DNA of 64,000 nt from positions 9,176,001-9,240,000 of the forward strand of contig CATNEN010000039.1 of NCBI GenBank assembly GCA_950097015.1, in the 5' to 3' direction. This DNA comes from Macrostomum hystrix (taxonomy: Eukaryota > Animalia > Platyhelminthes). Made by a program: the position numbers and the translations under genes. Positions 1 to 64,000 of this stretch are shown here, piece by piece. Position 1 is the stretch's first letter. Every line of letters starts with the position of its first letter. The notes under the pieces are model-generated. The model was not told the DNA's origin. It saw nothing but the letters and a program-made list of their open reading frames with translations, and searched no databases.

Positions 1-229
1 CGCAGGAATACGCTCACACAGGTGTGTAGACCTGCCCTGACTGTCTCATCGTCAGGCAGTGTGCACTCTCACTGTGTCTCGGAGGTTGGCCCTCAGAGGC
101 ATAAATTGCACGACATGCCCCCAAGCCTTCACTACGCGGCTGTGCACCAAAATAATATGGCCTCACCGCGGAATCGAGCTCCGGGACCTTCGTGAGAGGC
201 AAACGCGTTAACCACTCTGCTAATCACCC
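1..229 (-). mobile_element. tRNA-derived SINE, family A (truncated by window edge)
   Basis: The minus strand starts GGGTGATTAGCAGAGTGGTTAACGCG...GAGCTCGATTCCGCGG, a Pol III A-box/B-box-like tRNA head. The body (..TCGTCAGGCAGTGT[G/A]CACTC..) recurs at ~22340, ~24617, ~25905 and ~37880. Confidence 0.7.
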
Positions 230-417
230 CAGAGTCTCATCTCTAAAGTTAATCTTTCGAATCTTATGGCCATTAACGAGGCAGAAATTTTGCAATCGCT
301 TTAGTTCAACCAGCTGTACGATGGGTAAAAAAATTGCTGAAACAGTATTCTGGGTGGGTGTGTCAAGATACGATAATGCAATCAAGCAGCAGCAGAAGCA
401 GCAGAAAAGAAGCTTAC

Positions 418-1630
418 CCGTCGAACGGACTCAGGCTCTCGCGCAGCAGGTAATCCCTGGCGTGATAGCGCCGCTCGGTGCGCACGACAACGGCACGGAC
501 TCCGCAAGCCGCCAGCCAGGGCAGCACTAGGCGATCCGAGAGGGCCACGGAGTCGCCCACGCCGCTAGCTGGATTGATGAATAACAGCACGGCTGACAGG
601 CGCCTGCAAATATTGATGCGATCAGCCAGCTGATTAAACCATTGTGAGTGAGCGAGTGACTGGGTGGGTGAGTGAGTGAGTGAGTGAGTGAGTGTGTGTG
701 TGTGAGGTAGTCAGTCAGTTTAATAAGAAAACAAGTAAATTTGTCTGATTAATGTGATTTAATTCGCTATACTTTTTTTAAAGAAGCACGCGCTGAAAGA
801 ATGAGTAAATAATTCCATGTTATGGAAAATCCCAAGTGCACAGAAACTAACACAACAATTATCACGCCAGCAGTTTAAAGTACAATGGAGTGCAGCAAAA
901 TCTAGCGCCATATTTCTAATCGTCATAACTATATTTTGATTTTTTTAACATTCATTTCATATGTAACTAAACAAGACAGCATTAGACCAGATAACAAACT
1001 TGACCTCTGCTCAAAGACTTAACAAGTCTCGGGCCAAACTCAAGTTCAACAAGGCAAAGCTGGATTGCACAATCATTTTGGTTCGGGCTAAGCGACACGA
1101 AAACCCTATCGGTCTATGCGTGATAGCAGAGCTTTAATCAGTAGGGCAAGCAGCATTTCAGGATATTGTGGCCTACCAATTGCACAGCTTAATGCTAATC
1201 CGACCCAAGGGAAGTTGTCAAGAAATCTATCCTACCTGTAGAGGCGCAGTTGTTCAAGCAGAATCTGGCAGCACTCTCCAGCCGAGCTGCCAGGCATGTC
1301 GGTGAATCTCAGCCTAGTTAGCGACCAAAGCGAGCCGCCGCTTGGCAACCTCCTAGCAACAATGAGTTCCAATGTATTTGATTTAGAATCGTCTATTGGA
1401 GTGGACGCATTGAGGACTAAACTGAGCGGCACACTGTCAGCTCTACCGCTGTCTGAAACTGTCCAAACAAGTTGTTGAACTGATGCCCGGCCTGGTTGAC
1501 CAATCACAGCGCGGCCATTGCTGCTCGACTGGCCAATCAGATGCAGCTGGCAAATGTTACCCAGATGGCGACAGTCAAAAGAGACCTCTGTGGCACTGCA
1601 AGCATTTTTTTCAGCAGCTGTGTCCAACAT
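418..1630 (-). CDS. Ceramide kinase / sphingosine kinase family (DAGKc domain) gene, 5' two coding exons; continues beyond left edge
   Basis: Exon 1630-1236 (MLDTAAEK...LRLYR, donor AG|GTAGG, phase 2) splices to exon 603-418 (acceptor TTGCAG, donor GG|GTAAG). The second exon reads RLSAVLLFINPASGVGDS...VVRTERRYHARDYLL...PFDG, the lipid-kinase 'INPxxG' start of DAGKc. The ~130-aa N-terminal region sits where CERK has its PH-like domain. Confidence 0.75.
645..705. repeat. (GAGT)n/(GT)n microsatellite
   Basis: Direct reading: GTGAGTGAGTGAG...GTGTGTGTGT. Confidence 0.85.
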
Positions 1631-4600
1631 GCCACGAGGGACACGTCGGGAGTGCTGAAATCAATGCAATGTTTAAAATCAATTGTTAAAATTAAATTCA
1701 TAATGTTGTTAAGAACTTAAGTATTTTTAGTTACTATAATAGGAAGTACATGAAAATTCTTCGTATAAAGTTTAACAAAGATAACATAAATAGGCTTAAT
1801 ATATATTGAGTTAAAGAGTTTTCACTGGCAATTTTTATGGCTAGCAATTGCATTATAAAGATGCAAGCAAATTAAATACATTAGAGTCTACAATTTTTTA
1901 GCTGATCTCACTTTAAAGATGCTTGAAGATAGTATCCAAACAGCAAAAAATTTAATAATTTTTTAAATAATAGAACAACATTTCTAGGAAAATAATGATA
2001 AGCTAAAGTTTATTAAATAGCTTCTGAATTAAACATATATAATTAGTTTTGTCATAGCTGACAATCTCAATTGGAAAATTAAGGTATAAATTAGATTTTC
2101 TAATGATACGACAAGGATAGTCTATAAATATAAAGGCACATACAAGTGATCACCCAAATCTCCCAATCCCCTATTCCCCTCAATTTAAGTTTTACAGCTT
2201 AACAAATGAAAGAGTATAAAAGTGAATTATAGTATGGCTGACATTTGCAGCAACATACATTGCTGCACTTGCTGTAACCAATGTAACGATACATTGGTTA
2301 TTGCGAAAGCATATTTGTTTGAGCAACACAGTGATATGAATTTCTAAAAACTTTTATAGAATTAATTAAAATGTATTTTATATGTTAGCTTTAAATATGT
2401 ACACTGCAAATATAGATAACACCAGGTCTGACTTCTTAGTATGTATTTAGTATGTTTTTACAAGGACTAAATACTTACATACCATGAGAATTGTGAAACA
2501 GATAGTAAAACAATGCCTGAATATATGTACGTTATATGTATGGCATTTTTAATGAATAATGACTTACTGCTTGGTAGGCCTAACTGATTAAGTTGCCAAG
2601 TAATCACTTGAAAGTTGCCATTGAATTAGGATTTAATTGTAGTAGAATTTTTTAAAGTAAGAGTATAATGGCCATTTGTGATAAATATAATATTAAATAA
2701 GATAAAAGTGCAAAATTGTGACAATCTATTTTTATTGTGTATTATAACTATTAGCTTTTAGAAATGGTCATAGGGCAGGAGGGCTAAATAAATAATAATT
2801 TATTGAATTGTGTTTCTGTTTAACTTAGATTTCTTTATTACAGCAAGCAAACAACCTGTCGAACGGAGTAGTTGATGCTGAGGTGCGTTTAGTAGTATGT
2901 CGATTCATCGGCCTATAACGATATGAAAATAATAATGTGAAGAAGCGAATATTAGCTTACTTGCATGTTTTACCTCATAAAACATTCACAACTCGAAAAA
3001 AACAACGTTAACGCGGAATCTCGATAATAAACGTTTGACACAGATGATTACTCGAGTTAGCAATCCCGTTTGATTGGTTCAAAAACCTACAAAACTTAAA
3101 TTTCGTGCATCGTGCAAGCATGAATATGACTCTTATTAACAAACTATTCACTTTTAAACAAATTCGTGAATTACAAGTTACAGAAAACAAAGATATACCG
3201 ATTGAAATATTAGTTATAGTATAGGGTTTTCACTTTACATTTTTATTACTGTATTACTTTCTTCGATGACAATCATGAATTTCAGTGAAGTTGGATTTTT
3301 TTCTGTGAAACTGTCTATAAAAAATTGTACATACATAAACCTCTAAAGAAAATGTTTAATAAAATTTTATATTATATTGTTTATTCGTTTATATTAGGTT
3401 CTGTAATATTACATTAACCGGATATGATATATATACCTATATTATACTTCCCCAACGAATCCATAGGCCTATTCAATAGATAGTTCGTTATCTCTAGTTT
3501 ATCGACGACAGAGTTAGGCTATACCTATTGTAGATCTAATTCTTCTTCAACTAAAGAGTTCTAGTAAATTCATTACTACGAATGTTATCAATCAATAATA
3601 AGACAAAGTAACTTTGTAACAGCAGTCTAACAGCTAGCAGCACAAAATGGCCTTATGAAAATTTAATGCAGTTTTGTTTGGTTTTTGGTGAGAATAAGTT
3701 GTCCAATTGATGAGTCAATGACACAATCATAATGGTGTATCCTACAATTCGTAGGCTAGTTTACAGAACTCTGCTAAGTTAGTTTGTTAGTTGCTAAGCT
3801 TTTTATTATTCCATTGTCTCCCATTGTCTTTTCCCTTGCACCTATAGGCCTACTTTTCTCTAAGCCTATCTTACCTAGGCTTAGGCTAGGGGCCATACAT
3901 GTGCAACCTCCCAAATCTTAGCCAGCCATGCGACTTAGTTTTTGCTCTATTTACGACTTAGTTTGCTCTCATTTGTGACTTAGTTTGCTCTCATTTACTC
4001 TCTCTTTCTCTCCCCATTTTCCTCTTCTTCCCACCTTCCTTATTTGTCCCTTGGTTTCCCCTTTGATTTTTGTGAGCTTGGTCAATTGGTTTTTGCGACT
4101 TACCTTGCTTGGCCCTCATTTCACCCGGCCGGTTTGGCCTGGTTGGCAGGGTATTGCGCATGTATGCTAGGGGCCTGAAACTAAAAGCATGGATGCTTTT
4201 TATTAGCCCTAATATAAGCATAGATAATAAGATAGTTTAGATAGATAGTATAGCAAGTATAGGCTAGGCCTATACTTTTTATTTCTGTTGTAATAGATAA
4301 TTTTAATGTAATCTAGCCACTAAAGCCTAATTCAATAGGGATTATAGACCTAGTTTGATCAAATGCAATTAGTGCCATTGCCATTGCTAGGTTTAGGCCT
4401 AGTAGCTAGTCTAGGGATTTTTGGAAAGTGTTGTTTCTTATCTTCATTCATTCTTTTATTATTCATTAATTTCATTCATTATTTTGTATAGCTCAAAAGT
4501 CACTTTTGATTCTGTTTACTTAAAGACTACCTAAGCCTATCAATGACCCATTTATAAGAAATTCAGATAAAAATTAGAATATTCAGCATTTAGATATTCA

Positions 4601-5688
4601 GTTACACCTTTTAAATATTTTATTATTATTGTTTCTAATTAGCTTGTTCAAAAACTTTTTTTTCTTGTCACTAACAATGAATGATGAAATGTCAGACCAG
4701 AATAAAACAACACAAAAAGTTGTTTATAGGCCTATGCAGACTAATGTCAAATGAAAATAATAAGCTATTTACAACACATGTATACCCCCTTCAGTTTTAC
4801 ATTAACAATCATTAGAATGGCAGAAATAAATGTAAATAATTGTGAAACAAAGGTATGGGGGTTTAGTGTATCATTGCACATTTCAGAACTGTTTTGTGAA
4901 GAGGATCCAATCTACTAAGTAATATATGTTAGACTTGGCATTGACTCATCTAAAAGACATTCAGCTTGAAGTATTGAAATCTGATTTCCCTTGCTAATAA
5001 AGCACCATGCCATGGAAGACACTAGACCAGCTATTCTAAGCAGTTTGTTAAATAAAACAAATAAGCCCATTTTATGCATTTTTGCTTGCTGAAATGAAAA
5101 AAGACATGTTGATCATAAACCAAAATGTGACTGAAAAAAAGATCATAAACCAATGGAATGCCAAGGCCTCCTAGCAATCCCCCCTCCTCCTTGTCTCCTT
5201 TTACTTTGTCCCCTATAATACATTGCTTTTGCTTTTAGCTAGCTTTTATTTTGCTAGGACTGAATATATTCTAAAAAGTTAGAGAAATATGCTTTTTTAG
5301 GTGTATCACTTTTGACTGTTGTCTTATATAGCTAGCTGATTTATATCTTTCAAACTTGCAAATAGAACCCACTGATACAATTCAATCATTTTTGTACTGA
5401 TTGACATATTCTTACAACTCACAAGTATAAATTCAACTTTCATATGTTAATTTGACCTAGTATTGCCTAGCTAGTTATTAGTTAGTCACAATAGTTTCGT
5501 TTTCTGTTTAAAAATGTAGTAAGGCTATAGCTAGCTAGTTTTTTCTTTCTTCTTTTTAACTAGCTATGTTCTCAGTTTTCAATTCAAAGCATTGTTACAA
5601 CAGTTACAGAATTTCTTCATTTTTATCTATTAATTAGCGTGACACTTTTAATCAAACATTGTTAGGTCTATAAATTACAGCCAATCCA

Positions 5689-8600
5689 ATGGAATTCCTT
5701 GGCAAAATCTATAGCACTGTGAGTCAGAATCTCCCAGGCAATCCAATCACCAGGGAATACGATATTCACAAGCAGACCGGCTCAGCTGGGCCTGGCTTAC
5801 TATGGAGAGTGTTTTTGGCTACAAAGAAGTCTACAAAACAGGTTGGATTTAAATGTGCAATTTTTTAAAGACCCAATATGAACATTTTTTATATTGCAAG
5901 TGGCCTTTTTAATAAACTAACAGGAAGCGTCCGTGTGGATGTTCGATAAAAAGTCTCTAGAGAAATTCAGCAAGCGCGATCGCGAACTAATACTGGAGAT
6001 TGTCAAACGGGGCGTATCTAATCTGACTCGACTGCGGCACCCGAAGATTCTTTCGGTGAGTTGGTTGGTTTTATTTTAAAGGTCTAACTCCTAAGCGCTG
6101 AAGAACTGAAGGGTTAGCGTCACCAAGCCACTGAAGAACTGAAGGGTTAGCGTCACCAAGCCACTGAAGAACTGAAGGGTTAGCGTCACCAAGCCACTGA
6201 AGAACTGAAGGGTTAGCGTCACCAAGCCACTGAAGAACTGAAGGGTTAGCGTCACCAAGCCACTGAAGAACTGAAGGGTTAGCGTCACCAAGCCACTGAA
6301 GAACTGAAGGGTTAGCGTCACCAAGCCACTGAAGAACTGAAGGGTTAGCGTCACCAAGCCACTGAAGAACTGAAGGGTTAGCGTCACCAAGCCACTGAAG
6401 AACTGAAGGGTTAGCGTCACCAAGCCACTGAAGAACTGAAGGGTTAGCGTCACCAAGCCACTAAAGAACTGAAGGGTTAGCGTCACCAAGCCACTGAAGA
6501 ACTGAAGGGGTTAGCGTCACCAAGCCACTGAAGAACTGAAGGGTTAGCGTCACCAAGCCACTGAAGAACTGAAGGGTTAGCGGCACCAAGCCACTGAAGA
6601 ACTGAAGGGGTTAGCGTCACCAAGCCACTGAAGAACTGAAGGGTTAGCGGCACCAAGCCACTGAAGAACTGAAGGGTTAGCGGCACCAAGCCACTGAAGA
6701 ACTGAAGGGGTTAGCGGCACCAAGCCACTGAAGAACTGAAGGGGTTAGCGTCACCAAGCCACTGAAGAACTGAAGGGGTTAGCGTCACCAAGCCACTGAA
6801 GAACTGAAGGGGTTAGCGTCACCAAGCCACTGAAGAACTGAAGGGGTTAGCGTCACCAAGCCACTGAAGAACTGAAGGGGTTAGCGGCACCAACCCGCTG
6901 AAGAACTGAAGGGGTTAGCGGCACCAAGCCACTGAAGAACTGACAGTCCATGGAATCATTAATACCTTGCAGGTCGTGACCTCCTTAGAGGAGTCTCGCG
7001 AGAGCATTGCCTTCGCCACCGAGCCGGCCATTGGCTCTTTAGCAAATCTGCTCGGTTGTCATGACAACCTAACTAGCGAAGCCGCCGCCAGCCTGAAAGG
7101 TTTCGAATTATTCGACGTCGAGATAAAATACGGCCTGCTTCAGCTAACCGAGGCGCTGGCTTTCTTGCACCAGTCTGGCAAACAGATGCACGGAAATCTC
7201 TGCCCGGAGACTATCGTTATCAACAGATGCGGTTCCTGGAAACTGGCTGGCATGGACTTCTGCCAGGCCAACACCGGCAGCGAGCAGTGCCCAATGTTTG
7301 CCTGCCACGCTTGGGTTGACTCGCTGCCTCCACAGGCGCAGCCTCGGTAACTTTCTGGCGCTGCATTTATTGGGGATTTAAATGCTGTAGAGTAACTTCA
7401 TGAGATCCTAGGAGACAGTTCATGAGATCCTGGGAGACAGTTCATGAGATCCTGGGAGACAGTTCATGAGATCCTGGGAGACAGTTCATGAGATCCTGGG
7501 AGACAGTTCATGAGATCCTGGGAGACAGTTCATGAGATCCTGGGAGACAGTTCATGAGATCCTGGGAGACAGTTCATGAGATCCTGGGAGACAGTGGTAG
7601 CTGCACAGATTACAGCTTTCATTCCCTATCCGCAGTCTAAACTACCTGGCTCCAGAGGCTGCGCTGAGTCACGAGTGCACATCAGCGGCGGACATGTTCT
7701 CGCTAGGCCTGCTATTTTACACCATCTACAATCGCGGCCGGCCACTGATAGAATCTGCTGCCGATCTGTCCGCCTATAAGCGCAGCGTGGCCGCACTGAA
7801 GGGTCTGAGGCTGTCCGCCCTGAGCTGCGTGCCAGAGTCGGCCAGAGAGGACGTCAAGCTGGCGTTGAACTGCGATCCGGGAGTTCGGCCAGACGCCAAC
7901 CAGTTCGGCCGGATTGTGTTCTTTGAAGACTCCGGAGTGTCAGCTCTGCAGTTTATGGACAATCTGTTCCAGCTAGACAACCTGGCCAAGTCACAGTTCT
8001 ATAAGGGGCTGGCACAGATCTCGGCTAGCCTGCCTATGGTGAGCTCTGCGTTGGGTCACAGCCCAAGTCTACAGCCAAATCTACTTAGTTCATAACGATG
8101 ACCCAATCTACTCAGCTCATAACGATGACCCAATCCACTTAGTTTATAATGATGACCCAATCTACTCAGCTCATAACGATGACCCAATCTACTTAGCTCA
8201 TAACGATGACCCAATCTATTTAGCTCATAACGATGACCCAATCTACTTAGCTCATAATGATGACCCAATCTACCTAGCTTATTGTGGTGACATATTATCT
8301 GCTTAGCCCATACTCGTAACCCTCAGTCTGTTAATAAGACTGGAATTACAGTTTCACTTAACGCTTAATCGCCCGTATCAGATCCTAAAATGCCCATTAA
8401 ATTGATCTCTCCGCAGCGGGTCAATCTGCTTCGCATCATTCCGCAAATCTCCGAGGAGTTCGCCAATCCAAACATGATCCCGTTCGTGCTGCCAACCATA
8501 CTGCAAATATCTGAGGCCGCATCTGAGGCCGAGTTCAGAGAACTCATCCTGCCTAAACTGCTGCCCGTATTCAAGCTCAGAGAGCCTGTGCAGGTAATTC

Positions 8601-11600
8601 GCTTAGTTCAACTATACTCACACAGTGAGTAATCTGCTCACAGAGTGATTCTAATCACAAAGTGAATAACACTGTCTACTAAGTCCACTTCTCACACCAC
8701 AAGTCTACTTCTCATACTGTCAGTCTATTCACACCGTCAGGTACTCTACTTTAGACACCATGAGTCTACTTCTAACACAATGAGTCTACTTCAGACACCA
8801 TGAGTCCTACTTCTCATACTATCAGTCTACTTCTCACACCATCAGTCTACTTCTCACACCACGAGTCTACTTCTCATACTGTCAGTCTATTCACACCGTC
8901 AGGTAATCTACTTTAGACACCATTAGTCTACTTCTCACACCACAAGTCTACTTCTCACACCATGAGTCTACTTCTCATACCATGAGTCTACTTCTCACAC
9001 CATCAGTCTACTTCTCACACCATCAGTCTACTTCTCATACCATCAGTCTACTTCAGACACCATTAGTCTACTTCTCATACCATTAGTCTACTTCTCACAC
9101 CATGAGTCTACTTCTCACACCATGAGTCTACTTCAGACACCATCAGTCTACTTCTCACATCATGAGTCTACTTCAGACACCATCAGTCTACTTCAGACAC
9201 CATGAGTCTACTTCAGACACCATGAGTCTACTTCAGACACCATGAGTCTACACGTCAGAATTAAAATCACTGCATTGTAGCGTTTTATATCAAATAGTTT
9301 TCACTGCAAGTTAATTAAATTTTCTTTAATTTTTCAGCCCTGTCGAGTTGTAAGATTTCCATTGATCTGTCTGTCTATCAGATAATTTATCATCTTGTTC
9401 GATAAATATTTGTGTTTTCTATTATTTTTAAATCGTTCGGATATTTTAAGTATCAAGTTAAGTTATTTTTTATATACTTCGTATGTTTCATTCTGCAGAT
9501 ATATTTGACGCTCAAAGTAATTCTGTGTTTTTTAGTTAATAAAAAAATTAACACTCGTTTATTTACTCGAAAAGTTTACATTTGTTGTAATAAACTCGAA
9601 TAATTTCAGATAAGCATGATCTGCATCCAGAACATCAAAATTCTAATTGAGAAATGTCCTAACGAGGACACTAAGAATCACATTTTGCCCATCCTATTTC
9701 GTTCATTGGATCAAGATTTTGTCGAACTGCAGGTAAAGCTAGTTTTTTCATATGCATAGCAACAAAGTAGTGTATTTTATATGCATATTTTTTTCTAATA
9801 AACGGCTTGCAGGAGCTGTGCCTGGAGACCCTTCCTACAGTAGCGCACATGCTGGATTATAATACCGTGAAGAATTCTGTCGTTACCAAGCTTAAAAATC
9901 TCATCACTGGTCAGTTTTCGTTGAAGGTGAGTGGACATTTTTATTACCTTCAATTTTATTTGCTTCGACAACTTCAAATTAGATGTAAGGTAATCTTCGT
10001 AGTGATTACTATCCATGCTAATCTTGGTAATCTTGTTGGTCATTGCACTCCAAGGTAATATCGTCGGTCAATATTATTCAAGGTAATCTTGTTGGTTATT
10101 ACACTTCGAGTTGATCTTGTCGGTCATTACACTCCGAGTTAATCTTGTCGGTCATTACACTCCGAGTTAATCTTGTCGGTCATTACACTCCGAGTTAATC
10201 CTGTCGGTCATTACACTCCGAGTTAATCTTGTCGGTCATTACACTCCGAGTTGATCTTGTCGGTCATTACACTCCGAGTTAATCTTGTCGGTCATTACAC
10301 TCCGAGTTAATCTTGTCGGTCATTACACTCCGAGCTCATCTTGTCGGTCATTACACTCCGAGTTAATCTTGTCGGTCATTACACTCCGAGTTAATCTTGT
10401 CGGTCATTACACTCCGAGTTAATCCTGTCGGTCATTACACTCCGAGTTAATCTTGTCGGTCATTACACTCCGAGTTAATCTTGTCGGTCATTACACTCCG
10501 AGTTCATCTTGTCGGTCATTACACTCCGAGTTAATCTTGTCGGTCATTACACTCCGAGTTAATCTTGTCGGTCATTACACTCCGAGTTAATCTTGTCGGT
10601 CATTACACTCCGAGTTCATCTTGTCGGTCATTACACTCCGAGTTAATCTTGTCGGTCATTACACTCCGAGTTGATCTTGTCGGTCATTACACTCCGAGTT
10701 GATCTTGTCGGTCATTACACTCCGAGTTGATCTTGTCGGTCATTACACTCCGAGTTGATCTTGTCGGTCATTACACTCCGAGTTAATATTTAGTCTTTTA
10801 TTGCAATTGGTCATGCAGGCACGTATATTTCTGTTCTAGCGGTATAAGCTTTAATGCCGTTTTACCTTTACTATCTCGTAAACCCTCAAGATCAAGGTGT
10901 CAGCCTTCATGTGCTTGGGCAAGTTGCTGGAGAACATGGACAAATGGTTTGTGCTAGACGATGTCCTGCCGATGCTGCAGAAGGTGCAAAGTCGCGAACC
11001 GGCCATTCTAATGAGCGTTCTGGGCATCTACAAGGTGGCTTTCTCTCATCCCAAGCTGGGGATCACCAAGGACATCTTGGCCTCCAGGGTGCTGCCACAT
11101 CTGGTGCCCCTGACAGTGGAGGCGTCATTAAACCTGACGCAGTTCAGCGCCTTCATGTCTCTGGTGCAGGAGATGCTGCGACAGGTAGAGTCTGAGCAGA
11201 GGGCCAGGCTGCAGCAGTTGCACGATCTGCAGCAGGAGCAAAAGACTTTGCCAACTCGGGCAGGAAATCAGAGTCAGGTAATATATTCGATTTGAGTAGG
11301 CTATTCAATTTGAGTAGACTATTGGATTTGAGTAGGCTTTTCGATTTGAGTAGGCTATTCGATATGAGTAGGCTATTCAATTTGAGTAGGCTTTTCGATT
11401 TGAGTAGGCTTTTCGATATGAGTAGGCTATTCAATTTGAGTAGGCTAGGCCTATTCAATTTGAGTAGGCTATTCGATTTGAGTAGGCTATTCGATTTGAG
11501 TAGGCTTTTCGATATGAGTAGGCTATTCAATTTGAGTAGGCTAGGCCTATTCAATTTGAGTAGACTATTCGATTTGAGTAGGCTATTCGATTTGAGAAGG

Positions 11601-12379
11601 CTAGATACCAAAATAAAGTAGATACCGTTAATGTTAAGCAAAGCTGTAAATTTCATAATTTTCAGGCTTTGGTTCCAGCCACCGGCAATGCCCAGCCTAG
11701 TTTGATGGACTCCTTTATGTCCGGCCTGGGTCCCATGCAGCAGCAGCAGCAGCAACGGGCAGCCAATGGCGGTGGCCGATTAGCTCTGCCATCGACTGCT
11801 GGCCCAACCGCTCCGCTGAGCCTTGAAGACAAGAAGAGGCTGGCTCGCGAGCAGGAAACGGTGGACACAATGCGCTCTCATGGACCCTTGCGGCCCCAGC
11901 AACAGCAGCAGCAGATGCGGGCTATCGAGGCGCCGAAGGACTTAACACAGTCTTTGATGGAGCGCAACGCAAACTATTTAACGAGCTCTTCTCAGCAGCA
12001 GCAGCAGCAGCGGGCCATTGGCTGGCACGGTCAGCAGACTGCGGCCCCGCCAAATTTTGGTCAAGCACAACAAACATTTCCCGGCGGAAATCCGTTTAGT
12101 TTCCCAGCTCCGCTGCAGCAGCAACAGCAGCAGCAGCAGCAGCAGAAGCCCTTGAACATGGCTCCCCTAGACAATCTGTTTGGCGGCGGCATCAGCGGCG
12201 GCGCCAGGCCTTCCTTAAACCAGCTGTCAACGTCTTCGTCAGCGCCAGGCTTTGCCGCCTCATCCTCGTCGACTTTGGCCGGGATTCGGGCACCAGCCAT
12301 GATGCCAATGGCCCAGCAGCAGCAGCAGCAGACGCCAAAGCCATTGTCTAATCAGGACCTGGCAGATTTGTTGGGCTAA
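5689..12379 (+). CDS. SCYL2: SCY1-like pseudokinase 2 (CVAK104), 9 coding exons, ~858 aa
   Basis: Exons 5689-5841, 5924-6055, 6973-7346, 7636-8038, 8417-8593, 9610-9732, 9813-9926, 10891-11277 and 11666-12379. All introns are GT-AG and phase-consistent; total 2577 nt. Motifs: GNPITREY..., TKKSTKQEASVWMFDKK, LTRLRHPKIL, LEESRESIAFATEP, LNYLAPE, a HEAT region, and a Gln-rich tail with NPF ending DLADLLG. Confidence 0.92.
6095..6943. repeat. 33-bp (34-bp distally) minisatellite in SCYL2 intron 2
   Basis: Unit GAAGAACTGAAGGG(G)TTAGCGTCACCAAGCCACT, ~25 copies. Confidence 0.95.
7396..7594. repeat. 22-bp minisatellite in SCYL2 intron 3
   Basis: Unit TTCATGAGATCCTGGGAGACAG, ~9 copies. Confidence 0.95.
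8058..8280. repeat. 27-bp minisatellite in SCYL2 intron 4
   Basis: Unit CCCAATCTACTTAGCTCATAACGATGA, ~7-8 copies. Confidence 0.9.
8670..9252. repeat. ~20-bp minisatellite in SCYL2 intron 5
   Basis: Unit CAT[G/C/T]AGTCTACTTC[TC/AG]ACAC, degenerate at the left end. Confidence 0.9.
10020..10787. repeat. 28-bp minisatellite in SCYL2 intron 7
   Basis: Unit TTAATCTTGTCGGTCATTACACTCCGAG, ~24 near-perfect copies preceded by degenerate copies. Confidence 0.95.
11285..11603. repeat. 18-bp minisatellite in SCYL2 intron 8
   Basis: Unit TTCGATTTGAGTAGGCTA, starting ~8 nt after the donor. Confidence 0.92.
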
Positions 12380-12524
12380 TGCTAAGTATTGAGCTAGCTG
12401 TAGAGATAAGCCACGCAGGCACAGCCACCGCTTTTCAGTCCATGGACTGGGTTGGACCAGCAACACTGATTCTAGTTTCTACGCCAACTAGCTAAAACTC
12501 AAGCCCAAGCAATTAGGAAAAAAT

Positions 12525-12823
12525 GTCTCTCCCCTGCCCCATCTCTCCCTGTCTCATCTCTCCCCTGCCCCATCTCTCCCTGTCTCATCTCTCCCCTGCC
12601 CCATCTCTCCCTGTCTCATCTCTCCCCTGCCCCATCTCTCCCTGTCTCATCTCTCCCCTGCCCCATCTCTCCCTGTCTTATCTCTCCCCTATCTCATCTC
12701 TCCGCTGTACCATCTCTCCCCTGTCCCATCTTTCCCTGTCTTATCTCCCCCTGTCTCATTCCTTCCTGTCTCATCTCTCCCCTGTCTCATCCCTCCCTGT
12801 CTCATCTCTCCCCTGTCTCATCT
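12525..12823. repeat. ~15-bp pyrimidine-rich tandem repeat (probable SCYL2 3' UTR)
   Basis: Unit ~TCTCATCTCTCCCTG, lying between the stop (12379) and AATAAA (12962). Confidence 0.9.
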
Positions 12824-12961
12824 CAAGCCCCACAGTCAGTAAATCAGTATGCTATCTTGCTAACACTTATTGAATTGGTGAACTTTCTGTTACTCATATA
12901 CTTCATTTTTTATCTGTCAATCACAGTTTTTTGCACTTTTAATTGTTATCGACACTCGTGG

Positions 12962-12967
12962 AATAAA
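12962..12967 (+). terminator. Candidate polyadenylation signal of SCYL2
   Basis: AATAAA followed by a GT/T-rich stretch. Confidence 0.45.
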
Positions 12968-14169
12968 CAATTTGGTTGTCATTGTGATAAGGCTGTTTTG
13001 CTCTTTTCTCATAAAGCCGTAATATGTCATGTTTAATGCCCATAGAAAAAGGATTATAATTGATTCTGATTTCAAAGCCTGTTTATTTACTAGTAGAAAT
13101 CTGTTTAATTACCTGTTGTTGGTTGACTATGTACTAATATGAATCTTTATTCTGGTTTTATTGTTTAAAGAACAGGTATTTTGTTTTTCGTAACAAATTT
13201 ATTTTATGTTTTAGAGAAGAAAAAACTAATTTCAGTAGTCAGACGTCAATAGATCAGTCCTTTTATTTTTTACTTTTTTTAATTTTATTTTCTTCATAGT
13301 GTTTAAGGCAATACCACAAATAGTAAAGAAAGTAGAACCATTTTTTAAATGTCCAAGTTACTACTATTTAATTATTAATTAACTTCAATAATATCCAAAT
13401 TATTGTTGTCATTGTCCGCGTGTATTTTTCATTAAACTACAATATTGTTTTATACGCTTATTACTACTTGATTTCGCAGAGTAGTAGTATGGTGAGCGTT
13501 ATCGTGTTAAATTTTTGTTATTTAAAATCGAAGAGTTTTCAAATCAACAACAAACACACAGCAGGTGGTAAAGGGCTTAAACTGAGTTTAAATTTTTAGT
13601 TTTATCGATAATTTGAAATGGCCCCCAATACCAGATAAAATATTAGCAGATTTGCCTGCATTTTGTTCTACATACATAGCTGCTTGCTGTTGCTAGTGTC
13701 TTGTAGGCCTTCTTTCATGTCGAATAAATAATAAGTATAGTATACTACTGAAATATAAATCTACATTATATATATTCCGCATACATGTGTCTGTGTGCTG
13801 TTAATAATGAACGAAGTTCGGACTGAATTACTTTCACTATTATTTTTATATACACTTTAGTCAAATTTATATTTGACGAGAAAAAATTTTTAGTTTAGAC
13901 AGCGCATCAGTAAATTTAATCCCTATGTAAACTAACCTCCATAAATTTTGTGTTTAAATTTATAAGAAAATTTATTAAATCAACTCTTTTATTTTACGTT
14001 GATGTATTTAAAACTGTTTTAGCATCATTCCATTTTACTCTTTCTCACGGAATTTTGTGTATGGCACGGGTCGAAAACCTCGCGCCTTCGGGCCTGTAGT
14101 GGCTATCGAAGCTCCCTAATCCGGCCCTTGTCCCATCTGCCCGATCCAAAGGCCTTTCCAGCCTCTCAC

Positions 14170-14965
14170 CTTGCCCCATCTCTCCTCTATCTCATCTCTC
14201 CCATGTCTCATCTCTCCCTGTCTCATCTCTCCCTGTCTCATCTCTCCCATGTCTCATCTCTCCCATGTCCCATATCTCCCATGTCCTATCTCTTCCTGTC
14301 TTGTCTCTCCCTGTCTCATCTCTCCCTGTCTTATCTCTCCTTGTCCCATCTCTCCCTGTCTTATCTCTACCTGTCTCATCTCTCCCTGTCTCATCTCTCC
14401 TTGTCTCATCTCTCCCTGTCTCATCTCTCCTTGTCTCATCTCTCCCTGTCTTATCTCTCCCCTGTCTCATCTCTCCCTGTCTTATCTCTCTTTGTCCCAT
14501 CTCTCCCTGTCTTATCTCTACCTGTCTCATCTCTCCCTGTCTCATCTCTCCCTGTCTTATCTCTACCTGTCTCATCTCCCCTGTCTTATCTCTACCTGTC
14601 TCATCTCTACCTGTCTCATCTCTCCCTGTCTCATCTCTCCTTGTCTCATCTCTCCCTGTCTTATCTCTACCTGTCTTATCTATACCTGTCTCATATCTCC
14701 CTGTCTAATCTCTACCTGTCTTATCTATACCTGTCTCATCTCTCCCTGTCTAATCTCTACCTGTCTTATCTCTCCCTGTCTAATCTCTACCTGTCTTATC
14801 TCTACCTGTCTTATATCTCCTTGTCCCATCTCTCCCTGTCTTATCTCTCCTCCTGTTCCATCTCTCCCCAGTCTCATCTCTCCCTGTCTCATCTCTCCCT
14901 GTCTCATCTCTCCTTGTCTCATCTCTCCCTGTCTTATCTCTCCTCCTGTTCCATCTCTCCCCTAT
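14170..14965. repeat. 15-bp pyrimidine-rich minisatellite (same family as 12525-12823)
   Basis: Unit TCTCATCTCTCCCTG / TCTTATCTCTACCTG. Confidence 0.92.
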
Positions 14966-15671
14966 ATCTATGCCTCCCCTCACTCATCGCTACATTTTTC
15001 GCTTTTCGTTTCTTATGTTTTCACAGTCAATACAGTCTTTTGGGTTTTCTCTTTGGCAAACTATAAAGTTGCCGACCTCTTACAAAACCCAATTCTGTCA
15101 AAATCTCTGTCAGTTCAGCTTCAATAGATTTCTAGTGGACGTTTTTTATCTTAGTCGACAGGAAGACAAGATATGCAAAACAGCCCTAAGCTAAGGCTGT
15201 AAGAAAGACTGGCAGAGAAGTATCTAGAGTCAGTCCAAGTAGCAGCTTTGTGTAGCAGTGTGTTCTCTAACCCAACCTGCGCTTGTACGAAACTGAGCTT
15301 GGGTCAGCGGGGGGTTGAGTTTTCAGCTGTTTGAGAAGTCACTCGGCTGCTTCATTTTCATCTCTACCTGCTGGGTTCAATTGCGCGTTTTATGTATATT
15401 TCTAAATTGTTCGCTTTTTTTGGACCTAGCATCACCGAGTGAAAGAATGAAATAAAGAGCAGCTGGGTGAGGCGGTCACACAGGCTTCAATTTTATAATA
15501 GCGAACAAAAACTTGAGGCTATAGAAGGAACAGGGGTACCAAACGGCTTGTGTCTATGGCACAATAGACTAAACAGTTTTTTTTCTAGCTTCACTATAAT
15601 TATCTAATCTTTGCAGTTCTGGATTTAATGCAATCGGCTTGATTTGCAAAGAATTTTAAAACAACAGCAGC

Positions 15672-18600
15672 ATGTCTGACTACAGCGGATCGCGAAATTC
15701 AACTCCTCCCTCGTCTGTTCACTCTTCCATCGGCTCTAGCGCTGCTACAGTTACTGGTGCCGAGCCATCCGACCGTCTGCTGAGATCCGAGTGCCGCCGG
15801 CAGGGTGGCAAAAACTGCGGCCATGTGGAATGCCAGGTGAGTCTGTGCCTCAGCTGATGAAATACCCTGTGACCGCTGCAGTGATCCGATTGGACTGTAT
15901 GAGGCAATGACCCGATTCATGACTGAGATGTTAAAGGCAATGACCCGATTTATGACTGAGATGTTAAAGGCAATGACCCGATTTATGACTGAGATGTTGG
16001 AGGCAATGACCCGCTGAATGACTGGGGTGGTAGTTGCAATGGCTCGCTGAATGACTGGGGTGGCAGTGGAAATGACCCACTGAATGACTGAGGACTGGCA
16101 ATGACCCACTGAATGACTGAGGAGTGGCAATGACCCACTGAATGTCTGAGGAGTGGCAATGACCGACTGAATGACTGAGGAGTGGCAATGACCCACTGAA
16201 TGTCTGAGGAGTGGTAATGACCCACTGAATTACTGAGGAGTGGCAATGACCCACTGAATGACTGAGGAGTGGCAATGACCCACTGAATGACTGAGGAGTG
16301 GCAATGACCGACTGAATGACTGAGGAGTGGCAATGACCGACTGAATGACTGAGGAGTGGCAATGACCCACTGAATGTCTGAGGAGTGGCAATGACCCACT
16401 GAATGACTGTGGAGTGGCAATGACCCACTGAATGACTGAGGACTGGCAATGACCCACTGAATGACTGAGGACTGGCAATGACCCACTGAATGACTGAGGA
16501 TGTAGTGGCAATAAACCGCTAAAATACTGTTTTCGTTAGATAAACAAAATGGTGCCGAATTTCGTTTAATTCAGGTGCGCGCGTCCCAATCACAGCGAAG
16601 CGCAGCGGAGCACCAGCACCTGCATGACCATGAATATGAGCACCATTCGGGCACGCCAATGTCCATGTCGCCAGCCCTGCCCACAGCGGTGGCTTATCGG
16701 CGCAGCACCAGGCTGGACGCGCACTTAAGCGCCCGCACCACCACCACTACAACTACCACCACCACTACTAGGCGAGTTGTCAGAAGCAGTCTGTTGGACT
16801 CTGCTCCTAGTAGCAGCGGTGGGTTTGCGTCTTCGGCTCTTAGCGGCCGGCTGAAATTCAGCAGCAATAATAGCAACAAAAGCGAGGAGGCTGACGAAGA
16901 TGATGATGACGAGGAAGCGATTGAGAAGGGCGCCCTGGAGGCTCATTTGAGCATGAAAGAAAACTTCGGAGTGGATGACTTTGACGAAGAAATATTTGGT
17001 CAACAATTTCGCGGTGGCCTTGAAGAAAATGTTGCTGGTGGCGGTGGTTTCGGTGGCATTGTTATAGCCACCAAGACGCTAATGTCTAGAACATTTTATA
17101 AAATCCTGTGGGCGATCGCTTCAGTCTGCTCTTTCGCGAAGTCTGGATTCTTACGCTCTGTTGCTATGGCAACCTTTGTCCTGCTAAGCTGCTTCCACTA
17201 TGTCTCGCTTGTTGGTACCAAATTTCTATACTATTTTTGTGGAGGTCTTACATTTGTTGTCTTGACAACCGTTGGAGGTGTGCGCAAGACTGCTCAGCTG
17301 CTGGCTCGTGTGATTCACTCCGCATCAGTGATCCTAGGCACTCTCAATACGGCTCAACTTTCCTTCATGAAAGCTGTGACACTGATCACTTACGGTGCAT
17401 TGTCTAGCGTCGCGCAGGCTGCTTACTTACCGGTAACTGCTGTTCGAGCTGTTGCTATGGCAACTCTTCGTCAAGCTAGTAACGGATTTCGCTCAGTTTC
17501 GCAGCTGTTTATTGTGGCCAACAACAATGAGAGGCGTCACAAGCGATCCTGCCTGTGCCTGCTGCTTCTTATTCTGCTGCCTCTCCTCCTGATGCTAGCT
17601 GCCTGGCTTGGCTATGCTTATTTGCCTAGCAACCGAGTCGCTCAGCTAGCTTCCAGCGGCAAAGCCTTGCGCGCAGCCGGCAGCACATTCGCCATCTCAG
17701 CCAGCTCAGCTGGCACCTCCGGCGTCTCCGCCGTCAGCTGGCTGTTGCTATGGCTAGGCAACGCTACTGCGACAGCTTCCAATGCCGCTATACAGTCTGT
17801 GTCGACATGGTCGTCGATTAAGTCACCATCAACACCGACGATTGCGCCATCTTCGGCCGCAGCTAGCTGCTGTCGCGCTGACTTATCAGCCTTGGAGATG
17901 CATGTGGCCGCTCTGCGCACCGCCATGGCCAGTCTGGAACAAAAAAGCCATCGGAATCCCGAGCCGCTGCCACCGACGCCGCCGCCTCCGCCGTCACCTC
18001 CGGCCGCATCTGTTGAGGCTTTAGCAATGACGGATAAGCATTTGGCTAATCTGTCAGCCAGGCAAGACAGTTTAGAGCAGCGATTCGTAAAGTTTTCTTT
18101 AGAAATACAGAAAGCGGGCGACGCAGCCACCGCCGCCGCTGTTGCCGCCGCCGCTGATGCCGTCGCTCGATCGTCTGCCAACTCCTCCAACACCCTGTTT
18201 GAGATCTCGCAGAGGGTGACGCTATTGTCGTCCCGTCTCGAAGCCGAAGCTGAGCGTCAGAGGCTGCAAACAGATGAAGCAGTGGCAGCAGTTGCCGACA
18301 AGGAAGCCAAAACTGTTGCCGAAATTCAAGCCCGCCTCGTTCATCTAGAACTGTCCATCGCTTCCTTGTCGGCTCAGTGGAAATCTTCTTCAACAATGAC
18401 ATCGTCAACTGCAGCAAAAACAAGCGAGATTGTCTTGGCCGATCAGATGCCAGACTTTGCTCTGCACAGCGCTGGCGGTTACGCAGTCAGCACCCGTTGC
18501 ACATCGGCTTACACCGCCAAGAGCTCTTATTTCCACCTGTTGGGCCTGCCTGTGTTCTCCTACATCAACGGTCCGAATGTGGCCCTTCAGCCCGGCCTGC

Positions 18601-18974
18601 AGCTGGGCGAGTGCTGGCCGTTTGTCGGCTTCCCCGGCCACCTAGTGGTTAAGCTGGCTGTCCGAGCTAGAATTAGTCACGTGACCGTTGATCACGTGCC
18701 GCGCAGCCAGACCTACAACGGCACTGTCGCCAGCGCGCCCAGGCAGTTCTCAGTCTACGGTCTGAACTCGGAACGAGACGAATTCGCTCAAGCCAAGCTG
18801 CTTGGCAGCTTCGTTTATAACGCCGACAACGGCACCTCTAGCCAGACTTTCGAGCTAACTCACAATGAGAACACAGCGGCCGCCTATCCTTGCGTCGAGC
18901 TGGTTATTCTCAGCAATCACGGCGCTGAGCACACCTGCCTTTATAGGTTTCGCGTGCACGGCTCTTTAGTGTGA
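15672..18974 (+). CDS. SUN-domain (Sad1/UNC-84) inner nuclear membrane protein, 2 exons, ~854 aa
   Basis: Exon 15672-15836 (donor CAG|GTGAGT) plus exon 16575-18974 (acceptor TTCAG). Hydrophobic TM segment (CLCLLLLILLPLLLMLAAWLGY), a coiled coil, and a C-terminal SUN domain: DFALHSAGG, STRC, GECWPF, APRQFSVYG, SNHG..TCLYRFRVHG. Confidence 0.9.
15900..16500. repeat. 29-bp minisatellite filling the SUN gene intron
   Basis: Unit GGCAATGACCCACTGAATGACTGAGGAGT; degenerate longer copies on the left. Confidence 0.93.
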
Positions 18975-19364
18975 AAATTTTTAACTACTTTTACTATTTG
19001 CTGAACAAGTAGTATTTATGAAACATGGTATTCTTTTTTGGCTAGATTTAAGCTAAACATAGCATCTATGAAATTCCAAGGGTATCATTTGTACACTAAT
19101 GCACTGTAAGACTAAAGTCGCTTTTGTATCTGCCTAGCAAAATTGAAATTATTCATTCAGTAAATTCTACACGCTTACCATTACAAAAATGCCTTCCATG
19201 CTACAATTCCATACTTTTATTTATCTCTATAGCCATATTGTCATGTGCCGAAGATGCAAAGTATTTTTTATAATTAATTAAATAAACGAATTACTGAAGA
19301 TTCAAATGCTAGAATATTCCTGAATTAAGATAGCGAAAATATGTTTTTTTACATTAACATGGTA

Positions 19365-19770
19365 GGTCTACAGCAGTGAAGGACCGTAGGTTGGTAGCTA
19401 CCTTCAGCAGTGAGCTGCCGACAGCAGTGAAGGACCGAAGGTTGGTAGCTGCCTACAGCAGTGAAGGACCGTAGGTTGGTAGCTGCCTACAGCAGTGAAG
19501 GACCGAAGGTTGGTAGCTGCCTACAGCAGTGAAGGACCGAAGGTTGGTAGCTGCCTACAGCAGTGAAGGACCGTAGGTTGGTAGCTGCCTACAGCAGTGA
19601 AGGACCGTAGGTTGGTAGCTGCCTACAGCAGTGAGCTGCCTACAGCAGTGAAGGACCGTAGGTTGGTAGCTGCCTTCAGCAGTGAGCTGCCTACAGCAGT
19701 GAAGGACCGTAGGTTGGTAGCTGCCTACAGCAGTGAAGGACCGAAGGTTGGTAGCGGCCTGCAGCAGTGA
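19365..19770. repeat. 34-bp minisatellite
   Basis: Unit CAGCAGTGAAGGACCG[T/A]AGGTTGGTAGCTGCCTA. Confidence 0.93.
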
Positions 19771-20075
19771 ATTTATTTAAATTTAAATCTGTTACTCTTA
19801 CAGATTTCCTGTTTGGTGTTGGATGCTTTGCCCGTGTTTATTTTTTAATCTCGTTAGCAAGTTTTGCTGCCAAATTTCAGCTTCATGTTGTTTTTAGGTA
19901 CTTTTAGCAACATCCGCGGAGCAACTTTCTCTTCCTTTCTTCTCCCGAATTTTTTTCCCCAGTCGAGCGATCGTCTCATTCTCTACAATCCCACTACCCT
20001 TCCTTCTGTCCCTCGTTCAGTCTCTGTGTCCAGCTCTCCGTGTCTCTCCGTTTTAAACTGTTCTGTGCCCAGCTA

Positions 20076-20376
20076 ACAGTACAAAGACCAGGAGGTATTT
20101 AAAACACTTTTCTTTTTTCTGTATCTACCATAATATAGATACAGATCCGCATAAAAACCCAGATCACAGGACAAAATTTTTTCCGCTCTATCCGATTAAA
20201 CAACTTCCAAAATCACGCAACATTGACATCGTCGAGATATTTAACGACTTTAACCACCAGTATGGACATAAATTTTCTGCTCAAAAATTATTTTCCATAT
20301 AACCAGGTGTGTCGGCTATTAATGTTGATTGTTTTGTGTTGGGAGAAATGGGAAAAACTGCCTGGTCTCGCGACTG
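20076..20376. mobile_element. Diverged copy of TTAA-flanked CAGTAG MITE family
   Basis: Starts (TAA)CAGTACAAAGACCAGGAGGTATTT and ends CCTGGTCTCGCGACTG(TTAA). Confidence 0.45.
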
Positions 20377-20778
20377 TTAAGCTTTAGTTGCTAAGAAATG
20401 CTACCTTATATTATTGTTTTGAAAGCTAAATTTTTAGTACTAAAAAGTTTTTTAAGGTGCAATATTAGTAAGATTTGTTTTTCGAAAGTTTCCCATGCTA
20501 CTCAGCAAAGCCAAATGCAGATTTATATCCTTTTGTGTAAAGTGTGAACGCATTTTCAATTTTTTTGCTTTTTGTAGCTCAAAATTTCTACTGTCGTTTC
20601 TGTTGATTTCTCTGTCCGCTAGTTTGTATTCCAGTGAAATGCGTCAAAGTTTAAATCTAAAAATTATACTTCACAACTCCTTCCACAGCACTAATATTGC
20701 TTTGTTTTTTTCAGTTTTGATGCGAAATTCGAAATGCTTGCTGACTTTATTATGATTTCTGGGTGCTTTGTGCGAAAC

Positions 20779-21727
20779 TGATCTCCCCAACTCAAAGGAT
20801 GGGATCTACTGATCTCCCGACTCAAAGGATGGGATCTACCGATGTCCCCAACTCAAGGCATGGGATCTACCGATCTCCCAACTCAAGGCATGGGATCTAC
20901 CGATCTCCCAACTCAAAGGATGGGATCTACCGATCTCCCAACTCAAAGGATGGGATCTACCGATCTCCCAACTCAAAGGATGGGATCTACCGATCTCCCC
21001 ACTCAAAGGATGGGATCTACCGATCTCCCCACTCAAAGGATGGGATCTACCGATCTCCCAACTCAAAGGATGGGATCTACCGATCTCCCAACTCAAAGGA
21101 TGGGATCTACCGATCTCCCAACTCAAAGGATGGGATCTACCGATCTCCCCAATCAAAGGATGGGATCTACCGATCTCCCAACTCAAAGGATGGGATCTAC
21201 CGATCTCCCAACTCAAGGCATGGGATCTACTGATCTCCCAACTCAAAGGATGGGATCTACCGATCTCCCAACTCAAAGGATGGGATCTACCGATCTCCCA
21301 ACTCAAAGGATGGGATCTACCGATCTCCCAACTCAAAGGATGGGATCTACCGATCTCCCAACTCGGCATGGGATCTACCGATCTCCCAACTCAAAGTATG
21401 GGATCTACCGATCTCCCCACTTAAAGGATGGGATCTACTGATCTCCCCAACTCAAGGCATGGGATCTAACGATCTCCCAACTCAAGGCATGGGATCTACC
21501 GATCTCCCAACTCAAAGGATGGGATCTACCGATCTCCCAACTCAAAGGATAGGATCTACCGATCTCCCAACTCAAAGGATGGGTTCTACCGATCTCCCAA
21601 CTCAAAGGATGGGTTCTACCGATCTCCCAACTCAAAGGATAGGATCTACCGATCTCCCAACTCAAAGGATGGGATCTACCGATCTCCCAACTCAAGGCAT
21701 GGGATCTACTGATCTCCTCCCCAACTC
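20779..21727. repeat. 30-bp minisatellite
   Basis: Unit ACTCAAAGGATGGGATCTACCGATCTCCCA, ~31 copies, with an internal imperfect hairpin TGGGATC..GATCTCCCA. Confidence 0.95.
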
Positions 21728-22339
21728 ATGGCATGTTGAAATATTTCACTACTCGAATAGTTGTACCACTTGCTACTGCGAGCTCAACATGCTACTTGCT
21801 TCAGTAGTGTAACAGTGCAGTTAAGCAGTAAAGCTCGGCGTTCTCAGCACAGGTAAATATATAGCGTACTAGTAACTAACAATGGGATATTGGGAATATA
21901 TGGCCACAATGAGGCTGGCTAGCACTTGAGTACTGTCTGCGCATCAAGGGTGAAAGATTTCAGACCTTCAGAAAGTTGCTTCTAGTGTTGCAGCAGCAGC
22001 TGCGGCTTCAGCTCTTGACCCTCCTATGAGCTGTTTGCTGCTGCAGTCTCAATAACTGCTTGAGCTCTCGCTCTTCTCAGAAGGGTGCATTGATCCACTC
22101 CCTGTTCATTTATTGACACTACTTGGACTATAGATTGTGGGCAAATTGTATTATTTATGGCACCCTTGGGGGCATTTTCATTCAAGACTGTTTTGCATCT
22201 TAGCTAAAGAGGCCTCCAAAAGCAATACTGATCATGACTTGCATCGCTGCTGCAGCCTTATCTTTTGCGGATGAGTCCAATATTTTTCCTCTTTGATATA
22301 TTCTCGATTTTCTTGCATGATCGTTTTGGCTTCTGCTGC

Positions 22340-22600
22340 TTAACGCGTTCGCCTCACGCACCAAGGTCCCTGAGCTCGATTCCGCGGCGAGGCCACTTTC
22401 ATTCGGGGCACAGCTTCGGAAGGAAGGCTTAGGGGTTTGTCATGCAATTTACGCCCAGTCTCTAGGGCACAGTGGGAGTGTGCACTGCCTGACGATGAGA
22501 CAGTCAGGGGAGATGTACACACCTGTGTGAGTGTGTGTGCCCAGGAGTCACCGGGATGAGCAGAATTGCCTCCTCGCTGCGGCAGGTTGATTGTCACAAA
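22340..22600 (+). mobile_element. tRNA-derived SINE, family A
   Basis: TTAACGCGTTCGCCTC...GAGCTCGATTCCGCGGCGAGGCCA...GTGCACTGCCTGACGATGAGACAGTCAGGG, the reverse complement of 1-229. Confidence 0.7.
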
Positions 22601-22707
22601 CTGATGTGCCCTCCTGCTAATACAAGTATTATTATTATATCGCACAGCAGTAACACTCAACTTGCAGTTGTAGATGCCGGCTTTTGAAATATCCAGAAGT
22701 CTTTTAA

Positions 22708-23045
22708 CAGTAGAAAAACCACGTTTTCCCCAATGGGGAATGACCCGGCGGTATTTCAAATTCCCACTGCCTACCTCACGATAGATCCCAAACAGAATGA
22801 CCGATTTTCGTGAAAGTCCACCATATGGATCTAAATTTTCCGCCCTTTACGATTACCAAACTTTCAAAGCCGTCCGATGTCAGCATCGTCGAGACATTCC
22901 AGAATGTTGTGTGATTCTGGACGTTGTTTATTCGGAGAGAGCAGACAATTTTAGCCCCGTTCTTCATTTTCATGGTGACCGGTTGAGTATTTTTGGAGAT
23001 ACAGAAAAATGTGGGCATTTGAAATACCCCGTGGTCTTCCTACTG
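22708..23045. mobile_element. Non-autonomous TIR element (MITE), best copy of CAGTAG family
   Basis: TTAA|CAGTAGAAAAACCACG ... CGTGGTCTTCCTACTG|TTAA: a 16-bp TIR with 2 mismatches, plus subterminal inverted GGTATTTCAAAT/ATTTGAAATACC. Confidence 0.8.
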
Positions 23046-23943
23046 TTAAGACTCATCTGAAAGTATTTGAGAGTACTTGAGTAACTATAGCAATGCTGCA
23101 GTAATCTGATCCTGGCGTCCATACTAACTGAGCTACATGCGTGCAAACACACAGTTGTCAAACATAAGGAAACCCCGTATGAAATTTGAAGATGCGATGC
23201 AGGGCGGGACTGCGAGTTTCTATCCTGCATCCCTCTAAATCTTATTGAAAATTGGGAAGTGCTTTTTGCTCGTCATAGTCTTACTTAAAGTTCATACTGG
23301 TTTTAACATTTTCACTTTTTTAAGTAATCGGATGAAATCTTAGCTAAATCTTAGTCGATATGGACTCTATGATGACTTAGTTGAATTTGCATAATTATAG
23401 CTAGTGTATTTCATACACCCCTATACACGAATTTGCACTGCACCTCAGTGCGGCCTTGCCAGGCCTTCAAACTTTATCAGCACGTCACCCGAATGTGCCT
23501 GCATCATCTCCGTCTTCGGTGGTCACCGACCGTTATCTAGACGAGGCTGCTCGACTTACACTTAATCGGACATTTCTAATTAAGCTAGCAATTCTCTGCG
23601 AAAAATCAGCAAAAAATTATTTTTGTACGGTTTTGAGTACTTTACTGCATTGCCAGTTCATACCATATAGCAACTGCATAACAACAATTGTTAATAGTTT
23701 TGGGGCAAGACACAAGGCGGTTATATTTAGATGTTAATAAGACCAAAAATAGCATTTACTCATGCTCGCTTGTACAATGGTCAAAACACACAAACAGGCG
23801 CTTCACATTATCGTAGGGGTATTAGCAGTGCACTTTATGAAGATGATGCAAGCTCAGGGAATTGCCTCAATGAATTGTCTTAACCATCATGATTTAATGA
23901 AAATTTAATTAATACGATGCGCGAAAATCTGTCCCCAATCGCG

Positions 23944-26900
23944 TTAGTCGTCCACGAAGTCGTACAAGTTTTCAAACTGGTTCAGCGGATGCATCTCCAC
24001 ATCCAGCTCGCCGTCTGTATGGTTGGCGAACGTCTCGGCCGCGACAGAGTCCGCCGCCGCAGTTGTCGACGCTCCGGTTGAGGCTGGGTCAACGCGCCGA
24101 CGCTGGCTGGCCTGAAGTTTTCGCCCAGTGGCGCCGCACTCCGAGCAACGGCCGGCTGCTGCGGCGCTCTTTGAACCTGACGCAGCCGGCGTGACGCCGC
24201 CATTGTTGAAGGGAGCAGCGGTGGTGCCGCCGCTGCTGCTCTCGAAACTGTCGGGCTTGTGCACCGGCTTCTCTTTGCAGTGCCTCTGCCGTCGCAATCG
24301 ACGCCGCATACATACAAAGCGGCACAGGGTGGCAACTACGGCCTGACCGATTTCCACCACCTCGAATAGGCCGACTATGCTGACGCCCAGGTACAGTCCG
24401 AGCTGGCCACCAATGTCCGACATGAGCTGGGAGAATGGGAACTCGATTGACTCCACCACCTGGGCGAAAAAATTGACAAAAATAATGAGAGCGATGAGCT
24501 ACACAACAGTACTTTATGAGGTGCTTGGCGTATTTGGTGACACTAGACCCGCAGCCAGCGAGAAGGCAATTCTACCCATTTCGCTGACTATTGAGCACAC
24601 ACGCACACAGATACTGAACGCAGGCACACGCTCACAAAGGTGTGTACATCTACCTTGACTTTCTTATCGTCAGGCAGTGTACACTCTTACTGTGCCTTGG
24701 AGGTTGGCCCTTAAGGGCTTAAATTGCACGACACGCCCCCAAAGCCTTCTCTCCGCGGCTGCGCCCCCAAAAGAAGCTCAGGCACATTGGCGCAAGTGTT
24801 AACCGCTCCGCCACTGACCCCCCGACCAAGGCTTACTAAAGTAACGTTTCTATTACTTTAGTAGTCATTGATCTCATCTCTCGCACTAAGGTTAATGAAC
24901 TCAAACCCACAGCGAGGCTGCATTCATTTGGTGCCCTCACTGTCACTCTGCCTCACTGTCTCTCTCCCCCACCGTCACTCCCCCCCACCGTCACTCTTCC
25001 CCACTGTCACTCTCTCCCACTGTCACTCTCCCTCAATGTCACTCTGCCTAAATGTCACTCTCCCTCACTGTCACTCTCCCTCACTGTCACTCTCCCTCAG
25101 TGTCACTCTGCCTCACTGTCACTCTGCCTCACTGTCACTCTCCCTCACTGTCACTCTCCCTCAGTGTCACTCTGCCTCACTGTCACTCTCCCTCAATGTC
25201 ACTCTCCCTCACTGTCACTCTCCCTCACTGTCACTCTGCCTCACTGTCTCTCTCCCCCACCGTCACTCCCCCCCACCGTCACTCTTCCCCACTGTCACTC
25301 TCTCCCACTGTCACTCGCCCTCAATGTCACTCTGCCTAAATGTCACTCTCCCTCACTGTCACTCTCCCTCACTGTCACTCTGCCTCACTGTCACTCTCCC
25401 TCACTGTCACTCTGCCTCACTGTCACTCTCCCTCACTGTCACTCTCCCTCACTGTCACTCTCCCTCACTGTCACTCTGCCTCACTGTCACTCTCCCTCAC
25501 TGTCACTCTCCCTCAGTGTCACTCTGCCTCACTGTCACTCTGCCTCACTGTCACTCTCCCTCACTGTCACTCTCCCTCACTGTCACTCTCACCTTGTCCG
25601 AGTAGACGCTGCGCGCCTTGATGTGCGCATCGGAGCAGTCGGTGCGCAGCAGCTGGCTGAGGTCCTGAATTGTCAGGTTGTTGCTGACGAAATCTATGAG
25701 CTCCATCTCCGACCAATCCGGGTGTTGCCTGGCGACTATGCTCATGGCTACAATCTGGGGAGGATTGTGGCGGAGTTCAGAAGGTTAAAATGTGACTCTA
25801 ATAATATTCTAAGCCTGTTAGACGGTGTGTATAACTGTCAGAAAAGAGTTTCAATGTGTTAAACAAGACAGGCGAATTCAAATCGTTTAGGGAACTTCAT
25901 TTGGTGACACTTGACCCGCTGCAGCGAGGAGGCAATTCTGTCCATTCCGCTCACTCCTGAGCACACTCCTTTATCGTCAGGCAGTGTACACCTTCACTGT
26001 ACCATGGAGGCTGGCCCTCAAGGGCGCAAATGACACGACAAGCCCCCAAGCCTTCTCTCCGCGGCTGCGACATAAATGAATGTGACCTCGCCGCTGAATC
26101 GAGCTCAGGAAACTTGGTGCGAGGCAAACGCGTTCACCTCCCCCCAAAAATCTTTTATGACAAGATTAAAAACCTGTTCCAGGTGATTTGCAACCTGTTA
26201 GATGAATATGCACTTCTTCCAGTCCGCTAAAAATGAACACAAACATGCTGCCTCTCGGCTAACTACACTTCATAATTTGTCAAAATGAACAGTGCTCAGT
26301 TTGGAGCACATCTGTTAGACGGGGCAGCAGGGAATCCTACTTGAACAGAGAAGCTGCTATTGGAAGTTAACACCGCTTAGTCTGAGCAGAGCCGGCTTAG
26401 ATTAGGAGAAAGTGTGACCGGATAATTTATGACTTGCAGCAGTATCGATCCGGCACAGACAGATATTGGTCTTGCTTCTGCTGGCCGGGCTGAACGCAGC
26501 GGGGCCAAGACGATCAAAGGGATGGAGAGACAAAAATAATATTAATGGCCGCGGCTTGTCTGTGTGTGGCGCTCATGTGAATCCCAGCTACCAAGCCTGA
26601 TAGCGCTGCAAGTGAGATGTGGCAACCTGATTTAGACTGGAAAAGTTGCATGGCCAATGTACGCTCGTTTGCGCCTAAAGTTTATGCATGTTTCTTTGAC
26701 CTGGGCCTCTCGTGACCTCTCCTGGTGCCCGCAAACACGTGATAAGAAATATTTGTAAAAAAAGAACACATGACTCTAATAAAACACACGACCCCAAGAA
26801 ACACATGATCCCAAGGAACACATGATCCCAAGAAGCACATGACCTCAAAATGCACATGACGCAAAGAAAGACATGATCCCAAGAAACACATGATCCCAAG

Positions 26901-29900
26901 AAACACATAATCCCAAGAAACACATGATCCCAAGAAACACATGATCCCAAGAAACACATGATCCCAAGAAACACATGATCCCAATAAACACATAATCCCA
27001 AGAAACACATGATCTCAAGAAACACATGATCTCAAGAAACACATGATCCCAAGAAACACATGATCCCAAGAAACACATGATCCCAAGAAACACATGATCC
27101 CAATAAACACATGATCTCAAGAAACACATGATCCCAAGAAACACATGACCCCAAAATGCACATGACCCCAAGAAGCACATGACCTCAAAATGCACATGAC
27201 GCAAAGAAAGACATGATCCCAAGAAACACATGATCCCAAGAAACACATGATCCCAAGAAACACATGACCCAAAGAAACACATGATCCCAATAAACACATG
27301 ACCCAAAGAAACACATGATCCCAAGAAACACATGATCCCAAGAAACACATGATCCCAAGAAACACATGATCCCAAGAAACACATGACCCCAAAATGCACA
27401 TGACCTCAAAATGCACATGACCCCAAGAAGCATGTAAGTTACCGCTAAATTGGTTGTCAATGATCCCAAAAAGCAAAGGGTCCTATAACACGAGCTAATA
27501 ATAAGAATAAGAATCATAACAATTGATTACACCTGCCCCAATTTGGCCAAACTTGTAGCCAAAAGCACAGCTTTGAGCTGCGTGTCTGAGGCCTACGTAC
27601 TAAATTCAGTCCATGGACTGTGCGTCGGGGCGCCTCATTTACCATCAATCAAAACATCAAATAATGGCGCCGATGAAAGAGCTGGGTAAACTGAAGCAAT
27701 TTAGAGTTAAGTGTGTCGCTAAAGGACACAAATCGTTCCAATCGAGTTGGAAATCGAACCCCCGACCTTAGACGGTTGAGTCATACGCTCAAATACTAAG
27801 CTGATCTGATAAAGCACAAGTATATAATTTATCGTTCGCACGACCATATGAAGTTAATTTATCGTTTATTACATAAATTACAATTATCATTTTTACTAGC
27901 TTAACGGCAGGTTCCACGTCACAGAATTCCAATGTCCGCTAATTTTGACACGAAGAACCAAGCTCGAGCATCTTCGAAATGAAACACAAAAAACATGCAC
28001 TTTACCATTCACTTTGTAAAACACCGAATATAGAATGACTATAATGAGCTTCTAAAACGATAGTCTATGACTGTTGGGTTTTCTCAGAGTGATTTAAAAT
28101 CTGGCCATAGACTATAGAATGACTGGGTTTTAAACCGATAGTCGATGGTCTGCAGCCACTCGGTTTGAGGGAGTCACTGAACTTTAGCCTGACGAGGACA
28201 CCGACATAGTAGAAATTTATTCAGCCTGTGTTGACTCTGAACGCATTAAACTTATTTATAAGCTTACGCTAAACAACCATAAAGTACTGTAAATATTGCT
28301 TTTGTCGCGCTATGTGGAACAGTGGACATGCAAAACGGAACGGCCCATTGAATTCTATGGCCGAGCGTTTGAATTCACACGAGAAAGTAAGCCATAGACA
28401 ACTCAAATTGTCATGCGATGTGGAACGATGAGCCAGAATAGAAGGAACGATTTTAGCTTTTATTTGCAGAAAGAATAAAAGCAAGCAGAAGCAGAATTGC
28501 ATTCAAGTGAATCTTATTATAAGTCTGAAATTGAAGCATCAGTTACAAAGTTTGAACCCCTAAAACAGATGTCGCTGCAAACACAATCGAAACAATCGAT
28601 TGCAGCGCAGCTCCCTGCCAGCGCACTTGTCAGCAGTGACTGCTTGACCAACAGCTTCAAGTAGCATGAATCTCCACTGCTCAAGTGTCACTCCTTCTGG
28701 TGGAACTTGCTCATCCTCAACTATGCCGGCTTCCGCCAAACTGTTCTTGAGATTTGACTTCAACGCAGAGTTAGCAAATTCGGTCGGGTTTAGAAATTGT
28801 GAATACGGGGGTAGGATTCGTGTCGTAATTCCGTCCCGATGGTTCTCTCGGATCTCCACATTACGATGAAAATTTGGGCCATCCATAAAAATTATCCAGT
28901 TTCCTGTAGGGTCCAGTTGATGGCAGCGGTCTGCTAGGTGGTCTAAAAATTCTTGAAACCTTTGTTGCGTTTGGCCACCTCTCTGGATGACAGAATGCAC
29001 CAACCCGAACTCAGACGAAATTGCCATGCAAACCGTAACGTTAGGACCCCCTCTGGGTTGTCACCGTGCGCTTCACTGGGTGTCCACGAGCCGACCTGCC
29101 CTGCGACCTCCGGGTCCACAAGTTAAAACCGCTCTCATCTAAGTATAGACAGTGCGAACTCCTGGAGCTAAGTGGAGCATGAAGTTAGCGTATTCGCTTC
29201 TGGCGTCCAGGCTTTCGACTCGGTTGGTGTTTAGGCGAATACGAGCGTATCCGTCCCCTTGGTCGCTAGTTTAACCGTAAAGGGCAAACCATCCATTGTT
29301 CGATCAATTGTTTTAAGGCTCACCTGCGGCTTGTCAGGAAAGCGTCCGATCAGCTTCTCAGCCATTGACTTTAGATTTAGAAAGGGATTTTGCTGCACCT
29401 CATGTTATAAAAAATCTCGCATCTCTGCGTCCATCTTGCAGCTTGCTTCCTTGCGTCCTCCACGAGGCGAAGCTTCCAACCTGCCAGCTTGTTCGAATGT
29501 TGACCGAATACGGTAAATAGAAGTTTTGGATACTCCTAACAAGACTGACACGTCCTTCATCGACAGTCCACCTTGCAAGGCGGCGACGATGCGCTGTCGA
29601 TCACGTACAGAAATTTGGGGCGCCATTATTGCTTAACTGATCAAACTAAAGAAAATGAAAGCGTGTTGTTGTCTCTGTGAAAAACTAAAATCGTTCCTTC
29701 TATTCTGGCTCATCGTTCCACATAGCATGACAAATTGAGTTGTCTATGGCTTACTTTCTCATGTGAATTCAAACGCTTGGTCATAGAATTCCATGGGCCG
29801 TTCCGTTTTGCATGTCCACTGTTCCACATAGCGCGACAAAAGCAATATCTGATAAATGTGCAGTTACAACACCCATTAACAGTAGAAGGACCACGCTTCC

Positions 29901-32900
29901 CCCCCTAAGGAAAGACCACGAGGTATTTCAAATACACACTGCCTACTTCACGATAGCTCCTAAACCGAAAGACCGATTTTCGTGAAAGTCCACCATCTGC
30001 ATCAAATCATCCGCACTTTACAATGAATTACCTTTTAAAGACGTCCGATTCAGCATCGTCGAGACATTCAGCAATTCTGAATTGCTGTTGACAATTACAT
30101 CTAACACTGCTCTGTATAAGCCTCTATGGCGAATCTAAATCTACACGATTCCTATGTTGTGTGATTCTGGAAGTTGCTTCATCGGATCGAGCGGAAAATT
30201 TTTGCCCGTTTTCTCGATTTGCATGGTGATTGGTTGAATATTTTAAGAGACACAGAAAAAAATGTGGACCATATTTGAAATACCCCAAGTGCATGGTCTT
30301 TCTACTGTTTGTCGTTATTCTATTCGCACAATCAGTTTACTATTCCCATTTGCCTCAGGCTGTTGTCAGAAGCGTCATAACCGGCTAATTCTCTGACGCT
30401 GCTCAGTCAAAGCCGCACTAGAGCTGGCCGCAGCGGAGTGTCTGCCAGCTTGTCGAGGCATTGGCGGCAGAGGCTGCGCCGCTGAGCCGCTCTCGGTGCC
30501 GCTGATCAGCGTCAACATGTAGCATCGAAATTTTCGGTTGCCGCGCATCATCACCAGAAAGTTGCAGGCCATACTTGCCAGGGCCATGTCGCGCAAGACG
30601 TAGAGCCAGCCGGTTTGAATTCTTACAATCACAGGGTCGTGTTTGATACTGAACCAGCTCCTTGGAAGCCAGTAGAGAGCCAGCGGCGGCAAGTTGAAGC
30701 CTAGGGTCAGTATGGACATGCTCAGAGTTTCAACGGCGCCACTGAGGTACCGGCCGCGTCTGACGCGAGCATGTTCAGCGAGGTCGCGTCTGCGATGTCT
30801 TGCAGCGCGAATCATCCGGTCGATCAGGAGGCAGTTCAGAAGCGCAATGATGATGAGGAAAAACACGGGCTGGTCGCAGACAAGGTTCCAGTAAAGCAGT
30901 GCCAGCAATGGACCACCAGAGAAGTCGCAGGCCAGCATGACAATATTCCTGCTTAGCTGGAAGCTGACCACAGAGGACATGAAGTAGACTGGTCCAGCAA
31001 TCAGTGCCGCCACCAAGGCCGCCAAGAGCATGCTTCTGAAAGCGGCGGTGGGTCCCAATCGCCTGAATAGAAACGGCGCCAGCAATGACAGAGTTCTGTC
31101 GGCCACCATCGCTAGCAGCAGACAAACTGGTGCCACCTGACAGAAGCTCATCGCGACGAAGGTGATACGACAGCCAGCTGGGCCCAGGTTGTACAGGATG
31201 GCTCCGAACCTGCCGTGGCTCAGCCATGGCAGGCCGCGGTCCAGAAACCCTGACACCAATCCGTGCCCTGTCAAGCACACCGAATCCACCAGAGCGATGC
31301 AGCCAAAGTATGCGTTCTGCCTGGTGAGGGGTCGCAGTCGGCGTAGTGTCGCGTAGCCAACCAGACAGTTGCCAACTACGCCGAAGCAGATGATCAGCGG
31401 AACTACGCAGCCGGCCACAAAGCCTTCAATTGTGGCCGTAGTGCAAAGGAAAGCGCTGGCTTGATCATCGCTGCCTGGGCAGACAGTCAGCATAGAGGTT
31501 AGAGTCTGGTAGTAGATGAAAATGACTTCTGACGATGCGCTGTTGTTCATTTTTTTCAGTCGAAAATCTTCTTCTTTAAAGTAATAAACTCGAATTAAAG
31601 CGCAGACTAACAATCAACACTTCACGCTTAAATAGAATATGGAAGGTCTCAAGTTTCTGAAAACTCTGTTTGATAAAAAACTGGAAACTTGAAAACTCGG
31701 CACGCATCAGTGCTTGATTTTCAAGGATTGTTAGCTGCAAACTCAACTCATGCCATTGCGTGCCAGATCACCACCATCTAAGATCTCGAATGTCATCAGA
31801 GGGTTCGGATCTCAAAGTTTTTTATAACGGCCCTTTGTGCTATCTGCGCGCATGAGAATTCCCGTCCTTCCCAGGTAATAGTCGTGTTTACTACTACTCA
31901 GCAACTCAGGGTAGAAATACAGGATCATTTACCTGGCAGGGACAGGGCAAGTACATAGAACTCACATACCGTACAGTGGTAACACTACTTCTAGTTTTAG
32001 GTGCCTCGCTTTTGTAATAGAAAAGTCCACTTAACAGTAGAAAGAGCACGTTACGTTTCCTCACTGAGGAAAGACCAATGACAGATTTTCGTGAAAGTCC
32101 ACCATATGGATCTAAATTTTCCGCCCTTTACGATTACCAAACTTCCGTAGACCTACGGACTACGGAAGACGCGCACCACAGAGAGAGTCACCATGATGAA
32201 TGGAGATGCAGCAGAGTGCGGATGGGAGGCAGATGTACTGTTGACTGTGCGCAGCAGCCGGGTATCGCTAAGTTGTCTCGTTCTTGAAATTCTACCCGGT
32301 TTCGACTTGCTTCTTGGTATGGACGCCTTCATGCGATTGGTGGCGTCAATGTTAGCGGCGATAGCCGCACCGTTTCCTTTGGTGCATTGAGAGGCCCATC
32401 CGGTGTGGAACCGGGGCCCAGAGCAGTCCCGGCGAGAGACTCGGCCTCAGTGGCGAGTGGTTCGGCGAGAGACTCGTCATCGGCGGCGAGTGGTCCGGCG
32501 AGAGACTCGTCATCGGCGGTGAGTGGCCCGGCGAGAGACTCGGCCTCAGCGGCGGGTGGCTCAAACAGTGATTCAGCATTGCAAGAGCGCCATACGGGGT
32601 TCGAGCGGATCGAAGACTCGGTACTCAAACCATGTGCGCTACTAAGTGAAGCCAAGTCGGCTTCTAGTCCATCAGGTGGCGATAACCGCGTGCTGATCGA
32701 GGACGTGGACTTCTCGGCTTGGTTAGCAGACGGTAAATGGACGGTTGCATGGAAGTGGCTCGGAGAAGCTCCAAGCTTATCTAACAGAATAGCGCAGGAC
32801 AGAGTGCAGTCGGAAGCAACGGAAGATTACGAGGCCGAGATCAGGGAGTGGATTGCGTCTGGCTGGCTCGTACCGTTCGACGGCGAGTGCAACGGTATAA

Positions 32901-35900
32901 TCCCACTGATGGCGGTTGTGCAAGTCAACAAAGCGAAGGTGAGACCTGTAATGGACTATCGTGAGTTGAATCAGCACGTATCTAGCCACACTGCCGATAG
33001 CGTCGTCTGCGGAACAAAAATTCGCGAATGGAGGCGACTGGGTGAGAATGCCAGCATCATTGACCTGCGAAAGGCCTATCTGCAGTTGAGAGTTGAGCCC
33101 TCGCTCTGGCGTTACCAGGTGGTGGAGTTCAAAGGCCGCCGCTACTGCCTAACGAGACTCGGCTTTGGCCTGAACGTGGCTCCGAGAATCATGACCGCGG
33201 TAGTCAACAGAGTGCTCTCTATGGAGGAGGACGTGCGCGCTGGCACCGACTCGTACATAGACGACATTATCGTGGCCAATGACAGTGTCCCGAACGAACG
33301 CGTTCTGAATCTCCAATCACGCTTTGGGCTCGGGTACTCGGTCTGCGCATCTTCCGCCGCGAAGACGGGGTCGCCTGCTGGAAGCGGGACAACGTTCTTT
33401 CTCACCTCGCAGTTTCTGCGACTCGGCGCCAGCTATTCTCCTGGTGCGGCCAATTGGTGGGACATTTCCCAGTTGCCGGATGGTTGCGCGTCGCCTACAG
33501 CTACCTTAAGCGCGCTGCCGGGGGAGTCGCCTGGGAAGCCAATGTGAACGAGTCCGTGATGCAGATGGCCCGCGAAATCAGCAAAATGGTTCAAGAGCGC
33601 GATCCAGTGAGCGGCGTGTGGACAGTCGACGACGCCTCAGCCTGCCGCGTCTGGTGCGACGCCAGCAGCATCGCAATCGGCGTATGTTTAGAAGTAAACG
33701 GTGTCATCTCAGAGGATGCATCATGGCTTCGCAAGCCGGACGACGCCGCCCACATAAACCTAGCCGAACTCGAAGCGGTCATCAAGGGTCTCAATCTAGC
33801 CATTGCTTGGGGTTCAAAGAGAGTCCAAATCATGACCGACTCGGCAACTGTGTACGGCTGGATTCGATCACTGATCGCCGGTGACAAGCCCGTCAGGGTC
33901 AAGGGGCTGGACGAAGCCCTAGCGAGGAGGCGGCTGGCTTTGATCCGGGACACGGCAGGAGAATGTGGCCTGGAGCCATAGAAATGTTATACTCGTACTT
34001 TAACTATCTTTGTTGTTAGTTGACCGATGCCGCTGCTTAAGCAGCCATAGACTGTTCTGACCGATGCCGCTGCTTAAGCAGCCATAGACTGTTCTGACCG
34101 ATGCCGCTGCTTAAGCAGCCATAGACTGTTCTGACCGATGCCGCTGCTTAAGCAGCCATAGACTGTTCTGACCGATGCCGCTGCTTAAGCAGCCATAGAC
34201 TGTTCTGACCGATGCCGCTGCTTAAGCAGCCATAGACTGTTCTGACCGATGCCGCTGCTTAAGCAGCCATAGACTGTTCTGACCGATGCCGCTGCTTAAG
34301 CAGCCATAGACTGTTCTGACCGATGCCGCTGCTTAAGCAGCCATAGACTGTTCTGACCGATGCCGCTGCTTAAGCAGCCATAGACTGTTCTGACCGATGC
34401 CGCTGCTTAAGCAGCCATAGACTGTTCTGACCGATGCCGCTGCTTAAGCAGCCATAGACTGTTCTGACCGATGCCGCTGCTTAAGCAGCCATAGACTGTT
34501 CTGACCGATGCCGCTGCTTAAGCAGCCATAGACTGTTCTGACCGATGCCGCTGCTTAAGCAGCCATAGACTGTTCTGACCGATGCCGCTGCTTAAGAAGC
34601 CATAGACTGTTCTGACCGATGCCGCTGCTTAAGCAGCCATAGACTGTTCTGACCGATGCCGCTGCTTAAGCAGCCATAGACTGTTCTGACCGATGCCGCT
34701 GCTTAAGCAGCCATAGACTGTTCTGACCGATGCCGCTGCTTAAGCAGCCATAGACTGTTCTGACCGATGCCGCTGCTTAAGCAGCCATAGACTGTTCTGA
34801 CCGATGCCGCTGCTTAAGCAGCCATAGACTGTTCTGACCGATGCCGCTGCTTAAGCAGCCATAGACTGTTCTGTACCCCACTTAACAAGTGCGCGAGGCC
34901 CAGCCCCTCGCAAATATATTCACCTTCTTGCGTTCCCTTCTGCATCTCGCATTAGCGACTTAGTTACAATAACCACTGGTAAAAATTTCACTGTAGCCTC
35001 GTACATATGCTGTTAAAAATAACAATGCACGCATGTCGCTACTGGGCCAAGGACTACTAAACAATACAGAACGTTGCAATCACATTTTGTGCAACTTTTT
35101 CAGAAGGCTGGCTAAATGATGCTAAAAGTCTATGGCGTATGCTTTATAAATACTCGTATATGCATGTAGCTCAAAAGGAACTTTCAGGCAAATATTTTTG
35201 GAGTCAAAATGTGTATTTAAATGAACATTTTTACGAATTCTGTGCAGTATCCATCGTACAGATTGCAATATGGTGTGTTAAAGGTATTAAATGAAGAAAC
35301 TAAAGTAGATACTGTACTAACATATGGCACTACCAAACTACCAAATTCATGTGTTGTTTTGTAGTCCTTGTACTGGGCAGAGGTAAATAGCTGATTAAGT
35401 TGATTCAGCAAGTAGCGTTGAATACTTGCTAAATTTGTTGAAGCTTTGCGACGAGCATTTAATTCCGGAAGCTGCTTCACAACGGGGAATATCGATGCGA
35501 AAGTTCGGGAGAAAGTCGCTTCAGGTTCGGGTCCTCCCAGAGTGTGCAGTTTGAGCACTATTTTATATGCGTCCGACTAACTCACCTGAGCTGTGTGAGT
35601 CCCTGAGCTCAAATCAGCGGTTATTCAAAATAATTTTAGATGTTTACATTATTTTCTTTGCCGAGGTGCAGACGAGGCGCGTAGCGTGCATTCATAGCGT
35701 GCGTTCATAGCATGCGTTCATAGCGTGCGTTCATAGCATGCGTTCATAGCATGCGTTCATAGCATGCGTTCATAGCGTGCGTTCATAGCGTGCGTTCATA
35801 GCGTGCGTTCATAGCATGCGTTCATAGCATGCGTTCATAGCATGCGTTCATAGCATGTGTTCATAGCATGTGCTCATAGCATGTGCTCATAGCGTGCTTT

Positions 35901-38900
35901 CATAGCATGCGTTCATAGCATCCGTTCATAGCGTGCGTTCATAGCATGCGTTCATAGCATGCGTTCATAGCGTGCGTTCATAGCATGTGTTCATAGCATG
36001 CGTTCATAGCGTGCGTTCATAGCATGCGTTCATAGCATGCGTTCATAGCATGCGTTCATAGCATGCGTTCATAGCATGCGTTCATAGCGTGCGTTCATAG
36101 CATGCGTTCATAGCATGCGTTCATAGCGTGCGTTCATAGCATGCGTTCATAGCATGCGTTCATAGCATGCGTTCATAGCGTGCGTTCATAGCATGCGTTC
36201 ATAGCGTGCGTGCGTAGCAATTCTTTTTCGACGTTCGATGCAGCCTAAGTTTCGCAGCACAGAAAATGTTTTTAAGGTAAATTCTATCATTTTAGTCATT
36301 TTAGCTTCCGGTACCTCCTCTTAATATGCGTGCTAGGTGTGAACGAGCGTGTAGAGTGCACTAAATAAGAAACTTGGTTCGAACGGGCTAAGGCCTGGCT
36401 TTATTCATATCCAGATCCAAGACAACGGGATCCAGTTTTAAACCTGACAGGTCTCCTTGTCTGATCTAGATCTCGGCTAGGCTAGACATGGATTGGACAT
36501 AAGCGGAATGCGCCGGACATTGCAGTTTGACATGCGCTGCGCGTCAGACTTATTATATCAGAAGCTGACAGCGACTAACGCCTTCGATGCCAGTACAATA
36601 GCCCTCGGGCAAAGTCCCAGCCAAGCTGCAGATTGAGATCACGATGCAGCTGGCCCGCATTTTACGCATCTCAGCACTCGAAGCTGCTACACAACCGCAT
36701 AAGAAAGCACCCATACAGCTGCAGCAAGGTGTGATTGAATTAATTTCGGACGCTGCGTGCCCTGGCTAGTCTAATTAGTGCCAACTGAACGTGCAGCCAG
36801 GAATTCAGGGAGCTTTCCGAGTGATCTATACGAATGCGTTGAGCAGTTTCGGAGCCTTAACTCTTGGCTCTTAGCGCTCTGGGCATTATGCTCGGGTAGG
36901 CCTGGGCTTGTCGGCAGAGTGCCTCCAATTTCTGCACTATTCGGTCTCTCGGCCTTGTATCCATGCAAATCTATTCGTAAATTCTGCCATGCAGAATTGG
37001 CATTCAGAACTAGGCTACTTCAGATCTGAATCTGTATGGCCTTATTTATATTTATTACACACAGGACCAGCCGGTTATGGACCACAAACAGTGGAAGGCA
37101 AACAGCCCCCCTCACAGGTTTAGCCAAAGGTTCAACGAACTCGCTTACTCTACGAGCTGGAATTGGCGCCTCGCCGCAATGAACATAAATTCCAGTACCA
37201 GACCCGAAGAATTACCGACTCGGCAGTGGCGCAAGGTGCAAGTGATAAGAATAAGATCCGTGCTGGCAGATTCACCTATTGACATTGATCATTTTTTAAT
37301 TTGCCTAAAAGCTCTTCCATCGAGCGATGGGCTATGCGTTTTTTTAGATTAGGAAGTTGATAAAACTATAATTTATGCGCCGAATCTGTCCTACCCCGGT
37401 AGAAGACGTGCAGAATGTTCATCCGAATGCTGCTCAGGACTTTTTTAGTACAGCTATTTTAAGCGGAAGCAGTTTAGTTAAATTTCCCAGCTTCTGGTGA
37501 ATTCCGCTGTACACCAAAAACAGCATGCGCTTAGAAAACTATAGGAAACGAATGCGATAGAACATTGTCTTTATCTAAAACAGAATCGTTATACAAAACA
37601 GCAACAATTTCAGCTCCAATACTAATAAGTAAAGCATCACTGCATGGGCATAAAGTTGAGTGCGCTAGTACTTCAGGCTCGAAAAGGTACGCGTGGGATG
37701 GCATGTGATGGCTTGTTACAGCAATTCAGGCCGCTGATATTATAAGAGATACTATAGATTTTTACAATGGAAATTAGATTGGAATGGTATCATGATAAAC
37801 AATGCTTTCTAGCAATAAAAGTGATTCCAAAAATGCCTTTTTAGCGCCTTTTTGGGACAAAATGCCCATAATTCCATTTGACTGCTGCCTCGCCCACCAA
37901 GGTTCCTGAGTTCGATTCCGAATTCATTGTCGCGAAGAGAAAGTTTGGTTGTATATCCTTGATGGCCGAGGCCCAACCCTCGAGGCACTTTGAGATAATA
38001 GTACACTGCCTGACAATGTGTTGGATGTGTCTGTGTCTGTCTGCTCTACGCGAGGGCGCGCCTGACGCGACCTTCTGACCTGATGCGCGGGCGGCGACTT
38101 CCACTGGCTGGCCACGTTATCCGGTCGGCGGCCCGCTGCCCTGAGGCTCTCTGCCTCTCTGACTCCTCCCCCCGTTCTGCCCACTGCGTGGCTGGCAGTC
38201 CCATGTTGTTGTTATTGCTCTGCGTCTGTGTTTACACCTAGCAGTTGGGCTTGTATAAATACTTATAAGCATCTGAATGCCCCCATTGGTCCCAATATTG
38301 GTTTTCAACTTCTATTTCAAACTAAGTAACTTCAATTTCGTCCGTGAGACCGGCCTACCTAAGTTAGAGTAAATAAATTTCACAAAAAGTAGCTTCTATT
38401 TCGTCTTGCATTTTTTCATCCGGCTTCGAACATTAATATAGGCCTTTATTAATGTTTGATAATATACCTTCAATATATATTTTTGACGTCTCAGGCAAGA
38501 CTCTAAGTGGGAGACAAGCAACAAAAATAGCTCGCATTGTCGCTCCATTAAGATTGGAGCTTCAAGAGCGGCTGGATGTGAAATTGTTGGCGCTACCCAA
38601 TTAGCAGATTTTTTTGTAATTCTGTGCTATAGGGTCATAAGTTCACACGGCCATAAATCTCTCGACACTCGACAGAATTATTATAATTGCATTGCGGCGG
38701 AGTCGGTGGCGGCGTTGGCGAAGATCAAAGGCAAGGACAAAGTCCGTATTTCACAGAGCGGACGCAAACACATCGCTGTGTTGAAGAGACGAAATAGGAG
38801 TTACTTTCTATGAAAGTGATTTACTATAACTTATGCAGGCCGGTCTTGCGGACGAAATTGAAGTTATTAATCGGGTACACACGAGCATCCCCCTCCCCGC

Positions 38901-40289
38901 GGGCGAAATTGAAGTCACTTAGTTTGAAATAGAAGTTAAAAAACCAATGTTACTCGCAATTGAGCAGGCAGTCGGGATGGAGCAGCAGGATAAGAAGAGT
39001 TAACTCACCCGCATTAAATTCGTTCTGGCCGGGTTCATCCGCTCTGACCAGAGCTCCGGCCACATGTAGTCCGAGCTCTCAATGTTGTACTCCGTTCGCA
39101 CGCATAGGCCCTCCTTCACGTGCTGACAGTCTCGATCAACCGTCGCCTGAAACAGTGCCTCATTTGAGTATTCAACGTGCACCTTAGCAAGGCACAGAGC
39201 GTTTCTCTTCAACTGGGAGCTGTTGAACGCGGTCATGTTGAAGCACAGCAGCGGCGGAGAGTCGTCAAATTTGAAGGCCGGGAGGAATGGAGTATAGCAA
39301 TTGCAGCGGTTGTAGTACATTCTGGCGGATACTAGCACCTTGCAGAGGTTATAATCCAGCTTGATTGGTCTTGCTTCTTGCAACGAGGTGTCATACATAG
39401 ATTCGTAGAACTCCCGATCTCTGCAGTGCCGCTTCTGCTTCAACAAATGCGTTACCACAGCTTTAAAATTAATCCGCTGGGCGTGTCCTGGCACAATGAG
39501 GATGCCCTCGTCCGTTGGTAGCGTGTCTGGATCGTGCAGATACAGCCGGGTGCCCTGGTGAAAGTAGGCCGAGTTGAAGCGCATGTAGGACGCGAAGTCG
39601 TTCATGAGAAAGAAGAACAGGGCTTGAAGGCCATGATGAGCATCGCGCTTGAAAATATGGCTAGTGCGGAGGGTCATGCAGGGCGTGCGGTAGCGTCCGA
39701 AGTAGGTGCTGGCGGTTAGAACACCGCTCTGATTGATAGGGTCGATTTTCAGTGTCTCAATGTTGGCATCGATCTGCATGTTGAGCGAGATGGCCCGCTG
39801 GCCCGTGTTGAAGCCAATCTGAATGATGTTCTTCTGCAGCTCGTTAAGCGAGCCCATAGGTAGCGTTGACAGCGCGAGCGTCAAGTTCACAAGTACCTGG
39901 TCTTCCGATTTGATTTCGCTATCGTTAACTTCTTTGTCTCGAAACAGTTTGAAAAATTCAAACAGCTCCTTGGAGTTCTCGTATTTGGAGGCATTTTCTA
40001 GCACCTGATTCCACTTCTCGAAGGTATCCGGCGATGACAGTGTCACGGGCACCTGGTTGCACAGCGTCACATCGGGCCACTCCATCAGCTCCGAGTTGGA
40101 AAAGTAGGACGTCAGCAGCGGCAGCGAGTAGAAGTGGTCGAGAGTGAAAGACACATTGTAGACGAACGCCAACAGGCCGCCAACACAGAGGGTGGCCCAG
40201 AATAGCTGGCCAAGCCGGCTGTGGGAGTTGGCCGCGTGCGCCAGGCCGTGAACTGTGGAGCGCTGGAAGACTTCGTTCAGCTGCTGCAT
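23944..40289 (-). CDS. DEG/ENaC (amiloride-sensitive sodium channel family) subunit, 3 exons, ~652 aa
   Basis: Exons 40289-39009 (STVHGL 'HG' motif, TM1, WPDVTLCN, Cys-rich thumb, donor CGG|GTGAGT), 25754-25593 (acceptor CCCCAG, donor AAG|GTGAGA) and 24459-23944 (SDIGGQLGLYLGVSIV TM2/filter). Both introns are phase 0. Confidence 0.85.
24617..24825 (-). mobile_element. tRNA-derived SINE, family A (internally deleted)
   Basis: CGCAGGCACACGCTCACA...TCGTCAGGCAGTGTACACTC...GTTAACCGCTCCGCCACTGACCC matches 1-229. Confidence 0.65.
24935..25592. repeat. 16-bp minisatellite abutting the ENaC intron-2 donor
   Basis: Unit TCACTGTCACTCT[CC/GC]C. On the minus strand the array begins at the GTGAGAGTG donor. 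Confidence 0.92.
25905..26137 (-). mobile_element. tRNA-derived SINE, family A
   Basis: TCGTCAGGCAGTGTACACC...GAATCGAGCTCAGGAAACTTGGTGCGAGGCAAACGCGTT matches the other copies. Confidence 0.7.
26765..27432. repeat. 17-bp minisatellite
   Basis: Unit AAGAAACACATGATCCC. Confidence 0.93.
27530..27803 (-). mobile_element. tRNA-derived SINE, family B
   Basis: Minus-strand head AGCTTAGTATTTGAGCG...GGTCGGGGGTTCGATTTCC (B box). The body with CAGTCCATGGACTG is homologous to 57593-57850. Confidence 0.55.
28296..29845 (-). mobile_element. IS630/Tc1/mariner-superfamily DNA transposon, full length, inactive
   Basis: 161-bp TIRs (28296-28456 and 29685-29845, several mismatches) flanked by TA on both sides, enclosing a disrupted transposase. 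Confidence 0.88.
28560..29626 (-). pseudogene. Disrupted DDE transposase
   Basis: N-terminal HTH (MAPQISVRDRQRIV...GVSKTSIYRI...PRGG), LYLDESGFN near 29150-29122, then IFMDGPNFH and ILPPYSQFLNPTE. Broken by a stop at 29405 and frameshifts. Confidence 0.85.
29880..30307. mobile_element. CAGTAG MITE family copy
   Basis: TTAA|CAGTAGAAGGACCACG...GACCGATTTTCGTGAAAGTCCACCAT...TGGTCTTTCTACTG. Confidence 0.75.
30375..31550 (-). CDS. Intronless rhodopsin-like (class A) GPCR, peptide-receptor-like orphan, ~391 aa
   Basis: ATG at 31550 (MNNSAS, N-glycosylation sequon). Seven hydrophobic segments: TM1 GVVGN, TM2 IALVD, TM3 GC...MVADRT (DRY-like), TM6 FNLP, TM7 ACNF...N.KFR. Confidence 0.82.
   Translation of the reverse strand: MNNSASSEVIFIYYQTLTSMLTVCPGSDDQASAFLCTTATIEGFVAGCVVPLIICFGVVGNCLVGYATLRRLRPLTRQNAYFGCIALVDSVCLTGHGLVSGFLDRGLPWLSHGRFGAILYNLGPAGCRITFVAMSFCQVAPVCLLLAMVADRTLSLLAPFLFRRLGPTAAFRSMLLAALVAALIAGPVYFMSSVVSFQLSRNIVMLACDFSGGPLLALLYWNLVCDQPVFFLIIIALLNCLLIDRMIRAARHRRRDLAEHARVRRGRYLSGAVETLSMSILTLGFNLPPLALYWLPRSWFSIKHDPVIVRIQTGWLYVLRDMALASMACNFLVMMRGNRKFRCYMLTLISGTESGSAAQPLPPMPRQAGRHSAAASSSAALTEQRQRISRL
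32035..32144. mobile_element. CAGTAG MITE left end, truncated at junction with LTR pol remnant
   Basis: TTAA|CAGTAGAAAGAGCACG..., and ~65 nt nearly identical to 22796-22863. Confidence 0.7.
32145..33981 (+). pseudogene. Decayed LTR-retrotransposon pol fragment (protease end, RT, RNase H)
   Basis: FDLLLGMD (protease end), KVRPVMDYRELN, IIDLRKAYLQ, LGFGLNVAP, SYIDD, WCDASS, HINLAELEA, IMTDS. Frameshifted; no integrase or LTRs seen. Confidence 0.85.
34021..34872. repeat. 37-bp minisatellite with internal 14-bp palindrome
   Basis: Unit TGACCGATGCCGCTGCTTAAGCAGCCATAGACTGTTC, 23 copies, one visible substitution (~34597). Confidence 0.96.
35690..36217. repeat. 13-bp minisatellite
   Basis: Unit TTCATAGC[A/G]TGCG, ~40 copies. 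Confidence 0.95.
37880..38035 (+). mobile_element. Diverged SINE family A copy
   Basis: GCCTCGCCCACCAAGGTTCCTGAGTTCGATTCC...GTACACTGCCTGAC. Confidence 0.5.
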
Positions 40290-40761
40290 GCTTCTTCGGC
40301 TTCGGTTGAATTTTTTGCTGCCTGTTTAGTTGCTATTAATGTGGCTTCCGTCATGCGTGGACAGCCGCTGTCAGTGTCCTGAAAGCCTGCTTCTAAGACT
40401 TCATGGCCGGGTTGCGAGTCGTGAATTTCCGCGCTTCTTTTGCAGCTGTGGTTACTTTAGAAGAAGAGATGGGGGAGGAGAGGCCGAGAGCGAGACGGTC
40501 AGCCGTCCAATCAGGTCATTGGGATAGCTTCTTTGAAAATAGCTACTTCCAATTCGATTCGTGTCCTTCATTTTTCTATGCTTAGAAAATCTGATATGTA
40601 CTTTTAGCATCACAAATTAGATGGCATACTTACTGGTACGTCTTTTTCCAAAGTTATTTTTACTGTACTTTGTTAAGAGGCTATCAGTCATTTGTCGTTC
40701 GCTTAATTGATAGGTGCAAATGTTGCCCCAATTGCGCCAGGTTTGCAGCAGGTTTGCAGCA

Positions 40762-40848
40762 GACTCCTGTGGAGTCGGGAATCGAACCCCAAACCTTCAA
40801 TTGGTCGGATCTTTGAGTCCGACGCCCAAACAACTAGGCTACGGCCCC
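40762..40848 (-). mobile_element. tRNA-like head of SINE family B
   Basis: Minus strand GGGGCCGTAGCCTAGTTGTTTGGGCGTCGGACTCAAAGAT...GGGGTTCGATTCCCGACTCC, similar to 57593-57655. Confidence 0.55.
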
Positions 40849-41418
40849 ATGTATTGGAAAGCAAGATTCTATTTTATGAAACGCTTTTATGCAAAGTTGC
40901 ATAATATTAAGCAAACGAGTCTACTTTTTTTAGCCTTCTGGCCCGAAAAGGGTCTTGCTGCAATGAACTCTAGCGGACGACAAATAGTTCATTTCTGCAT
41001 TCTCTTGTTTATGCATTTTATGTGCCTCTATTTCTGCCCTACATGGCAGATGCCAGACAGAACAGTTCCTCTAGCACCGGTACATTCACAACATTCGATT
41101 TATGTTCACTGGGAAATAACAGCACAGTAAATTTAGCAAACATGGGGACTTCACATGGATGTCAGTGTCGGGGAAAACTTTGACCGTGTAGTCCCTAGGC
41201 CAGCTTTCCGCATTGCTTAAACTCCGCAATGCAAAATGTTTTGAGTGAAATGATGGAAATGACGGGACATCCACTTACAAAGCCGAAGTAGCTGGGTATC
41301 CAACAGTAGATATCATCAGAAGCTACAGACCCTTGCCCTTCTTTTCCCCTATTGGATACTGAAACAACCATCGGCTTGTAGACACAAATGCGAAGTACTG
41401 ATGATGCAAAGTCACTAG

Positions 41419-42120
41419 TCTAAATCACTGACGGTACCCAGACACGAATCTAAATCACTGACGATACCCAGACACGAATCTAAATCACTGACGATACCCA
41501 GACACGAATCTAAATCACTGACGATACCCAGACACGAATCTAAATCACTGACGATACCCAGACACGAATCTAAATCACTGACGATACCCAGACACGAATC
41601 TAAATCACTGACAGTATCCAGACACGAATCTAAATCACTGACAGTATCCAGACACGAATCTAAATCACTGACAGTACCCAGACACGAATCTAAATCACTG
41701 ACAGTACCCAGCCACGAATGTAAATCACTGACAGTATCCAGACACGAATCTAAATCACTGACAGTACCCAGACACGAATCTAAATCACTGACAGTACCCA
41801 GACACGAATCTAAATCACTGACATTATCCAGACACGAATCTAAATCACTGACAGTACCCAGACACGAATCTAAATCACTGACATTATCCAGACACGAATC
41901 TAAATCACTGACAGTATCCAGACACGAATCTAAATCACTGACAGTACCCAGACACGAATCTAAATCACTGACAGTACCCAGCCACGAATGTAAATCACTG
42001 ACAGTACCCAGCCACGAATGTAAATCACTGACAGTACCCAGCCACGAATGTAAATCACTGACAGTATCCAGACACGAATCTAAATCACTGACAGTACCCA
42101 GACAGGAATCTAAATCACCG
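41419..42120. repeat. 30-bp minisatellite
   Basis: Unit TAAATCACTGACAGTACCCAGACACGAATC, ~23 copies. Confidence 0.95.
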
Positions 42121-42705
42121 ACGTGTTTCAGGCTAAATGGTACTATGGCAGGTAAGTTTAGGTTATAGTTGGTGAGTTGAAAACTGAGATTTAAAGTGCA
42201 ATGCCATTAAATGCACAGTGGTCTGAACCAGTTCTTAACTTAGATTTTTCTTCGCATCGTCGCGTGCTGTCAGACCAATTTTTTGTCCATTTTCCGCTGG
42301 CCGCGGTTGCAAAAGTCGGCGATTTTATTGGAATTTAAAAATTAACATCAGGAAAGTTCATTACTGGACGCTTTTGAAAGCAGAAAAGGGTTACAGCTCT
42401 GGAAGACTGAGCAATCAGTTGCAGGTGGCCCATTCGACTCTCTTCCTGTTCCCAGGAAATCCATTTTAGCTACCCCCGATTCTAAGCGTACATATTACTG
42501 TGAACTAAACTTCACAGCAATATAAAAGGTTCAGTTAAACGTGTGAATCAGTTCTCTACTAGTTTATCGGTATCTGAGATTCACAACTCTGTGAGAACAC
42601 AACCCTTATCGGCTTCTTCTTCTAAACTGCTAAATACAGAAGGCATACCTCATTGTGTATACTGTAGAAGGTCTACTGTAGATTGTAATTGTGTTTGGCG
42701 GAGCA

Positions 42706-43223
42706 AATGCTGAATGGGATGGGGATGCAGATGGTGAATGGGATGGGGATGCAGATGGTGAATGGGATGGGGATGCAGATGCAGAATGGGATGGGGATGC
42801 AGACGGTGAATGGGATGGGGATGCAGATGGTGAATGGGATGGGGATGCAGATGCAGAATGGGATGGGGATGCAGATGCTGAATGGGATGGGGATGCAGAT
42901 GCTGAATGGGATGGGGATGCAGATGCAGAATGGGATGGGGATGCAGATGCTGAATGGGATGGGGATGCAGATGCAGAATGGGATGGGGATGCAGATGCAA
43001 AATGGGATGGGGATGCAGATGCTGAATGGGATGGGGATGCAGATGCAGAATGGGATGGGGATGCAGATGCAGAATGGGATGGGGATGCAGATGCAGAATG
43101 GGATGGGGATGCAGATGCTGAATGGGATGGGGATGCAGATGCAGAATGGGATGGGGATGCAGATGCAGAATGGGATGGGGATGCAGATGCAGAATGGGAT
43201 GGGGATGCAGATGCAGATGCAGA
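42706..43223. repeat. 24-bp G-rich satellite, left arm
   Basis: Unit GAATGGGATGGGGATGCAGATGCA and variants, ~21 copies. Confidence 0.96.
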
Positions 43224-46200
43224 TGTAGTGCACTGCGTTGCCCTGTCCCTCCCACGCGGGCATAGTCAACGTGCACTGCTCTTGGCACGTACTGTATGTA
43301 TGCACGCACTGTTGCGTAATGCGCTCATGGCTGGACTGCACGTCGGCCTGCCTGCACTGGACGGCACTATATAACAACTCAAATATACGGCCCAAGAGGC
43401 CACGTTCCTTTCTCACTCAACTGCACTACAATGGCATCGCAAGTCAGTATTCAAACCCCACCCGCACTGGACCTGCGCACGGACCCTAGCACAGCCCAGA
43501 CAAAATGGAAGAAATGGCTCGCCCAGTTCCAGCTGTTCGCGGTCGCCGCAGGCATCGACGACAAGAAGCGGCTGCGCCAGCTGCTACTGTACACCGCCGG
43601 CGAGGACCTGCAGGCGATCGCGGCCGGCCTCACCAACGAGGCGGCGGGCAAGGACATCGATACACTCGTTGTCGCGCTCAATCAGCACTTCGACGGCAAG
43701 CGGAATCTGCCGTTCACCCGCTACCAGTTCAGGCTCTGCACTCAGCGCCCCGGTGAGCCCATAGACGACTGGCTCCAGCGCCTCAAGGACGCCGCCGACT
43801 GCTGCGCCTTCGGTGACCTGCGAGAGTCTCTGATCCGTGATCAGGTGATTGCCTGCTGCAGCTCCGACCAGCTCCGTCGAAAGCTGCTAGCCATCGATAA
43901 CGTGGACCTGGAGCAGGCGGTGCGGGCGGCCCGGGCCATGGAAGCGGCGGAGGCCCAAGCGAGCGTCATGGAGGCCAACGATGCGTCTGTGCAGCGGCTC
44001 CGACGTCAGGAGGCCGGTGCAGCAGCCCCTGCAGCGCGGCGGCCGACAGGGCAGCCGCAAGACAAGCAGCCGAACGGCAGGCAGACCAGGTGCATCAGGT
44101 GCGGAGCCCCCGGCCACCGCACGTGCAGCGCAGCCGAAGGCAAGACGTGCAACCGCTGCGGCAAGCGAAATCACCTGGCGAGGGCCTGCCTGTCCCGGCC
44201 GAAGGAAGACGTCCACGCCCTGCAGGCTGACAGCGACAGTTCAGCGGCGGAGGACGGCGTGTTCTGCCTGACCGTGGCAGCCACAGGAACCGCGGCAGCC
44301 GGAGCCCAGACGTCGGTGTTCGTCGGTTCAACGCAGCTGCCCGTGCTGGTGGACAGCGGCGCTGACTGCAACATCATCACCGAGCAGGCCTGGCGGACAC
44401 TGCCGGGACCCCCGCAGCTGCAGGCAACTCGCACGAAGATCTTCGCCTTCCGCTCGCCGAAGCCGCTCAGCACTCTGGGAGCCTGCAGCCTTCGGGTGTC
44501 AACGGGGCAGAACAGCAGGACGGTTCGCTTCATCGTCGTCCCCGGCGGCGGCACCAACATCCTGGGACGTGAGGCCTCGACTGCGCTCCGGCTCCTGAGC
44601 CTGGGGCCTCAGGTCCACGCGATCGAGGCAACCGAGACGGAGGACCCCGCTATCCAGGCGGTCGTCAGGCAATTTCCCGAGCTCTTCAGAGGCCTCGGCA
44701 AGGTCAAGGACGTCTCTGTGCAGATCAACATCAAATCCGACGCCAGACCAATCTGCCACCCGCCCTCCCGCGTTCCGGTGCACCTCCGGGAGGCGCTGGA
44801 CCGCGAGCTAGACGAGCAGGAGCAGCTGGGCATCATCCAGCCAGTCGAGGGCCCCACGCCGTGGGTCAGCCGCATCGTCGTGGTGCCGAAGGAGGACGGC
44901 AAGAGCGTGCGGATCACGCAGGATCTGCGCGACGTGAACAAGGCGGCGCTGAGGGAGCGACACCAGATCCCGACATTCGAGGAGGCGACAAGCGACATGG
45001 CTGGCTCATCGATCTTCAGCAAGCTCGACATCTTCAAAGCATTCCACCAGATTGAAATCAGCGAGGACAGCCGGAAGTACTTCGTGTTCTCAACGCCCCG
45101 AGGAATGCGGCAGTTGACTCGCCTGAGTATGGGATTCGCCTCTGCGTCAGAGATCCTACAGCGCGTGATGCAGCGAGTGCTGGAGGGCCTGACGGGTGTT
45201 AAGTGGATCCACGACGACATCATTGTCCACAGCCGAGACCTGAAGGCTCACAAGACTCACGTGGCTGCCTGCCTGACCAGACTGCGAGAGCACGGCATCA
45301 CCCTCAACGGCAGCAAGTGCCGCTGGGGGATCGGCAAGGCAAAGTTCATGGCGATGACGCTGTCCAAGTTTGGGATCCAGCCATCACAAGAGAAGATCGC
45401 CGAGCTGCAAGCCTTCAAAGACCCACAGTCCGTCAAGGAGGTCCGGTCGTTTCTCGGCCTGGCCAATCACCTGGAAAAGTTCATGCCCCAGCTAGCGGAC
45501 ATGGCGGAGCCGCTCAGGCGGCTGACACGGAATGGCCAGGAGTTTGTCTGGGACAGCGAGCAGCAGCAGGCCTTCCAGAACGTCAAGGACTGCATCTCGG
45601 AGAGCCGCACCCTGGCCTTCTTCGACAAACAGCTGCCAACAGAGCTGGTGGTCGATGCATCGCCCGCTGGCGTCGGCGCCATCCTGCAGCAGCGGCACCC
45701 CGGGGGGCAGACCCGGCCGGTGGCCTACGCGAGCCGCACCCTCAGCGAGGTCGAGCGGCGCTACAGCCAGATCGAGCGCGAGGCCCTGGGCGTCAAGTTC
45801 GGCTGCCTAAAGTTCGCGTTCTACCTGGAGGGCTGTCCTCATTTCGACGTCTACACCGACCACAAGCCGCTGCTGGGCATCTACAGGCCAGACTCCCGGC
45901 CACCGCCGCGACTCGAGCGCATCATGCTACAGACGCAGCACTTCTCGTTCACGCTACACTACCGCAAGGGCGAGGACAATCCGGCCGATCCCCTGAGCCG
46001 CAACCCGCTGCCGGAGACGTCGCCGGGCATGGACGTGGCCGCGGAGACCAGGCTGCTCAACGCCGTGGTCCAGGCCGCGACACCGAAGGGCCTGACGATG
46101 GACAGGATTCGCGCTGCAACCGAGAGGGACCCCGCCCTGACGGTCGTCATGCAAGCCCTAGCGACGGGCCACTGGCGCTGCGGCGCCGCGGCCCCGGCGC

Positions 46201-47714
46201 ACAGCTTCCGGTCCCTGAAGGATGAGCTCAGCGTCCACGACGGCGTGGTGCTCCGGGGCAGCAAGATCGTGATCCCGGCGGAGCTGCAGCAGCTGACCAT
46301 CGCACTGGCACACCAGGGTCACCTCGGCCAGAAGAAAACGTGCGACCGGCTGCAGCGGAAGGTCTGGTGGCCCGGCATGACACAGCAGGTCGAGGCCGTT
46401 GTCTCCCGCTGCCGCCCGTGCCAGGCGGCTCGACCGGACGGCGCCGTCAAGCAGCCGCCGATGCAACCGACACCGCTGCCCCCGGGGCCGTGGCAATCGC
46501 TGAGCGTGGACGTCTGCGGACCGTTCCCGACGGGCGAGAACGTGGTGGTCCTGGTGGACTACTTCAGCCGGTACCCGGACACTTACGTGGTGCGCAGCCT
46601 CACGAGCGCCAGCATCATCACCTGCGCCATGGCCTCGTTCAGTCGCTTCGGCGTGCCACAGCAGATCACCACGGACAACGCGACCTACTTCACGAGCGAG
46701 GAGTTTAAGGAGTTCCTCGACGGCCTCGGAGTCCAGCACCGCAGGGTCACCCCACTCTACCCGGCAGCGAACGGCGAGGTCGAGCGATTCAACCGCAGCC
46801 TCAACAAGTGTGTCAACGCCGCGGCAGCGGAGGGCAAGGACTGGCGCCGGGCCATCCATGAGTGGCTGCTCGGCTACCGCAACTCAGTGCACCGCGGCAC
46901 GGGCCGGTCGCCCAACGATCTCATGTTTAACAGGGCCGTAGGCGACCTCCTGCCGGCCGGCCCCGCGGAGCAGCTGGACGACGCCGGTCGGCAGCTGCAG
47001 CGTCATGACCGCAGCTACAAGCAGGCGATGCGCCGCGCGACTGACAAGCGACGAGCGGCAGCACCACACGGCATCGCGGCGGGCGCCCGCGTGCTGCTTA
47101 GGAACCGCGGCAAGGCCAAACTGCGGTGCCCGTTCGACCCGCGCCCCTGGCTCGTCAAAGCGGTCCACGGCGATGCACTGACGCTGGAGAGAGGCGAGGC
47201 CGTGCTGCGGCGGCACGTGACTGAGACCAAGCCGCTGCGCGAGTGCCCCTGGGAGCCAGACGAACCGCGGGACGGCCGGCCCGCTCATCCGCAGCCCGCC
47301 ACAGACGGCGGCGCCACGGACGGTGCCATAGCGCAGAGGCCCCACCCCAGGCAGGCTAAGAGGCACATCTGCTATAAGGAGTGACTGTAGTGACAGGGCC
47401 TGAGAGGCATCTTTCCATGCGAACTATTTGCGTTTTTTTGCGTTCTGATTTTTCAAGACCCACTCAATGCGCCGCGCGTTTGACCTTTTTACTCTGAGGG
47501 GGAGAGATGTAGTGCACTGCGTTGCCCTGTCCCTCCCACGCGGGCATAGTCAACGTGCACTGCTCTTGGCACGTACTGTATGTATGCACGCACTGTTGCG
47601 TAATGCGCTCATGGCTGGACTGCACGTCGGCCTGCCTGCACTGGACGGCACTATATAACAACTCAAATATACGGCCCAAGAGGCCACGTTCCTTTCTCAC
47701 TCAACTGCACTACA
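43224..47714 (+). mobile_element. Full-length Ty3/Gypsy LTR retrotransposon (Mag-like architecture), apparently intact
   Basis: LTRs 43224-43430 and 47508-47714 (207 bp, no differences found by eye, TGTAGTGCA...TGCACTACA ends). PBS-like TGG at 43432, PPT GAGGGGGAGAGA at 47496-47507, single gag-pol ORF. Confidence 0.96.
43431..47384 (+). CDS. Gag-Pol polyprotein (Gag, Zn knuckles, protease, RT, RNase H, integrase), 1317 aa
   Basis: CIRCGAPGH / CNRCGKRNHLARAC knuckles, LVDSGA protease, KLDIFKAFHQ and WIHDD RT, VDAS..YSQIEREAL..TDH RNase H, HQGH..CRPC Zn finger, and D-D-E integrase (VDVCGP, TDNA, GEVER). Confidence 0.95.
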   Translation: MASQVSIQTPPALDLRTDPSTAQTKWKKWLAQFQLFAVAAGIDDKKRLRQLLLYTAGEDLQAIAAGLTNEAAGKDIDTLVVALNQHFDGKRNLPFTRYQFRLCTQRPGEPIDDWLQRLKDAADCCAFGDLRESLIRDQVIACCSSDQLRRKLLAIDNVDLEQAVRAARAMEAAEAQASVMEANDASVQRLRRQEAGAAAPAARRPTGQPQDKQPNGRQTRCIRCGAPGHRTCSAAEGKTCNRCGKRNHLARACLSRPKEDVHALQADSDSSAAEDGVFCLTVAATGTAAAGAQTSVFVGSTQLPVLVDSGADCNIITEQAWRTLPGPPQLQATRTKIFAFRSPKPLSTLGACSLRVSTGQNSRTVRFIVVPGGGTNILGREASTALRLLSLGPQVHAIEATETEDPAIQAVVRQFPELFRGLGKVKDVSVQINIKSDARPICHPPSRVPVHLREALDRELDEQEQLGIIQPVEGPTPWVSRIVVVPKEDGKSVRITQDLRDVNKAALRERHQIPTFEEATSDMAGSSIFSKLDIFKAFHQIEISEDSRKYFVFSTPRGMRQLTRLSMGFASASEILQRVMQRVLEGLTGVKWIHDDIIVHSRDLKAHKTHVAACLTRLREHGITLNGSKCRWGIGKAKFMAMTLSKFGIQPSQEKIAELQAFKDPQSVKEVRSFLGLANHLEKFMPQLADMAEPLRRLTRNGQEFVWDSEQQQAFQNVKDCISESRTLAFFDKQLPTELVVDASPAGVGAILQQRHPGGQTRPVAYASRTLSEVERRYSQIEREALGVKFGCLKFAFYLEGCPHFDVYTDHKPLLGIYRPDSRPPPRLERIMLQTQHFSFTLHYRKGEDNPADPLSRNPLPETSPGMDVAAETRLLNAVVQAATPKGLTMDRIRAATERDPALTVVMQALATGHWRCGAAAPAHSFRSLKDELSVHDGVVLRGSKIVIPAELQQLTIALAHQGHLGQKKTCDRLQRKVWWPGMTQQVEAVVSRCRPCQAARPDGAVKQPPMQPTPLPPGPWQSLSVDVCGPFPTGENVVVLVDYFSRYPDTYVVRSLTSASIITCAMASFSRFGVPQQITTDNATYFTSEEFKEFLDGLGVQHRRVTPLYPAANGEVERFNRSLNKCVNAAAAEGKDWRRAIHEWLLGYRNSVHRGTGRSPNDLMFNRAVGDLLPAGPAEQLDDAGRQLQRHDRSYKQAMRRATDKRRAAAPHGIAAGARVLLRNRGKAKLRCPFDPRPWLVKAVHGDALTLERGEAVLRRHVTETKPLRECPWEPDEPRDGRPAHPQPATDGGATDGAIAQRPHPRQAKRHICYKE

Positions 47715-50700
47715 GATGGGGATGCAGATGCAGAATGGGATGGGGATGCAGATGCAGAATGGGATGGGGATGCAGATGCAGAATGGGATGGGGATGCAGA
47801 TGCTGAATGGGATGGGGATGCAGATGCAGAATGGGATGGGGATGCAGATGCAGAATGGGATGGGGATGCAGATGCAGAATGGGATGGGGATGCAGATGCA
47901 GAATGGGATGGGGATGCAGATGCTGAATGGGATGGGGATGCAGATGCAGAATGGGATGGGGATGCAGATGCTGAATGGGATGGGGATGCAGATGCTGAAT
48001 GGGATGGGGATGCAGATGCTGAATGGGATGGGGATGCAGATGGTGAATGGGATGGGGATGCAGATGCTGAATGGGATGGGGATGCAGATGCTGAATGGGA
48101 TGGGGATGCAGATGCAGAATGGGATGGGGATGCAGACGGTGAATGGGATGGGGATGCAGATGGTGAATGGGATGGGGATGCAGATGCAGAATGGGATGGG
48201 GATGCAGATGCTGAATGGGATGGGGATGCAGATGCAGAATGGGATGGGGATGCAGATGCAGAATGGGATGGGGATGCAGATGGTGAATGGGATGGGGATG
48301 CAGAGGCAGAATGGGATGGGGATGCAGATGGTGAATGGGATGGGGATGCAGATGCAGAATGGGATGGGGATGCAGATGCAGAATGGGATGGGGATGCAGA
48401 TGCAGAATGGGATGGGGATGCAGACGGTGAATGGGATGGCGATGCAGATGCAGAATGGGATGGGGATGCAGATGCTGAATGGGATGGGGATGCAGATGCT
48501 GAATGGGATGGGGATGCAGATGCAGAATGGGATGGGGATGCAGATGCTGAATGGGATGGGGATGCAGATGCTGAATGGGATGGGGATGCAGATGCTGAAT
48601 GGGATGGGGATGCAGATGCTGAATGGGATGGGGATGCAGATGCTGAATGGGATGGGGATGCAGATGCTGAATGGGATGGGGATGCAGATGCAGAATGGGA
48701 TGGGGATGCAGATGCTGAATGGGATGGGGATGCAGATGGTGAATGGGATGGGGATGCAGATGCAGAATGGGATGGGGATGCAGATACAGAATGGGATGGG
48801 GATGCAGATGCTGAATGGGATGGGGATGCAGATGCTGAATGGGATGGGGATGCAGATGCAGAATGGGATGGGGATGCAGACGGTGAATGGGATGGGGATG
48901 CAGATGGTGAATGGGATGGGGATGCAGATGCAGAATGGGATGGGGATGCAGATGCAGAATGGGATGGGGATGCAGATGCAGAATGGGATGGGGATGCAGA
49001 TGCTGAATGGGATGGGGATGCAGATGCAGAATGGGATGGGGATGCAGATGCAGAATGGGATGGGGATGCAGATGCAGAATGGGATGGGGATGCAGATGCT
49101 GAATGGGATGGGGATGCAGATGCAGAATGGGATGGGGATGCAGATGCTGAATGGGATGGGGATGCAGATGCTGAATGGGATGGGGATGCAGATGCTGAAT
49201 GGGATGGGGATGCAGATGGTGAATGGGATGGGGATGCAGATGCTGAATGGGATGGGGATGCAGATGCTGAATGGGATGGGGATGCAGATGCAGAATGGGA
49301 TGGGGATGCAGACGGTGAATGGGATGGGGATGCAGATGGTGAATGGGATGGGGATGCAGATGCAGAATGGGATGGGGATGCAGATGCTGAATGGGATGGG
49401 GATGCAGATGCAGAATGGGATGGGGATGCAGATGCAGAATGGGATGGGGATGCAGATGGTGAATGGGATGGGGATGCAGAGGCAGAATGGGATGGGGATG
49501 CAGATGGTGAATGGGATGAAGATGCAGATGGTGAATGGGATGGGGATGCAGATGCAGAATGGGATGGGGATGCAGATGGTGAATGGGATGGGGATGCAGA
49601 GGCAGAATGGGATAGGGATGCAGATGGTGAATGGGATGGGGATGCAGAGGCAGAATGGGATGGGGATGCAGATGGTGAATGGGATGGGGATGCAGATGCA
49701 GAATGGGATGGGGATGCAGATGCTGAATGGGATGGGGATGCAGATGCAGAATGGGATGGGGATGCAGATGCAGAATGGGATGGGGATGCAGATGCTGAAT
49801 GGGATGGGGATGCAGATGCAGAATGGGATGGGGATGCAGATACAGAATGGGATGGGGATGCAGACGGTGAATGGGATGGGGATGCAGATGCAGAATGGGA
49901 TGGGGATGCAGATGCAGAATGGGATGGGGATGCAGATGCAGAATGGGATGGGGATGCAGATGGTGAATGGGATGGGGATGCAGATGCTGAATGGGATGGG
50001 GATGCAGATGCAGAATGGGATGGGGATGCAGATGCTGAATGGGATGGGGATGCAGATGCAGAATGGGATGGGGATGCAGATGCAGAATGGGATGGGGATG
50101 CAGATGCAGAATGGGATGGGGATGCAGATGCAGAATGGGATGGGGATGCAGAGGCAGAATGGGATGGGGATGCAGATGGTGAATGGGATGGGGATGCAGA
50201 TGGTGAATGGGATGGGGATGCAGATGGTGAATGGGATGGGGATGCAGATGGTGAATGGGATGGGGATGCAGATGCAGAATGGGATGGGGATGCAGATGGT
50301 GAATGGGATGGGGATGCAGATGGTGAATGGGATGGGGATGCAGATGGTGAATGGGATGGGGATGCAGATGGTGAATGGGATGGGGATGCAGATGCAGAAT
50401 GGGATGGGGATGCAGATGCTGAATGGGATGGGGATGCAGATGCAGAATGGGATGGGGATGCAGATGCAGAATGGGATGGGGATGCAGATGCAGAATGGGA
50501 TGGGGATGCAGATGCAGAATGGGATGGGGATGCAGATGCAGAATGGGATGGGGATGCAGATGGTGAATGGGATGGGGATGCAGATGCAGAATGGGATGGG
50601 GATGCAGATGCAGAATGGGATGGGGATGCAGATGCAGAATGGGATGGGGATGCAGATGCAGAATGGGATGGGGATGCAGATGCAGAATGGGATGGGGATG

Positions 50701-53700
50701 CAGATGGTGAATGGGATGGGGATGCAGATGCAGAATGGGATGGGGATGCAGACGGTGAATGGGATGGGGATGCAGATGCAGAATGGGATGGGGATGCAGA
50801 CGGTGAATGGGATGGGGATGCAGATGCAGAATGGGATGGGGATGCAGATGCAGAATGGGATGGGGATGCAGATGCAGAATGGGATGGGGATGCAGATGCA
50901 GAATGGGATGGGGATGCAGATGGTGAATGGGATGGGGATGCAGATGCTGAATGGGATGGGGATGCAGATGCAGAATGGGATGGGGATGCAGATGCAGAAT
51001 GGGATGGGGATGCAGATGCAGAATGGGATGGGGATGCAGATACAGAATGGGATGGGGATGCAGATGCAGAATGGGATGGGGATGCAGATGCAGAATGGGA
51101 TGGGGATGCAGACGGTGAATGGGATGGGGATGCAGATGCAGAATGGGATGGGGATGCAGATGCAGAATGGGATGGGGATGCAGATGCAGAATGGGATGGG
51201 GATGCAGACGGTGAATGGGATGGCGATGCAGATGCAGAATGGGATGGGGATGCAGATGCAGAATGGGATGGGGATGCAGATGCAGAATGGGATGGGGATG
51301 CAGACGGTGAATGGGATGGGGATGCAGATGCAGAATGGGATGGGGATGCAGATGCAGAATGGGATGGGGATGCAGATGCAGAATGGGATGGGGATGCAGA
51401 CGGTGAATGGGATGGCGATGCAGATGCAGAATGGGATGGGGATGCAGATGCAGAATGGGATGGGGATGCAGACGGTGAATGGGATGGGGATGCAGATGCA
51501 GAATGGGATGGGGATGCAGATGCAGAATGGGATGGGGATGCAGATGGTGAATGGGATGGGGATGCAGATGCAGAATCGGATGGGGATGCAGATGGTGAAT
51601 GGGATGGGGATGCAGATGCAGAATGGGATGGGGATGCAGATGCAGAATGGGATGGGGATGCAGATACAGAATGGGATGGGGATGCAGATACAGAATGGGA
51701 TGGGGATGCAGACGGTGAATGGGATGGGGATGCAGATGCAGAATGGGATGGGGATGCAGACGGTGAATGGGATGGGGATGCAGACGGTGAATGGGATGGG
51801 GATGCAGATGGTGAATGGGATGGGGATGCAGATGCTGAATGGGATGGGGATGCAGATGCAGAATGGGATGGGGATGCAGATGGTGAATGGGATGGGGATA
51901 CAGATGCTGAATGGGATGGGGATGCAGATGCTGAATGGGATGGGGATGCAGATGCTGAATGGGATGGGGATGCAGATGCAGAATGGGATGGGGATGCAGA
52001 TGGTGAATGGGATGGGGATGCAGACGGTGAATGGGATGGGGATGCAGATGCAGAATGGGATGGGGATGCAGATGCAGAATGGGATGGGGATGCAGATGGT
52101 GAATGGGATGGGGATGCAGACGGTGAATGGGATGGGGATGCAGATGCAGAATGGGATGGGGATGCAGATGAAGAATGGGATGGGGATACAGATGCTGAAT
52201 GGGATGGGGATGCAGATGCAGAATGGGATGGGGATGCAGATGCAGAATGGGATGGGGATGCAGATGCAGAATGGGATGGGGATGCAGATGGTGAATGGGA
52301 TGGGGATGCAGATGCAGAATCGGATGGGGATGCAGATGGTGAATGGGATGGGGATGCAGATGCAGAATGGGATGGGGATGCAGATGCAGAATGGGATGGG
52401 GATGCAGATACAGAATGGGATGGGGATGCAGATGCAGAATGGGATGGGGATGCAGACGGTGAATGGGATGGGGATGCAGATGCAGAATGGGATGGGGATG
52501 CAGATGCAGAATGGGATGGGGATGCAGATGGTGAATGGGATGGGGATGCAGATGCAGAATCGGATGGGGATGCAGATGGTGAATGGGATGGGGATGCAGA
52601 TGCAGAATGGGATGGGGATGCAGATGCAGAATGGGATGGGGATGCAGATACAGAATGGGATGGGGATGCAGATACAGAATGGGATGGGGATGCAGACGGT
52701 GAATGGGATGGGGATGCAGATGCAGAATGGGATGGGGATGCAGACGGTGAATGGGATGGGGATGCAGATGCAGAATGGGATGGGGATGCAGATGGTGAAT
52801 GGGATGGGGATGCAGATGCAGAATGGGATGGGGATGCAGATGGTGAATGGGATGGGGATGCAGATGCAGAATGGGATGGGGATGCAGACGGTGAATGGGA
52901 TGGGGATGCAGATGCAGAATGGGATGGGGATGCAGACGGTGAATGGGATGGGGATGCAGATACAGAATGGGATGGGGATGCAGATGCAGAATGGGATGGG
53001 GATGCAGATGGTGAATGGGATGGGGATGCAGATGCAGAATCGGATGGGGATGCAGATGGTGAATGGGATGGGGATGCAGATGCAGAATGGGATGGGGATG
53101 CAGATGCAGAATGGGATGGGGATGCAGATGCAGAATGGGATGGGGATGCAGATACAGAATGGGATGGGGATGCAGATACAGAATGGGATGGGGATGCAGA
53201 CGGTGAATGGGATGGGGATGCAGATGCAGAATGGGATGGGGATGCAGACGGTGAATGGGATGGGGATGCAGATGCAGAATGGGATGGGGATGCAGATGGT
53301 GAATGGGATGGGGATGCAGATGCAGAATGGGATGGGGATGCAGATGCAGAATGGGATGGGGATGCAGATGCAGAATGGGATGGGGATGCAGATGCTGAAT
53401 GGGATGGGGATGCAGATGCAGAATGGGATGGGGATGCAGATGCAGAATGGGATGGGGATGCAGATGCTGAATGGGATGGGGATGCAGATGCAGAATGGGA
53501 TGGGGATGCAGATACAGAATGGGATGGGGATGCAGATACAGAATGGGATGGGGATGCAGACGGTGAATGGGATGGGGATGCAGATGCAGAATGGGATGGG
53601 GATGCAGATGGTGAATGGGATGGGGATGCAGATGCAGAATGGGATGGGGATGCAGATGCAGAATGGGATGGGGATGCAGATGGTGAATGGGATGGGGATG

Positions 53701-55208
53701 CAGATGCAGAATGGGATGGGGATGCAGATGCAGAATGGGATGGGGATGCAGATGGTGAATGGGATGGGGATGCAGATGCAGAATGGGATGGGGATGCAGA
53801 TGGTGAATGGGATGGGGATGCAGATGGTGAATGGGATGGGGATGCAGATGGTGAATGGGATGGGGATGCAGATGCAGAATGGGATGGGGATGCAGATGCA
53901 GAATGGGATGGGGATGCAGATGCAGAATGGGATGGGGATGCAGATGCAGAATGGGATGGGGATGCAGATGGTGAATGGGATGGGGATGCAGATGCAGAAT
54001 GGGATGGGGATGCAGATGCAGAATGGGATGGGGATGCAGATGCAGAATGGGATGGGGATGCAGATGCAGAATGGGATGGGGATGCAGACGGTGAATGGGA
54101 TGGGGATGCAGATGCAGAATGGGATGGGGATGCAGATGGTGAATGGGATGGGGATGCAGATGCAGAATGGGATGGGGATGCAGACGGTGAATGGGATGGG
54201 GATGCAGATGCAGAATGGGATGGGGATGCAGATGCAGAATGGGATGGGGATGCAGATGGTGAATGGGATGGGGATGCAGATGGTGAATGGGATGGGGATG
54301 CAGATGCAGAATCGGATGGGGATGCAGATGGTGAATGGGATGGGGATGCAGATGCAGAATGGGATGGGGATGCAGATGGTGAATGGGATGGGGATGCAGA
54401 TGCAGAATCGGATGGGGATGCAGACGGTGAATGGGATGGGGATGCAGATGCAGAATGGGATGGGGATGCAGATGGTGAATGGGATGGGGATGCAGATGCA
54501 GAATCGGATGGGGATGCAGATGGTGAATGGGATGGGGATGCAGATGGTGAATGGGATGGGGATGCAGATGCAGAATGGGATGGGGATGCAGACGGTGAAT
54601 GGGATGGGGATGCAGATGCAGAATGGGATGGGGATGCAGATGCAGAATGGGATGGGGATGCAGATGCAGAATGGGATGGGGATGCAGATGCAGAATGGGA
54701 TGGGGATGCAGATGCAGAATGGGATGGGGATGCAGATGGTGAATGGGATGGGGATGCAGATGCAGAATCGGATGGGGATGCAGATGGTGAATGGGATGGG
54801 GATGCAGATGCAGAATGGGATGGGGATGCAGATGGTGAATGGGATGGGGATGCAGATGGTGAATGGGATGGGGATGCAGATGGTGAATGGGATGGGGATG
54901 CAGATGCAGAATGGGATGGGGATGCAGATGCAGAATGGGATGGGGATGCAGATGCAGAATGGGATGGGGATGCAGATGGTGAATGGGATGGGGATGCAGA
55001 TGGTGAATGGGATGGGGATGCAGATGCAGAATGGGATGGGGATGCAGATGGTGAATGGGATGGGGATGCAGATGGTGAATGGGATGGGGATGCAGATGGT
55101 GAATGGGATGGGGATGCAGATGCAGAATGGGATGGGGATGCAGATGCAGAATGGGATGGGGATGCAGACGCTGAATGGGATGGGGATGCAGATGGTGAAT
55201 GGGATGGG
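47715..55208. repeat. 24-bp G-rich satellite, right arm (~312 units)
   Basis: Same unit as 42706-43223. Phase is preserved across ~7.5 kb, producing the 2506-aa repeat ORF. Confidence 0.97.
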
Positions 55209-55448
55209 GTCAGCAGGTATTGTCTGGAATGTGTAAGTAAAGTTGAGTTTGTTTAGAAATCAGTTGCTAACTATCCTACTCTTTCTTTTATAAGTAGCAT
55301 GAATCGGATAATAATGTTATTTTTCGTCTGACATCAATAAGCATTCAATTAAAGGAATCATAAAAAATGGCTATTGTTTACAAAATCAAAAGATTAAATT
55401 AAGTTATAGATAATCATATTTTATTTATCTTTACTATTATCTCCCATC

Positions 55449-55987
55449 GCTAAAAGACAACGGGGAGTATTTCAAATACCCTTTGTCTACTTTACGATAG
55501 CTTCCAAATCGAATGACCGATTTTCGTAAAAGTCCACCATCTGAATAAAAATGTTCCGCACTTTTGGATGAACTAACTTTCAAAGCCGTACTCAGTTAGA
55601 ATTTTTGAGATATTGTCGAAGACCCTGGTGACAAGGACAAACATTGCTGTGTATGAACCTCTTTGGAGAATTCATATTGGTTCAGTAATATAAAAATTAA
55701 CAACATAATCAATACAACATACTTTGCAATGATAGGCGACATGGATACATGGTAACATTTAGTGGGCAAAAATATTTGCCCATTTTTGTAGTTTTTGGCA
55801 CCCCGACGAGAGAATCGTTGAATATCTCGACGATGTTTAGTGATTGTTGAAGTTGTTTCATCGGAGAGAGCGAAGAAACTTAGCTTACGAGCGTATCGTC
55901 AGGATTTTCAGCGCGATTAGGTGAAAATTTTGAGAGATAGTGAAAAAATGAACAAGGTGGGTATATACCCCGTGGTCCTTTATTCTG
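55449..55987. mobile_element. Diverged CAGTAG MITE family copy
   Basis: GAGTATTTCAAATACCC...GAATGACCGATTTTCGTAAAAGTCCACCAT...ACCCCGTGGTCCTTTATTCTG|TTAA. Confidence 0.6.
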
Positions 55988-56095
55988 TTAATGGCTTCCA
56001 GTGAAAAGAAATGCAAAAAATTTCCGGCTTTTCGTAATCGCAGCTGTGAAGCGGCGCGGACTGGGCAGGCCCCCACACAATGCCCGCTAAAATAG

Positions 56096-56103
56096 TATAA
56101 AAG
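56096..56103 (+). promoter_or_regulatory. Candidate TATA box of the P2C ATPase gene
   Basis: TATAAAAG ~110 nt upstream of the ATG at 56205, preceded by a GC-rich patch. Confidence 0.5.
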
Positions 56104-56204
56104 AAAGCCAAAAAAGCATCATTGACTGGCAATTTTCCAATCTGTTCTGCGACCCAGTTCAGACACACACATCTCTGGAGCCTGCCAAACAACAGCCAGC
56201 AACA

Positions 56205-59200
56205 ATGGGAGATAAAGTGAGTTTGAGTTCTTTTGAGTCCACAGCGGTATCGTTTGATAATTTTTATGTAATTTAATAGCTCTATTTCTTTCCAGGCGGA
56301 AAAACCGTCTTCGGGCAAGAAGGAAAAGAAGAAGGACCTGAACGACCTCAAGAAGGAGATGGAGATGGATGAGCACAAGATCAGCCTTGAGGAGTTCTAC
56401 GCGCGCCAGTCCGTGGACCCGACGCAGGGCCTCTCGTTGGCCGAGGCCAGGCATCGCTTGGAGAAGTTGGGCCGCAACGAGCTCACACCGCCCAAGGAGA
56501 CGCCGGAGTGGGTGAAGTTCATCCGCGCCTGCTTCGGCGGCTTCTCACTGCTGCTGTGGGTTGGCGCCTTGCTCTGCCTGCTGGCCTACGGCATCCAGTA
56601 CACCCAGTCGGACTTCCCTCCAGGAGACAATCTCTACTTGGCTATTGTGCTCATTCTGGTGGTGCTGGTTACGGGCATCTTCGCCTACTACCAGAACGCC
56701 AAGTCCGCCCGCATCATGGACAGCTTCAAGAAGATGGTGCCGCAAAACGCTCTTGTCCTGCGCGACGGCCAAAAGATTCATATTCCCTGCGAGGAAGTGG
56801 TGGTGGGAGACATTGTGTTCATCCAGCTGGGCGACCGAGTGCCGGCTGATGTGCGCGTGATCACCGCCCAGAGCTTCAAGGTGGACAACTCGGCGCTGAC
56901 CGGAGAGTCGGAGCCGCAGTCAAGGACGCCCGAGTTTACAACCGATAATCCCCTAGAGACAAAGAATCTAGTCTTCTATTCCACTAGCGCTGTTGAAGGT
57001 GAGAAATTTACTTTTTTGGTCTATAAATAGATATATATGACACCTAGCCCAGTAGAGCCAGTCGTACAGCCAGTTACGCATCCTTTGTTTAGGAACGTGC
57101 ACTGGCATTGTCGTTGCCATCGGCGACAACACAGTCATGGGTCGCATCGCCAATCTGACATCTGGCCTTGGCGAAGAGATGACGCCAATCGCCAGGGAGA
57201 TCCGCTACTTCATTCACATCATCACTGGCGTGGCCTTCACTCTTGGCATCTCATTTTTTGCTATCGCGTTCGGCCTCGGATACTACTGGCTGGACTCCAT
57301 CATCTTCCTGATTGGCATCATCGTTGCCAACGTTCCGGAAGGCCTGATGGCTGCGGTCCCAGTCGGCCTCACACTGACTGCTAAGCGAATGGCGGCGAAG
57401 AACTGCCTGGTGAAAAATCTGGAAGCTGTGGAAACGCTCGGATCCACAAGCACCATCTGCTCAGATAAGACTGGTGAGTAGCCTTGCTCACCACTGCACT
57501 CACCCACTACTCACACAATTGATTTGCCACTGAAAAGCGGAATCAGCGTCAAAGATCCTACTTCAAGGACTGGATGGTTATAGGAAGTTTTTGCTTAGTG
57601 GTTAGGGCGTCGGACTCAGGATTTAAAGGTCGGGGGTTCGATTCCCGAATCTACTGGAACAATTTATGTAACTTATCAAGACACTAAACTCTGCATTGCT
57701 TTAGTTCACTGACCTGTTAAATAGGTATCAGCATTATATCAGGGTGTCGCCCCTCAGTCCATGGACTGAACAGCCGTACGCAGCCTGCAGATGCGTCGCG
57801 AAATAGCTGCGGCTGTGCTGTGGGCTGCACATCTGGCCCTATCTCCTATTTGTCGTTTTTGTAGAACGAAAATACTTTTCTCTTCATCAGGCACACTGAC
57901 CCAGAATCGAATGACCGTGTCGCACATGTGGTACAACAATGAAATTATCGAGGCCGACACAACCGAGGAGCAGACTCACGCGCAGCATGACATCAACTGC
58001 CAGGGCTTTGTGGCTCTGAGTCGCTGCGCTATGCTCTGCAACCGAGCCGAATTCAAATCTGGCGAAGATAACAAACCCGTGCTGAGGCGAAAGTGCAACG
58101 GTGACGCTTCTGAGAGCGCCATCCTGAAGTGCACGGAGCTCAGCGTCGGCAAAGTGATGGAATACCGCAAGAACAACACAAAAGTGTGCGAGGTTCCATT
58201 TAACAGCAGCAACAAGTTCCAGGTTTCTATTCATCGAACTGACGACGGAGATCCGCGCTACCTGCTGGTGATGAAGGGAGCTCCAGAGCGCATTCTCGAC
58301 CGCTGCTCCACAATCTTCATCAACGACCAGGAGCTCGAGATGGACGAAAAGTGTAAATCGGCGTTCAACACTGCGTACGAAGACCTGGGAGGCATGGGCG
58401 AACGAGTACTAGGCTTCTGCGACCTGCGGCTTCCAGTGGACAAGTACCCTGATGGCTACAAGTTTGATCCTGACGAGATGAACTTCCCGGTCTCAAACAT
58501 GCGCTTTGTCGGACTCATGTCCTTGATCGACCCGCCAAGAGGATCCGTGCCCAGCGCTGTAATGAAATGCCGCTCTGCAGGTATCAAGGTAGGCGCTCAT
58601 GCTTGTCATTCCTCAAACTAAAAAAACTATTATTTTACTAAACTGACACCAAGTTGTGCCACAAAAATTTTCTCCAGGTCATCATGGTCACAGGTGATCA
58701 TCCCATCACAGCGCACGCAATCGCCAAGACTGTCGGCATCATTGGCCCGCAGAGCAAGACGGTGCAAGAAATCGCGAAGGAGCGCGGCACAGACGTATCC
58801 AAAGTGAATCCCGGCGAAGCCATAGCCTGCGTTGTCCACGGATCCGATCTTCGCGATCTGTCCTCCGACCAGTTGGATGACGTTCTAAATAATCACTCCG
58901 AGATCGTGTTCGCCCGCACCAGTCCCCAGCAGAAGTTGATCATTGTTGAAGGCTGTCAGAGGCTGGGCCAGATTGTGGCAGTGACTGGCGACGGTGTAAA
59001 TGATTCTCCTGCGCTGAAGAAGGCCAACATCGGCATCGCCATGGGCATTGCCGGTAGCGACGTCAGCAAGCAGGCGGCTGACATGATCCTACTCGATGAC
59101 AACTTTGCCTCGATTGTGACTGGCGTCGAGGAGGGACGAATCATCTTCGACAATCTAAAGAAGCTGATCACCTACGTCTTGACGTCAAACATCCCCGAAC

Positions 59201-60081
59201 TGATACCTTTCCTAGTCTACGTGCTATCAGGTATTCCACTGCCGCTTGGCACCATCACGATTCTGTTCATTGATCTAGGCACCGACCTGATCCCGGCAAT
59301 CTCGCTGGCCTACGAGACCGCTGAGAGCGACATAATGAAACGCAAACCGCGAAATCCGAAGAAGGACCATCTCGTAAACGGCCGCCTGCTGGGCGTGGGC
59401 TACGCGCAGTGCGGAATCATCGCCACAGCTGGTGGCTTCTATGTTTACTGCGTTGTGATGGCTGAGAACGGATTCCTGCCCGACAAGCTCATTGGCTTGC
59501 GCGCCGAGTGGGACAGCATCGCCATCAACGATATCAAGGACAGTTATGGACAAGAATGGGTGAGTGAAAGGGGAGGTTGTTGTACCAAAAGGTCCAGAAT
59601 TCGAATCTTATTGTGCAAGACACAAAATTCCCGATTGTTGCTGTAAACAAAACGTCTGTGCCACAGGCTGCACACCTGCTTCACAATTACTTTAGTTTCT
59701 GATAATACAAACGTTGAATTTCAGTCGTACGGTCAGCGCAAGAACCTGGAGTACGCGGGCCAGACGTCTTTCTTCGTCGGCATCGTGATGATGCAGTGGG
59801 GCGACCTGCTGGCCAGGAAGACTCGCCGAATCTCATTCTTCCAGCAGGGCATGGAGAACAACCAGGCCACGTTTGGTATGTTCTTCGAGACCGCTCTGGC
59901 CTGCTTCGTAGTCTATTGTCCGGGCATGGACGTCAGCCTGCACACGCAGCCGATGCGCTTCTATTGGTGGCTGCCGGCTGTGCCGTTCTCAATTTATCTG
60001 TTCTGCTACGACGAACTGCGCAAGTATTTGATTCGCAGTCTGCCACCCGGCAACTGGGTCGAGCGAAACACCGACTTTTAA
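56205..60081 (+). CDS. P-type IIC ATPase alpha subunit (Na+/K+-ATPase alpha family, with H,K-like M8), 6 exons, ~1010 aa
   Basis: Exons 56205-56216 (MGDK), 56296-56998, 57093-57473, 57891-58588, 58678-59559 and 59725-60081; GT-AG introns, total 3033 nt. Motifs [60 protein letters not shown]. Confidence 0.95.
57593..57850 (+). mobile_element. tRNA-derived SINE, family B, in ATPase intron 3
   Basis: GCTTAGTGGTTAGGGCGTCGGACTCAGG (A box)...GGGGTTCGATTCCCG (B box), and a body with the palindrome TCAGTCCATGGACTGA. Confidence 0.65.
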
Positions 60082-60764
60082 ATGTACTTTTACTTAAGAA
60101 AGCAGGTTTTCTTGACGACTTCAAACATTCACGAGCTGGCTAACAAAGGTTATTTAAGGTTGTCATTATCGAAATAATTGTTTTGAACTGATTCATTTTG
60201 AACTCAGAACATGCGAATCGATGATTAGTTAGTCCTGCTTGCTTACGCTAATATTTATGTTCCAATGAAATGCCGCTTATAGCTGTGAAATCATCCGAAG
60301 GTGCACGAGACAGTAATTGGCTTGAGCACGAGTTTTAGTTCGAGTACTACAGGCTACATTTACTTGTAAAGCGAATTAATCATGTATTCATTGAAGACTG
60401 TTCAAATATATAACTGCGTTGTTTATTGTTTAAATACAATCAGCTGCTCAAAGCAGGTCTGAGAATTACGAGCTTTATAGTGCATTCACCATCGACAGAT
60501 GGGAAATCTTAATCTGGCATGTCAAGAAACTGGTTAATTATACTCAAACGTCAGCTAAGCATAATGGACTTGATATTAGATCCAAAACTATTTGGTGATT
60601 GAACCTAACTTGTGATATGTAAAACATTATTCATTGATAATGTCTTTCCAAATATTTACTAAGATTCATTGGAAAAGTAACACTGATTTGCAATGTACAC
60701 TCGCAGGTTACTAAAAGCGAGTTGTCAGTTTCCAACGTTATACATACATTCAGCGAAATAATTA

Positions 60765-60995
60765 CCACATAGCTTTTACCGACAAAGTCTTTCCCACCGT
60801 GCTGTTTTCATCAAGCTCTTCCAATAGAGCTCTACCCACCTAGCTCCTCCGACTGAATCTTCCCACCGAGCTCTTCCCATCAAAATCTTCCCATCGAAAC
60901 CTTTCCCACCGAGCTTTTCCTACCGAGTTCCTCCCATCCAAATCTTTCACCGAGTTCTTCCCTACCGAACTCTTCCCACCGAGCTCTTCCCATCC
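60765..60995. repeat. Degenerate ~18-19-bp tandem repeat
   Basis: Recurrent GAGCTCTTCCCACC-like units. Confidence 0.7.
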
Positions 60996-62130
60996 TGATT
61001 TTCCCTCAAAGCCTACTATCCTTCAATTTTCCCAATGGGTGAATAATTTAAGTCTAAACTTGTGCGCATTTTTGGGTGAGAAACTTTTTTTAGCCCGAAA
61101 ATAATTACCATCCAATATTTGTTATTCTTTGTACTACCACCCACCTTGCATTTTATAGTTCGCCTTTTATTGTGGTATTCCCTGACATTTCCAAACCTTT
61201 CATTGTTTGTTAGCTCGCTCCAGACACAGAGTAAGATATCTTTAGAACTGGAAAATACTGTCTAAAAAAAGAGCTTAGCCGGCTCACCGCGTGCGCACCC
61301 CATGTGGAGCAGATCGGCTTTGATATGAGGACGGCCTGCTGTGTCCTTTCATAGAACTCTACTCACTATTTCGCATTTAATGCCCAGTGCTTATTTTTGA
61401 TTGTCTCAACGTCCAATGCACAAATTGAAATTGAATGTCAGCACGCTGTCATTTTGCTCGAAAAGATTGACAATAGCAGACACTGCTCTATCCGCTGGGG
61501 CATTCTTCGCCTATTTAGTGTCTGCTGCCAATGTGAGCACAAAGTGTCATCGGCACGCGGTGTTGTGCCAGCATTTGACATTTGTTGCTCACCATAAGGT
61601 GTTATTATTTGTAACAAGTTCTTTTCTCTACGTGTGTGCGCCATGAATCAAAACCGCATTCTAAACAGAATAAATTTCGCAGCGATTTTATGTTCCGATT
61701 TTACTATTTTCCGATTATACGGATTAAAGCCATGCGTTCGATAAAATTAAAATTCCGTTTTTTACTCTCGTTACGATCGCGTACCTCTTCTTCATCTCTA
61801 GAGTTCATTGGTACTTTTTTCGGTTGACTGAATATATTTAATGGAAATTTTGATTAAATAATGATAATGCAGATGCTACTGTAGAACTACTCGTACGTAC
61901 GTAACAATGGGATTTCCCCTCCCCCACCAGATAATTTTTGTGCTGCACCCGAACAGCGCAACGAAAGCACACGAAACTCAAGAACATGGGCCAAACTTAT
62001 GTTGCGCATCTTCTGAAACAAATAATCAAGTCGCCAGCTCTTCAGACCGTCGAGATATTCAATGGTTCTGGCCAAAGGTTCGATTTTTTCCATAAGCGCT
62101 TAGACCCTTTTGACACACGAATTAGCTCGT

Positions 62131-62217
62131 AGCACTGCGCCTCAGCGTGGCCTTGCCAGGCCTTCAAAATTTATCAGCACGTCACCCGAATGTGCCTGCA
62201 TCATCTCCGTCTTCGGT
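62131..62217 (+). repeat. Dispersed repeat, second copy at ~23436-23521
   Basis: GCACTGC[A/G]CCTCAG..GGCCTTGCCAGGCCTTCAAA.TTTATCAGCACGTCACCCGAATGTGCCTGCATCATCTCCGTCTTCGGTG occurs at both sites. Confidence 0.8.
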
Positions 62218-62789
62218 GTTCCCCTAACATTATCCAGACGGATTTGCTGGACCTTCAAGGGCTACAACTGTTGGACATAGGTCACTGCACTATGGACACC
62301 CTGACGCGAATTTCTCCAATTTTATACTGCTCAACCCAAAATATTAGGCGCAGCTCAACCACACAGTACACCATCGCCTATTCTGTTAACCAATCAGTCA
62401 CCACTCAACGCTGTTAGCCTTAAGGCGCTGCCAAAAAAATTTACAGGAGGATTTTCTCCCTTGGTATAAAAACGGGCGGCAAAATGGCTTGGTAGTCCTA
62501 CTGTTAAACTGTAAATTGAGTCTGCGAGTTTCGTGAGGCGCTCAACGAGTTTGGTGACCTCACGCTGAGATGCAACCGCTACCTCGCCCGTACAACAATC
62601 CGACGTCCGGCGACGTCGGTGGCAAATTGGAACTTTTACATTACACCGACGTTAGATCGACGTTAGCGTTTCAAGCTAGATTTTTTTCCAGGGTTTTGAA
62701 AATTTTTGAGCATTTTTCGTTTCGTCGGATTTCGTCGGCGTAATGTACGAGCGTAAGATTTCCCATCTGTCATCGACGTCGCTGGACGT

Positions 62790-63000
62790 AAAGCCGCATA
62801 TAGTAACTAAGCGACCGCTTCGACTTCCGCCCAGTCGGCGCCGAGACGCTGGGAGCCTTCGGGCCTGAGGCTCTGGACCTCATCGAAGCGCTGTACAGCT
62901 GCAACCAGGTGCAGACGGGCGAGTGCAGTGCACGCGCGCGCATCTTCCGGATTCTGGGTGCTGACATCCAAGCCGTAAATGCTGGCCGCCAGACCACAGA
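62790..63000 (+). mobile_element. 3' fragment of CRE-like non-LTR retrotransposon (restriction-like endonuclease C-terminus)
   Basis: The frame from 62807 reads LSDRFDFRPVGAETLGAFGPEALDLIEAL...TGE..ARARIFRILGADIQAVNA, resembling the RLE tail motif 'F.P.a.ETLG.wGp.A......R.s..iQrgNA'. Confidence 0.6.
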
Positions 63001-64000
63001 GCCACCGTAGAACTCACCTCTGAATATTTTTTAACTATTTTTAACTAATGACTATGGGTTATTTTAATCAATTAATTATGATTATGATCAAATACGAATT
63101 ACAACTTACCAATGTTGTTTTTTAACAATACATATGCCTTTCTGGATATAAATGATACGTACATTAGAACCAACAAATTCACACACCATTCACGAAAGCA
63201 AATGCGGTTATCTAATTGTTTTATGGGATCAACAAGAATAGATTATTCATCTGTCAATATCAATATCAAATATCAAGCAATGATTTCCTTTTCTGTTCAT
63301 TCATCGCCATGCAGTACGGAAATTAGGGGAAGACTCATCTACTGCAGGGAGTACTTGCTATACTGACAAATGGATTCTGCTCTATGCTTACTATATATCT
63401 AACTACTACATTAGTTAACTATAACCCTAATAAAGCGTTACTGTATCTAAATTTTCTTCTTTTGTCGATGTTGTACTGGAAGTAGTGTCAATAGGATGAT
63501 AGTGACTGAAAACGTATCAGAAGTTTACCACGATTCAGCAGTCCAAGTTATTAAGTTTTGATTACTTCTTTCCCTGCAATTCTGATCGAACCGAATCACC
63601 ATTTAAAAAACTAGTAACAGCCGAATGATCAAGCTAATATCAAGTTTAGAGTTGTGGGTAAATATTGTAGTGTCACTTTTAGTGGCTAAACATGTGGTTC
63701 GTCAACGCCCCTTACATTACACCTCATATATTACTTCTATATACTACAACATACTACTAAGTCAAGGATTAATATTAGTCTGATATGCAATAATTATTGC
63801 GCTAAAGTACTAGAATATTAATATTTGCCATCCTATTAATATTCATTTTTTAATTTTCTTTCCCTAATGAATTTTTCAGACTATCGGTTTGTTTATGTTA
63901 ATGCTGTATCTAGTTTTAAAATAAATTTCCTAGATTTGCTCTAAGACTGTAAATCTGGATGGTAGGCTGCAGCCTGCATAGAGTTGTCGGACCTAGCTGT

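What the first reader, a model, noticed from the sequence alone, without database searches (positions are those of the whole stretch)
59725..60081. Na,K-ATPase-family pump carrying the H,K-ATPase arginine in M8: candidate naturally electroneutral invertebrate pump
Seen in sequence: M8 reads [14 protein letters not shown] (Arg codon AGG at 59815-59817), where canonical Na,K-ATPase has VVQWADLVICKTRR. Established: gastric and non-gastric H,K-ATPases have Arg here (..ADxxIRKTRR), and the engineered Cys-to-Arg change in mammalian alpha1 (rat C932R) occupies Na+ site III and makes the pump electroneutral. This protein nevertheless keeps the Na,K-type M5 serine (TSNIPE, not the H,K-type Lys), both M6 aspartates (IDLGTD) and the M8 Gln/Asp. 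Inference: a natural mosaic that lost the third Na+ site independently of vertebrate H,K-ATPases, giving a non-electrogenic Na/K (or H/K) exchanger. If the host is a flatworm, it is a candidate for H,K-ATPase-like activities inferred pharmacologically in these animals.
Basis: partly seen in the sequence, partly recalled or inferred. Interest (0 to 1): 0.85.

Follow-up and report, generated by a model that had tools for sequence, protein, structure and literature searches.

The report
Flatworm sodium pumps carrying H,K-ATPase arginine
A free-living flatworm (Macrostomum hystrix) keeps and transcribes a sodium-pump gene, one of six related copies, that naturally carries the arginine which makes a mammalian sodium pump electrically silent when engineered in, so it is a natural candidate for a pump moving two sodium for two potassium ions.

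Summary
Window 59725-60081 (+) is the last exon of a 6-coding-exon, 1010-aa Na,K-ATPase alpha-type gene (56205-60081). Its M8 helix reads [14 protein letters not shown], with Arg codon AGG at 59815-59817, the position of pig Cys930 / rat Cys932.

- **Codon and transcription:** the codon stands in DNA contigs and in intron-free (spliced) transcript contigs of a second allele, so it is neither an assembly error nor silent.
- **Host:** the assembly figures match Macrostomum hystrix, a flatworm.
- **A clade, not one gene:** six paralogues (this gene, four on contig C11, one at C39:20.69 Mb) carry Arg (AGG/AGA; canonical TGC). They form one clade (100/99) nested inside Macrostomum and flatworm Na,K-ATPases. 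Holding them with ATP4A is rejected (AU p = 0.03), so the Arg is convergent with vertebrate H,K-ATPases.
- **Selection:** dN/dS is 0.05-0.27.
- **Residues:** all K+/Na+ site I and II ligands, Ser775, Pro778, Trp924, Gln923, Asp926 and the catalytic motifs are kept. T772V, I929A and a Y1016F C-terminus co-vary with the Arg.
- **Function:** the genotype equals the engineered C930R pump, reported as electroneutral 2Na:2K and still Na+-dependent. Here that is inference; no test was possible.

None of the papers read or found by the searches reports a natural case. The scan had already flagged sister paralogues on other DNA of this genome.

The parts
56205..56216 (+). Coding exon 1 (MGDK); GTGAGT donor at 56217. 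The 5'UTR lies upstream.
   Evidence: Sequence read. X2 transcript record 9 has 110 letters lying upstream of 56296, and X2 contigs cover 56100-56240.
56296..56998 (+). Coding exon 2: N-terminus, M1-M2, TGES (A domain).
   Evidence: Pfam PF00690 and PF00122. X2 record 9 starts exactly at 56296 and record 10 ends at 56996.
57093..57473 (+). Coding exon 3: M3-M4 ([20 protein letters not shown]) to ICSDKTG.
   Evidence: X2 record 10 joins 56996|57091-57472|57890. Pfam PF00122.
57891..58588 (+). Coding exon 4: N domain, KGAPE.
   Evidence: X2 record 10 covers 57890-58586. Pfam PF13246.
58678..59559 (+). Coding exon 5: [22 protein letters not shown]5 (YVLTSNIPE, 59173-59199), M6 (IDLGTD, 59269-59286), M7, SYGQEW.
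   Evidence: Pfam PF00702 and PF00689. The same 882-nt exon occurs in 9 paralogues.
59725..60081 (+). Coding exon 6 (the finding): M8-M10 and C-terminus ...WVERNTDF, stop TAA at 60079-60081.
   Evidence: Splice joint 59558->59724 (GT..AG) in an X2 transcript contig.
59788..59829 (+). M8 motif [14 protein letters not shown] (pig Gln923, Trp924, Asp926 kept).
59815..59817 (+). AGG = Arg923 of this protein = pig Cys930 / rat Cys932 / ngHKA Arg949.
   Evidence: Canonical paralogues have TGC; the Arg-clade paralogues have AGG or AGA.
60070..60078 (+). C-terminal Thr-Asp-Phe in place of the canonical Thr-Tyr-Tyr.

Best explanation
Window 56205-60081 (+) encodes a catalytically intact, beta-subunit-dependent P2C-type pump alpha subunit of the flatworm Macrostomum hystrix.

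It belongs to a six-gene, flatworm-specific paralogue clade in which the M8 cysteine (pig C930) was replaced once by arginine, and the arginine has been kept under purifying selection.

By analogy with the engineered C930R/C932R sodium pump and with H,K-ATPases, the guanidinium is expected to pair with Asp926 and neutralise it. That would abolish Na+ site III.

Ser775, Asn776, Pro778, Glu779, Asp804, Asp808, Glu327 and Trp924 are all retained. The pump should therefore still be Na+-activated and K+-dependent, but exchange 2 Na+ for 2 K+ per ATP without net charge.

Shown here: the gene, the codon, its transcription and splicing, the clade, its convergence with H,K-ATPases, and the selection. 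Inferred: site III neutralisation, stoichiometry and electroneutrality.
For: - **Sequence and alignment:**
- **Gene model:** GT-AG introns, confirmed by intron-free contigs of run X2 (joins 56996|57091, 57472|57890, 59558|59724).
- **Codon:** AGG unchanged in DNA contigs (X1) and in the transcript contigs of another allele (X2, which carries SNPs elsewhere).
- **Domains and motifs:** Pfam P-type ATPase domains in every exon. [35 protein letters not shown] and SYGQ are intact.
- **Six Arg paralogues:**. Codons are AGG x5 and AGA x1 against TGC.
- **Tree:** Arg clade 100/99, inside the Macrostomum clade 100/99, inside Platyhelminthes 98/100. AU test against union with ATP4A: delta lnL 44.6, p = 0.031 (same topology).
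- **Selection:** dN/dS 0.053 against the nearest paralogue at dS about 1.1; 0.05-0.27 over all pairs.
- **Co-varying changes next to site III:** T772V, V922M, I929A/V, Y1016F, and Y1015D here, at positions at least 95% invariant in 151 canonical pumps.
- **Partners:** at least 8 beta-subunit (PF00287) loci in the genome.
[quoted passage not shown] The M8 Arg mutant runs at 2Na+:2K+ (PMC10812997).
Against: - No functional or structural test was possible. The full-length spliced protein could not be folded or searched by reference.
- The local context differs from the rat mutant (Ala instead of Ile929, Val instead of Thr772, Met instead of Val922, C-terminus ..TDF). The Arg could therefore sit differently, or the other changes could alter stoichiometry in another way.
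- This gene and its closest sister also carry L330M, T332A, T334P and C336G in the invariant M4 stretch. The consequences are unknown and could impair or re-tune coupling.
- Transcription is seen in only one run. Two runs under the same species label (kind not on record) lack this gene but hold a paralogue's sequence.
- No orthologue was found in other species' protein sets, so conservation beyond this genome is unshown.
Confidence: 0.5

Rival explanations
1. It is a working Na,K pump that is still electrogenic, either 3Na:2K or another charge-moving ratio such as 2Na:1K. In this reading the neighbouring substitutions (I929A, T772V, V922M, changed C-terminus) reposition the arginine or re-shape the sites, so the outcome differs from the rat C932R mutant.
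For: Several invariant positions around site III changed together with the Arg. This gene has four extra M4 changes. Published ngHKA intermediates show that single or double swaps at these positions give unexpected electrogenic modes (PMC9463140).
Against: Asp926, Gln923, Trp924 and Tyr771 are all kept. The Arg lies one helical turn (i+4) from Asp926, as in both H,K-ATPases, where the salt bridge is seen (PMC9463140). The Arg has been kept in six genes over dS > 1.
Confidence: 0.25
2. It is a functional H+/K+ exchanger, a flatworm analogue of vertebrate H,K-ATPases, and would account for the SCH-28080-sensitive 'H,K-ATPase' activities inferred pharmacologically in planarians.
For: It has the H,K-type M8 Arg. 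The host is a flatworm. H,K-ATPase pharmacology is used in planarian regeneration work (titles and occurrence counts, e.g. PMC5443973, PMC4895326).
Against: It keeps Ser775 (no M5 Lys) and Trp924. PMC9463140 states that C930R NKA stays strictly Na+-dependent and that strict H+ selectivity needs the Lys together with destruction of site III. Macrostomum is distant from planarians, and no orthologue was found in any other flatworm protein set.
Confidence: 0.1
3. It is a non-transporting or decaying paralogue: a regulatory or scaffold 'pseudo-pump', or a young pseudogene. The Arg would then be one of many relaxed changes.
For: The family in this genome does contain degenerate members. The C2 paralogue lacks DKTG, TGES and GDGVND. 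The C39:20.69 Mb paralogue has ISVGTE in M6. This gene has four changes in invariant M4.
Against: The reading frame is open across all exons, every catalytic motif and every site I/II ligand is intact, dN/dS is 0.053, and the gene is spliced and transcribed.
Confidence: 0.06
4. The Arg codon is an assembly or polishing error.
For: None found.
Against: The codon is identical in X1 DNA contigs and in X2 transcript contigs of a different allele. The same AGR codon occurs at the same site in five other paralogues.
Confidence: 0.01

Closest known systems
Engineered Na,K-ATPase alpha1 C932R (rat) / C930R (pig numbering), Holm et al. 2017, as cited in PMC10812997 and PMC9463140
   Same: Same genotype at the deciding positions: Na,K-type Ser775, Pro778, Trp924, Gln923 and Asp926, plus Arg at 930. 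All site I and II ligands are intact.
   Different: This one is natural, not engineered. It comes with T772V, V922M, I929A, a Y1015D/Y1016F C-terminus and four M4 changes. Its function has not been measured.
Vertebrate H,K-ATPases ATP4A (gastric) and ATP12A (non-gastric)
   Same: Arg at the same M8 position, one turn after the conserved Asp (..D..xRKTRR). Same P2C family and beta-subunit dependence.
   Different: It lacks the M5 Lys (has Ser775). It keeps Trp924 where H,K-ATPases have Ile. Exon 6 is 43% identical to ATP4A, and phmmer scores it far higher against Na,K-ATPase chains than against H,K-ATPase chains (130 versus 96 bits). Phylogenetically it is nested in flatworm Na,K-ATPases, and the AU test rejects a common clade.
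Artemia Na,K-ATPase alpha2KK (PDB 8k1l; PMC10756188)
   Same: A natural invertebrate Na,K-ATPase paralogue in which a tethered positive side chain replaces a bound cation and lowers stoichiometry. It is kept beside canonical paralogues.
   Different: alpha2KK uses two Asn-to-Lys changes in M4 and M5 and runs 2Na:1K (electrogenic). Here a single M8 Arg aims at site III, with predicted 2Na:2K. A different paralogue of this genome (C11:4.32 Mb) does carry the M5 Asn776-to-Lys change.
Canonical flatworm Na,K-ATPase alpha (Macrostomum lignano P0160/P0162; schistosome and cestode alphas)
   Same: Same clade in the tree. About 69% identity for a sister Arg-clade paralogue (C11:2.903 Mb) over the 608-aa stretch searched. 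Same exon 5 and exon 6 structure as the canonical M. hystrix copies on C38 and C10.
   Different: The canonical copies have Cys930 (TGC), Thr772, Ile929 and a ..ETYY C-terminus.

Membership tests
P-type ATPase, subfamily P2C (Na,K-/H,K-ATPase alpha) | Phosphorylation motif DKTGT, with TGES, MVTGDHP and [14 protein letters not shown] | tested here: met
   ICSDKTGTLTQN, TGESEPQ, MVTGDHP and [14 protein letters not shown] are all present. Pfam PF00122, PF00690, PF13246, PF00702 and PF00689 are all over their cut-offs.
P-type ATPase, subfamily P2C (Na,K-/H,K-ATPase alpha) | Best similarity to, and phylogenetic placement among, Na,K/H,K alpha subunits | tested here: met
   The top PDB matches are all Na,K-ATPase alpha (E 6e-37 for exon 6). 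The trees place it inside metazoan Na,K-ATPase alphas.
P-type ATPase, subfamily P2C (Na,K-/H,K-ATPase alpha) | Beta-subunit binding SYGQ motif in the M7-M8 loop, and beta subunits present in the genome | tested here: met
   DSYGQEW at the end of exon 5. At least 8 PF00287 loci in the genome. Physical pairing was not tested.
Canonical Na,K-ATPase (3Na:2K) | Site I/II ligands Glu327, Ser775, Asn776, Glu779, Asp804, Asp808 | tested here: met
   VPEG, TSNIPE and IDLGTD.
Canonical Na,K-ATPase (3Na:2K) | Free site III: Tyr771, Thr774, Gln923, Trp924 and Asp926, with an uncharged small residue (Cys/Ser) at 930 | tested here: not met
   Tyr771, Thr774, Gln923, Trp924 and Asp926 are present, but position 930 is Arg. 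117 of 120 relatives have Cys.
Canonical Na,K-ATPase (3Na:2K) | C-terminal ..TYY tail, which supports Na+ affinity at site III (role recalled from memory, not checked here) | tested here: not met
   The protein ends ..NTDF. Tyr1016 is at least 95% conserved among 151 canonical pumps and is Phe in all six Arg-clade genes.
Canonical Na,K-ATPase (3Na:2K) | Electrogenic 3Na:2K transport | not testable with these tools
   Needs electrophysiology and flux assays.
H,K-ATPase (ATP4A/ATP12A type) | Lys in M5 at the Ser775 position (YTLTKNIPE) | tested here: not met
   M5 reads YVLTSNIPE. ATP4A P0164 has YTLTKNIPE.
H,K-ATPase (ATP4A/ATP12A type) | Ile instead of Trp924 in M8, and Arg at 930 | tested here: inconclusive
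   Arg is present, but Trp is kept (QWGD against QIAD). That is half of the signature.
H,K-ATPase (ATP4A/ATP12A type) | Common descent with the vertebrate H,K-ATPase clade | tested here: not met
   Nested in Platyhelminthes. AU test p = 0.031 against a clade with ATP4A. ATP12A was not in the tree.

The most novel reading that the evidence does not exclude
Macrostomid flatworms evolved, independently of vertebrates, a whole subfamily (six genes in M. hystrix) of naturally electroneutral 2Na:2K sodium pumps, through the same Cys-to-Arg switch in M8 that defines H,K-ATPases. These pumps work beside canonical electrogenic pumps. They would be the first natural Na+-dependent electroneutral P2C pumps, and a natural intermediate on the Na,K-to-H,K evolutionary path.
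Probability: 0.4. Interest if true: 0.85.

Novelty: new variant of a known kind. Interest (0 to 1): 0.7.

Why it matters
**Stoichiometry in nature.** Pump stoichiometry was long treated as fixed. The Artemia alpha2KK pump (2Na:1K) showed that nature tunes it (PMC10756188).

**A natural version of the engineered switch.** The C930R switch is so far known only as an engineered mutant and as a trait of vertebrate H,K-ATPases (PMC9463140, PMC10812997). A natural, selected and expressed Na,K-type pump with this Arg gives three things:
- a test of whether site III neutralisation works in a native context;
- the compensating changes that evolution adds (T772V, I929A, C-terminal Tyr to Phe);
- a living model of the intermediate between Na,K- and H,K-ATPases.

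**A tractable host.** Macrostomum is a genetically tractable flatworm genus, so in situ hybridisation and RNAi could reveal what an electroneutral sodium pump is used for, for example in epithelia, protonephridia or reproductive tissue.

**Flatworm pharmacology.** It also tempers the reading of 'H,K-ATPase' pharmacology in flatworms: no true H,K-type (M5 Lys) gene was seen among this family's members in this genome.

Tried and rejected
- **Orthologues in other species.** Three searches found none.
  - The search for homologous proteins with the 608-aa open frame of paralogue C11:2.903 Mb gave a best identity of 69% (Macrostomum lignano canonical).
  - The same query restricted to residues 294-587 gave a best identity of 80%.
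  - Exon 6 alone gave one 53% hit.
  - These blanks are weak evidence, because of the length window, the top-120 listing and fragmentary M. lignano annotation.
- **The search of protein representatives with exon 5.** The library is clustered at 50% identity, so Arg-clade members would collapse into canonical clusters. Only three divergent, probably non-animal representatives carry Arg (P0045 with its cluster member P0153, P0141, P0142).
- **treekit with the mixture model** did not finish in two attempts. LG+G4 was used instead.
- **Holm et al. 2017 (PMC5240710)** is not held. Its result is cited through PMC10812997 and PMC9463140.
- **Supplementary tables of the M. hystrix genome paper** hold no annotation for this gene.
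- **ARAGORN** finds no tRNA in the tRNA-like repeat of intron 3.
- **No alternative (Cys-type) copy of exon 6** exists in the window.
- **Joined spliced model.** The 1010-aa model was never sent to a search, fold or complex tool. It was assembled only inside scripts, from window.fa, for alignments and trees. Full-length folding, full-length database search and complex prediction with a beta subunit were therefore left out.
- **My first guess at the 'most canonical' copy was wrong.** I took C11:4.32 Mb for it. It is a divergent paralogue with an M5 Asn776-to-Lys change.

Full report
**Observation.** Window 59725-60081 (+) translates without a stop to [118 protein letters not shown]. H,K-ATPases score clearly lower (E 1e-26 to 1e-20). 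In those alignments the query R lies opposite the Cys (Ser in alpha4) of QWADLIICKTRR. In a BLASTP alignment with ATP4A (P0164) it lies opposite the Arg of MCQIADVLIRKTRR. So the position is pig Cys930 = rat Cys932 = non-gastric H,K-ATPase Arg949.

**Gene model.** Reading 55200-59730 with the ORF list gives six coding exons with GT-AG introns:
- 56205-56216 (MGDK)
- 56296-56998
- 57093-57473
- 57891-58588
- 58678-59559
- 59725-60081

That is 3030 nt, or 1010 aa. Every exon hits the expected Pfam P-type ATPase domains. [35 protein letters not shown] and the beta-binding SYGQ are intact. No second copy of exon 6 exists in the window.

**Reads.** Run X1 (DNA contigs) matches 59019-60300 without a difference. 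Run X2 is labelled 'DNA?', but its contigs lack the introns:
- one contig joins 56820-56996 | 57091-57472 | 57890-58586;
- another joins 59558 to 59724 (GT..AG);
- a third covers 59785-60300.

X2 therefore holds spliced transcripts. It differs from the assembly at several scattered sites (for example 58253, 58432, 58980 and the synonymous 59979) but not at 59815-59817. The gene is transcribed and spliced as modelled, and the AGG codon is not an assembly error. Two runs under the same species label (X4, X5; kind not on record) lack this gene. They do hold a fragment of a paralogue's sequence reading IVIMQWADII followed by ARKTRR.

**Host.** The window is C39:9176001-9240000 of a 220,453,370-bp assembly in 42 contigs, with contigs of 35,345,953 and 13,505,968 bp. 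These are exactly the figures for the Macrostomum hystrix assembly in Table 1 of PMC10468722. The trees agree: the canonical copies on C10 and C38 are each sister to a Macrostomum lignano protein.

**The family in this genome.** Searching the genome with exon 5 finds nine genes sharing the same 882-nt exon, plus more divergent ones. I fetched them and projected them onto the window protein inside scripts.

| Group | Loci | M8 site / notable feature |
|---|---|---|
| Arg clade (6 genes) | this gene; C11:2.895, 2.903, 2.873, 2.879 Mb (a four-gene array); C39:20.69 Mb | Arg |
| Canonical-looking | C38:4.88 Mb; C10:0.33 Mb (identical copy on C41, perhaps a residual haplotig) | Cys |
| Divergent | C7:9.75 Mb | Cys |
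| Divergent | C11:4.32 Mb | Cys; M5 Asn776-to-Lys |
| Dead paralogue | C2:6.78 Mb | lacks DKTG, TGES and GDGVND; its M8 exon was not recovered |

The Arg codon is AGG in five genes and AGA in one. The canonical codon is TGC, at least two steps away, possibly through Ser (AGC).

**Phylogeny.** A careful LG+G4 tree was built from 39 rows:
- ten M. hystrix paralogues, leaving out the dead C2 copy and the duplicate C41 copy;
- named flatworm, annelid, mollusc, nemertean, brachiopod, rotifer and arthropod alphas;
- vertebrate ATP1A1/2/3 and ATP4A;
- three divergent outgroup representatives.

The six Arg genes form one clade (ultrafast bootstrap 100 / SH-aLRT 99). That clade sits inside a Macrostomum clade (100/99), which sits inside Platyhelminthes (98/100). 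Forcing the Arg clade together with ATP4A costs 44.6 log-likelihood units (AU p = 0.031). A 65-row quick tree gives the same picture. The Arg was therefore gained once within macrostomid flatworm Na,K-ATPases, convergently with vertebrate H,K-ATPases.

Caveats: the paralogue rows are tblastn projections, so a few residues at exon borders may be wrong. ATP12A was not available. ATP4A and some paralogues are long branches.

**Selection.** Nei-Gojobori estimates on exons 5+6 (1236 nt, gap-free) give dN/dS 0.053 between this gene and its nearest sister at dS about 1.1. All pairs fall between 0.05 and 0.27. These are old duplicates held under purifying selection.

**What changed with the Arg.** I compared the clade with 151 canonical pumps, looking at positions at least 95% invariant. 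The set was chosen for having Cys930, so that column is circular.

*Changed in all or nearly all Arg-clade genes:*
- near site III: T772V, A770T, I780L, V922M, I929A/V, N935x, H912Q;
- C-terminal Tyr1016 to Phe;
- a number of changes elsewhere.

*Changed only in this gene and C11:2.895 Mb:*
- Tyr1015 to Asp;
- Gln854 to Ala/Ser;
- L330M, T332A, T334P and C336G in the otherwise invariant M4 stretch PEGLLATVTVCL. These four are unexplained.

*Kept:* Glu327, Tyr771, Thr774, Ser775, Asn776, Pro778, Glu779, Asp804, Asp808, Gln923, Trp924, Asp926 and Glu954.

**Mechanism.** From PMC9463140:
- In H,K-ATPase structures the M8 Arg forms a salt bridge with the site III Asp.
- That mutant 'remains strictly Na+ dependent'.
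- Strict H+ selectivity additionally needs the M5 Lys and loss of the Trp924-supported site III.

PMC10812997 states that the M8 Arg mutant runs at 2Na+:2K+. The flatworm protein has exactly the Ser775 / Pro778 / Trp924 / Arg930 combination. The best-supported prediction is therefore a Na+-dependent, K+-dependent, electroneutral 2:2 pump. H+/K+ exchange is less likely. None of this could be tested here.

**Rarity and novelty.** Among the 120 best full-length relatives, 117 have Cys, one has Ser, and only ATP4A has Arg. Among the 150 50%-identity representatives, Arg appears only in three divergent proteins that fall outside the animal clade. Searches for orthologues in other species found none, but these blanks are weak. 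Paper searches for C930R/C932R, reduced-stoichiometry pumps and planarian H,K-ATPase turned up no report of a natural Na,K-type pump with this Arg. I class it as a new variant of a known kind.

**Earlier notes of this scan** had flagged sister genes:
- a 'coordinated loss of site III determinants' paralogue (s1-840576);
- the C39:20.69 Mb gene with a rebuilt cation site (s1-846164);
- a dead pump (s1-395428).

My own reading of C39:20.69 Mb (ISVGTE in M6) and C2 (CTGKTG) agrees with the latter two.

**Left out.** It was built only inside scripts from window.fa, for tblastn against this genome's own loci and for alignments and trees. Full-length structure prediction and a beta-subunit complex prediction were therefore not done.

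Noticed in passing
G000:C11:4318001-4328000 (L031), minus strand: A divergent P2C paralogue whose M5 reads TLTSKVPE, i.e. Asn776-to-Lys, the M5 half of the Artemia alpha2KK signature. Its M4 keeps Asn (IVANVPEG). The bdelloid rotifer Didymodactylos proteins P0002 and P0152 have the same YTLSSKIPE. It branches near the base of the animal clade on a long branch.
   Followed up: partly
G000:C39:20683001-20693000 (L029), plus strand: The sixth Arg-clade gene (IRKTLR) has M6 ISVGTE in place of IDLGTD (Asp804 to Ser, Asp808 to Glu) and M5 LLASNIPE, while DKTG is intact (ICTDKTG). It looks like a pump with a rebuilt cation site. Exons 4 and 5 are fused in this copy.
   Followed up: partly
G000:C2:6778001-6788000 (L032), minus strand: A very divergent paralogue lacking the catalytic residues (CTGKTG, TGPSEP, TGGDVAD). 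It matches the earlier scan note of a dead pseudo-pump.
   Followed up: partly
G000:C11:2868501-2908500 (L022-L025): Four Arg-clade genes form an array, two on each strand. Exon 4 of three of them (2.873, 2.879, 2.903 Mb) is nearly identical in protein while the other exons differ, which suggests gene conversion. The 2.903 Mb copy has a 6-aa deletion (AFNR|GMGERV).
   Followed up: no
window 57510-57932 (intron 3 of the pump gene): A very high-copy repeat (summed contig word depth 2-5 x 10^5 in the DNA run) containing a tRNA-like stretch (..GGTTCGATTCCCG..). It is probably a tRNA-derived SINE. ARAGORN calls no tRNA.
   Followed up: partly
window 47715-55209 and 42689-43228: A 24-bp minisatellite (GATGGGGATGCAGATGCAGAATGG; 312 copies, 94% matches, GC skew +0.72). 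It is open in one frame as a 2506-aa GMGMQMQN repeat. The same repeat resumes upstream of a retroelement, so the element seems to have inserted into the array.
   Followed up: partly
window 43431-47384, plus strand: An uninterrupted 1317-aa ORF with gag zinc knuckle, protease, reverse transcriptase, RNase H and integrase-like stretches. It is an LTR-retrotransposon (gypsy-like) gag-pol sitting inside the minisatellite, in a region of GC about 64%. Observed only.
   Followed up: no
G000:C10:324501-334500 (L027) and G000:C41:341001-351000 (L028): Two copies of a canonical alpha gene, on different contigs, that gave identical tblastn identities and scores in every exon matched and an identical exon 6 protein. 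They may be a residual uncollapsed haplotig (the genome paper notes residual duplication) or a very recent duplication.
   Followed up: no
G000, 15 PF00287 matches (C30, C7, C28, C33, C3, C39, C1, C25): The Na,K-ATPase beta-subunit family is also multi-copy (at least 8 loci), in parallel with the alpha expansion.
   Followed up: no
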